64,000 nucleotides of DNA from Terriglobia bacterium (GTDB taxonomy: Bacteria > Acidobacteriota > Terriglobia > Bryobacterales > Bryobacteraceae): assembly GCA_963840735.1 (NCBI GenBank), contig CAWIZX010000015.1:31537-95536 (forward strand). Reading direction: 5' to 3'. The notes below the pieces were generated by a model. The model was not told where the DNA came from. It made no database searches and worked only from the letters and a program-made list of their open reading frames with translations. Of this stretch, positions 1 to 64,000 are shown piece by piece. How positions within the stretch are numbered: position 1 is the stretch's first letter; the number at the start of each line of letters is the position of its first letter. Position numbers and translations under genes: made by a program.

Positions 1-1
1 G

Positions 2-566
2 CGCAATCTGCCCACGCCGACGGCTCTGATATTCGAGGTTTTGGGGGTGAATAAGCTCTGGCCGGGGAACCCGGTGAATTGGCATTACCGATGCTTAGCA
101 TCAGCATTTCGTTGTTCGCAGCCGGGTCGAACAACCAGCGGGGGCGTTCCTGATGTTTTCCCGAGAGGCCTGGCGGCAGGCGGGCGGTTTCGATGAGCGT
201 TTTTGGCCGATCTGGTTTGAAGATGTCGATTTCTGCGCTGCTTTGAAGCGGCTGGGTTTTTCTGTGTATTTCAATCCGGCGGCGGTCGCGAAACACAGCG
301 GAGGGCACTCAATTCGGGCGCTTACGCTGCCGAACAGAGAACGATATTGGTATGGTAGTCTTCTGGGGTATGCGGCGAAGCATTTCGGTTCGCTGGCATA
401 CAGGGCTGTATGTGGCTCTGTCGCGGTTGGTGCGATTTTGCGCGCATTGGCGGGATACCGGAAGGGTGGTTTGCAGGCTTTTGCAGTTTACGGGGCGGTT
501 TGCCGCTTCGCAACCGGCCGTTTATTCGGTCGGCGGAGGCGAGGCTCTGGAAATACTGTTGTCTGA
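2..566 (+). CDS. Family-2 glycosyltransferase (rhamnosyltransferase-like), 3-prime part. The gene starts upstream of the window and the reading frame changes near nt 90-100.
   Basis: ORF 153..566 starts mid-domain (GAFLMFSREAWRQAGGFDERFWPIWFEDVDFC, the typical GT2 C-terminal half). The preceding GT2-like segment RNLPTPTALIFEVLGVNKLWPGNPVNWHYRCL reads from nt 2 in another frame. Confidence 0.7.
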
Positions 567-584
567 ATGGCGTGAAAATTCATA

Positions 585-1655
585 TTGGAGCTGGCCAGCG
601 CGCACATGTCCCGTAGCGACTTCGTTTCGGTAACGATCGTCACATACAACAGCGGCCGTTTTATAAAACGGTGTCTCGAATCGGTCCTGGAGCAGGATTA
701 TCCGTTCAAGGAAATCATCGTCATAGACAATAACTCTTCCGACGGTACGATCGACATTCTTGAGCCGTTCGAGGACCGCTGCCGCATTGTTTACAACGAG
801 GAAAACATCGGGTTCGCGGCGGCGCAGAACCAGGCAATCGGGCTCTCGAACTCCGAGTGGGTTTTAACGCTGAATCCGGACGTGCTGTTGCTCCAGGGAT
901 TTCTCGAAGCTCTGGTGAACGCCGGAAATCTGGATCCGAAGGTCGGCACGGTCTGCGGAAAGCTGCTGACCATGACGGCCGGCTTCGACTTCCCGGAAGA
1001 GCCGCTGGTGGATTCGACAGGCATCTACTTCACGCCGAATTTACGGCATCTGGACCGCGGCAGCCTGCAGGTAGACAACGGGCATTTCCGCAATTACGAA
1101 TATGTGTTCGGGGCCACGGCGGCGGCAGCACTTTACCGCAGAAGCATGGTGGACGATATTTCGATCGGCGGCGAGTTCTTCGACGCCGATTTTTTTGCGT
1201 ATCGCGAAGACGCCGATGTTGCGTGGCGGGCTCAGTTGATGGGCTGGAAATGCCTGTACGCCCCGTACGCGAAGGGCTATCACGTCCGGAAGGCGCTGCC
1301 CGGCAATCGCCGCGCATTGCCGGCCGAGATCAACATGCATTCGGTGAAGAACCGTTTCCTGCTGCGCATGAAGAACATGACGCCCGATCTTTACCGGCGG
1401 AATTTCTTTTCGATCACGGTTCGCGATCTGGTGGTGGTGAGTTGCTGCATTCTGTGGGAGCATACTTCGCTTAAGGCGTTTCCGTTTCTGTTTAAGAACT
1501 GGCGTAACGTGATTGCGAAGCGCCGGGAGATCATGCGCAGGCAGCGCGTGGATGACGCCTACATGGCAAGCTGGTTCTCGTTTGAACCCGTCAGCAAGCC
1601 CGCACCGAAAAAATTCACTTCTACGCTCACACGCTCCCGCGCCGCCCGCCGTTAG
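585..1655 (+). CDS. Family-2 glycosyltransferase
   Basis: Intact 356-aa ORF. N-terminal GT2 signature VSVTIVTYNSGRFIKRCLESVLEQDYPFKEIIVIDNNSSDGT, then YREDADVAWR. The start may be the internal Met at 606. Confidence 0.85.
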   Translation: MELASAHMSRSDFVSVTIVTYNSGRFIKRCLESVLEQDYPFKEIIVIDNNSSDGTIDILEPFEDRCRIVYNEENIGFAAAQNQAIGLSNSEWVLTLNPDVLLLQGFLEALVNAGNLDPKVGTVCGKLLTMTAGFDFPEEPLVDSTGIYFTPNLRHLDRGSLQVDNGHFRNYEYVFGATAAAALYRRSMVDDISIGGEFFDADFFAYREDADVAWRAQLMGWKCLYAPYAKGYHVRKALPGNRRALPAEINMHSVKNRFLLRMKNMTPDLYRRNFFSITVRDLVVVSCCILWEHTSLKAFPFLFKNWRNVIAKRREIMRRQRVDDAYMASWFSFEPVSKPAPKKFTSTLTRSRAARR

Positions 1656-1661
1656 GTTCCG

Positions 1662-2747
1662 GTGCGCATCGCATTACTGGGAACACGCGGCATTCCGGCA
1701 AATTACGGCGGGTTCGAGACGTTCGCGGAAGAGCTTTCCGTCAGACTGGTGGAGCGCGGGCACGAAGTGGTGGTTTATTGCCGCGTCAGGTCTCCGATTC
1801 CGAAATATCGCGGCGTGGATCTGACCTATGTTGCAACCATTCCGCACAAATACCTGGATACTCTTGCACATACCTTCCTTTCGACGCATCCACCTGTTGT
1901 TTCATCGCACCGATGTGGCGCTCTATTGCAACGCCGCGAATGCGGTTTTTACCGTTGCGCCCAGGGCGTTCGGTATCCCAGTCGCGCTGAATGTGGATGG
2001 CATTGAGCGGCGCAGAAAAAGTGGAACAGCCTGGCTCGCGGATGGTATCGGCTGTCGGAATATCTTTCGACGATATTCCCGAACCGGTTTATCACCGATG
2101 CGGAGGCGATCCGCACGTATTACCGGGAAACGTACGCGAAAGATTCGGTGTTTATTGCTTACGGCGCGGATACCGTTCGCGCCACAACGCGGGCGGCGCT
2201 GGAGCGACTGGGTCTGGAGGCTGGCCGGTACTTCCTTTACGTGAGCCGGATGGAGCCTGAAAACCGGGCGCTCGAAGTGCGTGAGGCGTTCGAGCAGGTG
2301 CCCACGGACATGAAGCTGGCGCTGGTGGGGGACGCACCGTACGCGGATGAATATATCCGGAAAGTACGGGCGACCGAAGACCCGCGCGTGGTCCTGCCGG
2401 GCGCGATTTATGGCACCGGATACCGGGAACTGGGGACGTGGTGTTTTGCCTACGTTCATGCAACGGAGGTGGGGGGGACGCATCCGGCGCTGATTGAAGC
2501 GATGGGCCGCGGGGCGCTCGTGCTCTATCTGGATAACGCGGAGAATCGTGAGGTCTGTGGCGACGCGGGTTTGCCATACGAAGACCAGGCGGGGCTGACG
2601 GCGAGGATGCGGGAGGCGATCGCAATGGGCGAGGTGGACCGCGACCGGTACCGTGCGCGGGCAATACAGCGTGTGCGCGAGAAATACGACTGGGACGTGG
2701 TGACAACTCAATATGAGAAGTTGCTGAACAGCCTGCTGCGAAACTAA
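1662..2747 (+). CDS. GT4-type glycosyltransferase with DUF1972-like N-terminus. Two frame changes (about 1886 and the A-run at 2016-2020).
   Basis: Conserved protein is spread over three ORFs. It runs MRIALLGTRGIPANYGGFETFAEELS...DTLAHTFLST (frame 0), then HLLFHRTDVALYCNAANAVFTVAPRAFGIPVALNVDGIERRRK (frame 1). It returns to frame 0 with KWNSLARGWYRLSEYLSTIFPNRFITDAEAIRTYY...EVGGTHPALIEAMGRG. Confidence 0.85.
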
Positions 2748-2753
2748 CTTCAG

Positions 2754-3884
2754 GTGTCACAGAAGGCGCGTTGTTACGTAGAAATCTCAAGGTCCGTAAT
2801 CGCGGCGAACTATCGCGCGGTGCGGGATGCGGTGGGTCCGGCGGCGGGCGTGATCGGCGTTGTCAAGGCGGACGCATACGGGCACGGCACGGTGGAAGTA
2901 TCGAAGGTTCTCTGCGCGGAAGGAGTGGCCTGGCTGGCGGTCACCTCCGTTGACGAAGGGATTGCGCTGCGCGAGGCCGGCATTGACTGCCGGATTCTGG
3001 TGATGGCGGGCGTGATGGCCTGGGAACATGCGGCGGCGCGGGAGTTCCGGCTCACGCCTGTGGTGCATTCGCTCGATGAACTTCGGGCGTTTGAGGCGAG
3101 CAGCGGTAGCGATGGGCCCGTTAACGTTCACCTGAAGATCGATACGGGGATGGACCGGTTGGGTACGCGCGCGTCGGCCAGTGAGATCGCGGCGGCAATC
3201 GAGGCGGCGCCGTGGATTCGCGTGGAAGGTCTGATGTCCCATTTCGCGTCTGCCACGGATTTTGTCTCGACCCAGACGGAAGATCAGATTCGGGCCTACC
3301 GCGCAATGGCCGATGAACTTCACGCGCTGGGAGTGAGGCCTCCGCTGCGGCACTTTGCGAGCACGAATGCGATCGCATATCCGCAGGCCGCGATGCATGG
3401 TTGTCGCTGGTTCGGCCCGGACATGCAATTTACGGCTATGTGTCGCCGGCGCGGGGGCCCGCTCCGCACGCACTGTTTACAGTGAAACCCGCGCTTCAGT
3501 GGAAGGCGCGCATCGTGACCGTCAAGGATATTCCGGCAGGGGCGAAGGTGGGGTACGGGGGGTCGTTCGTCGCGCCTGAGCCCATGAGAATTGCCGTGCT
3601 TGCCGCCGGCTACGCGGACGGGATTCCCCACCGGCTATCGAACAAGGGACGAGGTCATTGCGGGCGGGCGCTTTGCACCTATTTTGGGCACCGTTTCGAT
3701 GGACCTGACAACTATCGATGTCAGCCATTCGCCGCAACTGAAGCCGGGAGATGAAGTGACTCTGCTGGGCAGGGAGGGGGATGTTTCTCTCGATGCGCAG
3801 CAGATTGCGCGCACGGCGGGGACGATCTCCTATAACGTGCTCTGCGGGATTGCGGCGCGGGTGAAGCGCTTCTATAAAGATTAA
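2754..3884 (+). CDS. alr: Alanine racemase. Two frame changes (about 3395 and about 3650).
   Basis: VVKADAYGHG (PLP-Lys motif), HLKIDTGMDRLG, VRPGHAIYGY, AAGYADGIPHRLSNKG, ILGTVSMD. The pieces lie in ORFs 2754..3485, 3401..3754 and 3591..3884. GTG start. Confidence 0.9.
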
Positions 3885-3901
3885 CCCCGATATACTTTCG
3901 G

Positions 3902-5257
3902 GTGATGCTCGCTGCCGCCGCGCTTTTGATCGCGATGTACCCCGATTGGGTTCCGGCGAGATGGATGTCGGGCGACCCGAAATCTCTCGATCTGCTGGCG
4001 AATACACCCATCAATTGCCTGTGGCTCGAACGGCCGCAATGGTCTGCCGCATTTGCGATTGAAGCGGCTAAGCGGGGGATCGCAACGCTGGGCGTGATCC
4101 ATCGCGAAGGCGATCCGATTGAGACCGCGCAGGCACTTACAAAGACGGGCTTCACGGGCGCGGTAATTGAGGGCAGCTTCGACGATTATTCGCTGATGAT
4201 CGTGAGCGGCACGCTCTCAAAAGCGAAGATGCTGTATCTCGAATCGGGCGCGCGCAGCCGGGTCCGGTTCGACACGGATCTGCCGATCGTGTCGACCTCG
4301 CAGGGGATGTGGCCGGGGATCCACGTGGAGAAGGGGAGCACCGCCAGCGCGGGGCCGACCGCGAACCCATGGATTGACACCAACACAGGGTTTCTGCGGT
4401 TTGCAAGGGCTTCGACCGAGGCGACCATCTGGGTGGCTGTACAACCCGAGCCGGGCAATGTGTATCCGGTGCAGCGTTACATCCAGGCGATCGGCGACGC
4501 GGCCATGAATGGCGGCAGGTGGGTGGTGTCGCTCGACAGCGATTTGCAGAAGCGTTTGCTCGCGCGTGAGCCGAAGGCGCTCAAAGACTGGCAGCAGATT
4601 GGTGCGGCCCTGCAGCACTTCGAAGACCACAAAGAGTGGCGGGCGGCGACTCCAGCCGGGGCTGTCGCGATTGTTGAGGATTACAGCGTTGCGCGATTAT
4701 CGGGCGGGTTGTTCGATATGCTTGCCGCCAAGCATGTACCGGTTTCAGCCGTGCCCTATTCGCGGCTGACGCCTGCCGCACTCAACGGCTCGAAGGTTGC
4801 GGTGAATACCGACCCGGCACAACACACGGCGGAGTTGCAAACGTTTTCGAAGTCGGGAAAGGCGCTGATCGAGGCGCCGGAAGCGGGTGCCCGTAAGCCC
4901 CAGCCGGATGAAGATTTCGTTTACGACCCGACCGACTCCCGGGTTGACACCATCTGGCAGAAGGTGTCCGCAGTCATCGGGCGTCAGAATATGGGGGCCA
5001 GGCTGTTCAACGTATCGAGCATGCTGTCGAACGTGGTGGCGCTGCACGGGCAGCGGCAGTTGCTGCTGCATCTGGTGAATTACTCGGAGTACCCGGCTTC
5101 GGGCATTACGGCGCGGGTGATTGGGAATTATCGTCATGCGCGGCTGTATCGTCCGGGGGAAGCGCCGGTCGATCTTGAGATTGAAAAGGTGGAAGACGGT
5201 ACCGGCTTTGCCATCGATCAGCGGATCACCACCATCGGTACCGTTGTGCTCGAATGA
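3902..5257 (+). CDS. Hypothetical protein (451 aa), no recognisable domain
   Basis: Long intact ORF with a coding-like composition. I recognise no motif. Confidence 0.55.
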   Translation: MMLAAAALLIAMYPDWVPARWMSGDPKSLDLLANTPINCLWLERPQWSAAFAIEAAKRGIATLGVIHREGDPIETAQALTKTGFTGAVIEGSFDDYSLMIVSGTLSKAKMLYLESGARSRVRFDTDLPIVSTSQGMWPGIHVEKGSTASAGPTANPWIDTNTGFLRFARASTEATIWVAVQPEPGNVYPVQRYIQAIGDAAMNGGRWVVSLDSDLQKRLLAREPKALKDWQQIGAALQHFEDHKEWRAATPAGAVAIVEDYSVARLSGGLFDMLAAKHVPVSAVPYSRLTPAALNGSKVAVNTDPAQHTAELQTFSKSGKALIEAPEAGARKPQPDEDFVYDPTDSRVDTIWQKVSAVIGRQNMGARLFNVSSMLSNVVALHGQRQLLLHLVNYSEYPASGITARVIGNYRHARLYRPGEAPVDLEIEKVEDGTGFAIDQRITTIGTVVLE

Positions 5258-5279
5258 CGGGCATATACTGTCAGGCGGA

Positions 5280-6413
5280 ATGAATAACAAACTGACTCGG
5301 AGACGAGCCCTGCAGGCAGCGGGATTGGGCGTAGCGGCGTTCTCGGTCACCTCACAGGAAGGCGCAGCGGCTGAAACACTGCCGATGGGCATGAAAGGTG
5401 AGGGCCCGGATACCCCGAAGATCTGCCTCGAATACGGCTCCGGCGGACTGGCGGCCGGCGGCAATACAGACGAAGAACGCATTCGCAGGATCAAACAACT
5501 GGGTGTGAACTATGCGATCGGGGCCATGGGTCAGGCGCCGTGGGATGAGGCACGTTTGCGCGCCTACATGGATAAGGCAAAGGAAGGCGGTCTCACAGTC
5601 GCAAACATCATGATCGGGTTTCCGTACAACGTGATCGCCGCGGGTGACGGACGCGACGCGGCGATCGACAAGGTTAAGGACTCGATCGTTGCCGCGGGCA
5701 AATGCGGGCTGCCTGTCGTGGAATACAACTGGTATGCACACCGGATTACCGAGGGTTATTACGAAGTGCCCGGCCGATCCGGTTCTTCCTATACCGGGTT
5801 CGATTACGCGAAGATCAAAGACCTTCCGCCGCTCGAACGCGAGGGCCCGCACAAGCTTGAAGAGATGTGGACGAATATCGGGTACTTCCTCAAGGCCGTG
5901 ATTCCGGTGGCGGAAAAGGCCGGGGTGCGGCTGGCGTTGCATCCAAACGATCCTCCTGCGCCGATCAGCCGCGGGTCGGAGCAGATCATGGGTTCGGTGG
6001 AAGGATGGAAGCGCCTGATCGAGATCGTGCCGAGCAAGTCGAACGGGATCACGTTCGATTGCGGTGTGACGCGCGAGATGGGGCACGATCCGGTAGAAGT
6101 TTGCCGGTACTTTGCGTCGCGCGACCGCATCAATCATGTGCATTTCCGCAACGTGATTGTGCATAAGCCCTACGAAAATTACGAAGAAGTTTTTATCGAT
6201 GAGGGTTACAACAATATGTTCGCGGTGATGCGGGAACTGGTGCGGAACAAGTATCCGCGGCTGGTGTATCCGGAGCACCCGCGCGCCATCGATTACGACC
6301 GTGCGCAAACGGGTTTTAAGCCGACTTACCCGGGCGGCGGCGGTTATGCGGCCTTCGCGTTCAACGTGGGGTATGCGCGCGCCATGCTGCAGGCCTGCCT
6401 GAATCCGGCATAG
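5280..6413 (+). CDS. Mannonate dehydratase (UxuA) family protein with a Tat-type signal peptide
   Basis: FLKAVIPVAEKAGVRLALHPNDPPAPI and INHVHFRNV closely resemble the E. coli UxuA core ([34 protein letters not shown]). The N-terminus MNNKLTRRRALQAAGLGVAAFSV is Tat-like. The start is taken at the ATG at 5280, not the ORF-track start at 5121. Confidence 0.8.
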   Translation: MNNKLTRRRALQAAGLGVAAFSVTSQEGAAAETLPMGMKGEGPDTPKICLEYGSGGLAAGGNTDEERIRRIKQLGVNYAIGAMGQAPWDEARLRAYMDKAKEGGLTVANIMIGFPYNVIAAGDGRDAAIDKVKDSIVAAGKCGLPVVEYNWYAHRITEGYYEVPGRSGSSYTGFDYAKIKDLPPLEREGPHKLEEMWTNIGYFLKAVIPVAEKAGVRLALHPNDPPAPISRGSEQIMGSVEGWKRLIEIVPSKSNGITFDCGVTREMGHDPVEVCRYFASRDRINHVHFRNVIVHKPYENYEEVFIDEGYNNMFAVMRELVRNKYPRLVYPEHPRAIDYDRAQTGFKPTYPGGGGYAAFAFNVGYARAMLQACLNPA

Positions 6414-6433
6414 GCGGGCAGGGGAATGCCGGG

Positions 6434-6898
6434 TCACGCGCGGCGGGCGCTGAAGAACCGCTGCAGCAGCGCGGTGGATTCGGCGCCCAGCACGCCTTCG
6501 ATCACTTCGACCCTGTGGTTGAGCAGCGGCGAATCGGCAATCTGAAATTTGCTGCGGACACCGCCGAACCGGATGTCGCGCGCGCCAAAGACCAGCGTGC
6601 CGACGCGAGCCGCGACCAGAGCTCCCGCGCACATGGGGCAGGGCTCGAGCGTGCAGTAAAGCGTTGCCTCGGTGAGGCGATAGTTGCCAAGTGCGAGGGC
6701 ACCCTGGCGCAGGGCCATCATTTCCGCGTGGGCCGTGGGGTCAATCAATTCGATGGGTGAGTTCCGGCCGCTGCCTATCACCTGACCCCGCGCGACAAGA
6801 ATGCAGCCGACTGGCACTTCGCCCGCTTCCTCCGCCTCGCGCGCAAGGTTGAGTGCCTGGGCCATCCATAGTTCGTGCTCGGGTAGACTGTTGACCAT
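6434..6898 (-). CDS. tadA: tRNA-specific adenosine deaminase
   Basis: CMP/dCMP deaminase zinc motifs HAEMMAL and TLEPCPMCAGA. The start is chosen at MVNSLPEHELWM (6898); the upstream extension to 7021 looks non-coding. Confidence 0.85.
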   Translation of the reverse strand: MVNSLPEHELWMAQALNLAREAEEAGEVPVGCILVARGQVIGSGRNSPIELIDPTAHAEMMALRQGALALGNYRLTEATLYCTLEPCPMCAGALVAARVGTLVFGARDIRFGGVRSKFQIADSPLLNHRVEVIEGVLGAESTALLQRFFSARRA

Positions 6899-7388
6899 GC
6901 GTTCCGCAATTATCCTGTTTTTTGTCGCCGCCGTGTTATTTGCCGATGCGGCTGCCGGTCTGAAGTGGACCGCACCCGCGGGCTGGGTTTCGAAGGGCGC
7001 GGCCCCGATGCGTGCCGCCACTTACGGCGTGCAGGATGCCGAGTGCGTAGTCTACTATTTCGGACCGGGCCAGGGCGGGAGCGTGGAAGCGAATACGGCC
7101 CGATGGGCGAATCAGTTCACCCGGGACGGAAAGCCGGCTCAGTCCAAAATCGCAAAGCGCGTTGTCCACGGCTTGCCCGTGACCACGGTGGAAACGTCCG
7201 GAACCTACACCGGGATGGGCGGACCCGCAATGACACCCCAGGCTGCAAAGCCCGGTTACAGGCTGCTGGCGGCAATCGTGGAAGGTCCACAGGGAAACAT
7301 CTTCATCAAGTTCACCGGCCCGGAACGAACGCTTGAAGCAAACCGGCGAAAGTTCGAAGTCCTTATTGCGTCTTTTCAGAAGCAGTAA
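6897..7388 (+). CDS. Secreted hypothetical protein
   Basis: Signal-peptide-like MRSAIILFFVAAVLFADAAAG at the internal Met (6897). No known domain recognised. Confidence 0.5.
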   Translation: MRSAIILFFVAAVLFADAAAGLKWTAPAGWVSKGAAPMRAATYGVQDAECVVYYFGPGQGGSVEANTARWANQFTRDGKPAQSKIAKRVVHGLPVTTVETSGTYTGMGGPAMTPQAAKPGYRLLAAIVEGPQGNIFIKFTGPERTLEANRRKFEVLIASFQKQ

Positions 7389-8132
7389 TCAGTGGGTCGC
7401 CACAGCGGCCGTGCTCTTGAGAATCGTGCTTTCTCCCTGCACCAGATGCTCGTACATAAGCCTGCGGGCGGCTTCCGCGTCACCCGCCTGGATGGCCAGG
7501 AACATCTGCTCATGCGCTCCTATGGGAGTGCCGGCGTCCCGCAATGAAGACGTGACCGCCAGGCTTCGTGACATCGCCTGGTGGAGCGACGAAAACATGC
7601 GGTGGCATACCCGGTTGCCGGAAACACGCCAGACGGTCTCGTGAAAGATCAGATCCTGTTCGGCGAGCGTCTCGGCGTCGACGTTTGGATTCTGCTTCAT
7701 CAGCATCACGGCTTTTTCGAGGTCGATCAGGTCCTCTTCGGACCGGCGCATGGCGGCGCGCGCGGCCAGTTCGGGCTCGACGATCCGGCGCGCCTCGAAA
7801 AGTTCCTGGAACGTGATGCCGTCCACGAGCAGCAGAAAATCGAGCGGCGCGCGGAGCGTGGTGGATGCGTCCTGCGTGAGGTACGTACCGTCGCCCACGC
7901 GCTGATGCACGATCCCCATTACGTCCAGGGCCTTCAGCGCCTGGCGGATGGATGCGCGGTTAACGGCGAACCTGCGGGCCAGTTCTCTTTCCGGAGGAAG
8001 TTTGCTGCCCGGCTGCAACGTGCCCGTTGCAATCATATCTTTCAGACCCGCGACAAGCTGGTGGGTCAGGTCTTTTGGCTTTCGGCCCGACATTGTATAT
8101 CTATCACCCGTTATGGAATTTGGCCCAAGCAT
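7389..8132 (-). CDS. GntR-family transcriptional regulator (FadR/FCD subfamily)
   Basis: GntR-type winged helix (LPPERELARRFAVNRASIRQALKALDVMGIVHQRVGDGTYL) followed by an all-helical FCD-like C-terminal domain. The start may be at 8093. Confidence 0.85.
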   Translation of the reverse strand: MLGPNSITGDRYTMSGRKPKDLTHQLVAGLKDMIATGTLQPGSKLPPERELARRFAVNRASIRQALKALDVMGIVHQRVGDGTYLTQDASTTLRAPLDFLLLVDGITFQELFEARRIVEPELAARAAMRRSEEDLIDLEKAVMLMKQNPNVDAETLAEQDLIFHETVWRVSGNRVCHRMFSSLHQAMSRSLAVTSSLRDAGTPIGAHEQMFLAIQAGDAEAARRLMYEHLVQGESTILKSTAAVATH

Positions 8133-8376
8133 AACAGAGGCGGAAAGTCATTGCACTGTAAAAGACACAGTGTTTGACGCTGCAAAACGCATGGTCACTA
8201 TCCGGGTTGGCGACAGGGGCTGCCCGCGACTTCAGATGGAGTGGGAAAGTCAAGCGGGAACACAGAGTTCCGGCGAATAATTGCGCCTCTTAGCAATTTA
8301 AGTTCCACTCGTGCGTGTTTGCACACGTCGGCAGTGGGACGGTCCGGATTTCCTGCTTATAATAACCGTGTAAGCA

Positions 8377-9937
8377 ATGCTGTCTCCACGATTGCAACTG
8401 AAAGTTGCGCAGAAGCAGATTCTGACGCCGGGCCTGGTCCAGATGGTCACGGTGCTTCAGCTCAACCGGCTCGAGCTGAAGGAGATGATCAATCAGGAGA
8501 TTGTCAATAATCCTGTCCTTGACGACACGATCGAGGCGGGCGAAGAAATCACACCCGAGGAACTGCAGCCTCTGCTCGAAGGCGAGCGGTCGACCGAACA
8601 GGCGGACCGCGATCTGTTGCGCGCAGCCGACATTCAGCTTGAATCAGAAGCGCCCGAAGTGGTTGCCGGCGCTACTGCAACCTTTGACGGCGATGTCGCA
8701 ACCGACGCCCCCGATACTGCGGATGTTCCCGAAGCCAGCACCACGGACCCATTCGACGACATCGATTTCGGCTCCTTTTTCGATGACTATCTCGACCCGG
8801 GATACAAGAGCCCGGCAGCCGAATCGGTAGAAAAGCCGTCGTTCGAAACGTTTCTTGTCGCAGCCTCAGACGCTGCCGGATTATCTGCGTTCGCAGCTCA
8901 GCGTCAGCCTGCTCGACGACGATACGCGCGATGCCGCGGAGTCTATCATCGGCAACCTGGACGAAGACGGGTATCTGACGGCGACGCTGGACGAAATGGC
9001 GGAGCAGGGCGGCCATACGGCTGAGGTGATGACGGCCGCGCTGAAGGCGGTGCAGTCGCTCGATCCCGCGGGAGTGGGCGCGCGAGATCTGAAGGAATGC
9101 CTGCTGCTGCAGATCGAAAGCAAGAACGGGAAGGGCGGTGTTGCCTGGCAGATCGTTTCCAGTTACATGCGGCTGCTGGAAACGCGGCAGTACCGCGAAC
9201 TGGCCAAGGCGATGGGACGGCCGCAGGAGCATATCGACATCGCCGTTGCGATGATCAAGCGCCTGAATCCGCGGCCGGGAATTCGGTATTCCGGGCCGGG
9301 CGCGCGTTCCGTTGAGCCGGACGTTTACTTCATCCGCGACGGCGACGATTTCATCATTCAGATGAACGACGACGAACTGCCGCAGCTTCGGCTGAACGCG
9401 CAGTACCGCAAGATGCTCGACCGCGACAACGGCGCGACGAAGGAAGTCCGCGATTACGTCCGCGAGCGCTATTCATCGGCAATCCAGCTGATGAAAAACA
9501 TCGAGCAGCGGAAGCAGACAATTCTGAAGGTTTGCGAATCCATCAAGCGCCGCCAGATGGAATTCCTGACCATGGGCATCGATTATCTGAAGCCGATGAT
9601 GATCAAAGATGTGGCGGAGGAAGTCGGCGTGCATCCGTCAACCGTGAGCCGCGCGGTGGCGAGCAAATATGCGCACACTCCGCACGGCGTATACGAACTG
9701 CGGTACTTCTTCTCGGAAGCCGTGCAGGGCCCTTCGGGCGGAGAGACGCCGCTGTTATTGTTGAAGCGCAGGGTCAAGAAGATGATTGAGGAGGAGGATA
9801 CGCGGCACCCGTTGACAGATGAGCAAATCACCTCGCGGCTTCAGGCGGAAGGCATCGACGTTACCCGCCGCACCGTTGCCAAGTATCGCGAGGATATGAA
9901 GATTCCCTCCACTCATCAGCGGCGCGTCCGCAATTGA
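8377..9937 (+). CDS. rpoN: RNA polymerase sigma-54 factor. One frame change at about 8853-8860.
   Basis: N-terminal region I MLSPRLQLKVAQKQILTPGLVQMVTVLQL and an acidic region II. C-terminal HTH and RpoN box (VHPSTVSRAVASKYAHTPHGVYELRYFF). Split between ORFs 8377..9024 and 8855..9937. Confidence 0.92.
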
Positions 9938-9938
9938 A

Positions 9939-10271
9939 ATGAAAGTAACGTATACAGGACGTCACGTTGAACTATCTCCCGCGCAGTCGAAAAAGTTAGA
10001 GTCGGAATTCGACAAAGTCAGTAAGCTGCTGGATACAGGCCGCGGCGAGGCGGAAGCCCATGTGGTTCTCTCGCATGAGCGGCAGTTGCATAATGCCGAG
10101 GTCAGGGTTCCTTACCATAATCACGAACTGGTGGGAGAGGCTACTGACGCGGATCTCTTCACGGCATTGCATGCGGCGGTCGGGAAGCTTGAATCGCAGG
10201 CGATCCGGGTTCGCGAAAAGTGGCGAGACAGCCGGCGCGACGCCAAACCGGACATGGGCACGGGAGAGTGA
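9939..10271 (+). CDS. hpf: Ribosome hibernation promoting factor / sigma-54 modulation protein
   Basis: 110-aa ORF directly after rpoN. HPF/RaiA-like MKVTYTGRHVELSPAQSKKLESEFDKVSKLL...AEVRVPYHNHELVGEATDADLFTALHAAVGKLESQ. Confidence 0.85.
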   Translation: MKVTYTGRHVELSPAQSKKLESEFDKVSKLLDTGRGEAEAHVVLSHERQLHNAEVRVPYHNHELVGEATDADLFTALHAAVGKLESQAIRVREKWRDSRRDAKPDMGTGE

Positions 10272-11174
10272 AAAAGGCCGGAGAGCCGGCTCCGAACGCG
10301 GGTGCGGCCAGCCCTCCGGAACTGGTCATCATCACCGGCATGAGTGGCTCGGGAAAAGGTTCCGTTCTGCGCGCACTCGAAGATCTCGGCTATTACTCAG
10401 TCGATAACCTTCCGGTCGATTTGATTCCGAAGCTGGCGGAACTGGTCAGGGACGCCACCACAACGCGGCATGCCGCGCTCGTGATCGACGTCCGCGAAGG
10501 TCGCCGGGCTCCGCAAGTTTCCCGCCATATTCCGTCAGATCCGGGGCAGCGTGAATGCCCGGCTGCTCTTTCTTGAGGCCGATGACGAAGCACTGATGCG
10601 GCGCTTCAGTGAGACCCGGCGTCCGCATCCGCTTTCAGGCGGCGATGTCGGTATCGGCGAAAGCATTGCGAAAGAGCGCAAAATGCTCGCGCCGATCCGC
10701 GCGCTGGCGGAGATCACGATCAACACATCGAAGTTCAACGTTCACGACCTTCGCGGCTTCATCAAGCAGAAGTTTCAGGGCGATACCGAACAGGCCCGGA
10801 TTCTGGTCTCGATTGTGAGCTTCGGCTTTCGTCACGGCCTGCCGCCCGATTGCGATCTGGTTTTCGATGTCCGCTTTCTTCCGAACCCAAACTACATTCC
10901 GAAATTCAAAAAGCTGACGGGCCGCAACCCGGCAGTGGCTCGTTATATCCGCTCGTTTCCGCAGACAGGTGAGTTCATGCAGCGCATCACCGACCTGCTC
11001 GTCTATCTGCTCCCGCATTACATTCGCGAGGGCAAAAGCTATCTCACAATAGGGTTCGGCTGTACCGGGGGGCACCACCGTTCGGTGATGATCGCCGATC
11101 AGATCCGCAAAAATCTGGCAAGTGCCGGATACCAATCCAAGGTGACTCACCGTGATGCTACGAAGCCTGTTTAG
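10268..11174 (+). CDS. rapZ: RNase adapter protein RapZ (YhbJ). One frame change at about 10498.
   Basis: Walker A (ITGMSGSGKGS), LFLEADDEALMRRFSETRRPHPL, DVRFLPNPNY, GCTGGHHRSV. The GTG start overlaps the hpf stop (GTGA). Split between ORFs 10220..10576 and 10551..11174. Confidence 0.9.
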
Positions 11175-12383
11175 CTGCACTGTTAGCTGCATTTTTGCCC
11201 TCGCTTGTCTCGTCCCTTCAGCCCAGGCCTACTCGGTCCTGAGCCATGAGGCGATTATCGACGCTGCCTGGGACACCTCGATCAAGCCTCTGCTGCTGCA
11301 ACATTTCCCGGGCGCCTCGGAGGACGATCTCCGCAAGGCTCATGGCTATGCGTACGGCGGCGCCATCATTCAGGATATGGGCTACTATCCGTTTGGCAGC
11401 CACCTGTTCAGCGATCTCACGCACTACGTCCGGAGCGGCGATTTCGTGCAGAACATGATCGCGGGAGCCGAAGATCTGAACGAATACGCGTTCGCGCTCG
11501 GCTCGCTCGCTCATTACGCCTCGGATACCCTGGGGCACCCCGCCGTAAACCGATGCGGTTCCAATGCTCTACCCCAAGGTGCGGGCGAAGTTTGGCGATG
11601 TCGCCACTTACGAGGACAACCCCGCCGATCACCTGAAAACCGAATTCTCTTTCGACGTGGCCGAGGTGGCATCGAATCACTATGCGCCCATCGCGTATCA
11701 CGATTTCATCGGCTTCGAAGTTTCGAAGCCCCTGCTCGAGCGGGCCTTTCTGCAGACCTACGGCATTCCGCTAAAGGACATCTCGCTGAGCCTCGATCTG
11801 GCACTCGGCACCTACCGGCGAACGCGTTTCGAGCATCATCCCGCAGATGACCAGAGTCGCATGGGCTGAAAAGAGGAAAGAGCTTGTGCAGGCGACCCCC
11901 GGCATTACCAAGCGTCAGTTTATCTACGCGGTCTCTCGTTCCAGCTATGAAAAAGAGTGGGGAGCGAATTACGAAAAGCCGGGCGCGTGGTCGCGTTTCC
12001 TCGCGTTCCTGTTCCGAATCGTCCCGAAAGTGGGCCCTTTCAAAGCCCTGGCCTTTCATGCGCCCACCGCGGAAGCGGAGAAACTCTTTATGGCCGGGTT
12101 CGTGAAGACTCTTGCAGGGTACCAGGAGAAACTGGCCGAGGTGAAATCGACCGGGAAGCCGGCGCTCCCGAACGCAAACTTCGATGTCGGCACGCCCTCT
12201 CATTTCGGCGCCTATCGGCTGGCAGATGAGGCTTCGAACAAGCTGCTGATCAAGCTTGACGATAAAAAATTCAGTACCGCCGATCCGGATCTGCGCAAAG
12301 AACTGCTTCGGTTCTACGGGAAGCAGGAGCCGAAGGACCCCAAGGCCGCCGCCGCTCTGGCTGACCTCCGCGCCGCCGCCTGA
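11152..12383 (+). CDS. Zinc-dependent phospholipase C-like secreted protein. Two frame changes (about 11550 and about 11825).
   Basis: Signal peptide, then AYSVLSHEAIIDAAW...GYAYGGAIIQDMGYYPFG...LGSLAHYASDTLGHPAVN (His-rich zinc PLC-like motifs). Continues through ORFs 11564..11869 and 11847..12383. Confidence 0.65.
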
Positions 12384-12432
12384 TTTTACAGTCCGGTGCT
12401 ATTCTGGGTTTGCGAAAAGGGGTCGCGGATAC

Positions 12433-12933
12433 GTGGATCTGAATCTCGAAACTTTGAAGACCGAAATCCTCGATTACCTTGGTGCGTCGGACTTCGCCCT
12501 GTTCCGCAGCCACTCGGGCGCGCTGGACGGCATGTCCGTAATCACGTGGGATACGGAACGCTTTCCCGACTACCGCATGTTTCTCGATGTGGCGCGCAAA
12601 GCCGGGCAGAAGCTGATTCTGTTCGCTTCCCGCGAACTGGACGAGGCGGAAGTGGAAGACGCCCTCGAAGAACTTGAAGACGCCGGCCTGGAGCGCGACG
12701 AAAAGCGCGAGTTCGAAACCCGCATTCGGGCGGCGGGCAGGCATGCAGGTTCCACGTGCGCCCTCGAGATCGCTTTCGATTACAACTCGCACCTCTACGT
12801 TTACGAACTGCAGCCGGACTGGTATGAAGAGTTTAACGAAGCCTGCGAAGAACTGGCGACCATGATTGGGCCGCTGGACGAAGTAGAGAGCGACGAAAAC
12901 GACAGTCTCGGCGGCTTCTATTCCAACAACTAA
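12433..12933 (+). CDS. Hypothetical acidic protein
   Basis: The ORF frame is continuous. A GTG at 12433 (VDLNLETLKTEILDYL) is a plausible start after the upstream gene ends at 12383. No domain recognised. Confidence 0.45.
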   Translation: MDLNLETLKTEILDYLGASDFALFRSHSGALDGMSVITWDTERFPDYRMFLDVARKAGQKLILFASRELDEAEVEDALEELEDAGLERDEKREFETRIRAAGRHAGSTCALEIAFDYNSHLYVYELQPDWYEEFNEACEELATMIGPLDEVESDENDSLGGFYSNN

Positions 12934-13006
12934 CAGCGTCTGGAATTTTCCGGACGCATCCGAAGAACAGTCTGTCCGCCAATTAGCGGCGGAGTTATCC
13001 GTCCCG

Positions 13007-14656
13007 GTGGCAGCAGCCTGCATCCTGTGGAACAGGGGATACCGCGATGCCGCGGCCGCTTTCAGGTTCCTGAATCCGCGCATCGAAGATATGCACGACC
13101 CGTTTCTGCTGCGCGACATGGATCGCGCAGTCGAGCGTCTCCGTGTCGCTGCAGAGCAGGGGGAGCATATTGAAATCCACGGCGACTATGACGTGGATGG
13201 CGTCGTCTCAACCGTAGTACTGAAAAAGGCGCTCGAGATGATCGGCGCTACTGCTTCATGGCATATCCCGCACCGGCTGCAGGATGGTTATGGAATGCAG
13301 GTGTCGGCGGTCGAAGAGGCCGCGGCGCGTGGCGTCCGTGTGATTGTCAGCGTGGACAACGGGATTCGCGCCGGAGCGGCCATTCAGCGTGCCCGCGAAC
13401 TGGATATCGACGTGATCGTGACCGATCACCATCTTCCTGAAGCCGACCTGCCGCCCGCGCTCGCTGTGGTCAATCCGAGTCGCAGGGACTGCGATTATCC
13501 GAATCCAAACCTCTGCGGCGCCGGTGTAGCGCTGAAGCTGGCGCATGGAATTCTCTCGCGCGCAGGTTGGCCGCCGGCTAAGTTGTTCCGCGTGCTCGAG
13601 TCGTTTCTCAAGATGGTCGCGATCGCCACCGTCGCGGACATTGTTCCGCTCACCGGCGAGAACCGCGTTATTGTCAGGCACGGACTGAACGGTTTGAAAG
13701 ATGTGCGCAACTTAGGTTTGCGGGCATTGCTCGAGGCAGCCGGATTCAGCGGTAAGGTTCCCACGGCAAGCGAAGTCGGGTTTCGCATCGCACCCGCGAT
13801 CAACGCGTCGGGCCGGATGGATAGCGCGGGCCAGGCGGTCCGCATGTTTCTGACCGGCGATTCGGAGGAGGCCGGACAGATTGCGCGTGAACTCTTCACT
13901 CTGAATCAGGAACGCCAGGCCGCCGAGCGCGCCATCGTGAATGAAATTCTCGAACGCTGCCTGGAAACACCCGTAACGGACAGCGATGCCGCGCTGGTGT
14001 TTTGGGGAGAAGGATGGCACCGCGGAGTTGTGGGAATTGTAGCCAGCCGCGTCATGCAGCGTTACTGCCGGCCGGCCATCGTGATGGGCGTTGAAAACGG
14101 AGTCGCGCAGGGTTCCGGCCGCAGCATCGAAGCGTTTCATCTGCTGGATGCGCTCGAAAGCATGCGGGGGCTGTTTACCAGGTTCGGCGGCCATGCGCAC
14201 GCGGCCGGCCTGACGCTTCCCGCAGGCTCTTTGGAGGAATTGCGTTCTCGGCTCCGGTCGTATGCGGCAGAGCGGCTCACTTCCGATGACATGCGGCCTG
14301 TCGTGAAAATCGACGCGGTGCTCGAACTGAACGAAGTAGATGAAAAACTCTGGTCCGCGCTCGAACAGATCGCCCCGTTCGGAATGGACAATCCCAAGCC
14401 ATTGTTCGCAGCGAGGGGAGTGCAACTCGCAGGCATGCCGCAGCCGTGGAAGGACAAACACCTGAAGATCGCCGTCAAACAGAATGGCCGTACCGTGGTG
14501 CTGAAGGGCTTCGGGATGGCCGAATGCGCTTCCTCATGGAACACTGCCGCGAAGATTGACATCGCGTTCGAAATTGAGCGCGACTGGTTCGGCGGCCTGG
14601 GCCTGCTCGCGCGTGACTGCCGGCCCTGCGAAGCCGCGCTCGAAATTGGCGCCTGA
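13007..14656 (+). CDS. recJ: Single-stranded-DNA-specific exonuclease RecJ
   Basis: DHH motifs (IHGDYDVDGVVS, VDNG, VTDHH) and DHHA1 (GGHAHAAG). RecJ-like N-terminal sequence (WNFPDASEEQSVRQLAAELSVP) continues in frame back to about 12935 without a canonical start, so the true start is uncertain. Confidence 0.9.
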   Translation: MAAACILWNRGYRDAAAAFRFLNPRIEDMHDPFLLRDMDRAVERLRVAAEQGEHIEIHGDYDVDGVVSTVVLKKALEMIGATASWHIPHRLQDGYGMQVSAVEEAAARGVRVIVSVDNGIRAGAAIQRARELDIDVIVTDHHLPEADLPPALAVVNPSRRDCDYPNPNLCGAGVALKLAHGILSRAGWPPAKLFRVLESFLKMVAIATVADIVPLTGENRVIVRHGLNGLKDVRNLGLRALLEAAGFSGKVPTASEVGFRIAPAINASGRMDSAGQAVRMFLTGDSEEAGQIARELFTLNQERQAAERAIVNEILERCLETPVTDSDAALVFWGEGWHRGVVGIVASRVMQRYCRPAIVMGVENGVAQGSGRSIEAFHLLDALESMRGLFTRFGGHAHAAGLTLPAGSLEELRSRLRSYAAERLTSDDMRPVVKIDAVLELNEVDEKLWSALEQIAPFGMDNPKPLFAARGVQLAGMPQPWKDKHLKIAVKQNGRTVVLKGFGMAECASSWNTAAKIDIAFEIERDWFGGLGLLARDCRPCEAALEIGA

Positions 14657-14693
14657 TTCGGCGCGGGCCGGCTTTGATACAAATGAAGCTGCC

Positions 14694-15644
14694 GTGAACA
14701 GACGAAGCTTCCTCGCCACTACCGCCGCAGTCGCCATGCCGGACCTCAACGCTGCGCCCGCTTCCATTCCGATCGTCGATTGCCATATCCATCTGTTCGA
14801 TGTGGACCGTCCCGGGGGAGTGCCATGGCCGGAGAAGTCCGATAAGGCTTTGTATAAGACGGCATCCATGGAGCGTTACCGCAAGATCGCGGGGCCTCTC
14901 GGGATCGTGGGCGCGATTGAAGTGGAAGCAAGCCCGCTCGTTCGAAGACAACCAGTATGTTCTGGACATCGCCGCGAAAGACAAGATGCTCGTGGGCACA
15001 GTCGGGGATCTCGAGCCGGATAAACCAGAGTTTCGAAGCCAGCTTGAGCGCTTCCACAGGAATCCGCTGTTCCGCGGCATTCGCTATGGCAACATCTGGA
15101 ACCGGGACCTGAGTACCGCGGTCAAAAACGCCGGACTTCATTGCCGGAATTAAGATGCTGGCGGACGCGGGTCTCTCGATGGACTCGGCCAACCCCGACC
15201 CGAAGCTGATCGCGGCCATCGTATACCTCACGGACAAGGTTCCGTCGCTGCGCGTGATTATCGACCATCTGCCTCGTCTCGAAAAGCCGACGGGCGCTGC
15301 CGCCCTCAAGGCCTATCGAGGCGGACCTGCATGAACTGGGCAAACGTAAGCAGGTATATGTGAAGGTGTCCGGAGTGGCAAGAAGGGTTAACGGCAAGGT
15401 CCCGGAAGACCCGGCTTTCTACACAAGCACAATTGACGAACTTTGGGACATCTTCGGCGAAGACAGGCTGATTTACGGCAGCGACTGGCCGAACAGCGAT
15501 CAGTGGGCCGAGTATCCGGTGGAACTCAGGATTGTCCGCGCATATTTCATGGCGAAGGGTCAGGCCGCGGCTGAAAAATACTTCTGGAAGAATTCGCTCG
15601 CGGCGTATCGGTGGATCCACCGCGACAAGTCGCAGCCGGCGTAA
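14694..15644 (+). CDS. Amidohydrolase-2 (PF04909-like) metal-dependent hydrolase with a Tat-like signal. Three frame changes (about 14938, 15133 and 15317).
   Basis: MNRRSFLATTAAVAMP, then IVDCHIHLFD (HxH metal motif), VIIDHLP, LIYGSDWP. The pieces lie in four frames/ORFs (14556.., 14800.., an unlisted frame-2 segment, and 15360..). Confidence 0.75.
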
Positions 15645-15648
15645 GGCG

Positions 15649-16547
15649 TCAGATTCCGAAGGGCCAGACCTGCTGCACTGTCTTGCCGAGTATCCATTCA
15701 CGATCGGCGCCGTTGATGAAATCGAGGTGGTCGCGGAAGAGTTCCACCGCCTGAGCGTAGGGGAGTTGTTTGAGGCTGATCGGCCAGTCGGTGCCCCACA
15801 TGAGGCGCTTCGCTCCGAATTTGTCGTACAGTCGTTTCACCTGCGCCTGCGCGTCAGGGTAGGGATAAGGCTGCTTTGAGAGCGACCACATGTGCGAGAT
15901 CTTGACGAACACTTTGGGATAGCGGCTAAGCGCAAGCAGCGCGTCGAGCTTTTCGGGCTGGGCGAGCGGCGAATCCGCCTGATGATCGATCACCACCGTC
16001 AGGCCGGGAGTTTTGCTCGATCAGTGGCACCAGATCCGGGATCCGGCCGATGGGCGCGAGCACCGTCATCGGAACCTTCAGTTGCTGCGCAACGCTTCCA
16101 GAGCGGCGGCATCAGAGGACCGCGAATCCAGTCTCCGGCGGCAGTTTCGGCGGGGCTCAGGCGTACGCCGTGAAAACCATTGTCCTCCGTCAGCCGGCTG
16201 AGTTGGTCAGGCGCGGCAGGGTCTTCCGGGTTGACCCGGCACACGCCTTTGAAGTACTGCGGGTACCGCTTCAGCACATCCGCCAGATAGCTGTTGTCCC
16301 AGCGGTAATGAATCACCTGAATGATGACGGTGCGGGAGACGCCGTTTGCCTTCATCAGTTCAAGCAGCATCTCGGCGGACGCATCTTCGGGCGGGGGATG
16401 GGCGCCATCCGCAAAGGGAAACTTCGGATCGTGCTTCCACACGTGGACATGCGAATCGATCAGCAGCGGTTTGGCCGCAGCGGCACGAAGGCTTATCCCT
16501 GTCAGAGTACTGGCGAGCGCCCCCGCCACAAAACTTCGTCGATTCAT
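15649..16547 (-). CDS. Amidohydrolase-2 (PF04909-like) hydrolase with a Tat-like signal. Two frame changes (about 16093 and about 16007).
   Basis: MNRRSFVAGALAS, LIDSHVHVW, VVIDHQAD, LMWGTDWP. ORFs 15999..16547 and 15649..15996, plus a middle segment QQLKVPMTVLAPIGRIPDLVPLIEQNSR in the third frame. Confidence 0.75.
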
Positions 16548-16621
16548 TGTTTTGCGTCCAATCTCGTTTGGGAGTTTATCGCACGGATTGCCGGGCTGAC
16601 TAAATCAGACCTCGCGAAGTC

Positions 16622-16954
16622 ATGAGGCCCAATCAGGATGCTACACTTGACCTGAGCGTGCAGCGCGAACAAAATCAACAGGTTACGGTCCGACAACTGC
16701 CTGAGGGAGACGCGTTTTCCGCAATGCTCGAGGCGCTGGACCACCAACTCCTGCGTTTGAACCTTCTGCCTGAGAACACAGCGCTGAATCTTGGCGCGGG
16801 CGCGCTGGTTGAGGTCAACTGTAGCCGCACTTTGTTCCTTGGAGAAGTTACCGCGAGAGACGGCGGCCGGGTGACGGTCCGAATAGAACACGCGCTGGAC
16901 CGCGCGGCGCTCGAATCCATACAGCAGGTCTGGTATGTTCCTGCTGACGATTAG
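16622..16954 (+). CDS. Small hypothetical protein (110 aa)
   Basis: Intact ORF directly upstream of the sugar-transferase genes. No clear motif; a weak beta-barrel/PilZ-like impression only. Confidence 0.35.
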   Translation: MRPNQDATLDLSVQREQNQQVTVRQLPEGDAFSAMLEALDHQLLRLNLLPENTALNLGAGALVEVNCSRTLFLGEVTARDGGRVTVRIEHALDRAALESIQQVWYVPADD

Positions 16955-16969
16955 CCACCTGCACCCTGT

Positions 16970-18385
16970 ATGAACTCAACCGGCATGATGCTGGCTTTCG
17001 GGAAAGCCTTCCTCGCTTCATTAGTGCTGACGCCGATCGTACGCGACATCTTCCGGTCCTATAACGTCGTAGACCGGCCGGGGCGCCGAAAAGTTCACGC
17101 GTACCCGATCCCCCGCGTCGGCGGTATCCCCATCGCGATTGCCTTTTTTCTGGTCATGCTCTCGCTGCGGGGGACGGATTCCCCGTTTCCCGCTCACTGG
17201 CTGCAAACCGTCCTGTCCGGTGCTCTGATCATTTTCTTCATCGGCCTGGTAGACGATTTCGCGAATTTGAGGCCAACGGTGAAGCTGATGGGGCAAATCG
17301 TGGCGGGCGCTGTGGCGTTCTATAACGGCATCCGCATCGACCAGATTGGCGATTTCTCAATACCGGTCGTAATCGCGCTGCCCCTCACCATTTTTTGGCT
17401 GCTGCTGACGATGAACGCGCTGAACCTGATCGACGGTCTTGACGGACTCTGCGGCGGCGTGGGTTTTTGGGGCACAGTAGCCTTCTTTCTTGCTGCCCTG
17501 ATAAACGGGAATATGGCCCTGGCGTTCACGGTGTTGCCCCTTGCCGGAGCCCTTTGCGCCTTTCTGTTCTTCAACTTCAACCCGGCGACCGTGTTTTTGG
17601 GCGATTCGGGCGCACTGCTGATCGGCTTTCTGCTGGGCTGCTTCGGGATCGTCTGGGCGGACCACCAAATCACCCCCATCACGATCGTATTTCCCGTCTT
17701 TGTACTGTGCGTCCCCATGCTGGATTTGGGCCTGTCCATCGTTCGCCGGAGCCTGAAGAACCAGCCCATCTTTTCGGCCGACCGCGGTCATATCCATCAT
17801 CGGCTGCTGGATCGAGGCCTGAGTGTCCGGCGCGCCGCCTCCGCTCTCTACGGAGCGGAGATTACCGGGATAGTCTTCGGATTACTTCTAAACTACCTGG
17901 CCTTTTACAAATCCGGGCGGTGGTACCTCGTACTGGATGTCGCAGTTTTGCTATCCGGCGTGATTACATTGACGATTGGAGTGCGATTTCTGAGGTACGC
18001 TGAATTTGAGGTCGCGGCAGGAATATTGTTCAACGGAGAATTTCGCACCGTTTTCGCACAGAAGCTTCGAATGCAGCAACTGGGTGTGTCGCTGAAGCAC
18101 GCTCGGACGGTGGAAGAATGGTGGCGGATTCTGACTGCTGCGGCTCATGACGAAAACTGGATCCGTTTGAGGTGGAATGCGGGGCGCGTTCTCCGTGAGG
18201 AACACATCGCGGAGAGAGCCCCGTCATGGTTATTCGTAATTGAACTCGGTTCCGGTGAATCCATCCAGGTGGAGGGCGATACGCAGTCCGCGCGGCGCTC
18301 TTCAGATTTGGTCGCCCTTTCGGACGTTGTCAGCCGGAGTTTCCTGCAAAGCCGGCACGAGTGGGAACCATCGGCGCATTCTTAA
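16970..18385 (+). CDS. MraY/WecA-family polyprenyl-phosphate N-acetylhexosamine-1-phosphate transferase with a C-terminal extension
   Basis: VDRPGRRKVHAYPIPRVGG, GLVDDFANL, NLIDGLDGL, FNFNPATVFLGDSGA and multiple TM segments. About 130 extra C-terminal residues of unknown function. Confidence 0.85.
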   Translation: MNSTGMMLAFGKAFLASLVLTPIVRDIFRSYNVVDRPGRRKVHAYPIPRVGGIPIAIAFFLVMLSLRGTDSPFPAHWLQTVLSGALIIFFIGLVDDFANLRPTVKLMGQIVAGAVAFYNGIRIDQIGDFSIPVVIALPLTIFWLLLTMNALNLIDGLDGLCGGVGFWGTVAFFLAALINGNMALAFTVLPLAGALCAFLFFNFNPATVFLGDSGALLIGFLLGCFGIVWADHQITPITIVFPVFVLCVPMLDLGLSIVRRSLKNQPIFSADRGHIHHRLLDRGLSVRRAASALYGAEITGIVFGLLLNYLAFYKSGRWYLVLDVAVLLSGVITLTIGVRFLRYAEFEVAAGILFNGEFRTVFAQKLRMQQLGVSLKHARTVEEWWRILTAAAHDENWIRLRWNAGRVLREEHIAERAPSWLFVIELGSGESIQVEGDTQSARRSSDLVALSDVVSRSFLQSRHEWEPSAHS

Positions 18386-19719
18386 TGCGTCTTCCTAAAC
18401 GCATTATCGACTTGTTGCTGATTGCCGCCGGGTTCGGCGCCGCACTCCTGATTCACAATTACGTGTTCCATGGCGGGCTCGGCGTCTACGGCGCTTTGGC
18501 TGGGCTCGGAACGTCAATTATCGCGTTCTGGGTAGCAATTGAGTTAAGGAACGGAAGCGGCAATGAGCCGGCGGTGTCCTGGTGGGTGGTCTTCATCGAA
18601 CAGTTCTGCCTCGGCACCGGCGTCAACCTGCTGCTGCATTCGGTGCTGACTTACGCGCTCTTCATCCGAAGGACACCGATTCTGATCGTGCTTGGCGGTT
18701 TTTTTGCCGCCGGCTTACTCACTATCTACGCGCGCTGGCGCAATGAACAGGGCCAGGCGCAACAGAGATTTCTGCTGGTGGGTTTCGATTCCGTCACTGC
18801 GAGCGTCATGCGGCACATCCGTCAGCCTCTGATCGGCGCCATTGCAGCCGATGCCGCGCAGTTACCGCCAGGCACTCCATGGCTGGGCGGCTTCGGTGCT
18901 CTCGAAGCCGTACTCGCTCAGTATCGCCCCACCAACATCGTAGTGAATATGAGGGAGTGGAGCCGCCGAATCCCTCCGGCCGTGCTGCTTCGGTGCCGCC
19001 TTGCCGGCGTCGAGGTCGAGGGTGCGCCCGCGCTATACGAAAAACTGCTCAACCGGGTTTGTTGCGAGCGCCTGCGGCCCGGCGATTTGTTGCTTTCTTC
19101 CGCGCTCCGGGGCGACAGCAGAACCATGGCGATTCAGGCGGTCTACACGAATCTGATTGGCCTGTTGCTGCTGCTGCTGCTTTCGCCCCTGCTGGTCCTG
19201 ATTGCGCTCACGATTGCGATGACCAGCGGCCCCGGCCCAATGTTCGAGAGTTTCGAGTGCGCCGGGTTCCAGTACATCCCGTTCCGGCTGCATCGTTTCC
19301 GTGTACACAAGAACGGAACAAACACGCTGACCGGGGCGGGGCGCTGGATCGAACGCCTGCGCCTCACCAACCTTCCGCAACTGGTGAACGTGGTTCGCGG
19401 CGATATGGCGCTGGTAGGGCCGTCTCCGGTGCGCCTGACTTTCGCGAATTACCTCACTGAGGTAATGCCGTTCTATTCTCATCGCTTTTCGGTAAAACCC
19501 GGCATTCTCGGCTGGGCTCAAATGCATGCGCGGCAACTCGAAAACGCGAGTCCCTCCAATCTCGTTTCGATTGACGAGTGCAGGCAGATAGAATACGACC
19601 TGTTCTACATCAAAGAAGGGTCTTTGTGGATGGATATTGAAATAATGATGGCTCGCCTGCTGCCCGCGGGCCGGCTAAGGGACGACGCCATGCCGGCTTC
19701 TGAATCCGGCGTCGTTTAG
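18385..19719 (+). CDS. Bacterial sugar transferase (polyprenyl glycosylphosphotransferase, WbaP/EpsB-like)
   Basis: C-terminal PF02397-like block: LSPLLVLIALTIAMTSGPGPMFESFECAGFQYIPFRLHRFR...LPQLVNVVRGDMALVGPSPV...KPGILGWAQM. The ATG overlaps the upstream stop (TAATG). Confidence 0.85.
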   Translation: MRLPKRIIDLLLIAAGFGAALLIHNYVFHGGLGVYGALAGLGTSIIAFWVAIELRNGSGNEPAVSWWVVFIEQFCLGTGVNLLLHSVLTYALFIRRTPILIVLGGFFAAGLLTIYARWRNEQGQAQQRFLLVGFDSVTASVMRHIRQPLIGAIAADAAQLPPGTPWLGGFGALEAVLAQYRPTNIVVNMREWSRRIPPAVLLRCRLAGVEVEGAPALYEKLLNRVCCERLRPGDLLLSSALRGDSRTMAIQAVYTNLIGLLLLLLLSPLLVLIALTIAMTSGPGPMFESFECAGFQYIPFRLHRFRVHKNGTNTLTGAGRWIERLRLTNLPQLVNVVRGDMALVGPSPVRLTFANYLTEVMPFYSHRFSVKPGILGWAQMHARQLENASPSNLVSIDECRQIEYDLFYIKEGSLWMDIEIMMARLLPAGRLRDDAMPASESGVV

Positions 19720-19722
19720 AAA

Positions 19723-20889
19723 ATGAACGTAGCTTTTTTCCTGCTCCTCGTCGCGTCGGGCCTCATCTTCTACATAGTGGCGGGCTATCCGTTGCTGCTC
19801 GCGTCGCGCCGCAGTCCCGTTCGTCCGCCGATCGGGAAGGACTTCAGCTTCGAACCCACGGTCAGCGTCATCGTCGCGGTTCACAACGGCGGAGCGGTGG
19901 TGCGGCGCAAGCTGGAGACGCTGTTTGCGCTCGATTATCCGCGTCACCTGATCGACATCACGGTGGTTTCAGACGGCTCGACCGATGAGACAGAAGAAAT
20001 TGTGCGTGAGTACTCCGACCGCGGCGTCCGGCTGCTGGTCGCTCCGCGTGGCGGAAAATCGGCTGCTGTAAACCTCGGCCTGAGTTGCGCGACGGGCGAA
20101 ATCATCTTTTTCACTGACATTCGTCAGCCGCTCGATCCGCAAAGCCTGCGGCATCTGGTGGCCAATTTTGCCGACCAGACCGTAGGCGCCGTAACTGGCG
20201 AACTTCGGCTGCTGAGTGGCGACCAGGGCGAGCAGGCGGATATGGACCTGTACTGGCGGTACGAAGTCTGGGCCCGCAAACGCCATACGGAAATCGATTC
20301 GCTTTTCAACACCACGGGATGTATCTATGCGATTCGCCGTTCGCTGGCCGCGCCTCTGCCCCCGGACACCCTGACTGACGATGCCGTCATGCCACTCAGG
20401 GCCTTTTTTCGCGGCTACCGGGTCATCTTCGACGCTGAAGCCATCGCTTACGACTACCCTGCCCTCGCCGGAACCGAATTCTGGCGCCGCTTCCGAACTC
20501 TCGCCGGTCTTTGGCAGGTCTATGCGCGCATGCCGGAATTATTTACTTCGAAAGACCGCATGCGCTTCCACTTCCTTTCGCATAAATTCAGCCGGCTGAT
20601 GCTGCCGTGGGCTATGCTGCTGTTTTTATTCTCGACGCTGGCGTTGCCGCATTCCCCGTTTCGCACTGGCCTGTTATACCTTGGCGCGGCGTGGCTGTTG
20701 CTGGCGTTTCTGAATGAATTCGTCCCGGCAGGCTCGACCGTCAAACGGTTGACATCCCCCGCCGGCACCCTGCTGATTATGAATGTCGCGTCTTTTGCTT
20801 CAGTGGCGGTCTTTTTCGTTCCGGCAACCAGCCTCTGGACTCAGACCCGCGTCCGGGTGGAACCCCCCGTCACTTCAAAGGCGCGCTGA
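19723..20889 (+). CDS. Membrane-anchored family-2 glycosyltransferase
   Basis: VSVIVAVHNGGAVVRRKLETLFALDYP...VVSDGSTDET...GKSAAVNLGL...FTDIRQ, plus C-terminal TM helices. Confidence 0.85.
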   Translation: MNVAFFLLLVASGLIFYIVAGYPLLLASRRSPVRPPIGKDFSFEPTVSVIVAVHNGGAVVRRKLETLFALDYPRHLIDITVVSDGSTDETEEIVREYSDRGVRLLVAPRGGKSAAVNLGLSCATGEIIFFTDIRQPLDPQSLRHLVANFADQTVGAVTGELRLLSGDQGEQADMDLYWRYEVWARKRHTEIDSLFNTTGCIYAIRRSLAAPLPPDTLTDDAVMPLRAFFRGYRVIFDAEAIAYDYPALAGTEFWRRFRTLAGLWQVYARMPELFTSKDRMRFHFLSHKFSRLMLPWAMLLFLFSTLALPHSPFRTGLLYLGAAWLLLAFLNEFVPAGSTVKRLTSPAGTLLIMNVASFASVAVFFVPATSLWTQTRVRVEPPVTSKAR

Positions 20890-22234
20890 GGCTCGCCTGA
20901 CTTTGGGGAGACCAGAAGGTCTTGAACGCCAGCAACAGAATCAGGGAATCCAGCATGGGCGAAAGATTTTCCAGATAATACAGATCGTATTCGAGTTCGA
21001 GCAGAGTGTCATGCCCGTTCTCGCCGGTGTGTACTCTGGCCCATCCCGTGACGCCCGGCTTAACCCGATGCCGCTGTCGGTAAAACGGAATCTGCTCGCT
21101 CAGGCGCTGTACGTACGCTGGCCGTTCAGGCCGCGGGCCCACCATCGACATATGCCCGCGGATCACATTCAGCAACTTCGGCAGAGATGCCAAATGGGAT
21201 CGGGTCAGCCATTTTCCGATCTTCGTATATTGCCCGCTCGCCGTTCGGCAGCGAAATCGGTACAGGGGGAAAGGAATGTCGTGGAGCCCGATGCGTTCTT
21301 CGCTCTCGAGAACAGGGCCGGGGGAACCGGACCGGATCAGAACCGCCGCCGCCACCATGACCGGCGACGCCAGGATCAGCGCTGCATACGCGATTGCCTG
21401 CGAATAGAACCACTGCAGTGTCACGTTCGCCGGACGAGGCTCCAGTGCGTGGGCGAAGATCAGCCGTGACGGCCAGATCTCGGCAGCGCACTTGCGCGCG
21501 AAAAGCCGCTCGTAGAGTCTGCTCGCTTCATCCACCTGCACGCCGCCGAAGCGGAGCGCGAGAAAGTCTCCAACCCACCACGGCCTGATGTCTTCCCGCC
21601 GGCCGATCACAATGGATTCGGGCATGTACTCGTCCAGGATTCCATCGAACTGCGCCATGCTGCCGAGGCGCGTCACAGTTCCCGATACTGCCTCATTGTT
21701 TCCCGTATCGAGATAGCCGATTGTAGTAAGCCCGAACTCCGGATGAGCTTCGAAGTGCCCGGCAAGCTGCACAGCAGTGGGCGACATGCCGAGGAACAGG
21801 ACGCGTTTGGCTGTCGCAACGTTGTCCGCCGCTTTGTCGAACAATATCCGCCAGCCCAAAATCGCCCCGACTGCAAGTACGCTCCCGAGCAGCATGACCT
21901 TGCGCGGAATGATCAGGTCGGGGTCCAGATAGCTGATCAGCCCCTGCCCCATGAATGCGATTCCGAAAATCATGCAAAGGTTCTGGAAGAAATCGATGCG
22001 GTTGGCCACCCGGACTTCGCGGTAGTAATTGCGGAAGAACAAGCCGAGAAAGATGAACGCGGCGACAATCGAGATGCGGATCATCCCGCTTTCGTAAGTC
22101 AGGAAGCCGCTAAGATCCGTAACATCCGGATCGGCCCAGGCCGCCGCAATGTAGCACCCGAACAGCAAGGCCACTTCCGAAGCGAAGAGCGTGAACACAC
22201 GTGCCGGAATCACTATGCTGAAAATGCGGATCAT
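20870..22234 (-). CDS. Bacterial sugar transferase (polyprenyl glycosylphosphotransferase; resembles the PEP-CTERM-locus EpsB type)
   Basis: N-terminus MIRIFSIVIPARVFTLFASEVALL and C-terminal LASPVMVAAAVLIRSGSPGPVLESEERIGLHDIPFPLYRFR...LPKLLNVIRGHMSMVGPRPE...KPGVTGWARV. Confidence 0.85.
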   Translation of the reverse strand: MIRIFSIVIPARVFTLFASEVALLFGCYIAAAWADPDVTDLSGFLTYESGMIRISIVAAFIFLGLFFRNYYREVRVANRIDFFQNLCMIFGIAFMGQGLISYLDPDLIIPRKVMLLGSVLAVGAILGWRILFDKAADNVATAKRVLFLGMSPTAVQLAGHFEAHPEFGLTTIGYLDTGNNEAVSGTVTRLGSMAQFDGILDEYMPESIVIGRREDIRPWWVGDFLALRFGGVQVDEASRLYERLFARKCAAEIWPSRLIFAHALEPRPANVTLQWFYSQAIAYAALILASPVMVAAAVLIRSGSPGPVLESEERIGLHDIPFPLYRFRCRTASGQYTKIGKWLTRSHLASLPKLLNVIRGHMSMVGPRPERPAYVQRLSEQIPFYRQRHRVKPGVTGWARVHTGENGHDTLLELEYDLYYLENLSPMLDSLILLLAFKTFWSPQSQASLSAPLK

Positions 22235-22275
22235 GAATTAGACAAAGGCCGGAACGACCATTCTGGCACGCCGTC

Positions 22276-23115
22276 CTAAGATTCCGACCGCGGCTTCTCG
22301 CAGGAAAGCACCCGCGGAATACCTGCGAGGTCCGGCAGAATTTCGAGGCGGTCCCACCGGCCGGCAAGAGCCCTCACCTTGTCAGCAAGGCCAAACCCCA
22401 GTTCCAAAGCCAGCAATCCGCCCGGCTTCAACACGCGCCAAGCCTCGGGAATCAGCTTCTCATAGACCTCAAGGCCGCATTCGCCGGCAAAAAGAGCCAG
22501 ATGCGGCTCCCAATCCCGGACTTCACGCTGCAATTCTTCGCGATCGCTGAGCGGAACGTAAGGAGGGTTTGAGACCACCACGTCCATCGATCCCGGCGCG
22601 AAGGCGCTCAGCAGGTCGGTTTGAATGAAGCGCACCTGGGCTCCCAGACGCTCCGCGTTGCCCTTGGCTACCGTGAGCGCGGCGCCGGAGACATCACAGG
22701 CATAAAGCGGCGAACCAGGCTGTCCGAGCTTCAGGGCGACAGCGATGGCCCCGGAGCCCGTGCCCACATCGACAATAGCTCCAGCGTCAGCACGCCGCTT
22801 CAACACCGTTTCGACCAGCAATTCGGTTTCAGGGCGCGGGATCAGGACGTCCGGGGTTACACGAAACTCCAACCCGTAAAACTCCTGCCTGCGTGTGATG
22901 TACTGAGTCGGCTTGCCCTTCATGCGCTCGTGCAGGTAGCGTCCGAAGTGAAGCCACTCTACTTCGCGCAATTCCTGTTCCGGGTGCGCATAGAAATAGA
23001 CTCGCTCGCAGTGGACGGCGTGGCCGAGCAGAATCCCGGCCGTGAGTTCTGGCTCAGGAACCCCGGCCTTAGCCAGCAGTTCCGCGCCCTGCGAAAGCGC
23101 GGTGCGAAGCGTCAA
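22276..23115 (-). CDS. prmC: Release-factor glutamine N5-methyltransferase
   Basis: VDVGTGSGAIAVAL (SAM motif I) and VVSNPPYV (NPPY). Lies immediately downstream of prfA. Confidence 0.9.
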   Translation of the reverse strand: MTLRTALSQGAELLAKAGVPEPELTAGILLGHAVHCERVYFYAHPEQELREVEWLHFGRYLHERMKGKPTQYITRRQEFYGLEFRVTPDVLIPRPETELLVETVLKRRADAGAIVDVGTGSGAIAVALKLGQPGSPLYACDVSGAALTVAKGNAERLGAQVRFIQTDLLSAFAPGSMDVVVSNPPYVPLSDREELQREVRDWEPHLALFAGECGLEVYEKLIPEAWRVLKPGGLLALELGFGLADKVRALAGRWDRLEILPDLAGIPRVLSCEKPRSES

Positions 23116-23119
23116 CCTC

Positions 23120-24208
23120 TTAGGCGGCGGCGCCTTCAGCGCCTTCTCTTTGCATCTTCTCCGCCTGATAGTGCTGCGTCAGAGCGTCGAAAATTGCATC
23201 CAGCTTCCCATCCATAATCAGATCCAATTGATGCAGCGTCAGGCCGATGCGGTGATCTGTCAGGCGGTTCTGGGGAAAGTTATAAGTGCGGATTTTTTCG
23301 CTGCGGTCGCCCGTGCCCACCATGCTCTTACGCTCGGCGCCGATTGCGGCCTGCTGCTTCTCGAGCTCGATTTCATACAGCCGCGACCGCAACACCCGCA
23401 TTGCTTTCGCACGGTTTTTGATCTGCGACTTTTCGTCCTGGCACGACACGATCACGCCTGTCGGCAGGTGCGTGATGCGTACGGCGGAATAGGTGGTGTT
23501 CACCGACTGTCCGCCCGGCCCGGACGAACAAAACGTGTCGATCCGGATGTCTTTCTCTTCCACCTTGATTTCCACTTCATCGGCCTCGGGCAATACTGCC
23601 ACGGTCACGGCTGACGTGTGTACACGGCCCTGTTGTTCGGTCGCCGGAACCCGCTGGACACGATGCACGCCGCTTTCGTACTTCAAACGGCTGTAAACAT
23701 GGTCACCGCTGACCAGCGCGAGAACTTCTTTCAGTCCGCCGACCGCTGACTCGCTCGACGAAGTGACTTCCACTTTCCAGCGATGCGTTTCCGCGTAGCG
23801 CACATACATGCGGAAGACTTCCGCCGCGAACAGGCTCGCCTCATCCCCGCCGGTACCCGCGCGGATTTCCAGCACGCAATCCTTTTCATCGAGAGGATCT
23901 TTGGGCAGCAGCAGGATTTTCAGGTCTTGTTCGATTTGTGCCAGCTCTGGCTCCAGCCGTTCGATCTCAAGCGTGGCAAGCTCCCGCATATCCGGATCGG
24001 ACTCGGCGAGCATTGCCTTTGCCTGTTCGAGCTGACCCGCGCCCTGCTTGTAATCCCGATATTTCGCAATGATCGGAGAAAGATCGCTGTGTGCTTTGGA
24101 GACTTTTCTGTACAGGTCGCCGTCGCTGATGACCGCGTGATCGGCCATCTGGGCGTTCAGTTCGTTAAAGCGCGCTTCGATCTGTTCCAGCTTTTTCGAA
24201 TATTGCAT
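23120..24208 (-). CDS. prfA: Peptide chain release factor 1. Here it is in frame with, and not separated by a stop from, the upstream DUF1385 ORF.
   Basis: [18 protein letters not shown]..., [13 protein letters not shown] (PxT-type motif), [12 protein letters not shown] (GGQ). The internal Met at 24208 gives a 362-aa RF1. Confidence 0.92.
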
Positions 24209-25186
24209 TTGGCTCAGGCGATCACCAGCTGCGCCGCCCTGTCGGCTTTCGAGCGACATTGCCCCGTCCAGCGCCCGAATGGCAACCTCGGCCTGTTCGT
24301 CGGTCGGCTGTTTAGTGGTGATCCGCTGAGTCCACAAACCCGGCGCTGTCAGCAGCGACATAAAAGACCCCTGCCGCTTTGCGGCGAACCGGATCATTTC
24401 ATAACTCAGCCCCGTGATCACGGGCAACATAATCACGCGCAATGCCAGCTTAGCCGCGAACGTATGCACCGGAAAAAACATGTAGACGACCATTGACAGC
24501 AGCATGATGACGAACATAAAGCTCGTTCCGCAGCGGGGATGGAAGGTGACAAAACTCTGCGCATTCTCCACGTTCACCGGCTTGCCCGATTCGAAATTGA
24601 ACACAACTTTGTGCTCAGCTCCGTGATACTCGAACACGCGTCTAATGTCTTTCGTCCGCGAGATGAGGAACAGAAAACCCACGAAAATCGCGAGGCGAAT
24701 CAATCCGTCCACCAGGTTGAAGAGAATTTGCCCTTTCAGCGCCGGCGCCCAGTTCGAAAGATACTCGGCCAGCTTCAAAGGCACCAGCTTGTACAGCACG
24801 ATGAAAAACAGAATTGAGAAAATCACCTGCCCTGTCATCATCCATGACGAAACTTCGGGTTTCGCGGCGCTCCCGTCATCGAGAGCGGCATTTGCCGAGA
24901 ACCGGAGCGCTTTCATGCCCAGCGACATCGCCTGCCCCAGCACGCCCAGTCCGCGCAGTACCGGCCAGCGGAAGAAGCTGTATTTCTCAGACATGCGCGG
25001 GACCGGCATGTCCTCGGTCACAACTTCGCCTGTCGGCTTCCGCACGGCGACGCAATAGCTGTGCGGCGCGCGCATCATGACGCCTTCCATTACCGCCTGA
25101 CCGCCGACGAGGGTCTCTTCCCCGCTTTCGAGGATCGGCAGCATCTGAACGTGCAGGAAAAGTCGAACAAAACTACGGATGGACAA
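24209..25186 (-). CDS. DUF1385 (YqhQ-like) membrane protein; the ORF reads through into prfA
   Basis: [16 protein letters not shown]...YHGAEHKVV...HPRCGTSF, typical of DUF1385. No stop codon before the prfA Met. An alternative frame has a TGA 9 nt upstream of that Met. Confidence 0.75.
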
Positions 25187-25382
25187 ATATTTACCTCGGA
25201 CTTACCTAGTATATCTTCGATGCGAAAACGTAACATCCGGTTCCGCAGGGTGCCTTCGAGCTGTTTAGTCCAGCGAGGTCATTTCGCAATACGAAACCGG
25301 CCTCGCCCGGAAGTGAACCTTTGCGTCCGTCGAGCGAAGGTTATACGATACTGCACATCATTCAGTTTTGCGGAGTACCTAA

Positions 25383-28300
25383 ATGAAGCTTTGCCACGTT
25401 GCAGTCATCCTCCTCCTTTCCACTGCCGAAGTGTTCGGTCAGACCAACAGGGGCGGCATTACCGGGACGGTTGAAGATGCGTCCGGCTCCGTCGTGCCGG
25501 GTGCCATCGTAACTATTAAAAACAGCGGTACCAACCAGGAGAGCAGGGTTAAGACATCCCAGTCCGGCGCCTTCACCGTATCGAATCTCGACCCTGTAAC
25601 CTACAGCGTCACGGCCGAGGCGCCCGGCTTCAGGAAAGAGGTAGTCGAAGGCGTAAAAGTCGATACGGCATCGATCGAAACCGTGAACATTAAGCTGCAG
25701 GCCGGGAATGTTTCTTCGAGTATTGAGGTGCAGGCCAGTTCGGCGATGGTGAACACGGAGTCGGGAACCACGAGCAGCACTGTTACGCAGCGCGAAATTC
25801 AGGATCTTCCGCTTGTGAACCGGAGCGTCCTCGATCTGGCGATGACGCTGCCGAACGTTTCGGGCGATGCGGGCAGCGAAAACCCGGTTCTCGCGAGCAT
25901 CACCACTTGCCCCGGCTGCAACCTCAGCGTGAATGGAGGACGCCCGCTGAGCACCCAGTTCCTCGCCGACGGCGCGAACAACACGGGAGTGAGCCTCTCC
26001 CGCACGATGGTGAGTTTCTCTCCGGAAACCGTCCAGGAATTCACCGTGCAGACCACTGCATACTCGGCTGAGTACGGCACTTCCGGTGGTGGAATTATCA
26101 ATGCGACCACCCGTTCCGGCACCAACCAGCTCAACGGCACTGTTCTCTGGTACAACCGCAATCCCGACGTTGCCGCCGCGCCGTTCACCCTTGCGACTAC
26201 TCACCGCTCCCCTTCCACACTCAAGTACAACCAGTTCTCGCTCGCCGCCGGCGGCCCGGTTTACATCCCCAAGATTTACGATGGCAGGAACAAGACGTTC
26301 TGGTTCGCCGCATATGAACCAAATTACCGGCGCGATTTTCTGGCGCAGGACGCGCTCGTCCCCACCGATGCCCAACGGCAGGGCGATTGGAGCAATACCG
26401 TTCTCACTTCGAGCGGCACTCTTCCCGCCAGCGTAGCGAGTCAGTTTGGACAAGCCAGTACTGGCGATGCAACCATTTACAACCAGTATTCAGTGGTCGC
26501 CGGGAATCAGTTCGTCTCGCTACCCGCACCTGCCGCGGGGAAAACCTATGCGCCGTTCCCCGGCAACATCATCCCGCAGTCGCTGCTGGACCCGGTTTAC
26601 CTGAAATCGCTCAAGTACTATGCGCCTGCGGGGGATTTCTATCTGAACGGCGCGGGCACCGTATCGAACCTCTATAATCCCCGGCTTCTGCGATCTGACG
26701 AGAAGCGCTTCACCATGAAGATCGATGAACTGTTCACCGCCGCGGATCACGTGAGCTTCCGGTACACATCGACCCCGATCATCAAGACCCAATACACGCC
26801 GATCACCCCGACGTCAGACAACGCCGATTACAGCTACGCAAAACAGGCGCTGCTGGACTATTCGCGCATCGTTTCGCCAACGATTGTCAACGACTTCCGC
26901 TTCAATTACACGCGCGGCAACTTCAGCAATACGACCGCGCCCGAATATGACCCGTTCACCGGCGTCAACCTGAACAAGGAACTCGGACTGCCGAATATCC
27001 TGCCCGGTGGGCTGCCGGCTTTGCCCACCACCGGCGGCCAGGGTTCGACCGAAAACCAGGACCATGAAGACCGCTATGGGCTCACCAACATCGTTTACAT
27101 CACGAAGGGCAAGATGAGCATCAAGATTGGCGGTGACGTTTCAAAGGCTCTCCAGAACATATTGCCGCTCTACGGGGCCATCGGCGGTGTCTATGCCTTT
27201 TCCGCCAACCAGACGAACCAGAACGGGGGCACTACGGCGAACACGGGCGGCAACAGCTTCGCCTCGTTTGAACTGGGCGTGCCGAACGGGATCACCTTCC
27301 GCACGGCGACCATCCCGTATTACTACCGCTGGTGGAGCGGCGACGGCTTCGTACAGGATGACTGGAAGATAAAACCGAACCTTACGGTGAATCTGGGCAT
27401 TCGGTACAACCTCGAAATGCCGCGAACGGAAAAGTACGACAATCAGGGCGTTTTTCGTCCGGACCTTGCCAAATCCTTCGCGCTCACGACTCCAATGGCG
27501 CTGCAGGATGGCACCACGCTGAGTTCCGTGCTTGTTCCGCCTTTTGCTTACGCGGGCCGGGGAGGCAATTCGAGGTATCTGACGCCGCCCGATTACAAAG
27601 ACTTCGAGCCGCGCTTCGGATTCGCGTGGACCCCCGCTCTGCTGGCGGACCACCGCGTCGTGATTCGCGGCGGATATGGCATGTCACACGCACCTGTCAG
27701 CGGCGCCAATCGCCTGCCTTCGCCCGATTTCGGAGCGACGAGCGGAGCCTGGAGCCCCACTACCGGACAGACAAACCCGAACTACATCCTTCGGCTCGGG
27801 GCGAATCCCCCGGTTGTGAATCTTCTAACGCCGGCTCAGGCAGTCGGCGCACCGGCCGACGGTCTGCTCTACTTCAACTCCACAAACAGCAGCCTCGCAT
27901 CACCCGGAGGAGGCTATGCCGTGTCGAACAACTATCACACGCCGTACGCTCAGAACTGGAATTTCACCATCTCGTGGCAGGCCAATCCATCCACTTCGAT
28001 TGAGCTCTCTTATGTGGGCTCGAAGGGAACTCATCTGTTTGAGCCACGCGAGAACCTGAATCCGCGCAGTTTCAGTCTTGTGACCGCGCAAGTGGCGCAG
28101 AACGTAAACACCACTACGGCTTCAATCCCTGACCCGCTCGGCCGCGTGGGCACGAACGGCAAAGTTATCAATGTTCAGCCCGGCAGCCTTGGCAGCCTCT
28201 ATGCGGGCTTCCCCAGCCTGTATCTTGTTTACGATTCTTCCGCCAACAGTCACAGGGAAGCAGGGTACATCAGCATCGTTCACCGGGGTCACTACGGCCT

Positions 28301-29327
28301 GATGTTCACATCCAATTACACCTGGGGAAAATCGATTGACGACGCTTCGAGCAGCGGTGGCGATAAGAACGTTCTCACCAACGTTGGCGGACAGGTGGAT
28401 GGTCAGGTGGCGCTCGGCGCCTCACGCAGCAATGACCGCTCCGTATCGAGTTACGATCAGCGGCACGTCTTCAACAGCTCAGTGATCTACGATCTTCCGT
28501 TTGGATCCGGCCGCAAGTTCCTCGCTCACGCGTGGAGGCCTGTCGAGTGGGTGGCCGGCGGCTGGACCACAACCGGTATCATTCACGTCAACGGGGGCTT
28601 TCCCGCCACCGTAACGATGTCGGACAGCAACCTCCTGGGCGATCCTTCCGAGACGCACACGATCCGCCCCAACATTGTTCCGGGCGTGCCGCTCGTCAAT
28701 CCGTTGTTCAGCATGAACTGCCCAATCGGCAACACCTGCCAGCCGTACCTGAACCCTTCCGCGTTCGAACGGCCCCCGCTCGGCCAGTTAGGCAATGCGC
28801 CCAGAACTCTCGATGGCGCCCGTGGTCCCTGGGCGCAATTGTTCGATTTATCGGTCCAGAAGGACTTTCGCATCGGGGAAGGAAAGCGCCGGCTTCAGTT
28901 CCGTGCCGACTTCCTGAACGCCTTGAACCACCCGGTCTTCCGCACCTTCCCCAACAACAACGGAGGGACCGACCTGATGGGCGCACCCAGCACCACCACG
29001 CTTTCAACGGCCTCATACAACACATGGGCAACGGCTAACAATCAGCCCGCCTACAGCACCGCTGCCGGCACCGCGCTGTACAACCAGATTGTCGCCAATG
29101 TGAACAGCTACAGAAACAGCGCCGGCGTGCTGCCCGCGAACTTCTACAGCGTCCCGCTGCCCGCGAATTTCTACGGAACAACCGCGAACTCTTTCAACAT
29201 CACGACGACGGACGGTTATAAGCTCTACCAGTTGCGCAATGCCTATAACACCGGCTTCGGCCAGTTATACAATCCGCCGAGCAATGGACCGCGCTACATC
29301 CAGTTCGGTCTGAAGCTTTATTTTTAG
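25383..29327 (+). CDS. TonB-dependent receptor with an N-terminal carboxypeptidase-regulatory-like domain
   Basis: Signal peptide, then ITGTVEDASGSVVPGAIVTIKN...PGF (CarboxypepD_reg), a plug-like region (REIQDLPLVNRSVLDLAMTLPNVSG), and a long beta-barrel ending in a terminal aromatic residue (LKLYF). 1314 aa, intact. Confidence 0.88.
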   Translation: MKLCHVAVILLLSTAEVFGQTNRGGITGTVEDASGSVVPGAIVTIKNSGTNQESRVKTSQSGAFTVSNLDPVTYSVTAEAPGFRKEVVEGVKVDTASIETVNIKLQAGNVSSSIEVQASSAMVNTESGTTSSTVTQREIQDLPLVNRSVLDLAMTLPNVSGDAGSENPVLASITTCPGCNLSVNGGRPLSTQFLADGANNTGVSLSRTMVSFSPETVQEFTVQTTAYSAEYGTSGGGIINATTRSGTNQLNGTVLWYNRNPDVAAAPFTLATTHRSPSTLKYNQFSLAAGGPVYIPKIYDGRNKTFWFAAYEPNYRRDFLAQDALVPTDAQRQGDWSNTVLTSSGTLPASVASQFGQASTGDATIYNQYSVVAGNQFVSLPAPAAGKTYAPFPGNIIPQSLLDPVYLKSLKYYAPAGDFYLNGAGTVSNLYNPRLLRSDEKRFTMKIDELFTAADHVSFRYTSTPIIKTQYTPITPTSDNADYSYAKQALLDYSRIVSPTIVNDFRFNYTRGNFSNTTAPEYDPFTGVNLNKELGLPNILPGGLPALPTTGGQGSTENQDHEDRYGLTNIVYITKGKMSIKIGGDVSKALQNILPLYGAIGGVYAFSANQTNQNGGTTANTGGNSFASFELGVPNGITFRTATIPYYYRWWSGDGFVQDDWKIKPNLTVNLGIRYNLEMPRTEKYDNQGVFRPDLAKSFALTTPMALQDGTTLSSVLVPPFAYAGRGGNSRYLTPPDYKDFEPRFGFAWTPALLADHRVVIRGGYGMSHAPVSGANRLPSPDFGATSGAWSPTTGQTNPNYILRLGANPPVVNLLTPAQAVGAPADGLLYFNSTNSSLASPGGGYAVSNNYHTPYAQNWNFTISWQANPSTSIELSYVGSKGTHLFEPRENLNPRSFSLVTAQVAQNVNTTTASIPDPLGRVGTNGKVINVQPGSLGSLYAGFPSLYLVYDSSANSHREAGYISIVHRGHYGLMFTSNYTWGKSIDDASSSGGDKNVLTNVGGQVDGQVALGASRSNDRSVSSYDQRHVFNSSVIYDLPFGSGRKFLAHAWRPVEWVAGGWTTTGIIHVNGGFPATVTMSDSNLLGDPSETHTIRPNIVPGVPLVNPLFSMNCPIGNTCQPYLNPSAFERPPLGQLGNAPRTLDGARGPWAQLFDLSVQKDFRIGEGKRRLQFRADFLNALNHPVFRTFPNNNGGTDLMGAPSTTTLSTASYNTWATANNQPAYSTAAGTALYNQIVANVNSYRNSAGVLPANFYSVPLPANFYGTTANSFNITTTDGYKLYQLRNAYNTGFGQLYNPPSNGPRYIQFGLKLYF

Positions 29328-29344
29328 AGCGGGCGGTCAGCAAC

Positions 29345-31410
29345 TCAGCCGGCCTGGCTTTCGTTCAGTATCCGGTAAATCTGCGCGCCGTACTTCTCGA
29401 CCGACTGTATCCCTATACCCGGGATCGCGAGCAACTGCGCCGCGGTTCTCGGCTTCTTCTCGGCAATGGTGGTCAGCACCTTGTCGCTCATAATCCGGAA
29501 CGCAGGGACCGCCTGCCGTTTCGCCAGACTTAGCCGCCAGGCGCGCAGCATCTCCTCCGCGCGTCCACTCGGAGCCGGAGGAGCGAGCGGCGTCCGCTCC
29601 CGCTTCCTGCCCGCTCCGGTTGCCGCGCGCTTCTTGCGCTCGGAGCTTCGCAACGGGAGCAACTTCCTTGATCTGCAGCCCCAGCGAAGCGTCCTCTTCC
29701 ACGAAATCCGAATCGCGGGTGCGCGTCGCCTTCCGAAACGGAATCTGCTTGCCGTCCTTCTCAAAAACGGCCTCGGTCAGCTTCACCAGAGCCGACCGGG
29801 CCAGCGCGCCCATCACTTCTTCAAACGCGTCGCGCGTCAACTCGCCGCGCGGGCAAAGGTCGGAATGCATCTTCCCAACCGACCTGCCCCCCGTCATCCC
29901 GTCGAGCGCATCCAGAATCTTCCGCGCCATTGCTTCTTCCTGATCCGTGGCCGCGCGGAATCTCTGCGCGATGCAGCTGTCCGGCGCGCAAAAATCGCAA
30001 ATCCCGCACGATTTTTGCCCGTCAGCCACATCGCCAAAATGCCGGATCAGACTCGACATGCGGCACTGGCTGCTCTGCGAATACCGGATCATCTGCTCAA
30101 TCTGCGCCCGCTTCTGGTCGCCCTGCGCGATATACGAATCGCGCCAGTCCGCGCGGCCGAGGCTCACGTTGTCCGATGAATCGACCATCGCGCCGCCGTG
30201 CGTCCAGAGCTTCTCCAGCGCCTTCTCGAACACGTCGCCGGGGATGCGGCTCATCTTTTGCAGCGCGCCGCGCTCGATCGGGTCCCGCACGTAATGTCCG
30301 GAAGATCTGATCGAGCAGCAGCACCTCCGGGTAATCCCGCTCGAAGAAGAAGTCGTGGGTATAACGGTCGGCATAAGACTGCATCAGGATCGCCCGGCTG
30401 GGCAGCCCGTCGCGGCCCGCGCGCCCGATTTCCTGGTAATAAGCCTCAATGCTTCCCGGCAATGCCGTATGGATCACAGACCGGATGTTCGACTTGTCGA
30501 TCCCCATTCCGAACGCAATCGTCGCAACAATGACCTCGGTCTTCCCCGACATGAAATCCTGCTGAACGCGCCGCCGCCGCTCGGCATCGAGGCCCGCATG
30601 ATAAACGGCGGTGGGGAAATCGGCGCCAAGAAGTTCCGCCACGCTTTCCGCCTGCTTGCGGCTTGGCGTGTAAACAATAGCCGGACGGCAGTCCGGATCG
30701 AGCAGAATTTCACGCGCAAGTCCGGGCCGTTGTGACGGACCGATCTCCACCACCTCAATCGCGATATTCTCGCGCCGAAAGCCATGAATGAAACTGGCGC
30801 ATTGGTCAAGGCCGAGCTGGTCCCGGATATCCTTCTGCACCATGCCTGTAGCCGTCGCCGTGAGCGCCACCACAGGCGCGGGGCGCAGCGTAGGCAGATA
30901 GCGGCCCAGCAGCCGGTAGTCCGGACGGAAATCGTGCCCCCATTGCGAGATGCAATGCGCTTCATCGATGGCGATCAGCGACGGCTTCCGGCGCGCCAGC
31001 ATCTCCGGGAAACCGGCCACCCGCAGGCGTTCGGGGGCGATAAACAGGAACTGCAGTTTGCCGCTCAGGTAATCGATACAGACCTGCCGCGAAGCCGCCC
31101 TGTCCCGTCCGGAATGAATACACTCAACCGCGAACCCCAACTGCCTCAACTTTGCGAACTGATCTTCCATCAGCGCAATCAACGGGCTGATGACCAGCGT
31201 CGTGCCGCCGCGTGCAACACCCGGAAGCTGATAGCAAAGTGACTTCCCCGCTCCTGTCGGCATCACCAGCAACACATCGCGGCCCTCGATCACCGCCTGA
31301 CACACCTCTTCCTGATTCGCCCGGAAAGCCGTAAAGCCAAACAGCCGGTGCAGAATTTCGGACGCGGGTTCATTTTCCAGGGCCTGCGTTCTTGTAGTGC
31401 ATCGCTTTGT
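29345..31410 (-). CDS. recQ: ATP-dependent DNA helicase RecQ. At least two frame changes (about 30298 and about 29640). The start is unresolved.
   Basis: [65 protein letters not shown], a Zn-finger CGICDFC, and an HRDC-like C-terminus ([31 protein letters not shown]). Pieces lie in ORFs 30097..31305, 29337..30374 and 29345..29764. No canonical start in frame upstream of [10 protein letters not shown]. Confidence 0.9.
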
Positions 31411-33351
31411 GATGCATCGCCTTCTGAAGCCAGGGCTTCGTCGCGCCTTACCTGCACATTGGGTTCGTTTTGTAAAACCGCCCCGCGTTGCCGCGGCGCC
31501 GCCGGAATCTGCCCAACCTTCGCGATCACATCCCTTACGTATTCTTCAATTCCCCGCAGGAAAGGGTCGAGCTGCGCCTCACCCCGCTCAATCCGCTTCA
31601 GGTACGCTTCCCACTGACCCGTCATCGCCGGGCTCTTCACTTCCGGATGGACGACCTCAACCAGCTGAATGCCCTTGTCGGTCGCCTCCAGGTTCTTACC
31701 GTCGCGAACGATGTACTCGCGCTTCAGCAGCGTTTCTATGATGGATGCCCGGGTCGCAGGAGTGCCCAGCCCGTTCTCCTTCATCGCGTCCGACAGCTCT
31801 TTCTCGTCGAGCGTCTTGCCCGCCGTCTCCATTGCGGTCAGCAGCGTCGCCTCTGTGAAACGTCTCGGCGCGCGCGTCTTCTTGCGGACCGAGCTCAGCA
31901 TCCAGCACATCCTGCGCCTGCCCGCGCGCAAGCTCCGGCGGCAGCTTCTGCTCGGCCTCGGCGTTGTCGTCGCCTTTCTTCGCCTTTTTCTTGTCCGTCT
32001 GGAAATCGAGAATCTTCCAGCCCACCTGTTGAACGATCGTTCCCGACGCATGGTACCGATCGATGACCGTGCCGTTCGCGATCGCCGTGATGACCGTCGT
32101 CACTGACCAGATATGGTCATCGTGCCAGGCACTCAACAAACGACGGCAGATCAGGTCATAGATCTTTCGCTCGTCGGTCGAAATATCGGCCTTATCGGGC
32201 GAAGTTACGGTCGGGATGATGGCATGGTGGTCGCGGATCTTAGCGTCATCCACAAACCTCTTCCCCAGCGGACGCTCTCCCGTTCCCGGTGCAATGTGCG
32301 CGCTATAGCCCCCCGAGATTGTTTTCACGATCCGCGGCAGCGTACCCGCTACATCCTGCGAAAGGTAGCGGCTGTCGGTACGCGGATAACTGATCAGTTT
32401 GTGGCGTTCATACAGCGCTTGCGCGAGATCGAGTGTCTTCTGGGCACTGAACCCGAAGATCCGGTTCGCGTGCCGTTGCAGTTCCGTCAGGTCGTAAAGC
32501 GCGGGCGGCGGCATGCGCTGCGTTTCCGCCTTGATCGATTCGATAGACGCCTGCCCCGTCTTAGCCCGCGCGACAATTTGCCCCGCCTCAACACCGTCAA
32601 TCGGGAGCCGGGCAGATTTCTGAATTTCCTCAATCGACCGGAACCACGTACCCCGATACGACTGCGCCTCAGCCTTCGCCGAGGGACGAAATGTCGCCTG
32701 CACCTCAAGGTAATCTTCCGGCACAAAGCGCCGCACCGCGAGTTCCCGCTCCACCAGCATCGCGAGCGTCGGAGTCTGTACACGGCCCACCGACAGGTCG
32801 CCGCCATATGCCAACGTGTACGCCCGCGACAGGTTCATGCCCACCAGCCAGTCAGCCCGGCTGCGCCCTTTCGCCGCATTGGCCAGTGGCTCGTACTCCC
32901 TGCCCGGCTTTACGGTGTCAAAGCCTTTCCGAATGGCTTCCGGGGTCAGCGACGAAATCCAGAGCCGCCGGATCGGTTTCGAACATTGCGCCGCCTCATA
33001 GATGTAACGGAAAATCAGTTCGCCTTCGCGTCCCGAATCGGTCGCGCAGATCACTTCCGAAATCCGGGTTGACGATAGGATCTTCCGAACCACCTCGAAC
33101 TGATCCTTGGTTTTCTCGTAAATGACGAGCGGCCACGACGACGGCAGCATCGGCAGCAGATCGCGCCGCCACGCCTTCCATTCCGCCTGGATCTCATGCG
33201 GCTGCGCGAGCGAAGCCAGATGCCCGATCGCCCACGTGACAACGTAGCCGTTTCCATGCATGTAGCCATCGCCTTTGGTTGAGGCCCCGAGCACGCGGGC
33301 AATATCCCGCGCGACCGATGGCTTCTCGGCTAGGACGGCAACGTTGTTCAA
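31290..33351 (-). CDS. topB: DNA topoisomerase III. One frame change at about 31890. The 3-prime end overlaps the recQ 5-prime region and is unresolved.
   Basis: Toprim N-terminus ([19 protein letters not shown]...VVTWAIGHL), [31 protein letters not shown] (catalytic Tyr context), [15 protein letters not shown]. Split between ORFs 31696..33351 and 31290..32051. Confidence 0.9.
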
Positions 33352-33370
33352 ATCCCTATTTTAGGCGGTC

Positions 33371-34624
33371 TTACTGTTCGAGAAACAGCGGTTTGATGTG
33401 CCGGTCGAACAGGTTCTCGGCCACATTGCGCGAGATGGACGCCTCACTCCGGCGCAGCATGTCCAGATACCGCTCGCCCATCTTTGCCGCTACCTTGTAC
33501 CCGACGTGCAGCAATTGCCGCACATTGGCGTTGAAGTTTGGATTCTTTTGGTCGTGCCGCAGAGCGTCGGTGTACTGCTTCGCCGTCCAGCCGTTTACCT
33601 CAGCGGGCAGCGGCAGTTTGGCGTAGTCGATATCGATGACCGATGCGTATGGCTCGCAAAGCTCTTCCTTGTGCTCGTAGGCCTGGACGTAAACTTCCTT
33701 CGCGAGGGCAAGCCCCTCAGGTCCCGCTTCCGCCAGCCCGATTAACTCTTCGAGCCACGTTGTTCCCGCTGTCTTCAGATGCAGGCCCGCACCGGTCTTC
33801 CTCAACGCCTTACGGATGGCGGCGTAAATAGAAAACTTGTCGCTGCCCGAATGTACGCTCAGCTTCAGCGTCTCCGGCAGACCATATTTCTCAATCGCAA
33901 ACGCGATCACCGCCAGATCGTCTGAGAACTCCGTCGCAAACTGAGCCGCATCCCCAACGTAATCGACGCCTTTATTAAACCGGCCCGTAAACTTCGGAGC
34001 GATCGTCTGGATCGGAATCTTCTCATCCGCAATCAGCACCAGAATGATCAGCAGTTCGGGCGGAGTTTGCGGGGCGTCCGTCTCATCCATCGAAACTTCC
34101 GTGATGAAGTTGTCGGCGCCCTTCTTTGCCTCGATGTGCTTATAGATTTTCCCCGCTTCCTTTACGGCGAACAGGTATTTCGAGGCAACGCCGGCAACCG
34201 ATTCGCGAGACGTAGTCATAGCGGTTGCAACGCCCGGAATCGTAATCTCGCCAATCAGTTCAGGGTGCCTCGACACGAACGCTTCCACGTCTTCCGAAGG
34301 AGCCGCGCGCCCGATAAAATGCGCCACGTCAAGCGTATAGAAATCGCTCGGCTCAATGAAACGATCCACCGTATCGAGGTTGATGTGATCCGCATCCACG
34401 TGCCACGGCTTCTTCCAGCCGGATTCTTTCACGGCAGCCGCCGCGGCCGCATAAACGCTGGAAGGTTCGGAGCCGACAATCAAGTGCTCGCGGTTCGATT
34501 TATTCCACACCGGAACGATATCGATCCCCTTTTCAGCGGCCATCTCAAACGCTTTCAGTTGCGCCCTCGCCTGGTGAGCGAATCTGTCTCCAACACCGAA
34601 CGTAAACTTCTCGATTTTCATCAT
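33371..34624 (-). CDS. TIM-barrel sugar-acid enzyme, possibly tagaturonate/fructuronate epimerase (UxaE-like)
   Basis: Intact 417-aa ORF with FTFGVGDRFAHQ and WHVDADHINL. The family assignment is from memory of UxaE-type motifs only. Confidence 0.4.
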   Translation of the reverse strand: MMKIEKFTFGVGDRFAHQARAQLKAFEMAAEKGIDIVPVWNKSNREHLIVGSEPSSVYAAAAAAVKESGWKKPWHVDADHINLDTVDRFIEPSDFYTLDVAHFIGRAAPSEDVEAFVSRHPELIGEITIPGVATAMTTSRESVAGVASKYLFAVKEAGKIYKHIEAKKGADNFITEVSMDETDAPQTPPELLIILVLIADEKIPIQTIAPKFTGRFNKGVDYVGDAAQFATEFSDDLAVIAFAIEKYGLPETLKLSVHSGSDKFSIYAAIRKALRKTGAGLHLKTAGTTWLEELIGLAEAGPEGLALAKEVYVQAYEHKEELCEPYASVIDIDYAKLPLPAEVNGWTAKQYTDALRHDQKNPNFNANVRQLLHVGYKVAAKMGERYLDMLRRSEASISRNVAENLFDRHIKPLFLEQ

Positions 34625-34639
34625 ATTTTTTTCGCGACC

Positions 34640-35654
34640 TTAAAGGGCAACCTGCAGTTTCACGAACGCGCCGGGGTCATCGCTCCATTGCTTCAGCGAA
34701 GCGCCAGCTTCGTCCAGTGACACCACGCGGGAGATAATGCTGTCCACCGGAAAGCGCCCGCCGCGCAGCGCCTCGATCACAGTCGCAAACTCATCCAGCG
34801 CATTGCGTGACCCAAGAATATCCAGCTCTTTCATTACGAACAGCCGCGTTTCATAGGCCACAGGCTCTTTCGCGTAGCCGATGTAAACCACACGCCCGGT
34901 GAATGCAACCGCCTCGACGGCCATGCGGAATGTGGCGGGCGTGCCCACGGCTTCGATAATCACGTCCGGCCCCGACCCGTCGGTCAGCCGCAACAATTCT
35001 TCGTGTACATTGGTCTGCGCGCTGTTCACGGTGACGCCCGCTCCTGCCTGCGCCGCGACTGCCAGCTTACGGTCATCCACATCGATCGCAATGACGCGCG
35101 CACCGCGAAACGCCGATGCCGAGATGGCGCCCAGCCCCACCACGCCGCAGCCAATCACAGCAACCGTGTCCTCGCGCACCACGCGTCCTCGCGCCGGCCG
35201 CATGGAAGCCGACCGAGAGCGGCTCCACCACGCTGAGTTCGCTCCGTGTCAGACCTTCTGCAATATAGAGTTTGGTCCACGGCGCGACGAAGTATTCTTT
35301 CATCGCGCCATCCCGCTGCACCCCCAGCGTCTGGTTGAACTGGCACGCGTTCACGCGTCCTCGCCGGCAGGAGGCGCACGCGCCGCAACTGGTATATGGC
35401 GAAAGCGTGACGTTCATCCCCGCGGCAAAACGGTTCGGCACATCGGCGCCGCAATCCACGATTTCAGCGGCGATCTCATGGCCCGGAATGCGCGGGTAGC
35501 TCACGAGCGGATTCTTTCCCCGAAAGGTACTGAGGTCGGTACCGCACATTCCAACGCGATGTGTTTTCAGCAGCACCTCGCCCGCGGCGGGCGAAGGCAT
35601 CGGCAGATCGGTGACACGGGTTTCGCCAGGCTTATCGATAACGAAGGCGCGCAT
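34640..35654 (-). CDS. Zinc-dependent medium-chain alcohol/polyol dehydrogenase. One frame change at about 35198.
   Basis: [26 protein letters not shown] (structural Zn), [12 protein letters not shown] (Rossmann). Split between ORFs 35073..35654 and 34640..35203. Confidence 0.85.
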
Positions 35655-36431
35655 TTATTGGTTCACGCCCGAAGCGAGGAATCCGCCATCCACGGCGAGG
35701 CATTGTCCTGTGATGTAGCTCGCCGCGTCCGAAGCGAACAGAATCGCTGCTCCGACCAGTTCTTCGGTCTGTCCAAACCGCCCCATCGGTGTGCGCATCA
35801 GCAGTTCCTTCCCTCGCGGGGTACCGTCGAGCAGTGCCGCATTCAGCTCAGTCCGAAACACTCCCGGCGCGATCGCGTTCACGTTGATCCCGTGTCTTGA
35901 CCATTCCACTGCCAGACTTCGCGTAAGCGAAAACACTGCGGATTTTGAAGCCGCATAGGCCGCCACTTCAAAGAACGCGACGTAGGAAGTCAGGGACGCG
36001 ATGTTAATAATGCGGCCGCGCCCGCTCGCGCGCAGCGGCTCGTAAAAAGCCTGGCAGGCCCGCAGGGTACCGGTCAGATTTGTGTCGACAATTCCCGTCC
36101 ACTCGTCTTCCGGGACATCTTTGGTCGGCGTCCGTTTAATTCTGCCTGCCACGTTGAGCAGAATATCCACTTTGCCGAACTTCGACATGACCGCGTCCCG
36201 AAACGCATCGACCGACTTGCGATCTGAAACGTCGCAGGCATGGGACAAACTGTGGCGCCCTTCTGCCTCGATCGCGGCGGTAATCTCCGCTACCAGCGCA
36301 TCCCTTCGCCCGGTTGCAATCACGTCAGCGCCAGCCTGCGCCAGACCGAGCGCCATGCTCTTGCCAATCCCGGACGTGCCCCCGACCACCACCGCTGTGC
36401 GCCCGGTAAGATCAGTAAAATTTTTGACCAT
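35655..36431 (-). CDS. Short-chain dehydrogenase/reductase (SDR)
   Basis: VVGGTSGIGKS (TGxxxGIG), NIAS, YAASKSAV (YxxxK). Intact 258 aa. Its stop abuts the start of the downstream dehydrogenase gene. Confidence 0.88.
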   Translation of the reverse strand: MVKNFTDLTGRTAVVVGGTSGIGKSMALGLAQAGADVIATGRRDALVAEITAAIEAEGRHSLSHACDVSDRKSVDAFRDAVMSKFGKVDILLNVAGRIKRTPTKDVPEDEWTGIVDTNLTGTLRACQAFYEPLRASGRGRIINIASLTSYVAFFEVAAYAASKSAVFSLTRSLAVEWSRHGINVNAIAPGVFRTELNAALLDGTPRGKELLMRTPMGRFGQTEELVGAAILFASDAASYITGQCLAVDGGFLASGVNQ

Positions 36432-36460
36432 GTGTCTGCACTAAATTAACAGACTGCACG

Positions 36461-36493
36461 AAGAAAAGGCCCTCCCCAAAAATGGGGAAGGCC
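36461..36493 (-). terminator. Rho-independent terminator downstream of the BON-domain gene
   Basis: Minus-strand read: GGCCTTCCCC-ATTTTT-GGGGAGGGCC, followed by TTTTCTT. The stem has one mismatch. Confidence 0.6.
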
Positions 36494-36522
36494 CGGAGAG
36501 ACACCGTTTTAGTAAAAGGAAT

Positions 36523-37095
36523 TTACGTGCCTTCGACGCGAAGATCGTTTTCGACCGAGAACGCTCCAAAGACACCGTTCGCCCGAATCCCGGCAATGTT
36601 TTTGTCGCCCGAATTGGCCACTACGCCTTCCAGCCGCACATGCCCGTTTTTCACAATGATGTGAATCGAGGGCAGTGCGCGGTAGCCGTAGCGGTCAGAG
36701 AGCGCCGGGTCACCGTAGATCGCCCGATACGTTGCCGCACGGATACGGTCATCGTCCGGCGAGAGCGGCAATACTTCAATGTTATTGACTACGTTGGTTA
36801 CGCCTTCAACGCGCTTCACCACGTTTCCGGCATCGGACTTCAGAGTGGGCCTGGTTACCTGGCCCTGCAGAATGACTGTGCTGCCATTCACAGTGAAACC
36901 AAGATCGTCGAAGATACCGTAATAGGGCAACATCACGAGTTGGTGACGCACCTCATTGACAAGGCGGCCTTCATCCTGCGACCCGTTTACGTAAGGGTCC
37001 ATATGCTGCGGTACTTTATTGTCTTTATCTTTGGCGGCGAAGCCGGCCGGACCTGTCAAAGCACCGGCCAGAAGTGCAATCGCAATACGTTTCAT
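36523..37095 (-). CDS. BON-domain (OsmY-like) periplasmic protein
   Basis: Signal peptide MKRIAIALLAGALTGPAGFAA, then two BON-like repeats (VILQGQVTRPTLKSDAGNVVKRVEGVTNVVNNIEV and VRLEGVVANSGDKNIAGIRANGVFGAFSVENDLRV). Confidence 0.75.
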   Translation of the reverse strand: MKRIAIALLAGALTGPAGFAAKDKDNKVPQHMDPYVNGSQDEGRLVNEVRHQLVMLPYYGIFDDLGFTVNGSTVILQGQVTRPTLKSDAGNVVKRVEGVTNVVNNIEVLPLSPDDDRIRAATYRAIYGDPALSDRYGYRALPSIHIIVKNGHVRLEGVVANSGDKNIAGIRANGVFGAFSVENDLRVEGT

Positions 37096-37235
37096 ATCTA
37101 TCACCATCCGGGATACGCTAAATGCACGCGGTCTGCCACGCCTAAGTCCTTTATTCACATGTCCAGGAATTAACCATACAATCGCAGCGGTGGTTCCATC
37201 GGTTTCCTTCGGCCAGTTTGCTTTATACTCTCAGA

Positions 37236-38021
37236 ATGCCCGCAATCGACAGCCACCCGCCAGGAACATTTTGCTGGATCGAACTCGCAACAACCGACCA
37301 GCCCGCCGCCAAAGCTTTTTACACCGCCGTCTTCGGCTGGTCCGCTCAGGATGGCCCCATCGGAGAGGGCGAATTCTACACTATGTTCCAGCTAAACGGA
37401 CAAAACGCCGGCGCGGCCTACACACAGCGCGCGGATGAGCGTGCGATGAATATTCCTCCCCACTGGAACCTTTACATTGCCGTCGAAAACGCGGATGAGA
37501 CCGCCCGCAGGGCAGCGGAACTGGGAGCCAGGTTACTGGTACCTCCCTTCGATGTCGCCACATACGGACGCATGTCCGTTATTCAGGACCCCAATGGCGC
37601 CGTTTTCTCCATTTGGCAAGCCAAAGATCACAAAGGCATTGAGGTGCCGGACTGGATGGACGGAGCCTTCTGCTGGGCCGATCTGAACACGCCCGGAGCG
37701 CCCGCTGCCCAGAAGTTTTATAGTGAGCTCTTCGGCTGGACCTTCGTATCGGATCCAGCCAGCGGCTATACCCATATCGAAAACGGCGGCAAGCCGATTG
37801 GCGGCATCCCGTCAGATTCCCAGCGCGATTCGAACGCTCCGCCCCACTGGATGATTTACCTGAAGACCAGCGATTGCGATGCGACCACAGCAAAGGCCAA
37901 AGATTTGGGCGCGCAGATCTACTTCGGCCCGGTCACACTCGAGGGCACGGGCCGGTTTACCGTAATGGCTGATCCCCAGGGCGCTGTTTCGGCGCTGTTT
38001 CAGTCTTTCCGCAAGGCGTGA
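37236..38021 (+). CDS. Two-domain VOC (glyoxalase/bleomycin-resistance) family protein
   Basis: Duplicated blocks FCWIELATTDQPAAKAFYTAVFGWS and FCWADLNTPGAPAAQKFYSELFGWT, each followed by PPHW. The start is taken at MPAIDSH. Confidence 0.8.
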   Translation: MPAIDSHPPGTFCWIELATTDQPAAKAFYTAVFGWSAQDGPIGEGEFYTMFQLNGQNAGAAYTQRADERAMNIPPHWNLYIAVENADETARRAAELGARLLVPPFDVATYGRMSVIQDPNGAVFSIWQAKDHKGIEVPDWMDGAFCWADLNTPGAPAAQKFYSELFGWTFVSDPASGYTHIENGGKPIGGIPSDSQRDSNAPPHWMIYLKTSDCDATTAKAKDLGAQIYFGPVTLEGTGRFTVMADPQGAVSALFQSFRKA

Positions 38022-38249
38022 CCCGCTCCGGAGTTGCCGTGACAGGCTGCACTACGTGTGTGCCCGGGATAACCGTCCTGAGTCGCCGAAGCGCAGCCTC
38101 CGCAACTTCCTGATGTCTTCAGGGCGGCTGCCGATCCCCAACTACTTACCGCTTTCAGGATCCAGACAGAAGCCGAATTCGGTCGCGATAACAACTGTCG
38201 TCGCGAAATGGCCCCAGGCTTCGTTTCGAACTGAAGAAGGCATGAACGA

Positions 38250-39111
38250 CTACGCGGCAGCCATCCGGGTGCTCGCCTTTTGCCAGTAAACAGCGCGCCG
38301 GTCTATCGCCTGAATCTCTTCGACAATTCCGTTGTCGCGCCGGAATTCGTCCACAGCCCGCTGGCAATCGGGCAGATTTTTATAATCGTCGAAAATGGCG
38401 TAGCCGCCCACCGACAACCGGGGATAGAGGTTCCGAAGCACATCGAGCGTCAACGTGTACAAATCGGCGTCCACCCGAAGGATCGCCAGCGGACCGATTC
38501 CGGAAGACGGAAGGGTCTCACTGAAAAACGCCTTTCAAAAACCGGACCTGTCCGTCCAGCAGTCCATAACGTGTGAAGTTGTTTTTGACATCGTCCAGCG
38601 AAACGGCCATGTCACCTTTGTTCCACTCGAACTTTTCCTGCCCGCGATCGATGTCGGGAAGCCCCGCGAACGAATCCACCACCCAGACTTTTCGGTCAGT
38701 GCGGCCGTAAGCCGCCAGCGCCGCCCTCATGAAAATCGTCATGCCGCCGCGCCAGACGCCCGCTTCAAGAAGGTCGCCGGGAACATTTCGACTGAGGACA
38801 TCGAGAATGCAGCGTTGCATGCTGTCCAGTTGGCGGGTTCCCAACATGGTCTCGGCGTCCTCAACGCGATTCGTCGCGGCATGGCCCGATTCCAGATAAT
38901 CGTCTTGTGTTGACCTCACCAGCCGAACCATTTCAAGATGCAGGCCGGCCAAAAAGTTGTTGACCCTGTGGAGCGTTCGCGATTTGAAACTCAGAGGCCG
39001 GATGGTGTGGCGCTCAAGCCCTCTTGCAACCAACTCCCGCGTCAAAACCTTCTTCATCAGATCCAGGTAGAGCGAGGCTGTGTCAGGAGGAAGCGGTTGC
39101 GGCACTGTCAC
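38250..39111 (-). CDS. TylF/macrocin-O-methyltransferase-family SAM-dependent methyltransferase. One frame change in the A5/T5 run at 38524-38528.
   Basis: GDLLEAGVWRGG, VWVVDSFAGLP, RVDADLYTLTLDVLRNLYPRLSVGGYAIFDDY. Split between ORFs 38518..39111 and 38250..38474. Confidence 0.85.
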
Positions 39112-39149
39112 GTTGCCACCAGCATAGCCTAATTGTTTATTCTCTGCGT

Positions 39150-39728
39150 TCAGGCGTGGGACTGCGCCGCTTTGATCACTCGCGCTGGGTTTCCGACGGC
39201 CACAACGGCCTCAGGGATGTCCTTCACTACAACCGCTCCGGCTCCGATCGTGCTGCCCGCGCCTACGTCAGCCGCAACAATTGCGCCTGCCCCGATCCAG
39301 CAATCCGCGCCCACTGAGACTGTACGGAACGTGCTGTCTTCCGGGCTCTGCAGGTTCCCCTGTCCGTCGCGCGCGTGCTGTCTGCGCCCGCTCAGAATCT
39401 GGACGCCCGTAGCGATATGCGTTCGGTCTCCAATCCTGCTGCGGCCGATAACAGAATTGCTGCCGATAAAAACCTTGTTTCCCACCACGGCCTCCGGGTG
39501 GGAAAAGAAAGTCCCGAAGCTGATCCGGCTGTCAGCAGCGCAAGATGTCAGGGTGAGTCTGTAATAGCAGGTGCGGAGATAATCGCCCGGCAGCCCGGGA
39601 GCCAGAGCCAGCGCCTGGGCCCAGAAACAGAAGACCGTACCGGCTCGTCCGAAGCCGGACATAAGAGCGCACGGAAAGGCGAGGCACAGAAAGAAGCCGT
39701 TGGCCAGGGCCTTCGCAAGCGATCTCAA
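39150..39728 (-). CDS. Hexapeptide-repeat (left-handed beta-helix) acyl/acetyltransferase
   Basis: VSVGADCWIGAGAIVAADVGAGSTIGAGAVVVKDIPEAVVAVGNPARVI, a typical LbH transferase C-terminus. Confidence 0.8.
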   Translation of the reverse strand: MRSLAKALANGFFLCLAFPCALMSGFGRAGTVFCFWAQALALAPGLPGDYLRTCYYRLTLTSCAADSRISFGTFFSHPEAVVGNKVFIGSNSVIGRSRIGDRTHIATGVQILSGRRQHARDGQGNLQSPEDSTFRTVSVGADCWIGAGAIVAADVGAGSTIGAGAVVVKDIPEAVVAVGNPARVIKAAQSHA

Positions 39729-39804
39729 TTTGTCATTCTACTGCCCGGACGGCGTGAGTTGCGCCCACCAATGGCGCAGCGCGTATAATCGAACAACGCC
39801 CGCT

Positions 39805-40584
39805 ATGACCAGAGCTTCTCTCGACGATATCGCCTGTGATTTTCAAACCGATAAATCGACAAGGAGCAGACTTGTCTCCACTGGCGACAAATACGACTCC
39901 AGACCGTCTCAGGGGCACGGATACACCATCTACTATGAGCACTACCTCAGCAAGCTGCGGGACCAGCCCATCCGCCTGCTGGAGATTGGTGTTTTAGACG
40001 GCAAATCCCTGGCCACCTGGGCTGAATACTTCCCGCACGCCTCGCTTTATGGTCTCGACATTGACCCCGATTGCAAGCGTTTCGCGAATGAGCGGACGCA
40101 GATCCTGACAGGCAGTCAGTCAGACCAGGATTTTCTGGCGGAAATCTGCAGGCAGGTGCCCGAGGGTTTCGACATCATCATCGATGATGGCAGCCACTAC
40201 GTCAAACACGTGATCGCTTCCTTTGCCGGCCTCTTCGGCAGTCTGAAACCGGGCGGGCTTTACATCATCGAAGACCTGCACATCGCGAACTGGCGCGATT
40301 GGGGACGGGTAGCGCTGAACAAGGGCATGGATCTCGAGCAGGACTCCCAGGGCAACGATCCCGCTGAGATGGTACGTTTTCTCACCGGCGTGCGTGAACG
40401 AGCCGATGTGGCTGAACTGATCGTCCATCTGAAGAAGATCTGCTTCATCCGAAAACTGGGCCCCGGCGCCGAAAAGCGCGCCGAGTGGGACAGAGGCGAT
40501 CGCCTCGATGAACTTTTCCCTGCTCCGCCCCCGACTCCTTCGCTGCTTAGAAGGGTCCTTCGACGCGTCGCGCGCGCGGTCTGA
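39805..40584 (+). CDS. Class I SAM-dependent methyltransferase (sugar O-methyltransferase-like)
   Basis: HGYTIYYEHYL...LLEIGVLDGKSLATWAEYFPHASLYGLDIDP...IIIDDGSH...LKPGGLYIIEDL. The start is chosen at the Met at 39805 to avoid overlap with the convergent upstream gene. Confidence 0.75.
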   Translation: MTRASLDDIACDFQTDKSTRSRLVSTGDKYDSRPSQGHGYTIYYEHYLSKLRDQPIRLLEIGVLDGKSLATWAEYFPHASLYGLDIDPDCKRFANERTQILTGSQSDQDFLAEICRQVPEGFDIIIDDGSHYVKHVIASFAGLFGSLKPGGLYIIEDLHIANWRDWGRVALNKGMDLEQDSQGNDPAEMVRFLTGVRERADVAELIVHLKKICFIRKLGPGAEKRAEWDRGDRLDELFPAPPPTPSLLRRVLRRVARAV

Positions 40585-40604
40585 GCGCCGGACCGGGAGA
40601 GGCA

Positions 40605-41585
40605 TTGCAAGACACCGAAGCGCCATCTCCGGCGGTGAGCGTTTTGATCGCTGCCTACAATGTGGCGCCTTACATAGCGCAGACGCTTAACTCTGTTTTG
40701 TCGCAGGATTTCGCCGGTCCGCTGGAAATAGTGGTCGTGAACGATGGCTCGCCAGACACGCCTGCCCTCGAAGACGCTCTCGCACCGTTTCGGGACCGCA
40801 TCGTTTATCACGTTCAGCCAAACGGCGGCCCGTCGGCCGCCCGCAACACGGCACTTCGGCTCAGCCGGGGAACGCTGATCGCGCTGCTCGACGGTGACGA
40901 TCTGTACCTTCCAGGCTATTTACAAAAGCAGTCCGCGCTGCTCAACTCCGACCCCGGACTCTCCCTCGTCTACGGCGACATGGAGGTCTTTGGCGGAAGC
41001 CAGTTCGATGGCCGGCGGTTGAGCGAACTGAATGGAGAATCGGAGCCGCCGTCGCTCGAAACGCTGATCCGCGGAACGGCCACCGTTCTCAACACCGCGA
41101 TGATGCGCCGCGAATCGTTGCTCGAAGCCGGAGGATGGGACGAGGCGAGCCGCCACTCGGAAGACTATGATTTATGGCTCCGCATTGCTGCGCGCGGAAA
41201 ACTGAGGCGCAATTCCGCGGTCCTCGCGCAATACCGGCTCCACAAGGGCAGCCTGTCATCGAATGAAGTCCGCATGGCGGAGGGCCGCATCCGCGCCTTT
41301 ACCAAACTGCTTGCAGACCCTGCGCTCCCAACGCAGTTGGCGCCCCTGGTGCGGCGGAAGATCGAGGAAGCAAATGGCGCAATTGCTCTGATTCGCGGCA
41401 AGCAGGCCTTCAACGAACGGAATAGCCGCGTCGCCGCTAAGTTTCTGGCGGAAGCTGCGCGCGCGAATCCAAACCGCAAGGTCTGGCTCGCCGCCAGGTT
41501 CGTGCTGTACTTCCCGCGCCTTGCCTACGCCGTGGTTGCCTTACGCGCGCGCCTTGTTCCCCGCTACCGCCATCACGAGCGCTAG
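40605..41585 (+). CDS. Family-2 glycosyltransferase
   Basis: VSVLIAAYNVAPYIAQTLNSVLSQDF...VVNDGSPD...GPSAARNTAL...LDGDD. Confidence 0.88.
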   Translation: MQDTEAPSPAVSVLIAAYNVAPYIAQTLNSVLSQDFAGPLEIVVVNDGSPDTPALEDALAPFRDRIVYHVQPNGGPSAARNTALRLSRGTLIALLDGDDLYLPGYLQKQSALLNSDPGLSLVYGDMEVFGGSQFDGRRLSELNGESEPPSLETLIRGTATVLNTAMMRRESLLEAGGWDEASRHSEDYDLWLRIAARGKLRRNSAVLAQYRLHKGSLSSNEVRMAEGRIRAFTKLLADPALPTQLAPLVRRKIEEANGAIALIRGKQAFNERNSRVAAKFLAEAARANPNRKVWLAARFVLYFPRLAYAVVALRARLVPRYRHHER

Positions 41586-42709
41586 CCCTTCAGCAGCGAC
41601 CGATAGAACGCTCCCACCTGCTCCTCATATCTTGCATGGCTGAACTGCGAGCCCACTAACTCGCGGCCGCTGCGTCCCAGTCTGGCGGCAAACGCTTCGT
41701 CTCCCAATAATCGCGATAGATTAGCGGCCAACCGGGCGTGATCTTTCAGGCCATTCAGCAGCCCTGTTTTTTCCTGTATCACGACTTCGGGAACACCATC
41801 CACCGCAGTCGCCGCCACTGGCCTCCCGTCCGCCATCGCCTCCAGCAACACCAGCGGAAAGCCCTCGTAATGCGTGCTCAAAACGAAAATATCGAAAGCC
41901 GCCACCAGGCTCGGAACGTCGCTCCGGAATCCCGTGAAGACAAACCTGTCGGCAATTCCCAGGGATTCGAGCATGCTCCGTGTCTGGTCGTAGACCTCGC
42001 GGTGAATCGGCGCCTGGTAATCGCCCACCACAATAAAACACGCGTCGTGCTGCTTCACCACCTCAGCCGCCGCAAGCGCGAGAGTGGCGAAATCTTTCTG
42101 CGGAGCCAGACGCGCCACCGTACCTACCAGCTTCCGGTTCGCGGGAATGCCGAACTCCCGGCGCAGACCCGCCGCTATGTCCTGCCTGGCCTCCGGAGTC
42201 AGCTCCGGCTTTGGATCGACGCCATCGTAGAGCACCGTCGCGCGTGAATCCGGAATCTTCAGCCCGAACGTCTGCCGCGTGTGTTGCGAAACAAAAACGT
42301 AACGGCTGACGGGAAGCATAAAGCCGCGTTCGCGAGCCGTCACCGTATCGGCGCGATTACGAACGTGGCAGACCAGGCGGCGTCTCGCAAGCAACGCCGC
42401 CAGCGAAATGTTGTACGCCGCGAGCACATCCGCACCATGAATTACAGCCGGATTTTCCGCTGCGATCTTGCGCGCCAGTGCCCGGGAATTGCGCCAGTAC
42501 TTCGAAGGATGTCTGTAACTCGGCTCTTCCACCCCGTACCTGACCGTCCGGAACCCCTGCTCACCGAACAACTGCTCGACGGTTTCGTTCAGACAGAACA
42601 TCACGCTCGCGAAGCCATTTGTATCTGCGGCTTTTGCCAGCCGCAAAGTGGCGATTTCGGTTCCTCCGATTCCCGGGAAAGGGAGGATATGAGCAATGAC
42701 AGGCTTCAT
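41582..42709 (-). CDS. Family-4 (GT-B) glycosyltransferase
   Basis: EGFPLVLLEAMADGRPVAATAVDGVPEVV (E-x7-E region). Intact 375 aa. Confidence 0.85.
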   Translation of the reverse strand: MKPVIAHILPFPGIGGTEIATLRLAKAADTNGFASVMFCLNETVEQLFGEQGFRTVRYGVEEPSYRHPSKYWRNSRALARKIAAENPAVIHGADVLAAYNISLAALLARRRLVCHVRNRADTVTARERGFMLPVSRYVFVSQHTRQTFGLKIPDSRATVLYDGVDPKPELTPEARQDIAAGLRREFGIPANRKLVGTVARLAPQKDFATLALAAAEVVKQHDACFIVVGDYQAPIHREVYDQTRSMLESLGIADRFVFTGFRSDVPSLVAAFDIFVLSTHYEGFPLVLLEAMADGRPVAATAVDGVPEVVIQEKTGLLNGLKDHARLAANLSRLLGDEAFAARLGRSGRELVGSQFSHARYEEQVGAFYRSLLKG

Positions 42710-43911
42710 GAAACGCGGGACAGTTCTGTTCCACCGCTTGTCCGGCTCGCCGAGAATACGGTCTCGTAACGATCCAGCACCTTGTCCGTCGAATAATTCT
42801 CAACCACGCGCTTTCTTGCTTCCGCGCCCATACGGCGCCGCCCTTCAGGATCGTTCCGCAGCTTCAGAAAAGCCTGTCCGATCGCGTTCTCATCGTTCCA
42901 CTCCGCCGTTAGCCCGTGAACGCCGTCGTCCACAAGTTGAAGGTTCGCGGGGATGGCGCTCACAACGGACGGGAGCCCCGCGCCCATCGCTTCGAGCAGT
43001 GAACACGGAAACCCTTCGCTCGGTGACGTGAGGGCGAAAACATCGGCGGCGCGGAACCAGAAAGGGACCTCGTCGATTGGCGCGCGCCCGGTCAGCCGAA
43101 TGCGTTCGAGCGATGGATCGAGGCTGCGCGCAAGAGCTTCCACTTCCGGCCTCATAGGGCCGTCCCCCACCAGAAGCAGAAGCATATCGGGCGCCTGCTT
43201 CATTGCCAGCGCGAACCCTTTCAGCAGCCCTGGCAGCCCTTTCTCCACCGAGAGGCGACCTACATACACGACGACGAACGCCTCCACTGGAATTCCATGT
43301 TTCTGACGCCAGTCTTCGGCTTCTCCGGGCCTCGCCGGCCGGAATTGTTCTATGTCCAGCGGATTCGGCATCCAAACCAACTGAGCCTGGGAAAGTCCGT
43401 CCGCAATCGCTTCGTCCATCATGCCCTGATTGAGCAGCATGAGCGGGACCTTCCATTCCCGTATCCTGTCCAGTTCAAAGCATCCGGCGCGCGACCGGCG
43501 CATCAGCGGGATCACGCCGCTCCCCGCGATTTTCACAACCATCGGCTTGCGGAGGGCACGCGCCACGAGGATGCCCGCGGCTACATGCAGCCCGGCCATC
43601 AGGAAATAGATGACGTCGAATTCCTTACGCCTCCGCCAGATTGTCCAGGCCACCTGAATCGCGAAGCTCATGTCACGCCATCGGCCTTTCGACCTGCGCG
43701 TGAGAATCGTTACGGGCACACCTTCGGGGTCCGTCCATTTGCGAACCGCCGGCATGGGACCGCCTCCATTGCAGAGAACGTGAACGTGATGCCCTCGCCG
43801 AATCATGGCCGCGCTCACCCGCTGCGCTTCGATTTCAGACCCGCCCCAGACCGGTGGATATCCGTCGATAATCAACAGAACGGAGAGCCGCTTCGCTCCG
43901 CCACCCTTCAT
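42706..43911 (-). CDS. Family-4 (GT-B) glycosyltransferase
   Basis: PSEGFPCSLLEAMGAGLPSVVSAIPANLQLVDDGVHGL. 4-nt overlaps with both neighbouring genes. Confidence 0.85.
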   Translation of the reverse strand: MKGGGAKRLSVLLIIDGYPPVWGGSEIEAQRVSAAMIRRGHHVHVLCNGGGPMPAVRKWTDPEGVPVTILTRRSKGRWRDMSFAIQVAWTIWRRRKEFDVIYFLMAGLHVAAGILVARALRKPMVVKIAGSGVIPLMRRSRAGCFELDRIREWKVPLMLLNQGMMDEAIADGLSQAQLVWMPNPLDIEQFRPARPGEAEDWRQKHGIPVEAFVVVYVGRLSVEKGLPGLLKGFALAMKQAPDMLLLLVGDGPMRPEVEALARSLDPSLERIRLTGRAPIDEVPFWFRAADVFALTSPSEGFPCSLLEAMGAGLPSVVSAIPANLQLVDDGVHGLTAEWNDENAIGQAFLKLRNDPEGRRRMGAEARKRVVENYSTDKVLDRYETVFSASRTSGGTELSRVS

Positions 43912-44828
43912 GCCGCTACCGGTGCCCCGAGAGCGAGATCCTCGATTTCCGACCCGCTCCCGACGCGCTCCAGAACCGTCCAGCCGCTATCGGAGCGGCG
44001 GAAGATCGTCGCGTGATTGGTGAAATCGTCTTCCGTTGTGCGGCCGACAATCCAGATTCCGCCCGGCGCCAAACTGTCGAACACCGCCGCAGCCGCTTCG
44101 CTCAACTGAGCGCGGCTGAAGTATGAGAGGTTCAGGATATTCATTGTGCGCAACACGTCGCAGGCGCCCGGCGTCCGGTCGAACACCGAGCGGACCCGGA
44201 AGTAGAATCCCGGGTGAGTCTTCGAAAACCGGACGGCCTCGGGATGGATGCAGGAGATTGGACGCACGGGACAGTCGGGTGGCAACTTCGCAAAGCGCTG
44301 CCGCGCTCTTGACGCGACCCAGCGAAGAAACGGATTCCGCCACGATTCCGGAGCATCGAGCGAGACCACAAATGGCGGACCGATGTACTGCAGCGGCGGG
44401 CCGCCGGGTTCGCGGATGAAGGCTTCCCCGCCGGGCGATGTCAGTTCCTGCAATTCCAGCAGGCGGTCGGAGGCTTCGAAATCCGCCTCCGGATACACAG
44501 TGAACAAACCTTGCGCCCATTCGAATGACGTCAGGCCGCTCGAAACCGCCCGATCCTGAACACGAAGCCGGCCACCATTGGGAAACGCACTCCGGATACA
44601 TGCCTCCGCTACGCGATTCACGTCGTCGAATCGATTGCGAAACGTAGTGCGAAAGGTACCGTTCGACGTGCGGAGCGTCACGCAAATATCTTCGAAAACG
44701 CGAACTTCCTCGGGACTCGGATCGTCGCCGGTCCGAAGCAGGTTATAGGCGACACGAGCGCCTGAAAACCGACGCTGGGCACCCAGCTTCAGATATTGCT
44801 CTTTGGTGTGAATTCCCAGAGTCAGCAT
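43908..44828 (-). CDS. Hypothetical protein, possibly a divergent SAM-methyltransferase-fold protein
   Basis: Intact 306-aa ORF translationally coupled to the GT4 genes. Weak motif-I-like VQDRAVSSG and a motif DVLRTMNILNLSYF...LAPGGIWIVG. Confidence 0.35.
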   Translation of the reverse strand: MLTLGIHTKEQYLKLGAQRRFSGARVAYNLLRTGDDPSPEEVRVFEDICVTLRTSNGTFRTTFRNRFDDVNRVAEACIRSAFPNGGRLRVQDRAVSSGLTSFEWAQGLFTVYPEADFEASDRLLELQELTSPGGEAFIREPGGPPLQYIGPPFVVSLDAPESWRNPFLRWVASRARQRFAKLPPDCPVRPISCIHPEAVRFSKTHPGFYFRVRSVFDRTPGACDVLRTMNILNLSYFSRAQLSEAAAAVFDSLAPGGIWIVGRTTEDDFTNHATIFRRSDSGWTVLERVGSGSEIEDLALGAPVAA

Positions 44829-44893
44829 CCCGTTCGATTCAGTTTAACGTCAGGGCCAACAGCTTTGCCGCATGTTCTATTCTGAGAGTTCAG

Positions 44894-46138
44894 ATGCCCT
44901 CTGTCGCGCCGCGCGCCCAATCCGAACTGCCGCCCGTAGTGGTTGCGGGGGGCTTTCACACAGCGGTCGTTTTGATGCGCAGCCTGGCGCGTCATGGGAT
45001 AGAAGTACATTGCATCGATTTCAACCCGAAGCAGCCAGTCTTTTCAACTGTATACGGCAAAGCGCATGTTTGCCCGAATGCGGACGATGAGCCCTCGGAG
45101 TGGGTGAAGTTTATGATCGGCCTGGCCCAAAAAATCGGCCGCCGGCCCGCGCTGATTGCGACCTCCGATCTCTATGTGACAGCGATGGCGGAACACGCGG
45201 ACGCCCTCGCGCCCTGCTTCTTTTTCCACAGGGCGTCAATGGCGGTACAGGGGTTGCTTGCGACGAAAAAGCGACAGTATGAAATTGCGGGGAATCTGGG
45301 CCTGACTGTGCCCTCGACGCGCTTCGTGCGATCGGTTGACGAAACCATGGCGTTTGCCGCGCAAGCGCGTTTTCCGGTCATCTTGAAGCCGCTTCACTTT
45401 CGCGAATGGAAGTTTATTGCTCGTAGCCATCCCCTTTTTGAAAAAAAGCTCATCGTCATCGATACCCCGCGGGAACTCGAAGCGCAATACCGCCTCGCTG
45501 CCGATATCAACCCGGAAATGGTGATTCAGGAGATGATTGAAGGGCCCGACACCGCCAAGCTCGTCTACCTCTCCTGTTACACCGCGGACAGCCGCAGGCT
45601 CGCAAGCTGCATGTTTCGCCAGGTTCGGACCGACCCGATTTATTTCGGTTCCGCAAGCCTGGTGGAACCCGTTTCCGACCCGGAAGCGGATGTCCTCTGC
45701 GATCGATTTCTGCAGAAGCTGAACTACGCCGGAATTTGCGAAATCGAGTTGAAGCGGGATTCCCGCGACGGTCGCATCAAGATGATCGAAGCCAATCCCA
45801 GGTATAGCGTAACCGCCGACGCGGCTGTGTATGCCGGGGTCGATTTGGGCTGGATTCACTACCTGGACCTGATCGGCCAACAGCCCGAACCGGTTTTCCC
45901 GAATGGCGCGTATTTCAGGCACATTGTCCTGTTTCGCGACATTGCCGCGTTCCGAAGCTACATTCGGGAAGGCCTCCTGACCTGGGGCGCCTTCTTCCGT
46001 TCCTACACGGGGCCTGTTCATTTCTTCGACTTCGACCCCAAAGATCCGCGGGTTGCAAGACAGACTGTGCTGCTCGCCCTTAAGCTGCTGGTCAGTCCCT
46101 TTGCGCGACGCATTCTGCGCCGGCCAAGCCGCCCCTAA
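44894..46138 (+). CDS. ATP-grasp carboxylate-amine ligase-like protein
   Basis: Pre-ATP-grasp plus ATP-grasp pattern: FPVILKPL, VIQEMIEG, ICEIELKRDSRDGRIKMIEANPRYS. Confidence 0.75.
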   Translation: MPSVAPRAQSELPPVVVAGGFHTAVVLMRSLARHGIEVHCIDFNPKQPVFSTVYGKAHVCPNADDEPSEWVKFMIGLAQKIGRRPALIATSDLYVTAMAEHADALAPCFFFHRASMAVQGLLATKKRQYEIAGNLGLTVPSTRFVRSVDETMAFAAQARFPVILKPLHFREWKFIARSHPLFEKKLIVIDTPRELEAQYRLAADINPEMVIQEMIEGPDTAKLVYLSCYTADSRRLASCMFRQVRTDPIYFGSASLVEPVSDPEADVLCDRFLQKLNYAGICEIELKRDSRDGRIKMIEANPRYSVTADAAVYAGVDLGWIHYLDLIGQQPEPVFPNGAYFRHIVLFRDIAAFRSYIREGLLTWGAFFRSYTGPVHFFDFDPKDPRVARQTVLLALKLLVSPFARRILRRPSRP

Positions 46139-46179
46139 AACACCATTTTTCCTGTTTGTTATTCTGAACGTCTCCGGAT

Positions 46180-47205
46180 ATGGCGCTCGCGAGGACGGCT
46201 AAAACCACGGCAACCGCTATTTGCAGCGCGCTCGGGGTAAACCGCGTTCTGCGCGCGAAGCTGAAGCGCCACCTGCTGGTGCTTTGCTATCACGGCGTGG
46301 TGCAGGAAAAGCGTTCGGACCGGTTCGGCTACGGCAACACTGTCAGCGCGGAAGAATTCCGCGGACATTTGGCGCTGCTGACGACTAACTTTCAGCCGGT
46401 TTCACTGGCTGACGTGATCGCGCATAAGTCTGCTTCGAAACCGTTGCCGCCCGGGGCGGCACTGGTAACTTTCGACGACGGATACAGGAACAATCTCACG
46501 CTCGCCGCGCCGCTGCTGCGCGCCGCCGGCGTACCCGCGGTTTTTTTCCTCACGACGGCTTACATCGGTACCCAAAGGGTCCTGTGGACTGACGACCTGG
46601 TCGGTCGGATCATCGGCTGGCGCGGCGATAAGCTGCCATTGTGGGACGGTACGGTCCGTCATTTGCCGCCGGACATCGCCGGCCGGCGCACGGAGGCGCG
46701 TTCGCTCAAGGACCGCTGCAAAGGACTACCCCAGAAACAGGTGAGCGCCTGGGTCGAAACGCTCCGGGCAGATAGTCCCGGGCCGGCGGAAAACGCGGAG
46801 CTTTACGGCTTCATGGACTGGAACGAGGTGCGCGAACTTCAGCGCCAGGGTTTCGATCTCGGCTCTCACACAGTGAACCACCCGATCCTGACGCGCATCG
46901 GGCCAGAACGGCTCGACCGGGAACTGGTCGAAAGCAAGCAAACCATCGAACGGGAACTGCGGTCGCCCTGCGTCTCCGTCGCTTATCCGAACGGTGGCGC
47001 CGCCGATGTTTCCAAAGAAGTGTTCGATGCGGCGCGGCGTGCCGGTTATTCGGTTGGCTTTACGGTCTCAGAGCGACACAGCCCACCGGGTGAAGATGCG
47101 CTGTCAGTCAGCCGCTTATGTATTCAGGGGCATCTGGACATTGCCGATTTTACGTGGCGAGTTGACGGGCTGCAACGGCTCGCAACCTTCGGCGCCGGCG
47201 CTTAA
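46180..47205 (+). CDS. Polysaccharide deacetylase (NodB/CE4) family protein
   Basis: VTFDDGYRNNLTLAAPLL...VPAVFFLTT...GSHTVNHPIL...VAYPNG. Confidence 0.85.
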   Translation: MALARTAKTTATAICSALGVNRVLRAKLKRHLLVLCYHGVVQEKRSDRFGYGNTVSAEEFRGHLALLTTNFQPVSLADVIAHKSASKPLPPGAALVTFDDGYRNNLTLAAPLLRAAGVPAVFFLTTAYIGTQRVLWTDDLVGRIIGWRGDKLPLWDGTVRHLPPDIAGRRTEARSLKDRCKGLPQKQVSAWVETLRADSPGPAENAELYGFMDWNEVRELQRQGFDLGSHTVNHPILTRIGPERLDRELVESKQTIERELRSPCVSVAYPNGGAADVSKEVFDAARRAGYSVGFTVSERHSPPGEDALSVSRLCIQGHLDIADFTWRVDGLQRLATFGAGA

Positions 47206-47247
47206 CCCGAGGGAGCCAGGCTGCACACCTGGCTCCCTCGGATTTTG

Positions 47248-50200
47248 CTAATTGGTGCTTTGCTTTCGAGTCGGCCTCGCCAGAAGAGCCGGTTCGGACT
47301 GTAAAACGGTTTGCCCGCCGGAAACATAGTTGACCCGGAACCAATGCGTTCCCTGCCGGTCGTCCACCTGGATGGCGCAAACGGGGTCGGACCCGCATTT
47401 ATATGTAGCCAACGCGCCCGAAGGAGAGGCAACCATGATCTCAGAGGAATCGGCGGTTCCCCGATTCACGCTGACGTACACCTTCCGAAGACTCTGAGGT
47501 GCGGTCCCGCCAAGCCGTGCCGCCGGCCATTGATGCGCCATCCCCATGCCGAAGAAAAAGCCGGTCCACTTCGGCCCCGCGAGAGAAGCGTTCGAAGTCA
47601 GATCGTTAACGTAGTTTGAATCTGAGTAAACTCCGCCGGTTGTAAAGGCCGGATTGCCCCAGATGGAGCCGTACACGGTATCGCCCCACTGCTTCGCGTC
47701 CGGGGTCGGATTCGACTGGTAGAAGACTGTGATCGCGCTTGCCGCCTCTGGTGTAAGCGCGCGGGCGGCGCTGATGCTTCCCGGCGCCTGGCCCTGATCG
47801 CATCCCGGCGTCCGGCTTGGAAAAATAATTCCTGGCGGCGGAACGGTCTGCGGCTCACATTCCTGGTAAACCCGCGCATAATGAAGCCCTTGCGTCGGGG
47901 GGTCGTAGCCGACGTCGTGAACCCACGTAGCAGCCTGACCGGCCAGCGTTGCGAACCCGGACGAAAGCGTCGGGTCGGCCACGGCGGAAGCCAGTTTCAG
48001 CTCGGTCGTTTTGATCCCGACCATGTAGGGCTGCTGGCCGTAGCCGGCCACCACTCCCTGCCATGCCCAGGCATTCGATTCCGACGGCCCGTCCCAGGGG
48101 CGATTCAGCGTCACCTGTGTCGGACTGTTCCACGTACAAGCCCACTCTTTCGCCAGTTGCGGATCGTCGTTGCTGGTCGCGATTGTCGTCCTCGCATCGT
48201 TGTTCTCGATCACATACGAGTAAGTTCCGGTGTCGCCGGGCCAAAGTGCTCCGAGCGTAGCGGTTCCATCCGTGTTGATCTCGTAATAAAGCGAAGACAG
48301 GTACGGAGCGCCGTTCAGTGTGGCGCTGACCACAATCTTGTTTCCGGGAACAAAGCTGCCCAATCCCGGAATTGCCTGGGCAGATCCGTTGACCAGGAAC
48401 ACCTGACCGGAAGAGACGCCGAAGCACATTCCCTGAGGCAGATTTGTGCCAGTGACCGTTGCGCTTCCGTTCGTCATGTTGAGCGGGCCGAATTGCTGGC
48501 CCCACAGGAACCCGTGAGCCCAGGAATTATCCGAACGCTTGCAGTTCATCTCCCGGTTGTAGAGCGCATTGAGCGAAGTGCTCCACTTCGCCTGCTGAGT
48601 CGGGTCAGGATCGAACACCGCTGCGAGTGCAAGAAACGACGACAGGTACGAGGAGTCGCGCGTGTCCATAACGTTGCAGCCCAGCGCTCCAATTGAACCC
48701 GATCGGGCCAGACCGCGCAGGTCTGCCCACTGAGTTGCCCCGGGGTGGCCGCTGTCCAGAATTGCGGAAGCGAACCCTCCGATTACGCCACCGCCGTAAA
48801 GCAACGGTATGCCCCCAACGTCGCCGCCCGCGACCACTGGCGATCGCACGTAGTAATCACCCATTGCGCGGGCCGCCTGCAGTGCAACGTTCCAGCCGGA
48901 GCGGTAATAGAGAGCCCGGTGCGCCAGATCCTCGCCGTAAAAGTTGACTCCGAAGGCGCTGGCATATCCTAAACCGTTCATGTAGCTGTACTGTTTCCCC
49001 GTCTGCGGACCGGGGTTGACGCTGCCAAGGTCGTGAAAGCCGTAGAGGTACATATCGGTCGCCGACTCGCAGCCGGCCGTGTAGCCGAAGGTTTGCGCGT
49101 CACTGCTATCGGTGCCGTTCCTCGTGTAGTGCAGAGTGGCAAAGAGACTTTCGGCGCTGATGAGGGCGTATGGGAACGTGCCCGGATCGGCGTCTACCGG
49201 GAAAGCCCGCGACATAGTTAAATGGCTGCTGTCATTCAGCACGGTCATGTACGCGTAAAACACGAATGGCGCCCCGCCATGTTTCGCGTTTACGCGGACA
49301 ATCACGTTATTCGCAGTGATTCCCGCAGCTGATGTCCAGTTTGTACCGCTGCCCGAAACACCTGCCGAACCCGGGCTGAGTGTAATCGATCCCGTGTTGT
49401 AGACCACCGGTCCAGCGGGTCCGGCACCGGCCGGACAGACGCGGAGCAGGAAGTTCGTTGCCGAACCTTTCACCCGCATCTGAAAAATGTTTGTCCCCGC
49501 GGCCCACGCCTGAGCACGTGTTTTGTACGAATCCCCCTGTGGATTCGCCTGCCCTCTGCCGTCATAGCAGACAGTCAGTACGGCGGGCCCGGTCTTGGCG
49601 GAAGTGCCGCAGATCCTCACGTCCTCGCGCTGCCCGTAATAAGGACCGATCAGGACACGGGTCGGCAAACTTGTCAGGTCGATGCCCGACGCGTCCGGAA
49701 CTGAGAACGACATTGCCTGCCCGTCGGGAATGGCCGCCGCGAGGCTTGCCACCCGCGGCCCGTTAAACCCCGAGAACTGATAGCTGACCGTGCCCCCGAG
49801 CGCGGTTTCCCACGACGGCGGATTCAGGTTCTGAGCTTTATAAGCTGCATAGCGCAGGTTCGTGGCCGCGAGCGCGCGCTCGTCCGCAAATCCCCACGGA
49901 TTGCGGCCAAACGCGATCATGGGCCCGAAAATCTTATCGACGTTAGGGTCTGAGTTGATCACGACACCGTTGTCATCCGTTGCAACTGCACCCACATCCA
50001 GCGTGGCCGTTGAGGTGTTCCCCGCCGCGTCGGTTACCTTAAGGCTGAACTCGTACGTGCCGAATACCAGGCCCGTAACGGTCGGAGTCGCAGATGTACG
50101 GTCGGCGAAGAGCAACTGACTCGGCCCGCTGACTTGCTGCCAGAAGTAGGTCACCGAAGGGCTGGCATCTGCCAGAGAGTAGCTGGCGGTGCCATCCAGT

Positions 50201-50980
50201 TGCGCCGGATAGCCCGCCCTCAGCGATACCCAGTTTGACCACGACGGAGCTCCCATGGTCTTAGGCAACGCAAAGGCAGTTCGGTTCGGTGTAGCCACAT
50301 ACGTGGCGCCGAACCCCCCAAGCTGATGGCCGTTGCCGCTGGAATCGCGCAGGTTACCGTCGAACTTAAGCTCGGTCCAGTCTCCCGTATCCGCAGTGAC
50401 CGGGGGCCTGCTTCCGGGCGGCAACACAGTGGTAAAAGTTCGCAGAAATCCGACGCTTCCGTTAACGCCCAGGCCGACATTTCCGCCTCCGCGCGCCCGG
50501 ATTGTAGTTCCGCGAGGTGCCAAAAGGAATGGTTTGGCTGTTGTACCCGGTACCATCGAAATTCCAAAGCTCGCAAACGGTTACACTGCGCGCAACATCG
50601 CGCTGAAAGCGCACCAGAACGTTATTTTTTCCCGTGGTCGTCACCACGCACGGCGCGCCTCCGTATCCAAGGTCCCAAAGGTCTGACAAATTGATCGATC
50701 CGTCTGGAAAGATTGAGGCTATTGCCCCGACGCCGCCATTCCAAAAGATCTTCTCGCCATAGTTATTCGCGGGCGCCGCCTTAAAGTCATGAAGTTGAAA
50801 CTCAATCCGCCAGGACTGACTCTGTCTAAGGGATGGCTCGTTAAAGGTAAAGGTAGGACCGTTTGTTGTCAGGACCAGGGACTGGCTCGCGGACAAACTG
50901 AGCGCAAACGACATCACGACGACGGCAGACCAGCCAACCCTCGAAATCCGCCGAGTGGCCGGGGAACGGTAGTATTGCAT
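47248..50980 (-). CDS. Very large secreted protein (about 1240 aa) with a LamG-like N-terminal domain, a PKD/Ig-like domain and a roughly 900-aa region of unknown function. One frame change at about 50490-50500.
   Basis: ORF 50462..50980 supplies the signal anchor and a jelly-roll-like domain (WRIEFQLHDF...VCELWNFDGTGYNSQ). ORF 47248..50556 continues from GGGNVGLGVNG, then a PKD-like segment (VTYFWQQVSGPSQLLFADRTSATPTVTGLVFGTYEFSLKVTDAAGNTSTATLDVGAV). Confidence 0.7.
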
Positions 50981-51004
50981 CTTTCGTTTCTCCTATTAGA
51001 ACAG

Positions 51005-52363
51005 TTAAATCAGAAAAGCGGAAACGGGCGCCAGAGCGTACCCTCCGCCCTGAGCCGTCAGCGGGCCAAGCGAAGCGGGTAGACTCAGGGAGTTTCCACT
51101 CCCGGTCGCGCCATTCCCGCCCGTGCCCGTTCGGACCGCCAATCCGTCATTCGTCAACTGTTGAAACAGCCAACTTCCCGTCCCCGCCGCCTGCATCAGC
51201 ACGGCGCTGTTATCCACGGACCACGCAAGATAATAGGCACTCCCGCCTGAAAGCGTGGCGGGGGACGCGAACGTAACCCGGCCCACGCCGGTCGAAGTCA
51301 CCAGAGCTGATTTCTGGCTGATTAGTAAGCCGGCCTGAGTATAAAGGCCCCAAACCACAGCGCAAGGCGCCGCAACAGTGCATCCGGATGCTGAGGCAAC
51401 GCTGTAAGCCAGCGATGAGACTGTCATGCTCTGGCTCGGCGCGAACATGTGTACCTTCACAACTCCGCCCGAAAAAAAGCCGGTCGTTCCGCCGTCCGTC
51501 GGAAAACCAAACGGGAAATAGTAGCCGCCCGGCGGAATCGCGCTGTTCACGCTGCTTCCCGCTGGCCCGGCCGGCCCTGCCGGACCTGCGGGACCTGCCG
51601 GACCCACCGGTCCAGGAGTCCCCGAACCTCCCCCTGACCCACCGCTGATCAGGCGGAAAACAGCGCCGTCATACCAAAGCTGATACAAGCCGCCGCTCGC
51701 GATCCCCGCCGCTACCGGGTCCGTCACTCCATCCGCATTTTCAATTCGAATCGCACCCAGGCTGTCGACATTCAGCGTGGTCGGGCCGCCTGCGCTGGCG
51801 GCATCCGGTCTCCAGTTCAGGACCATTCCGGTCGTGTACGCCGCCAGCACCGGTGTCATGGAGCATGTGTACGTCGCTCCCGGACTCGCGCTACTCGTTG
51901 AATTACAAAACAAAGACATGCCGGATTGCGCCGAGGAACGCGTCTGAGCTACCGATGTATCCAGCATGGTCTGAACCGAAATTTCCTGCCCGGTGTCGCT
52001 GACCGACCAGATCACCCCGGCGCCGCTTTCAAAATCCAGCGTCGGGCGCGTGCCGACTACGGTCCCGGAATTCTCGACCGTGGTGGGAGACGTGGTGCTT
52101 CCTGACTGCAGAGTCCAGCTTCCCGGTGCGGTACATCCGTACGTGTTCTGACCGGCGGGCGCCGTGGTCACAAAAAACATCTGGCCGACTGTGCATGCTG
52201 TGCCGGGCAGCGCCGGACCGGTTTGGAAAGGCTTGGTCGCAGTGGCGCCGCTGAAATCCACGGACTTCGATTGCGTCCTGAGGTCAACCTGCGTCTGCGC
52301 GGTCAGGCCGGGCAGCAACATGGCAACGACTAGCCCAAGCCGCATTGATCGTTCATATCTCAT
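51005..52363 (-). CDS. Secreted collagen-like / tail-fibre-like protein
   Basis: Signal peptide, a roughly 215-aa N-terminal domain, GGSGGGSGTPGPVGPAGPAGPAGPAGPAGSS (G-X-Y run), then a roughly 180-aa C-terminal domain. Confidence 0.7.
   Translation of the reverse strand: MRYERSMRLGLVVAMLLPGLTAQTQVDLRTQSKSVDFSGATATKPFQTGPALPGTACTVGQMFFVTTAPAGQNTYGCTAPGSWTLQSGSTTSPTTVENSGTVVGTRPTLDFESGAGVIWSVSDTGQEISVQTMLDTSVAQTRSSAQSGMSLFCNSTSSASPGATYTCSMTPVLAAYTTGMVLNWRPDAASAGGPTTLNVDSLGAIRIENADGVTDPVAAGIASGGLYQLWYDGAVFRLISGGSGGGSGTPGPVGPAGPAGPAGPAGPAGSSVNSAIPPGGYYFPFGFPTDGGTTGFFSGGVVKVHMFAPSQSMTVSSLAYSVASASGCTVAAPCAVVWGLYTQAGLLISQKSALVTSTGVGRVTFASPATLSGGSAYYLAWSVDNSAVLMQAAGTGSWLFQQLTNDGLAVRTGTGGNGATGSGNSLSLPASLGPLTAQGGGYALAPVSAFLI
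51557..51643 (-). repeat. Collagen-type G-X-Y coding repeat (GPA x5 core, flanked by GGS/GTP/GPV triplets)
   Basis: Plus-strand DNA reads ...ggcccggccggccctgccggacctgcgggacctgccggacccaccggtccagg..., which translates on the minus strand to TPGPVGPAGPAGPAGPAGPAG. Confidence 0.85.
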
Positions 52364-52548
52364 GGCCGAATGCTAACTTGCGGCCGGGCCAAAATCGTTC
52401 GGATGCACGGCCTGCGGGACATGCCGGTGCTGACCTAAGATCTTTCAAATAAGACCGTTACGCAGAAGTCTGAAATATTTGCAATGCGTGTGACTGGCTT
52501 TTGACGCTCAGCGCGAAAATGCGTTAGAAACCGGTTCCGACACAACGT

Positions 52549-53718
52549 TCATCCCGCCGCTTTCAATTGCCTGTCCCTGAGCCTCGCCAGCCATCGGGAT
52601 CGAAGAGCGAGGAAAGGGTACTCGATCGCGAGAAACGTGCCAGTTGCGAAAAGTAGACAGGCCGTCAGCGATAACAAATAGCAGAGCCAGTATCGCGGAC
52701 CGCCCGGCGCTGTCAGCTTGCCTGGCATCACGCTGTACAGCAAAGGCAGCAGGCCGAAGTGGTTCAGGTACGTCCCGTATGACAGCCGGCTCATCACAAA
52801 GAAACCCCTCCAGCTTACAAACCGCGGCAACACGATGGAGCTGATGCCAAGGCAGGTAAGCGCGCCGAAGATCAGTCCAAGCGACGTGTAACTGAAAAGG
52901 ATTCGGTTCGCGGCATAAAGACCGACAGCCACTGCGGTCATGACGCCCATCGACAGCATCAATCGGCGCGTCGACCGGAAAAACTCAGGGTACAAAGTCG
53001 TTACAAACGCCAGCAGCAATCCAATCGCGAGACCATCCGCATGTGTGTGAATGGGGAAGTAAAGGCTCTGCTGGAGCGCACGAAAATCCAGGTGCGACGA
53101 GCGAATCACCAGGAAACGGCAGCCGATGGTGAACGCGAGAGCGGCCGCCGGCGCAATCCAAAGGCGGCGCAGTTCGACCACGCGGCTCAGCAGAAACATG
53201 CATACGGGAGCCACGATATAAAACTGCTCCTCCGTCGATAATGACCAACCGCCGCCTACCTGACAATGCAGGTAGTTGGAAAGGAAAGTTGCGTCCGCGA
53301 GCAGACCGCCGGCAGGGCGGCCCGTGAACACCACTTCCGCAATCAGAAACAGCACCACGCTGTAATAGAGGGGCCAGATCCGCAGGCCGCGCCGAAGCAG
53401 GAACCGCCCAATGCGAATCTGCCCGGAAGTTTTAAGTTCCTTCCAGAGCTGCGAGCCTATCAAATACCCGCTCAGGACGAAGAACAGATCCACACCGGTC
53501 CACCCGTAGTAAACGAACGGAAGTGCGAGGATCGACGCCGAACCGTGGAACTCACCCGAAAAGTGAGTGCTGAACACCAGCAGAATAGCTGCGGTTCTCA
53601 GGACATCGAGCAGCGGCGCGTTGCCGGGAGGCCGCGTGGTCAGATCGTGGAGGCCGTCCGCTAAAAATGTACTCATCGAAAAAGCGGGTTTCAATGTTGC
53701 GGTGTCCGATTGTTTCAC
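52549..53718 (-). CDS. Acyltransferase-3 family membrane O-acyltransferase (OafA-like)
   Basis: LDVLRTAAILLVFSTHF, GVDLFFVLSGYLIG, and about 10 TM segments. Confidence 0.85.
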   Translation of the reverse strand: MKQSDTATLKPAFSMSTFLADGLHDLTTRPPGNAPLLDVLRTAAILLVFSTHFSGEFHGSASILALPFVYYGWTGVDLFFVLSGYLIGSQLWKELKTSGQIRIGRFLLRRGLRIWPLYYSVVLFLIAEVVFTGRPAGGLLADATFLSNYLHCQVGGGWSLSTEEQFYIVAPVCMFLLSRVVELRRLWIAPAAALAFTIGCRFLVIRSSHLDFRALQQSLYFPIHTHADGLAIGLLLAFVTTLYPEFFRSTRRLMLSMGVMTAVAVGLYAANRILFSYTSLGLIFGALTCLGISSIVLPRFVSWRGFFVMSRLSYGTYLNHFGLLPLLYSVMPGKLTAPGGPRYWLCYLLSLTACLLFATGTFLAIEYPFLALRSRWLARLRDRQLKAAG

Positions 53719-55226
53719 AGCGGCGCCGCCGAAGCAGAGACTGCCGGTTCCGCGGACTTCCGCCCCAGAACGCCCCGAACGAAGCGCACGTACCGCTGCA
53801 GTTTATCCGGGAAGAAGATCAGAATCACTGCGCTGTGCGTCAACGCGCCCACCGCGACCTGCACGAACAGCTTGGTCGCGAGCGGCCACGCTGTTGAAAT
53901 GACGGCCGTCCGCGTAGCCTTCAGCGCAAGCAGCATCACAAAGGCGCTAAGAACCGTTGGCCAGAGCGTTACAATGCACTCGCGCAGCGTCAGATTGATG
54001 CGGCGCAGAAGCACAATCGCGGAAGGGAGAAAAGTAATCGGCGATGCGATCACCCAGGCTGCCGCAACTCCGCGGATGCCTCCCCAGTGAGCCCCCGCGA
54101 CAAATGCAAGCGGCATGACGCACAGGTTCACCAGAGACATTCTCATTGTGAACTTCGTCATCCGCTGCGACATCAGCACCTGTCCGACCAGACTCGACAT
54201 GGTCGCCACGATCATGTAGACCGCAAGCCATACCAGGGGCCCGGCCGCTTCACGCCATTCCTGCCCAAGCACCACCTGCACGGCTTCAGGCGCCACCATG
54301 ACCAGACCGACCATGGCGGGAACAACCGCAAGGCTCAAGGTATCGGCGAGCAGGAGAAAATAACGCCGCACCAGCGGAGGGTCTGACTGCAGGTTGGCAA
54401 ACAGCGGCCCTGCGGTTCGCATAATCAGCATGCTGATCTTTTCAGCGGGCGCGCTCGCCAGATACATCGCCATTCGGTAAGTGCCAAGAGCGGAATCGCC
54501 CAACATCCGGCCGGTCACGATTACATCCGAGTGAAGGTAAGCTGTGACCGCCATATTCCCGGTCGCGGCGTGCCGCCCGAACTCGAGCGGGGCGCGCAGT
54601 TCCTTCCATTTCGGCCACGCAAACGACAGAGGCTTCCAGTACATGACCATAGCCGCATTCGCCGCCTTACCCGTGAGCGTTCCCACGACGAGAGCCCAGT
54701 AACCCCATCCGAGCAACGCCCCGATGACCGTCGTCGCGGACTGTACCAGGTATAAGGTCGCCTCGGAGATCGACAGCTTCCTGTAATCCATGTCGCGTTG
54801 GAGCAGCCCCGTGGGAACTGCCTGGAAACCAGTAATAAAGAAGGTGAGATTCGAAACGAAAATCACCAGCACCAGTTCCGGCTTATGGAAAAACCACGCA
54901 ATTAAGGGCGAGAGCGCTATAGATATGACATAAACTGCCGTGCAAAGCAGCAGCGAAAAGCCGTGCAACTGGTGAAGCTTGTCGTCGTCGAGTTCCGTCA
55001 GGTGTAAGGCCGACGTTCCAACGCCGAATTCCGCCATGGTGTTGGTGAGAGCGAAAAAGAATCCGGCCATTTCGCCGATACCGTAGTCGGCCCGGCTGAG
55101 CAGTCGGGCTGTGATCACCAGCGAGGCCCAGCTAAAAATTTGGGTAGCCCATTTGGCCCCGGCCGTCCAGGCAATCCCGCCGGCCAGGCTTCGGTCCAGC
55201 CGGCTCTTTTTGTCGAGGTCGCTCAC
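53715..55226 (-). CDS. wzx: Oligosaccharide flippase (Wzx/MOP superfamily)
   Basis: 503-aa polytopic protein with the polysaccharide-biosynthesis-protein N-terminus (LAGGIAWTAGAKWATQIFSWASLVITARLLSRADYG). Position inside a Wzy-type locus. Confidence 0.75.
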   Translation of the reverse strand: MSDLDKKSRLDRSLAGGIAWTAGAKWATQIFSWASLVITARLLSRADYGIGEMAGFFFALTNTMAEFGVGTSALHLTELDDDKLHQLHGFSLLLCTAVYVISIALSPLIAWFFHKPELVLVIFVSNLTFFITGFQAVPTGLLQRDMDYRKLSISEATLYLVQSATTVIGALLGWGYWALVVGTLTGKAANAAMVMYWKPLSFAWPKWKELRAPLEFGRHAATGNMAVTAYLHSDVIVTGRMLGDSALGTYRMAMYLASAPAEKISMLIMRTAGPLFANLQSDPPLVRRYFLLLADTLSLAVVPAMVGLVMVAPEAVQVVLGQEWREAAGPLVWLAVYMIVATMSSLVGQVLMSQRMTKFTMRMSLVNLCVMPLAFVAGAHWGGIRGVAAAWVIASPITFLPSAIVLLRRINLTLRECIVTLWPTVLSAFVMLLALKATRTAVISTAWPLATKLFVQVAVGALTHSAVILIFFPDKLQRYVRFVRGVLGRKSAEPAVSASAAPL

Positions 55227-55249
55227 AACGTCACCATCTCACGGAAGCC

Positions 55250-56404
55250 TCATGCGACAGTGGTGCGCACCATTTCGACGAAGTTGCGCGCGTATGCTTC
55301 TTCGGTCAGGGTTTCCAGCGCCATTTCCCGGCTGCGCGCCCCCATCCGGCTGCGCGCCGCCCCGTTGGCCAGCAGTTCCCTGAGCCGCTTCTCCAGGGCC
55401 TCTGCATCTCCATCCGGAACCACAAACCCGCTCCGCCCCTCTTCGATGAGAAATGGGATGCCGGCAACATCTGAACCGATCAGGGGAAGCCCTGCCATCA
55501 TGCCTTCGATCAGGATGCGTGGCAAACCCTCGTTCCGGCTGGGCAGGATCAGAATGGCCGCGTGACTCAGCAGCTTCATTAACTGATCGTGGGGAGCCGG
55601 CGGAAGAATCTCAATTGATTCGCATGACTTCGCCTGAGCCTGCGGTTTTCCGTCCGGATAATGCCCGAGGATCTTAAGTCTTGCGTTCGGAAAGTCGCTG
55701 GCCAGCCGCCCGAAAGCTGTTATTGCCAGATCGATGCCCTTTCGATACCACGGATACCCCGCCATCACGACCAGCGGACGATCGTCGTTGAGACCGGAAC
55801 TCGGCTGGATGGCCGTCACGGGAGTGTAATCGTGGAAGACCGATCTCTTCTTCTTGCTCAGCAGACTGTACGCATCGAGTTGCGTCGGATACAGCAGATG
55901 CACCCGATCGCAGAGACCCACCGACAGATACAGGCACATATCCGAATAGAAGTGCATGATTCGATCGGCGGCGCCGGGCTTAGCCCGATCGGTTAGATAA
56001 GCCCGTTCGGGCGCGATCATCACCTCAGGAATGAGTTTCGCCCCTGTCAGCAGCTTCAGGATCAGTCCGCAAACCGCGGTTGTCATGTGCGAGTACACCA
56101 CAATGCAGGTAATCCCGTGTTCACGGCACAAACGAAGTCCCGTTCTGAGATAGAACAGAAACACAGCCAGGCGGTGCTTCGGACGCTCACCGTTGAAAGC
56201 GAGGAACCAGTGATAGCGGAATCGCCCCCTGGTGTAAGTAGGGTAAGAGCCGGGTCCGTAAAGCGCCTCGATCTCAGCCACCGACCGAAACCAGACCGGC
56301 TGCAGAATTTCACCCTCCAGATCTTCCGAGAGCCGAAGGAACCGATCCTTGTCCTGCTCGACCGGCGGCGGCACCATTGTCGCCTGAATGTAGAGAATTC
56401 GCAT
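55250..56404 (-). CDS. Family-4 (GT-B) glycosyltransferase
   Basis: PSRNEGLPRILIEGMMAGLPLIGSDVAGIPFLIEEGRSGFVV. Confidence 0.85.
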   Translation of the reverse strand: MRILYIQATMVPPPVEQDKDRFLRLSEDLEGEILQPVWFRSVAEIEALYGPGSYPTYTRGRFRYHWFLAFNGERPKHRLAVFLFYLRTGLRLCREHGITCIVVYSHMTTAVCGLILKLLTGAKLIPEVMIAPERAYLTDRAKPGAADRIMHFYSDMCLYLSVGLCDRVHLLYPTQLDAYSLLSKKKRSVFHDYTPVTAIQPSSGLNDDRPLVVMAGYPWYRKGIDLAITAFGRLASDFPNARLKILGHYPDGKPQAQAKSCESIEILPPAPHDQLMKLLSHAAILILPSRNEGLPRILIEGMMAGLPLIGSDVAGIPFLIEEGRSGFVVPDGDAEALEKRLRELLANGAARSRMGARSREMALETLTEEAYARNFVEMVRTTVA

Positions 56405-56426
56405 GTTTACAGGAGGAGCGATTGCG

Positions 56427-57935
56427 TCAGCGAACGAACGGCTGCGCCGGACGTTGCATCCGCACTCGGCCGGCTTGACCGATAATCGGGACCGAATGGC
56501 CGGCCGGATCGGCTGCCGCGACCGCGGCTTTGTTCAGCGCGGCATCGTCCATAACTTTCTTTGCGGTGGCCGCCATCGATATCGCAAGTCCCACCATAAA
56601 CGGCAGGTAGAAGCGATAGGCGTTGGCGAGGAATGTGATCGCTGTCATGAATGCGGCCAGTGCGGTGAGATAGCAAAAGCAGGCATTGGCTATCTCATCG
56701 AATCCTTCGCGTTTGGCGCGCTTCCATGTTCTGCGTACCATGCGGAACGAAGACGCAACTCCCAGAACGAAGAAGATCAGAGCAGGAATGCCGCACTCGC
56801 TCGAGACCTGTGTGAAGGCACAGTGCGTCGCATGCCATTCGCCGCGAATACCCGCGACCTGGCTCATTTTGCCTTCATAATTTCCGAACTGATCCGGACC
56901 CACTCCAAAGATTGGATGCTGAAAGGTATAGAGAACGCTTTTCTGAAATAAATAAGCGCGAGAAGCCTGCGACTCGATTGCCTCTTCGTCATTCCCGTTG
57001 AACAGAGTCGCGAGCCGCTCCATCGATCTGGCCGGCAACAGCACCGGGGCCAGTAAACCCAGCACGAGCGCGAAAGCCAGCATCATCATGCGCACCCGCC
57101 CGGAGGCGTAGAACAGAATCGTCAGAAATGCCACGAAAATCGCGATCAGGCCGCCGCGGGACGCTGTTCCGAGCATCACCCAGACTCCGTAAGTCATGCA
57201 CAAAACCGCCAGTATCCGAATCACAAACGACCGGTTCTTCTGCATCGCGACAAACATCAGGAAAGGAATCACGATCGTCATGTGCGCGGCAAGATCATTG
57301 GAATTGCCGATCGTACCGCTCGAATCGAGGCTGATTCTGTCATTCTCGGCGGACGCGAAAAGGCGGGTGGCCACCAGTGTTACCAGCCCGCCCACAGCCA
57401 CTGTATTGAAGAGCAGACGGACTTTTTTCCAGGAGGTGATCAGGCCTCCGGTGACAAACATAAGCGGCAGGCTGTAGCGTATATAGTCAAGGTCGCGCGC
57501 AACCGAGCCACCCAGCCACGTACTCAGGGGTGTGACAAGCACCATCCAGCCGACAAACAGCATCCAGTATCGGGCGCCTGCCCCCTTGAGGGTTCGGGGA
57601 ATCGCCCCGCAAACAACGCAGCCGAGCAGGGCGGGAGGAGCGAATACATACAAAAGATATGTATTCGTATGAAGTACATAGGACAATAACTCCGGAACCA
57701 TTCCCATCATGAGGAATAGCCAGCCAAGACCGCAATAAGCGGGGATATTCTGAAGCGGCGTTGGGTTCGGTTCGGGAATCGGCGGTCCCTGCGCAGTCGT
57801 AAGGGCGCCGAAGGCGTGAGGCCCAAAACCCGTTCTCGCTGTATTCAGCCCGGGCCTCCCCAGGTCCTGCACTCTGCTCATGCCTGTGTTCATCATAACG
57901 GCTGAGCCCTGCGAACTGATGGGGGCGTCCGGCAC
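56427..57935 (-). CDS. wzy: O-antigen polymerase/ligase family (Wzy_C) membrane protein
   Basis: Polytopic protein with a Wzy_C-like loop (MLGTASRGGLIAIFVAFL...). First gene of the minus-strand operon. The start may be internal. Confidence 0.7.
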   Translation of the reverse strand: MPDAPISSQGSAVMMNTGMSRVQDLGRPGLNTARTGFGPHAFGALTTAQGPPIPEPNPTPLQNIPAYCGLGWLFLMMGMVPELLSYVLHTNTYLLYVFAPPALLGCVVCGAIPRTLKGAGARYWMLFVGWMVLVTPLSTWLGGSVARDLDYIRYSLPLMFVTGGLITSWKKVRLLFNTVAVGGLVTLVATRLFASAENDRISLDSSGTIGNSNDLAAHMTIVIPFLMFVAMQKNRSFVIRILAVLCMTYGVWVMLGTASRGGLIAIFVAFLTILFYASGRVRMMMLAFALVLGLLAPVLLPARSMERLATLFNGNDEEAIESQASRAYLFQKSVLYTFQHPIFGVGPDQFGNYEGKMSQVAGIRGEWHATHCAFTQVSSECGIPALIFFVLGVASSFRMVRRTWKRAKREGFDEIANACFCYLTALAAFMTAITFLANAYRFYLPFMVGLAISMAATAKKVMDDAALNKAAVAAADPAGHSVPIIGQAGRVRMQRPAQPFVR

Positions 57936-58070
57936 AACCTGAAATCCGGGCAGTATGAGACCGCTATCGGCTTACTATGAAGAACAGCCGAGCAGGGAAG
58001 CACCTTACCGGTTAAACAGAAGCTCTGGTGTCTGATCCCTGAAAAAGGTCTAAACCAGAAGTCCTGCAGC

Positions 58071-58084
58071 GCCACACGTGTGGC
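58071..58084. repeat. Perfect 14-bp palindrome GCCACACGTGTGGC upstream of the wzy operon
   Basis: Read directly from the sequence; it is its own reverse complement. Lies in the non-coding gap between wzy and the tRNA fragment. Confidence 0.8.
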
Positions 58085-58144
58085 TTCAGAGACCTCAAAC
58101 GGTTGCAGACTGAAAGAATTAAGTGCGTAGAGTCTGGAAGGAAT

Positions 58145-58189
58145 TGGTTGCGGGGGAAGGATTTGAACCTTCGACCTTTGGGTTATGAG
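58145..58189 (-). tRNA. 3-prime fragment (anticodon loop to CCA) of initiator tRNA-fMet(CAT). No 5-prime half is present, so this is a likely att-site remnant.
   Basis: Minus strand reads CTCATAA-CCCAA-AGGTC-GAAGG-TTCAAAT-CCTTC-CCCCGCA-A-CCA. This is nearly identical to the 3-prime half of E. coli tRNA-fMet (CTCATAACCCGAAGGTCGTCGGTTCAAATCCGGCCCCCGCAACCA). The upstream sequence (GCACG) cannot pair with the anticodon stem, and there is no acceptor 5-prime strand nearby. Confidence 0.8.
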
Positions 58190-58372
58190 CGTGCCGGGCA
58201 TTGGCTATGTAGTTCATAACAAGGCACGAGTGGCACTCGAAAGAGCCTTTAGGAACCCTCGGAAACGGGTATTGGGAGTTGATCGGGAGTTGAAATTGAC
58301 CTTGGGTTTTCTCCCTACGGGATGGGAGTTGGCTAGCCCGCCTGAACCATAAACGACAATGAGGAATCACCA

Positions 58373-59064
58373 GTAACGCATGCCAGAATCTTCGCGCGTC
58401 GATGGCCGTCAACCGTGAACTTGTCCTGCTCTACTGGCAGATCGGCCGCGACATCCTTGACCGGCAGGAACGGGAAAACTGGGGCGCGAAAGTGATCGAC
58501 CGCTTGGCAGCGGACCTCAAGCGAGCGTTCCCGGACATGAAAGGATTCTCCCCGCGCAACCTCGAAATACATGCGAGCGTTCAGCTGAAGCTTGGCCGGA
58601 TGAAGCAATTGTGCAACAGCTTGTTGCACAAATTCCGTGGGGCCACAACGTCCGCATCCTGGACTGCGTCAAGGCTCCGAAGACCGCATCTGGTACGCCA
58701 ACGGGACCATTCAACACGGATGGAGTCGCGACGTTCTGGTTCAACAGATTGAGTCCGGGCCATTGCACCGGCAAGGGAAAGCCGTCGCCAACTTCGACCG
58801 CACCTTGCCCGCGCCGCAATCAGACCTCGCGCGGGACATCACCAAAGATCCGTACAACTTCGATTTTCTCACCCTCGGCGACGAGGCCCACGAGCGCGAT
58901 CTGGAGCGCGGCCTGCTGGACCACCTGCGCCAGTTTCTTCTCGAACTCGGCGTCGGGTTCGCGTTTGTGGGCAGCCAGTACCGGCTCGCCGTGGGCGACC
59001 AAGAATTTTACATCGATCTCCTTTTCTACCACCTGAAGCTCCGCGCTTATGTGGTGATCGAACT
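58373..59064 (+). pseudogene. DUF1016/YhcG PD-(D/E)xK nuclease gene, 5-prime part. It is N-terminally truncated, has three frame changes (about 58570-58700), and is then interrupted by the RIT element.
   Basis: NRELVLLYWQIGRDIL...GFSPRNL / YMRAF / AEAWPDEAIVQQLVAQIPWGHNVRILDCVKAPK / RIWYANGTIQHGWSRDVLVQQIESG...FAFVGSQYRLAVGDQEFYIDLLFYHLKLRAYVVIE. These segments are read across three frames. Confidence 0.85.
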
Positions 59065-59065
59065 A

Positions 59066-59085
59066 TTATGTGGTCGACCACATAA
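59066..59085. repeat. Perfect 20-bp palindrome TTATGTGGTCGACCACATAA at the left junction of the RIT element
   Basis: Read directly from the sequence. Two inverted copies of the element's TTATGTGG motif around a TCGA centre. It lies between the target gene and IR-L. Confidence 0.85.
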
Positions 59086-59181
59086 CAGATCTTCTGTGGC
59101 GCAGCCGGTTATGTGGCGTCGCCGAGTCTTAACCCGGAACTGCGGTCATCTCGTTATCGCGACGCCACATAATCTGTGGTT
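59086..59181. repeat. RIT left terminal inverted repeat (IR-L)
   Basis: CAGATCTTCTGTGGCGCAGCCGGTTATGTGGCG at 59086 matches the reverse complement of 63655..63623 (CAGCTCTTCTGTGGCGGAGTTGGTTATGTGGCG) at about 29 of 33 positions by eye. The inner inverted motif CGCCACATAAT is at 59163. Confidence 0.8.
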
Positions 59182-59254
59182 CAGAGATTCCGCAAAAACT
59201 TCAGTAGGGCGATGTCATCCCGCCAGTGCTTCGGTGGGCTTTCGAGCGCCGACT

Positions 59255-60190
59255 TCACAGGTTGCGAGCGCTTTGGCCTTCATCTCCATGATCGACCTCG
59301 GCATAGACATTCGTCGTGTTGAGCGAAACATGCCCCAGCCAGGCGCGAATGGTGTTGATATCGACACCGGCCCGAAGAAGGTGCGTTGCGGTCGTATGAC
59401 GAATCGTGTGAGGGCTTACGCGCTTCCTTTTCAGCAGCGGCATCTGATGAGATATCCGCTCAACGTACCGCTCAACCATCGTGTGAATGCCGAAGCGGGT
59501 GATTGGTCTGGCACTGCGGTTCAGGAACACGTGTTCGTCCTGTTTACGTCCCGCGATAAGCGGTACAAGTTCTGCCACGGTTTGCGGCCAGAGCGGGCAG
59601 CGGCGCAGCTTGTTACCCTTTCCGCGGACTTGAATGAGGGAGTGATCCCTGGGCGTATTGGCCAGCGCCAGATCACAGACCCTGGCCTGCGCCGCCTCGT
59701 CGGCGCGCGCGCCAGTGTTATAGAGGAACAGCAAGAGGGCGTGATCGCGTCGGCCCTGATCGGTGGATCTGTCGGGCGCGTCAAGAAGGCCGTCCATCTC
59801 CGACTTCTCCAGATATGTGATGGAAGACCTCGGCGCACGCTTCGAAGGAATGGCGCGGAGCTGCCCGCACCAGACGATATGTTCCGGACTGTGCAATCCG
59901 ATGAAGTGAGCCAGCGAGTGAACCGCAGCCAGCCGCTGATTGCGAGTTGCAACGCCGCATTTGCGACTGTCCTCAAGATCCTGCAGGAAAAGCCGGACAA
60001 CGTCCGCCGAGACATCGGTCACATCAAGCTGGTCAATCGCCTTGCGGGAATGGAGCGAGACGAAAGAAACAAGCAGGCAGAGCGTATCCCGGTAACTGTG
60101 TTGTGTGTTTCGGGCCAGATTGCGCTCAGTGACCAGATACTCCAGCAGGAAGCGGCGGACCCAGGGTCCAAGAACGGCTGGGTCAGTCAT
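59255..60190 (-). CDS. ritC: Tyrosine recombinase RitC
   Basis: C-terminal catalytic block PHTIRHTTATHLLRAGVDINTIRAWLGHVSLNTTNVYAEVD. The ATG overlaps the ritB stop by 8 nt (ATGACTGA). Confidence 0.85.
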   Translation of the reverse strand: MTDPAVLGPWVRRFLLEYLVTERNLARNTQHSYRDTLCLLVSFVSLHSRKAIDQLDVTDVSADVVRLFLQDLEDSRKCGVATRNQRLAAVHSLAHFIGLHSPEHIVWCGQLRAIPSKRAPRSSITYLEKSEMDGLLDAPDRSTDQGRRDHALLLFLYNTGARADEAAQARVCDLALANTPRDHSLIQVRGKGNKLRRCPLWPQTVAELVPLIAGRKQDEHVFLNRSARPITRFGIHTMVERYVERISHQMPLLKRKRVSPHTIRHTTATHLLRAGVDINTIRAWLGHVSLNTTNVYAEVDHGDEGQSARNL

Positions 60191-61130
60191 GGCCACCTTC
60201 GGGAGTGGCATACAGTTCGAAACGAAGACTGGCTTCGCGCAGCAACTCCGGGGTCATGGTGAGGTACACCTGAGTCGCGGCCAAATACGTGTGGCCCATG
60301 TAAACGGATAACTGGGGCAGCAGTTTCTGAACGTTCTTGCCCTCGCGGTACCACGACGTCAGCCGGTGGACTGCGGACGTGTGGCGCAGATCATGAAGGC
60401 GAGGCTGACAGCGCGAACCACCCTCGCGGCGCAGTCCGGCGTGCTCCCGCAGTTGCTGGAAGGCTCCCTCCAGGGTATGTATGTTTATGCGTTTGCCGTT
60501 CCTTCCGGTAAAGAAAGGCGATCCCTGTTCCTGCGGATGGCCGCAGGCTTTGCGCAGACCTGCGTAACCGGCGAGGGCTTGCGCCGTATCAGGTCCGACC
60601 GGCACGAGTCGGCTCTTGAAGAACTTCGAGTCGCGGACCGTCAGGACGGCGGACGCAAGATCGACGTCCGCGATTGTCAGGGAAAGAACCTCCGACGTGC
60701 GCAGCGCCGCACCGTACATGAGGAGGAGAAGCGTTCGCACCATGAGTGGATCGAGACGGCCGCGAATGCGTTGATAGGATGCCGTGGAATCGAGCAGACG
60801 GACAAGTTCGGCGTGCGAGTAGATATAGGGTTGGAAAGCAGGCGGCCGTTTCGGTATGACCTTCGGCAGGGGAGAAGCGGCGGTAAAACCGCGGCTAAGG
60901 GCGTATTTATAGAAACCGCGCAGGGCGTTATGTTTGACGTGCCAACTAGCGGTCAGCGGGCCTGTTCCGGCAAGGAAGACATTCACTTTTTCCGGAGAGA
61001 CGTCCGCGAGAACGGCATCGTCTCCGATGGCCCGGCAAAACGCGTTGAGTATCTGAGCGTTGACCTTGAATCGTTCTCCGAGCGTCTTCCTGAAAGTTGC
61101 GTATTGTTCGACGGTGCTTCGAAGAGTCAC
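60183..61130 (-). CDS. ritB: Tyrosine recombinase RitB
   Basis: GAALRTSEVLSL (Arg I), HDLRHTSAVHRL...YMGHTYLAATQVYL. The GTG start overlaps the ritA stop (GTGA). The longer ORF-track start at 61757 lies inside ritA and was rejected. Confidence 0.85.
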   Translation of the reverse strand: MTLRSTVEQYATFRKTLGERFKVNAQILNAFCRAIGDDAVLADVSPEKVNVFLAGTGPLTASWHVKHNALRGFYKYALSRGFTAASPLPKVIPKRPPAFQPYIYSHAELVRLLDSTASYQRIRGRLDPLMVRTLLLLMYGAALRTSEVLSLTIADVDLASAVLTVRDSKFFKSRLVPVGPDTAQALAGYAGLRKACGHPQEQGSPFFTGRNGKRINIHTLEGAFQQLREHAGLRREGGSRCQPRLHDLRHTSAVHRLTSWYREGKNVQKLLPQLSVYMGHTYLAATQVYLTMTPELLREASLRFELYATPEGGHD

Positions 61131-62383
61131 AGCAATCCCCCAAGATCGAAGCTGGCCACTTCGCGTAGGTGAACGAGGTCCACCTTGGCATAGATCCGCG
61201 TCGTCTCCGGTCCGCGATGGCCCAGATGATCTCCGACCTCCTTTAATGACAGCCCTTCGTTGATCAGCCGGGTGGCACATGCGTGCCGCAGCGAGTGGGG
61301 GCCGTGGTGCTTTATCGTTGCTCCGATCTGTCTCAGCCGAAGGCCCACGACCGGCCAGAGCGTACCGCTCTTGATGGGGCGATACGGCGCGCGCATGGTC
61401 AGAAAGACCTCTCGACACGGCGAGGTCGGCCGCGCTTCCCTGAGGTATCGGACGATAGCCGCTCCGACGGGCTGGCAAAGTGGAAACGAATGGTTCCCGA
61501 GCAACTTGGACCGAGTGAAGCTGATCGTCTCTCTCTCCCAGTCGATGTGGTCGAGTTGCAAGCGGGCCACTTCTCCGGCACGGACTCCATACACGGCAAG
61601 CAGCATGAGGATCGCGTGATCGCGGATGGCTCGGGGCCGGTCTCCAGATGTGGAATCCAGCAGCTTTTGCACATCGCCCCAACTTGGAGCGGATGGAAGC
61701 GATTCCTGTTGGAAGACTCGCGGTGCCATGATGGCCGCCGCGATACCGGGAGCACACCAGCCGCGCGTTTCGGCATAGCGAAAAAACGAACGCAGTGACG
61801 AGGCGCAGGTTTGTACGGTGGCGCGAGCGTACTGCTGCTCGTTCACCTTGTTTGCGAGCACTGAGTCAACATCGGCCACTGTGATCGCGAGCAGCGGACG
61901 GTCGGCAACGCAAAGCTGATCGAGGAACTCCTCTACCGAAAAGCAACGCTGTTCAATGGTGGACAGAGCAAGGCCGCGCTCCTTTCGCATGAAGTCCGCA
62001 AACTCCACCATCATCTGGTCGTAGGCTTTCGCCGGCTTGGCCGGAACGGAAAGACGGTTGAGGAAAGTCAGCCACCCGACCGCAACATGTATGAACCGCT
62101 GACGCGACAGACGCGGCTGCAACATGGTCCTCCAGGGTAGTTCCCGGCTGGACCATCTTGTTCCTGCCTCTTCGATTTCCTGAAGTGTGATCGCTTCGTC
62201 GGGCCGTGCGGCTAATTTCAGGTACTCTGCGGCCGCCAACAGATGCTGGGCCATCGTACGCAAGGTGGCTTTGGCCATCTTTTGTCCCGCACAGTGCGCG
62301 AGGTACCGACGGCGTTCCTCTACAAGCGGCCCATTGCACATACGGATCAGCGCGTGCGGGCGCTCGAATAGTTGATCAAACAT
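61127..62383 (-). CDS. ritA: Tyrosine recombinase RitA
   Basis: 418 aa with GVRAGEVARLQL (Arg I) and HSLRHACATRLINEGLSLKEVGDHLGHRGPETTRIYAKVD. Confidence 0.85.
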   Translation of the reverse strand: MFDQLFERPHALIRMCNGPLVEERRRYLAHCAGQKMAKATLRTMAQHLLAAAEYLKLAARPDEAITLQEIEEAGTRWSSRELPWRTMLQPRLSRQRFIHVAVGWLTFLNRLSVPAKPAKAYDQMMVEFADFMRKERGLALSTIEQRCFSVEEFLDQLCVADRPLLAITVADVDSVLANKVNEQQYARATVQTCASSLRSFFRYAETRGWCAPGIAAAIMAPRVFQQESLPSAPSWGDVQKLLDSTSGDRPRAIRDHAILMLLAVYGVRAGEVARLQLDHIDWERETISFTRSKLLGNHSFPLCQPVGAAIVRYLREARPTSPCREVFLTMRAPYRPIKSGTLWPVVGLRLRQIGATIKHHGPHSLRHACATRLINEGLSLKEVGDHLGHRGPETTRIYAKVDLVHLREVASFDLGGLL

Positions 62384-62559
62384 GAATGAATCGGACTCCT
62401 TCTGTGATGAGAAATGTAAAAACTGTCCGACTATACTTGTGCTCGGGCACCGATTTCCGAGCCGGCGAAGATTGCCTTATTACGCAACGATGTGTTCCCA
62501 TAACCTTGGAGGAGGCCCCAGCGGGAGCGGGCTCACAGCCGAAAGGAACATCCGTCCCC

Positions 62560-63381
62560 ATGATGGTGTCTAATCCACCGATGCCGAGGTTTCGAACAGC
62601 GGTTGCATTCAGTCTTTTCCTTTGCGCCGGAGGGCAAGCCCAACAGCAATTCGAGGTCGCCTCCATAAAACTGAGCAACAGCAATGACCCGCGCACGTTG
62701 CTGCAGGTGCTGCCCGGTGGAGGACTTCGGGCGTCTGGCGCCACGTTGAAATTTTTTATGACTTTGGCTTATCAGGTACGCTCTTTTCAGATCCTGGGTG
62801 GCCCCACCTGGATCAGCGTTGATCGTTTTGATGTCATGGCGAACACGGACCGATCTGCTGTCTCACAGAATGATCCGCCCGACCCAACAAAGCTGACAGC
62901 GGCCCAGCTAGGCGGCATGCAGAATGAGATGCGCCCCCGACTTGTCGCGCTTTTGGCCGAGCGCTACAAACTTCAGGTCCATCGTGAAACAAGAGAACAG
63001 CCGGTTTTCGAGTTGGTCGTTGCAAAAGGTGGATCGAGACTTCAGAGCGCAGGCGGCAACTTCGGCGGGTTTCACATTTCAAAGAATCAGTTTGTTGGGG
63101 ACGCCGCGACGATCGAGATGTTGACCACTGCCCTGGCCAATCAAGTTGGTCGCCCTGTCCTCGATCACACCGGATTGGTCGGGACCTTCAATTTTAAGTT
63201 GAATTGGACTGCACCCGACACAGCACCGCCAGTTGAAGGAGATCTAGCGGCCACAGGCGACCAGAGCGGGCCTTCAATATTTACTGCTGTCCGAGAGCAA
63301 GTCGGTTTGGAGCTCAAATCAACAAAGGCTCCCGCGGAAGTGCTGATTATCGACCACGTGGAAAAGCCAAGCGAAAACTGA
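62560..63381 (+). CDS. TIGR03435 (DUF3738) soil-associated family protein, carried as cargo inside the RIT element
   Basis: Signal peptide (AVAFSLFLCAGGQAQ), then QQFEVASIKLSN...ATLKFFMTLAYQV...ILGGPTWI...VIDHVEKPSEN, the family's typical start and end. The start could also be at 62581. Confidence 0.8.
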   Translation: MMVSNPPMPRFRTAVAFSLFLCAGGQAQQQFEVASIKLSNSNDPRTLLQVLPGGGLRASGATLKFFMTLAYQVRSFQILGGPTWISVDRFDVMANTDRSAVSQNDPPDPTKLTAAQLGGMQNEMRPRLVALLAERYKLQVHRETREQPVFELVVAKGGSRLQSAGGNFGGFHISKNQFVGDAATIEMLTTALANQVGRPVLDHTGLVGTFNFKLNWTAPDTAPPVEGDLAATGDQSGPSIFTAVREQVGLELKSTKAPAEVLIIDHVEKPSEN

Positions 63382-63566
63382 CCTATTCGACCAGAAACAC
63401 TGAGAGGCGGTTCGGATCACCGTCACGCGGGTATGGTTTCCGAAGCAGTGTTGTGCTCGACCTCCGGCCCGTATCTGGGTCGAATTTGCGCTTATTGTCG
63501 ATGGAGTAGCTTTTTCACTTTTCCAGAGACAACGCATCTGCGGCTGCCTGATCGAAGCAGAACCGA

Positions 63567-63652
63567 TTATGTGGCATCGAGTCGAACTCCCGACCTCCAC
63601 CTTCAGGCTGCTGAATCACGAGCGCCACATAACCAACTCCGCCACAGAAGAG
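63567..63652. repeat. RIT right terminal inverted repeat (IR-R)
   Basis: Mirror image of IR-L: TTATGTGGCA (63567), CGCCACATAA (63623), CGCCACAGAA (63640). The 17-bp spacing between the two outer motifs matches the left end. Confidence 0.8.
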
Positions 63653-63925
63653 CTGAAAATTGGTGAGTTCCAGCCCGAACACATCGGCAAGATGCAGTTT
63701 TACCTGGCTGTCCTTGACGACACGGCACGCCTAAAAGCGGAAAACCCCTCCATCGGCATCCTCATCTGCAAGTCGAAGGATCGAACTATTGTCGAATATG
63801 CCTTGCGCGAATCTGCCAAGCCGATCGGAGTGGCAACGTACCGGATGGTCTCAGCTGTGCCGGAGGATATGACCAACGATTTGCCAAATCCCGACACATT
63901 GGCGCGATTGCTGGACGAGTCCTGA
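63650..63925 (+). pseudogene. DUF1016/YhcG nuclease gene, 3-prime part (resumes after the RIT insertion)
   Basis: ELKIGEFQPEHIGKMQFYLAVLDDTARLKAENPSIGILICKSKDRTIVEYAL. This is the E-x-K catalytic motif and the conserved C-terminus of DUF1016 proteins. Confidence 0.85.
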
Positions 63926-64000
63926 CACGAAAAAGCGAGTGGCTCGGCGCTTCGCTATGAGCCGGAACAATTGATCCCGCGAGCGCATTTGCGCGCAGCC

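Follow-up and report, generated by a model that had tools for sequence, protein, structure and literature searches.

Conserved dif-like end structure of a RIT element and its relatives suggests a model of site-specific insertion

The 4.6-kb insertion that we analyzed in a 64,000-nucleotide stretch of DNA from a Terriglobia bacterium (this whole stretch is called the window, and all positions refer to it) is an ordinary representative of a known family, the RIT (recombinase in trio) elements. We consider it probable that the element was inserted site-specifically in the E-L-K codons of a DUF1016/YhcG gene, by means of half-sites of a motif M that form two dif-like cores, with strand exchange taking place in a hexamer, H. 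The layout of the ends is conserved among relatives, a palindrome stands on one side, a hexamer is repeated at the junctions, the target is interrupted precisely, and each lineage has its own target specificity. The value of the finding lies in this comparison of end structure across relatives, which leads to an explicit and testable model of movement and to lineage-specific targets.

Three tyrosine recombinase genes occupy the minus strand of the element: ritA (61127..62383; 418 aa; Pfam Phage_integrase plus a SAM-like domain), ritB (60183..61130; 315 aa, with a GTG start; Phage_integrase, E 1e-18), and ritC (59255..60211; 318 aa; Phage_integrase, E 3e-29). As is characteristic of RIT elements, the genes lie on one strand in the order ritA-ritB-ritC and overlap, ritB covering the stop of ritA by 4 bp and overlapping ritC by 29 bp; the same gene order was seen in at least 80 relatives. 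The Phage_integrase domain reaches the C terminus in all three Rit proteins, and the catalytic tyrosine domain expected of RIT recombinases is kept, with TRIYAKVD, TQVYLTMT, and TNVYAEVD as putative catalytic tyrosine motifs and NVYAEVD as the context of the tyrosine in RitC. About 120 residues precede the SAM-like domain of RitA; an additional N-terminal core-binding domain in RitA and an additional C-terminal helix in RitC have been described as traits of RIT elements (Smyshlyaev 2021).

The leader of ritA (62384..62437, minus strand) contains a conserved hairpin in which an upstream GTCGGAC pairs with a GTCCGAT sited between the ribosome-binding site and the ATG; RNAalifold applied to 30 ritA leaders found seven pairs, with compensatory changes in six of them. 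Between this leader and the ritA-side end lies a cargo gene of about 1 kb that belongs to the DUF3738 family (62386..63381, plus strand; Pfam DUF3738, E 2e-49), the true start of which is probably near 62557. This gene is missing from all relatives, and the relative with 95% identity has a different cargo, which makes the cargo lineage specific; conservation among relatives is limited to the three recombinase genes. Of the inverted repeats linking the two ends, the best (I1) pairs 59077-59118 with 63623-63664 (42 nt, 81%), and the hexamer, the outer motif, 7 nt, and the middle motif together span 33 bp, in keeping with the RIT terminal inverted repeat of about 34 bp. No second copy of the element was found within the 64-kb window, and a look-up of the exact window RitA protein returned no record. 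Homologs of RitA are numerous, with more than 5,000 strong ones, the best at 96% identity, and the relatives are present in multiple copies per genome and at many distinct insertion sites.

The ends of the element are built from copies of a 10-bp motif, M (TTATGTGGCG), a putative recombinase-binding half-site that is present three times per end, as an outer, a middle, and an inverted inner copy. When the sequence was re-read, every copy listed in the original prediction was found where it had been placed: on the plus strand at 59066 (TTATGTGGTC), 59092 (TTCTGTGGCG), 59109 (TTATGTGGCG), 59172 (ATCTGTGGTT), 63567 (TTATGTGGCA), and 59047 (TTATGTGGTG), and on the reverse strand at 59076, 59163, 63623, and 63640. 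All but two of these belong to the conserved pattern, the exceptions being the copy at 59172, which is weak and without a counterpart in relatives, and the copy at 59047, which is located inside the target gene. Exact matches to TTMTGTGGCG number five in the 64 kb, all of them at the element ends, against 0.25 expected, and none of 100 shuffles contained five or more. Similarly, TTATGTGG occurs eight times in the window against 0.8 expected, and seven of the eight matches fall inside 59047-59172 or 63567-63632.

The architecture that had been proposed for both ends, with two outer copies in direct orientation, 17 bp apart from start to start, followed by an inverted inner copy, is indeed shared, at a spacing of 48 nt on one side and 50 nt on the other. 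At the ritC end, the outer motif (TTCTGTGGCG; 59092..59101, plus strand) is 17 bp from the middle motif (TTATGTGGCG; 59109..59118, plus strand), and 48 nt separate the middle 8-mer from that of the inner inverted motif (59163..59172, minus strand; inverted repeat I10). At the ritA end, the inner inverted motif (TTATGTGGCA; 63567..63576, plus strand) is followed by the middle motif (63623..63632, minus strand), 50 nt from the inner 8-mer, and by the outer motif (TTCTGTGGCG on the minus strand; 63640..63649). The proposed 6-bp exchange region is present in two copies that both encode E-L, the left one being H_L (GAACTA; 59060..59065, plus strand) and the right one H_R (GAGCTG; 63650..63655, plus strand). 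Between H_L and the outer motif of the ritC end stand a 20-bp palindrome, TTATGTGGTCGACCACATAA (TTATGTGG-TCGA-CCACATAA; 59066..59085), which has the form of two back-to-back motif half-sites, and a third hexamer, H_mid (59086..59091, minus strand), which is GATCTG when read outward from the element and forms the spacer of a complete dif-like core composed of the outer motif and a palindrome arm.

This organization was compared across 147 loci, 80 from species-representative genomes and 67 from metagenomes, plus three annotated plasmid loci, with RitA identities to the window ranging from 95% to 34%. The loci were oriented from ritA to ritC, their ends were found with a tolerant pattern, and all copies compared are integrated ones. 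The hosts belong to Acidobacteriota, Planctomycetota, Pseudomonadota, Clostridia, Chlamydiota, Bacteroidota, and other groups. Looked for at the ends of these homologous RIT elements, the motif was found in the same arrangement in the 147 related loci (172 ends, 149 unique junctions), which span many phyla. Reading outward from the genes, an inner M (TTATGTGG) is followed by 48-50 nt, an inverted middle M (CCACATAA), 9 nt, an outer M (CCACAnAA), and the hexamer H; beyond H comes either the flanking DNA or a 20-bp palindrome (TTATGTG-n6-CACATAA), then the inverted hexamer, and then the flank. Of the 172 ends, 166 have their inner and middle motifs spaced by 48-50 nt, and the layout is still present in a Bacteroides plasmid at 34% RitA identity (L150). 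The recurrence of order and spacing in about 170 ends, down to this level of identity, establishes the motif array as a conserved feature of RIT ends, as recombinase-binding sites would be. An extended hairpin stem, considered on the basis of the complementarity between inner and middle motifs, was set aside, as it proved to be mostly a longer conserved motif (TTATGTGGCGTTCA) and not covariation.

Loci with one palindrome contain three hexamers: H_L adjoins the left flank of the target on one side and the palindrome on the other, H_mid separates the palindrome from the element, and H_R belongs to the opposite junction. An H_L that is an exact copy of H_R is found in 18 of 33 loci, and in 26 of 33 the two hexamers have no more than one difference, whereas H_mid equals H_R in just 7 of 33. 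The hexamer varies with the lineage, with GANCTN in DUF1016 targets, GARATN in LigD targets, CGCAYA in introns, and GGACGG, AATGAC, TGGCTG, and others elsewhere. The overlap region of strand exchange in conservative site-specific recombination is the sequence common to both junctions. Because H is directly repeated at both junctions, the sequences point to H as the likely strand-exchange region. In the window, H_L (GAACTA) and H_R (GAGCTG) differ at two wobble positions, with GATCTG as H_mid. This mismatch could reflect an old insertion, which would fit the fact that the target gene also carries frame changes, or it could mean that homology in H tolerates some mismatch.

The outer motif and the palindrome are separated by exactly 6 bp in 59 of 60 unique junctions, and the outer motif and the palindrome arm pair across these 6 bp as CCACAnAA-N6-TTATGTGG, i.e., as two inverted arms around a 6-bp center, which is the organization of dif-type sites. 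Such a core extends over 59078-59099 in the window, where the minus strand reads CCACAGAA-GATCTG-TTATGTGG, and its consensus across relatives is CCACAGAA-GAnnTn-TTATGTGG. With its ...ATAA N6 TTATGT... arms, this consensus is closely similar to the dif sites of E. coli (GCGCATAA-TGTATA-TTATGTTA), B. subtilis (CCTAGAA-TATATA-TTATGTA), and F. alni (GCCGATAA-TGCACA-TTATGTC) (PMC3025954), and the Rit recombinases have been grouped with Xer as simple tyrosine recombinases (PMC8138268). Since either palindrome arm forms such a 6-bp-spaced pair with an outer motif, we read the palindrome as two half-sites of separate dif-like cores.

The original prediction had taken the palindrome at 59066-59085 for the core crossover site and had supposed that targets are chosen by their likeness to the end motif, for example, TTATGTGGTG; as a whole, this reading seems very improbable to us. 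The palindrome can be read as 7-6-7, which is a plausible core geometry, but a crossover inside it would split it, and the palindrome instead stays whole at one junction while the neighboring hexamer is repeated, which contradicts a crossover within the palindrome. Furthermore, the sequence shared by the junctions is this adjoining 6-bp hexamer and not the palindrome center, and the arms keep their 6-bp distance from the outer motif. The palindrome is thus probably not the crossover site.

Among 52 unique loci with both junctions read, the palindrome is found at exactly one end in 33, at neither end in 15, and at both ends in 4, so that the one-sided palindrome noted in the original prediction is likewise conserved. 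Under the dif-like core model, these 15 palindrome-free and 4 two-palindrome loci need secondary rearrangements or assembly errors. Whether the palindrome stands at the ritA or the ritC end depends on the element, and even near-identical copies within one genome differ in this respect (L043 and L042 versus L040) while having the same flank beyond the palindrome. With respect to the target, its place is fixed: the palindrome adjoins the N-terminal half of protein-coding targets (DUF1016 and LigD) throughout, being beside the C-terminal part of DUF1016 in 0 of 20 unique junctions and beside the KxDG part of LigD in 0 of 14, and none of the palindrome-free junctions has a flank resembling the N-terminal part. 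Palindromes with M-like arms accompany unrelated targets (DUF1016, LigD, IS66, and group II introns), and comparison of the arms with lineage-specific variants of the motif gave a weak covariation signal from too few variant lineages.

Based on this end structure, we propose that the element itself carries the palindrome, which represents an additional pair of M half-sites in back-to-back arrangement. The element would be excised as a circle by recombination of H_L with H_R, and the junction of this circle would consist of the ritC end, H, the palindrome, H', and the ritA end, with the predicted sequence ...CGCCACAGAA-H-TTATGTGGnnnnCCACATAA-H'-TTCTGTGGCG.... Such a junction would contain two adjacent, mirror-image dif-like cores (CCACAnAA-N6-TTATGTGG), each made of an outer motif, the 6-bp H, and one palindrome arm. 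Strand exchange would then occur in H with a matching hexamer of the target, and since either core could be used, insertion would be possible in either orientation; the intact palindrome would end up beside the left half of the target, with H at both junctions. The use of either core would therefore account together for the two orientations, for the palindrome beside the same target half, and for the hexamer repeated at the junctions. The middle and inner motifs, by virtue of their fixed spacing, may serve as accessory sites that assemble a RitA/B/C complex. The model would require all three recombinases to work with one DNA motif, and the proteins expected to bind M, the predicted positions of cleavage, and the putative circular intermediate are all deduced from sequence comparison.

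A related possibility is that integration proceeds through single-stranded DNA, in the manner of the CTX phage or of integron attC sites. Folding of the inverted ends and palindrome of one excised strand would yield a hairpin; its stem would constitute one dif-like site with a center (H against H_mid) that may be mismatched, and a single strand exchange would be followed by replication, which would fix the insertion. We regard this route as unlikely, even though it predicts the same integrated layout as a double-strand mechanism. The predicted junction is a large near-palindrome, and the ends are complementary over about 100 bp in some elements (L011). In addition, H_mid is often unlike H, which would leave a central bubble, and folded CTX attP has such a central bubble. 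Mobilome data also suggested exonuclease-protected RIT intermediates without detectable circular junctions, for which hairpins were proposed (PMC5737581). However, the complementarity between inner and middle motifs extends past the motif by a mean of only 2.3 further perfect pairs, the ends in the window match over about 42 nt only, at 81%, and the element encodes no replication or single-strand function.

The arrays could also serve purposes other than transposition, namely an in-place inversion, in which recombination of the complete core with the opposite end flips the trio, or operator control of the rit genes; we find this hardly credible. Both orientations of the element do occur at the same kind of target with the palindrome on the constant target side, an outcome also expected of in-place flipping, and in cargo-free elements the inner motif is situated about 60 bp upstream of ritA, as an operator might be. 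Nevertheless, flipping requires that H_mid equal H_R, a condition seen in so few loci (see above), and an identical array is present at the ritC end, far from any promoter. Given that H_mid is rarely H_R and that the array is also found at the promoter-distal end, the inversion or regulatory reading fits poorly, and the many independent insertion sites and multicopy genomes indicate real movement. The asymmetric center of the palindrome occurs in both orientations on both sides within one lineage, and its orientation consequently does not separate the use of either core from in-place flipping.

The target in the window is a gene for a DUF1016/YhcG nuclease of the PD-(D/E)xK type. The part encoding the N terminus (58637..59059, plus strand) matches positions 2-78 of Pfam YhcG_C, and the part encoding the C terminus (63656..63925, plus strand) matches positions 77-157. 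Rejoined with one copy of the E-L codons, the two parts give a single YhcG_C match over positions 2-157 (E 1.8e-64), and the rejoined protein shows no gap at the junction in 120 of 120 comparisons with intact homologs. Since removal of everything from the palindrome to H_R restores an intact YhcG_C domain, the element was inserted precisely, with 6 bp present twice. The gene is a pseudogene in the window, with frame changes upstream, where the ORF fragments are spread over three frames. When we looked for the empty site in the form of an intact DUF1016 gene of nearly the same sequence, the best full-length match had just 70% identity, so that the original target hexamer is not readable.

The lineage of the window (RitA about 66-100% identical) mostly targets DUF1016 genes and does so at the same codons, the left flank ending in ...[V/I][V/I][V/I]-[E/D]-L and the right one beginning with [E/D]-L-K...G[Q/K]M.FY. 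A sister lineage (about 58-62% RitA identity) is inserted in motif I of the ATP-dependent DNA ligase LigD, between ...W-x-Y-E-[I/L] and E-[I/L]-K-L-D-G-Y-R, and the Pfam DNA_ligase_A_M match of these targets starts from profile position 25. Copies in Candidatus Megaera interrupt the GRKNW[L/M]FAGSD motif of an IS66 transposase, with Pfam DDE_Tnp_IS66_C downstream. Several further lineages are found in the 3' part of group II introns, alongside D1-D4 RNA and maturase genes. There, joining the two flanks gives a sequence that reads like a domain V hairpin, and an Rfam scan matched D1-D4 models alone, as expected for a split domain V; this reading of the flanks and the neighboring maturase genes suggest domain V of the intron as the insertion site.

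Target choice is clearly sequence specific by lineage and is not explained by likeness to the motif. The supposed mimic TTATGTGGTG (59047..59056, plus strand), which we judge incidental, encodes A-Y-V-V and is part of a conserved nuclease motif, ...LR[A/C][Y/F]VV[I/V][E/D]LK.... It does contain a perfect TTATGTGG, 19 bp upstream in the target. Across the left flanks of 14 independent DUF1016 targets, agreement with TTATGTGG at this position is 8/8 in the window only, 7/8 once (L009), 6/8 once (L019), and at most 5/8 in 11, and the LigD, IS66, and intron targets hold nothing comparable. Comparison of other insertion sites, where the mimic is thus weak or absent in most DUF1016 genes and missing from the other targets, therefore speaks against target selection by resemblance to the element's own end. 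Moreover, the sequence encodes the conserved A/C-Y/F-V-V residues, is in the wrong direction for a dif-type arm, and is 3 bp too distant from H. Target arms resembling M were also sought directly beside H and rejected, as the eight adjoining bases match at 2.1/8 and 1.7/8 on average, which is the level of the control (1.8). The target arms beside H are thus unlike M, and target recognition beyond H is not accounted for by our model.

Extending these results to the whole family, we put forward tentatively, and with slightly less than even confidence, that all RITs share one end grammar: in the excised form, a two-fold symmetric pair of dif-like cores accompanied by accessory half-sites at fixed spacing, in which insertion would be guided by a 6-bp overlap, with both orientations allowed, and would take place in domain V of group II introns or in codons that specify conserved catalytic motifs (E-L-K of DUF1016, E-I-K-x-D-G of LigD, and the IS66 transposase). 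The first description of RIT elements came from Cupriavidus metallidurans CH34 (Van Houdt 2009/2012). Reported features include terminal inverted repeats of about 34 bp and, near one end, a palindrome that was left unexplained (PMC10214605, PMC3414803), as well as imperfect palindromic repeats of 47-51 bp at RIT ends (Nielsen et al. 2017; PMC5737581). The table of a 2023 review records no laboratory reproduction of RIT movement and marks both the mechanism and the target specificity as not tested (PMC10214605). The sources that we examined found no convincing site structure (PMC10214605, PMC3414803), and the grammar and the targets described here go further. Our full-text literature search, which did not cover Ricker 2013, found no paper linking RITs to DUF1016, dif-like cores, or a hexamer overlap. 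Within that coverage, the claim that no site grammar had been published holds for the grammar itself and not for the inverted repeat and the palindrome, and we consider the novelty of the end grammar provisional.

By naming binding half-sites, two dif-like cores, a 6-bp exchange region, a circle junction, and natural targets, the grammar makes the mechanism directly testable, and an explicit model of RIT transposition would, if true, be the first of its kind. RITs, which are widespread, insert at catalytic-motif codons of nuclease, ligase, and transposase genes, and their choice of targets may bear on the conflict between mobile elements and host nucleases. In genome annotation, a DUF1016 or LigD gene that is found split may owe this to a RIT insertion.

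With known RIT elements, the insertion in the window shares the overlapping ritA-ritB-ritC trio of about 3.5 kb plus ends, the roughly 34-bp inverted repeat, and a palindrome near one end, and it differs from them by its 1-kb DUF3738 cargo. Elements of the Tn554, SE, and GInt types likewise use several tyrosine recombinases, insert site-specifically, and exchange or carry a 6-bp sequence at their junctions, but they need a fourth, nonrecombinase protein (TnpC, Srap, or GinD), whereas RITs have inverted ends, a one-motif array, and a palindrome (PMC10214605). We rejected an identity with this group, since relatives have no fourth conserved gene and the extra gene in the window is a lineage-specific cargo. 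The inverted arms ...ATAA and TTATGT... around a 6-bp center are common to our cores and to the XerC/XerD-dif system of chromosome dimer resolution and its IMEX (integrative elements exploiting host Xer, e.g., the CTX phage), in which the recombinases, like those of RITs, are simple tyrosine recombinases. In contrast to IMEX, RITs have their own three recombinases, two back-to-back cores with accessory copies, and coding or intron targets in place of dif; the three encoded recombinases and the insertion in the DUF1016 coding sequence instead of a host dif site rule out that the element is an IMEX. In the TnpI-IRS system of Tn4430, a tyrosine recombinase uses one motif in an inverted core and in accessory direct repeats that shape the complex and its directionality. 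By analogy, a single motif may serve both the core and the neighboring accessory copies in RITs, with the difference that TnpI is a single protein that resolves cointegrates, whereas the RIT system would employ three proteins and sites at both ends to reach new targets.

The inner and middle copies of the 10-bp end motif are separated by 48 to 50 nt in 166 of 172 RIT ends, and the sequence of this spacer varies freely; in the window, the two spacers lie at 59117-59164 and 63575-63624. The combination of a constant length with a free sequence points to a geometric constraint in the protein-DNA complex. For a complete ritABC trio on the Haematobacter massiliensis plasmid pOT1-5 (L149; RitA identity, 39%), neither a motif array nor a palindrome is recognizable in the roughly 320 bp that flank the trio on each side. 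This trio may have been immobilized or domesticated; alternatively, its motif may be another one.

The DUF1016 target in the window (58402-59036) is also broken upstream of the RIT insertion. Since its N-terminal region is split among three reading frames (ORFs at 58402-58752, at 58611-59036, and from 58637 onward), it is a decaying pseudogene. Other RIT lineages insert into other conserved sequences at equally precise positions: motif I (E-I-K-L-D-G-Y-R) of the ATP-dependent DNA ligase LigD (L004, L005, L052, L103-L123, L129, L134, and L145), the GRKNWLFAGSD motif of the IS66 transposase (L071-L073), and group II introns (L028, L036-L043, L046, L051, L059, L062, L069, L070, and L148), in which the insertion site reads as domain V. 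The hexamer beyond the outer motif is likewise lineage specific, each RIT lineage having one of its own.

The 20-bp palindrome, usually found at one end, beside the N-terminal ("left") half of the target, is present at neither end in L023 (Burkholderia sp. H160), L081, L090, L018, L046, and L062 and at both ends in L067, L104, and L120. Some of these loci lie between two "right" target halves, which in L023 derive from two different DUF1016 genes, and others between two "left" halves, each with a palindrome. These two arrangements could be the reciprocal products of an inversion between two copies, or, in short metagenomic contigs, they could reflect assembly errors at inverted ends.

The ritA leader contains a conserved hairpin (62384-62437, minus strand), found at the same place in L001-L062, in which a GTCGGAC-like upstream arm pairs with the sequence lying between the ribosome-binding site and the ATG. 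Compensatory changes affect six of the seven predicted pairs among the 30 elements compared. A possible role of the hairpin is to restrict the translation of ritA, such as that from read-through transcripts.

In most descriptions, RITs carry the three recombinase genes and nothing else. Here, a variable cargo slot separates the ritA leader from the inner motif of the ritA-side end (62386-63381 in the window; also in L081, L001, L003, L004, L103-L122, and L145). The window element carries there a DUF3738 gene that occurs in none of the relatives compared; the same slot is occupied by a different 344-aa ORF in L081, a 95%-identical relative, and by unrelated genes, over 0.5 to 2.9 kb, in other relatives.
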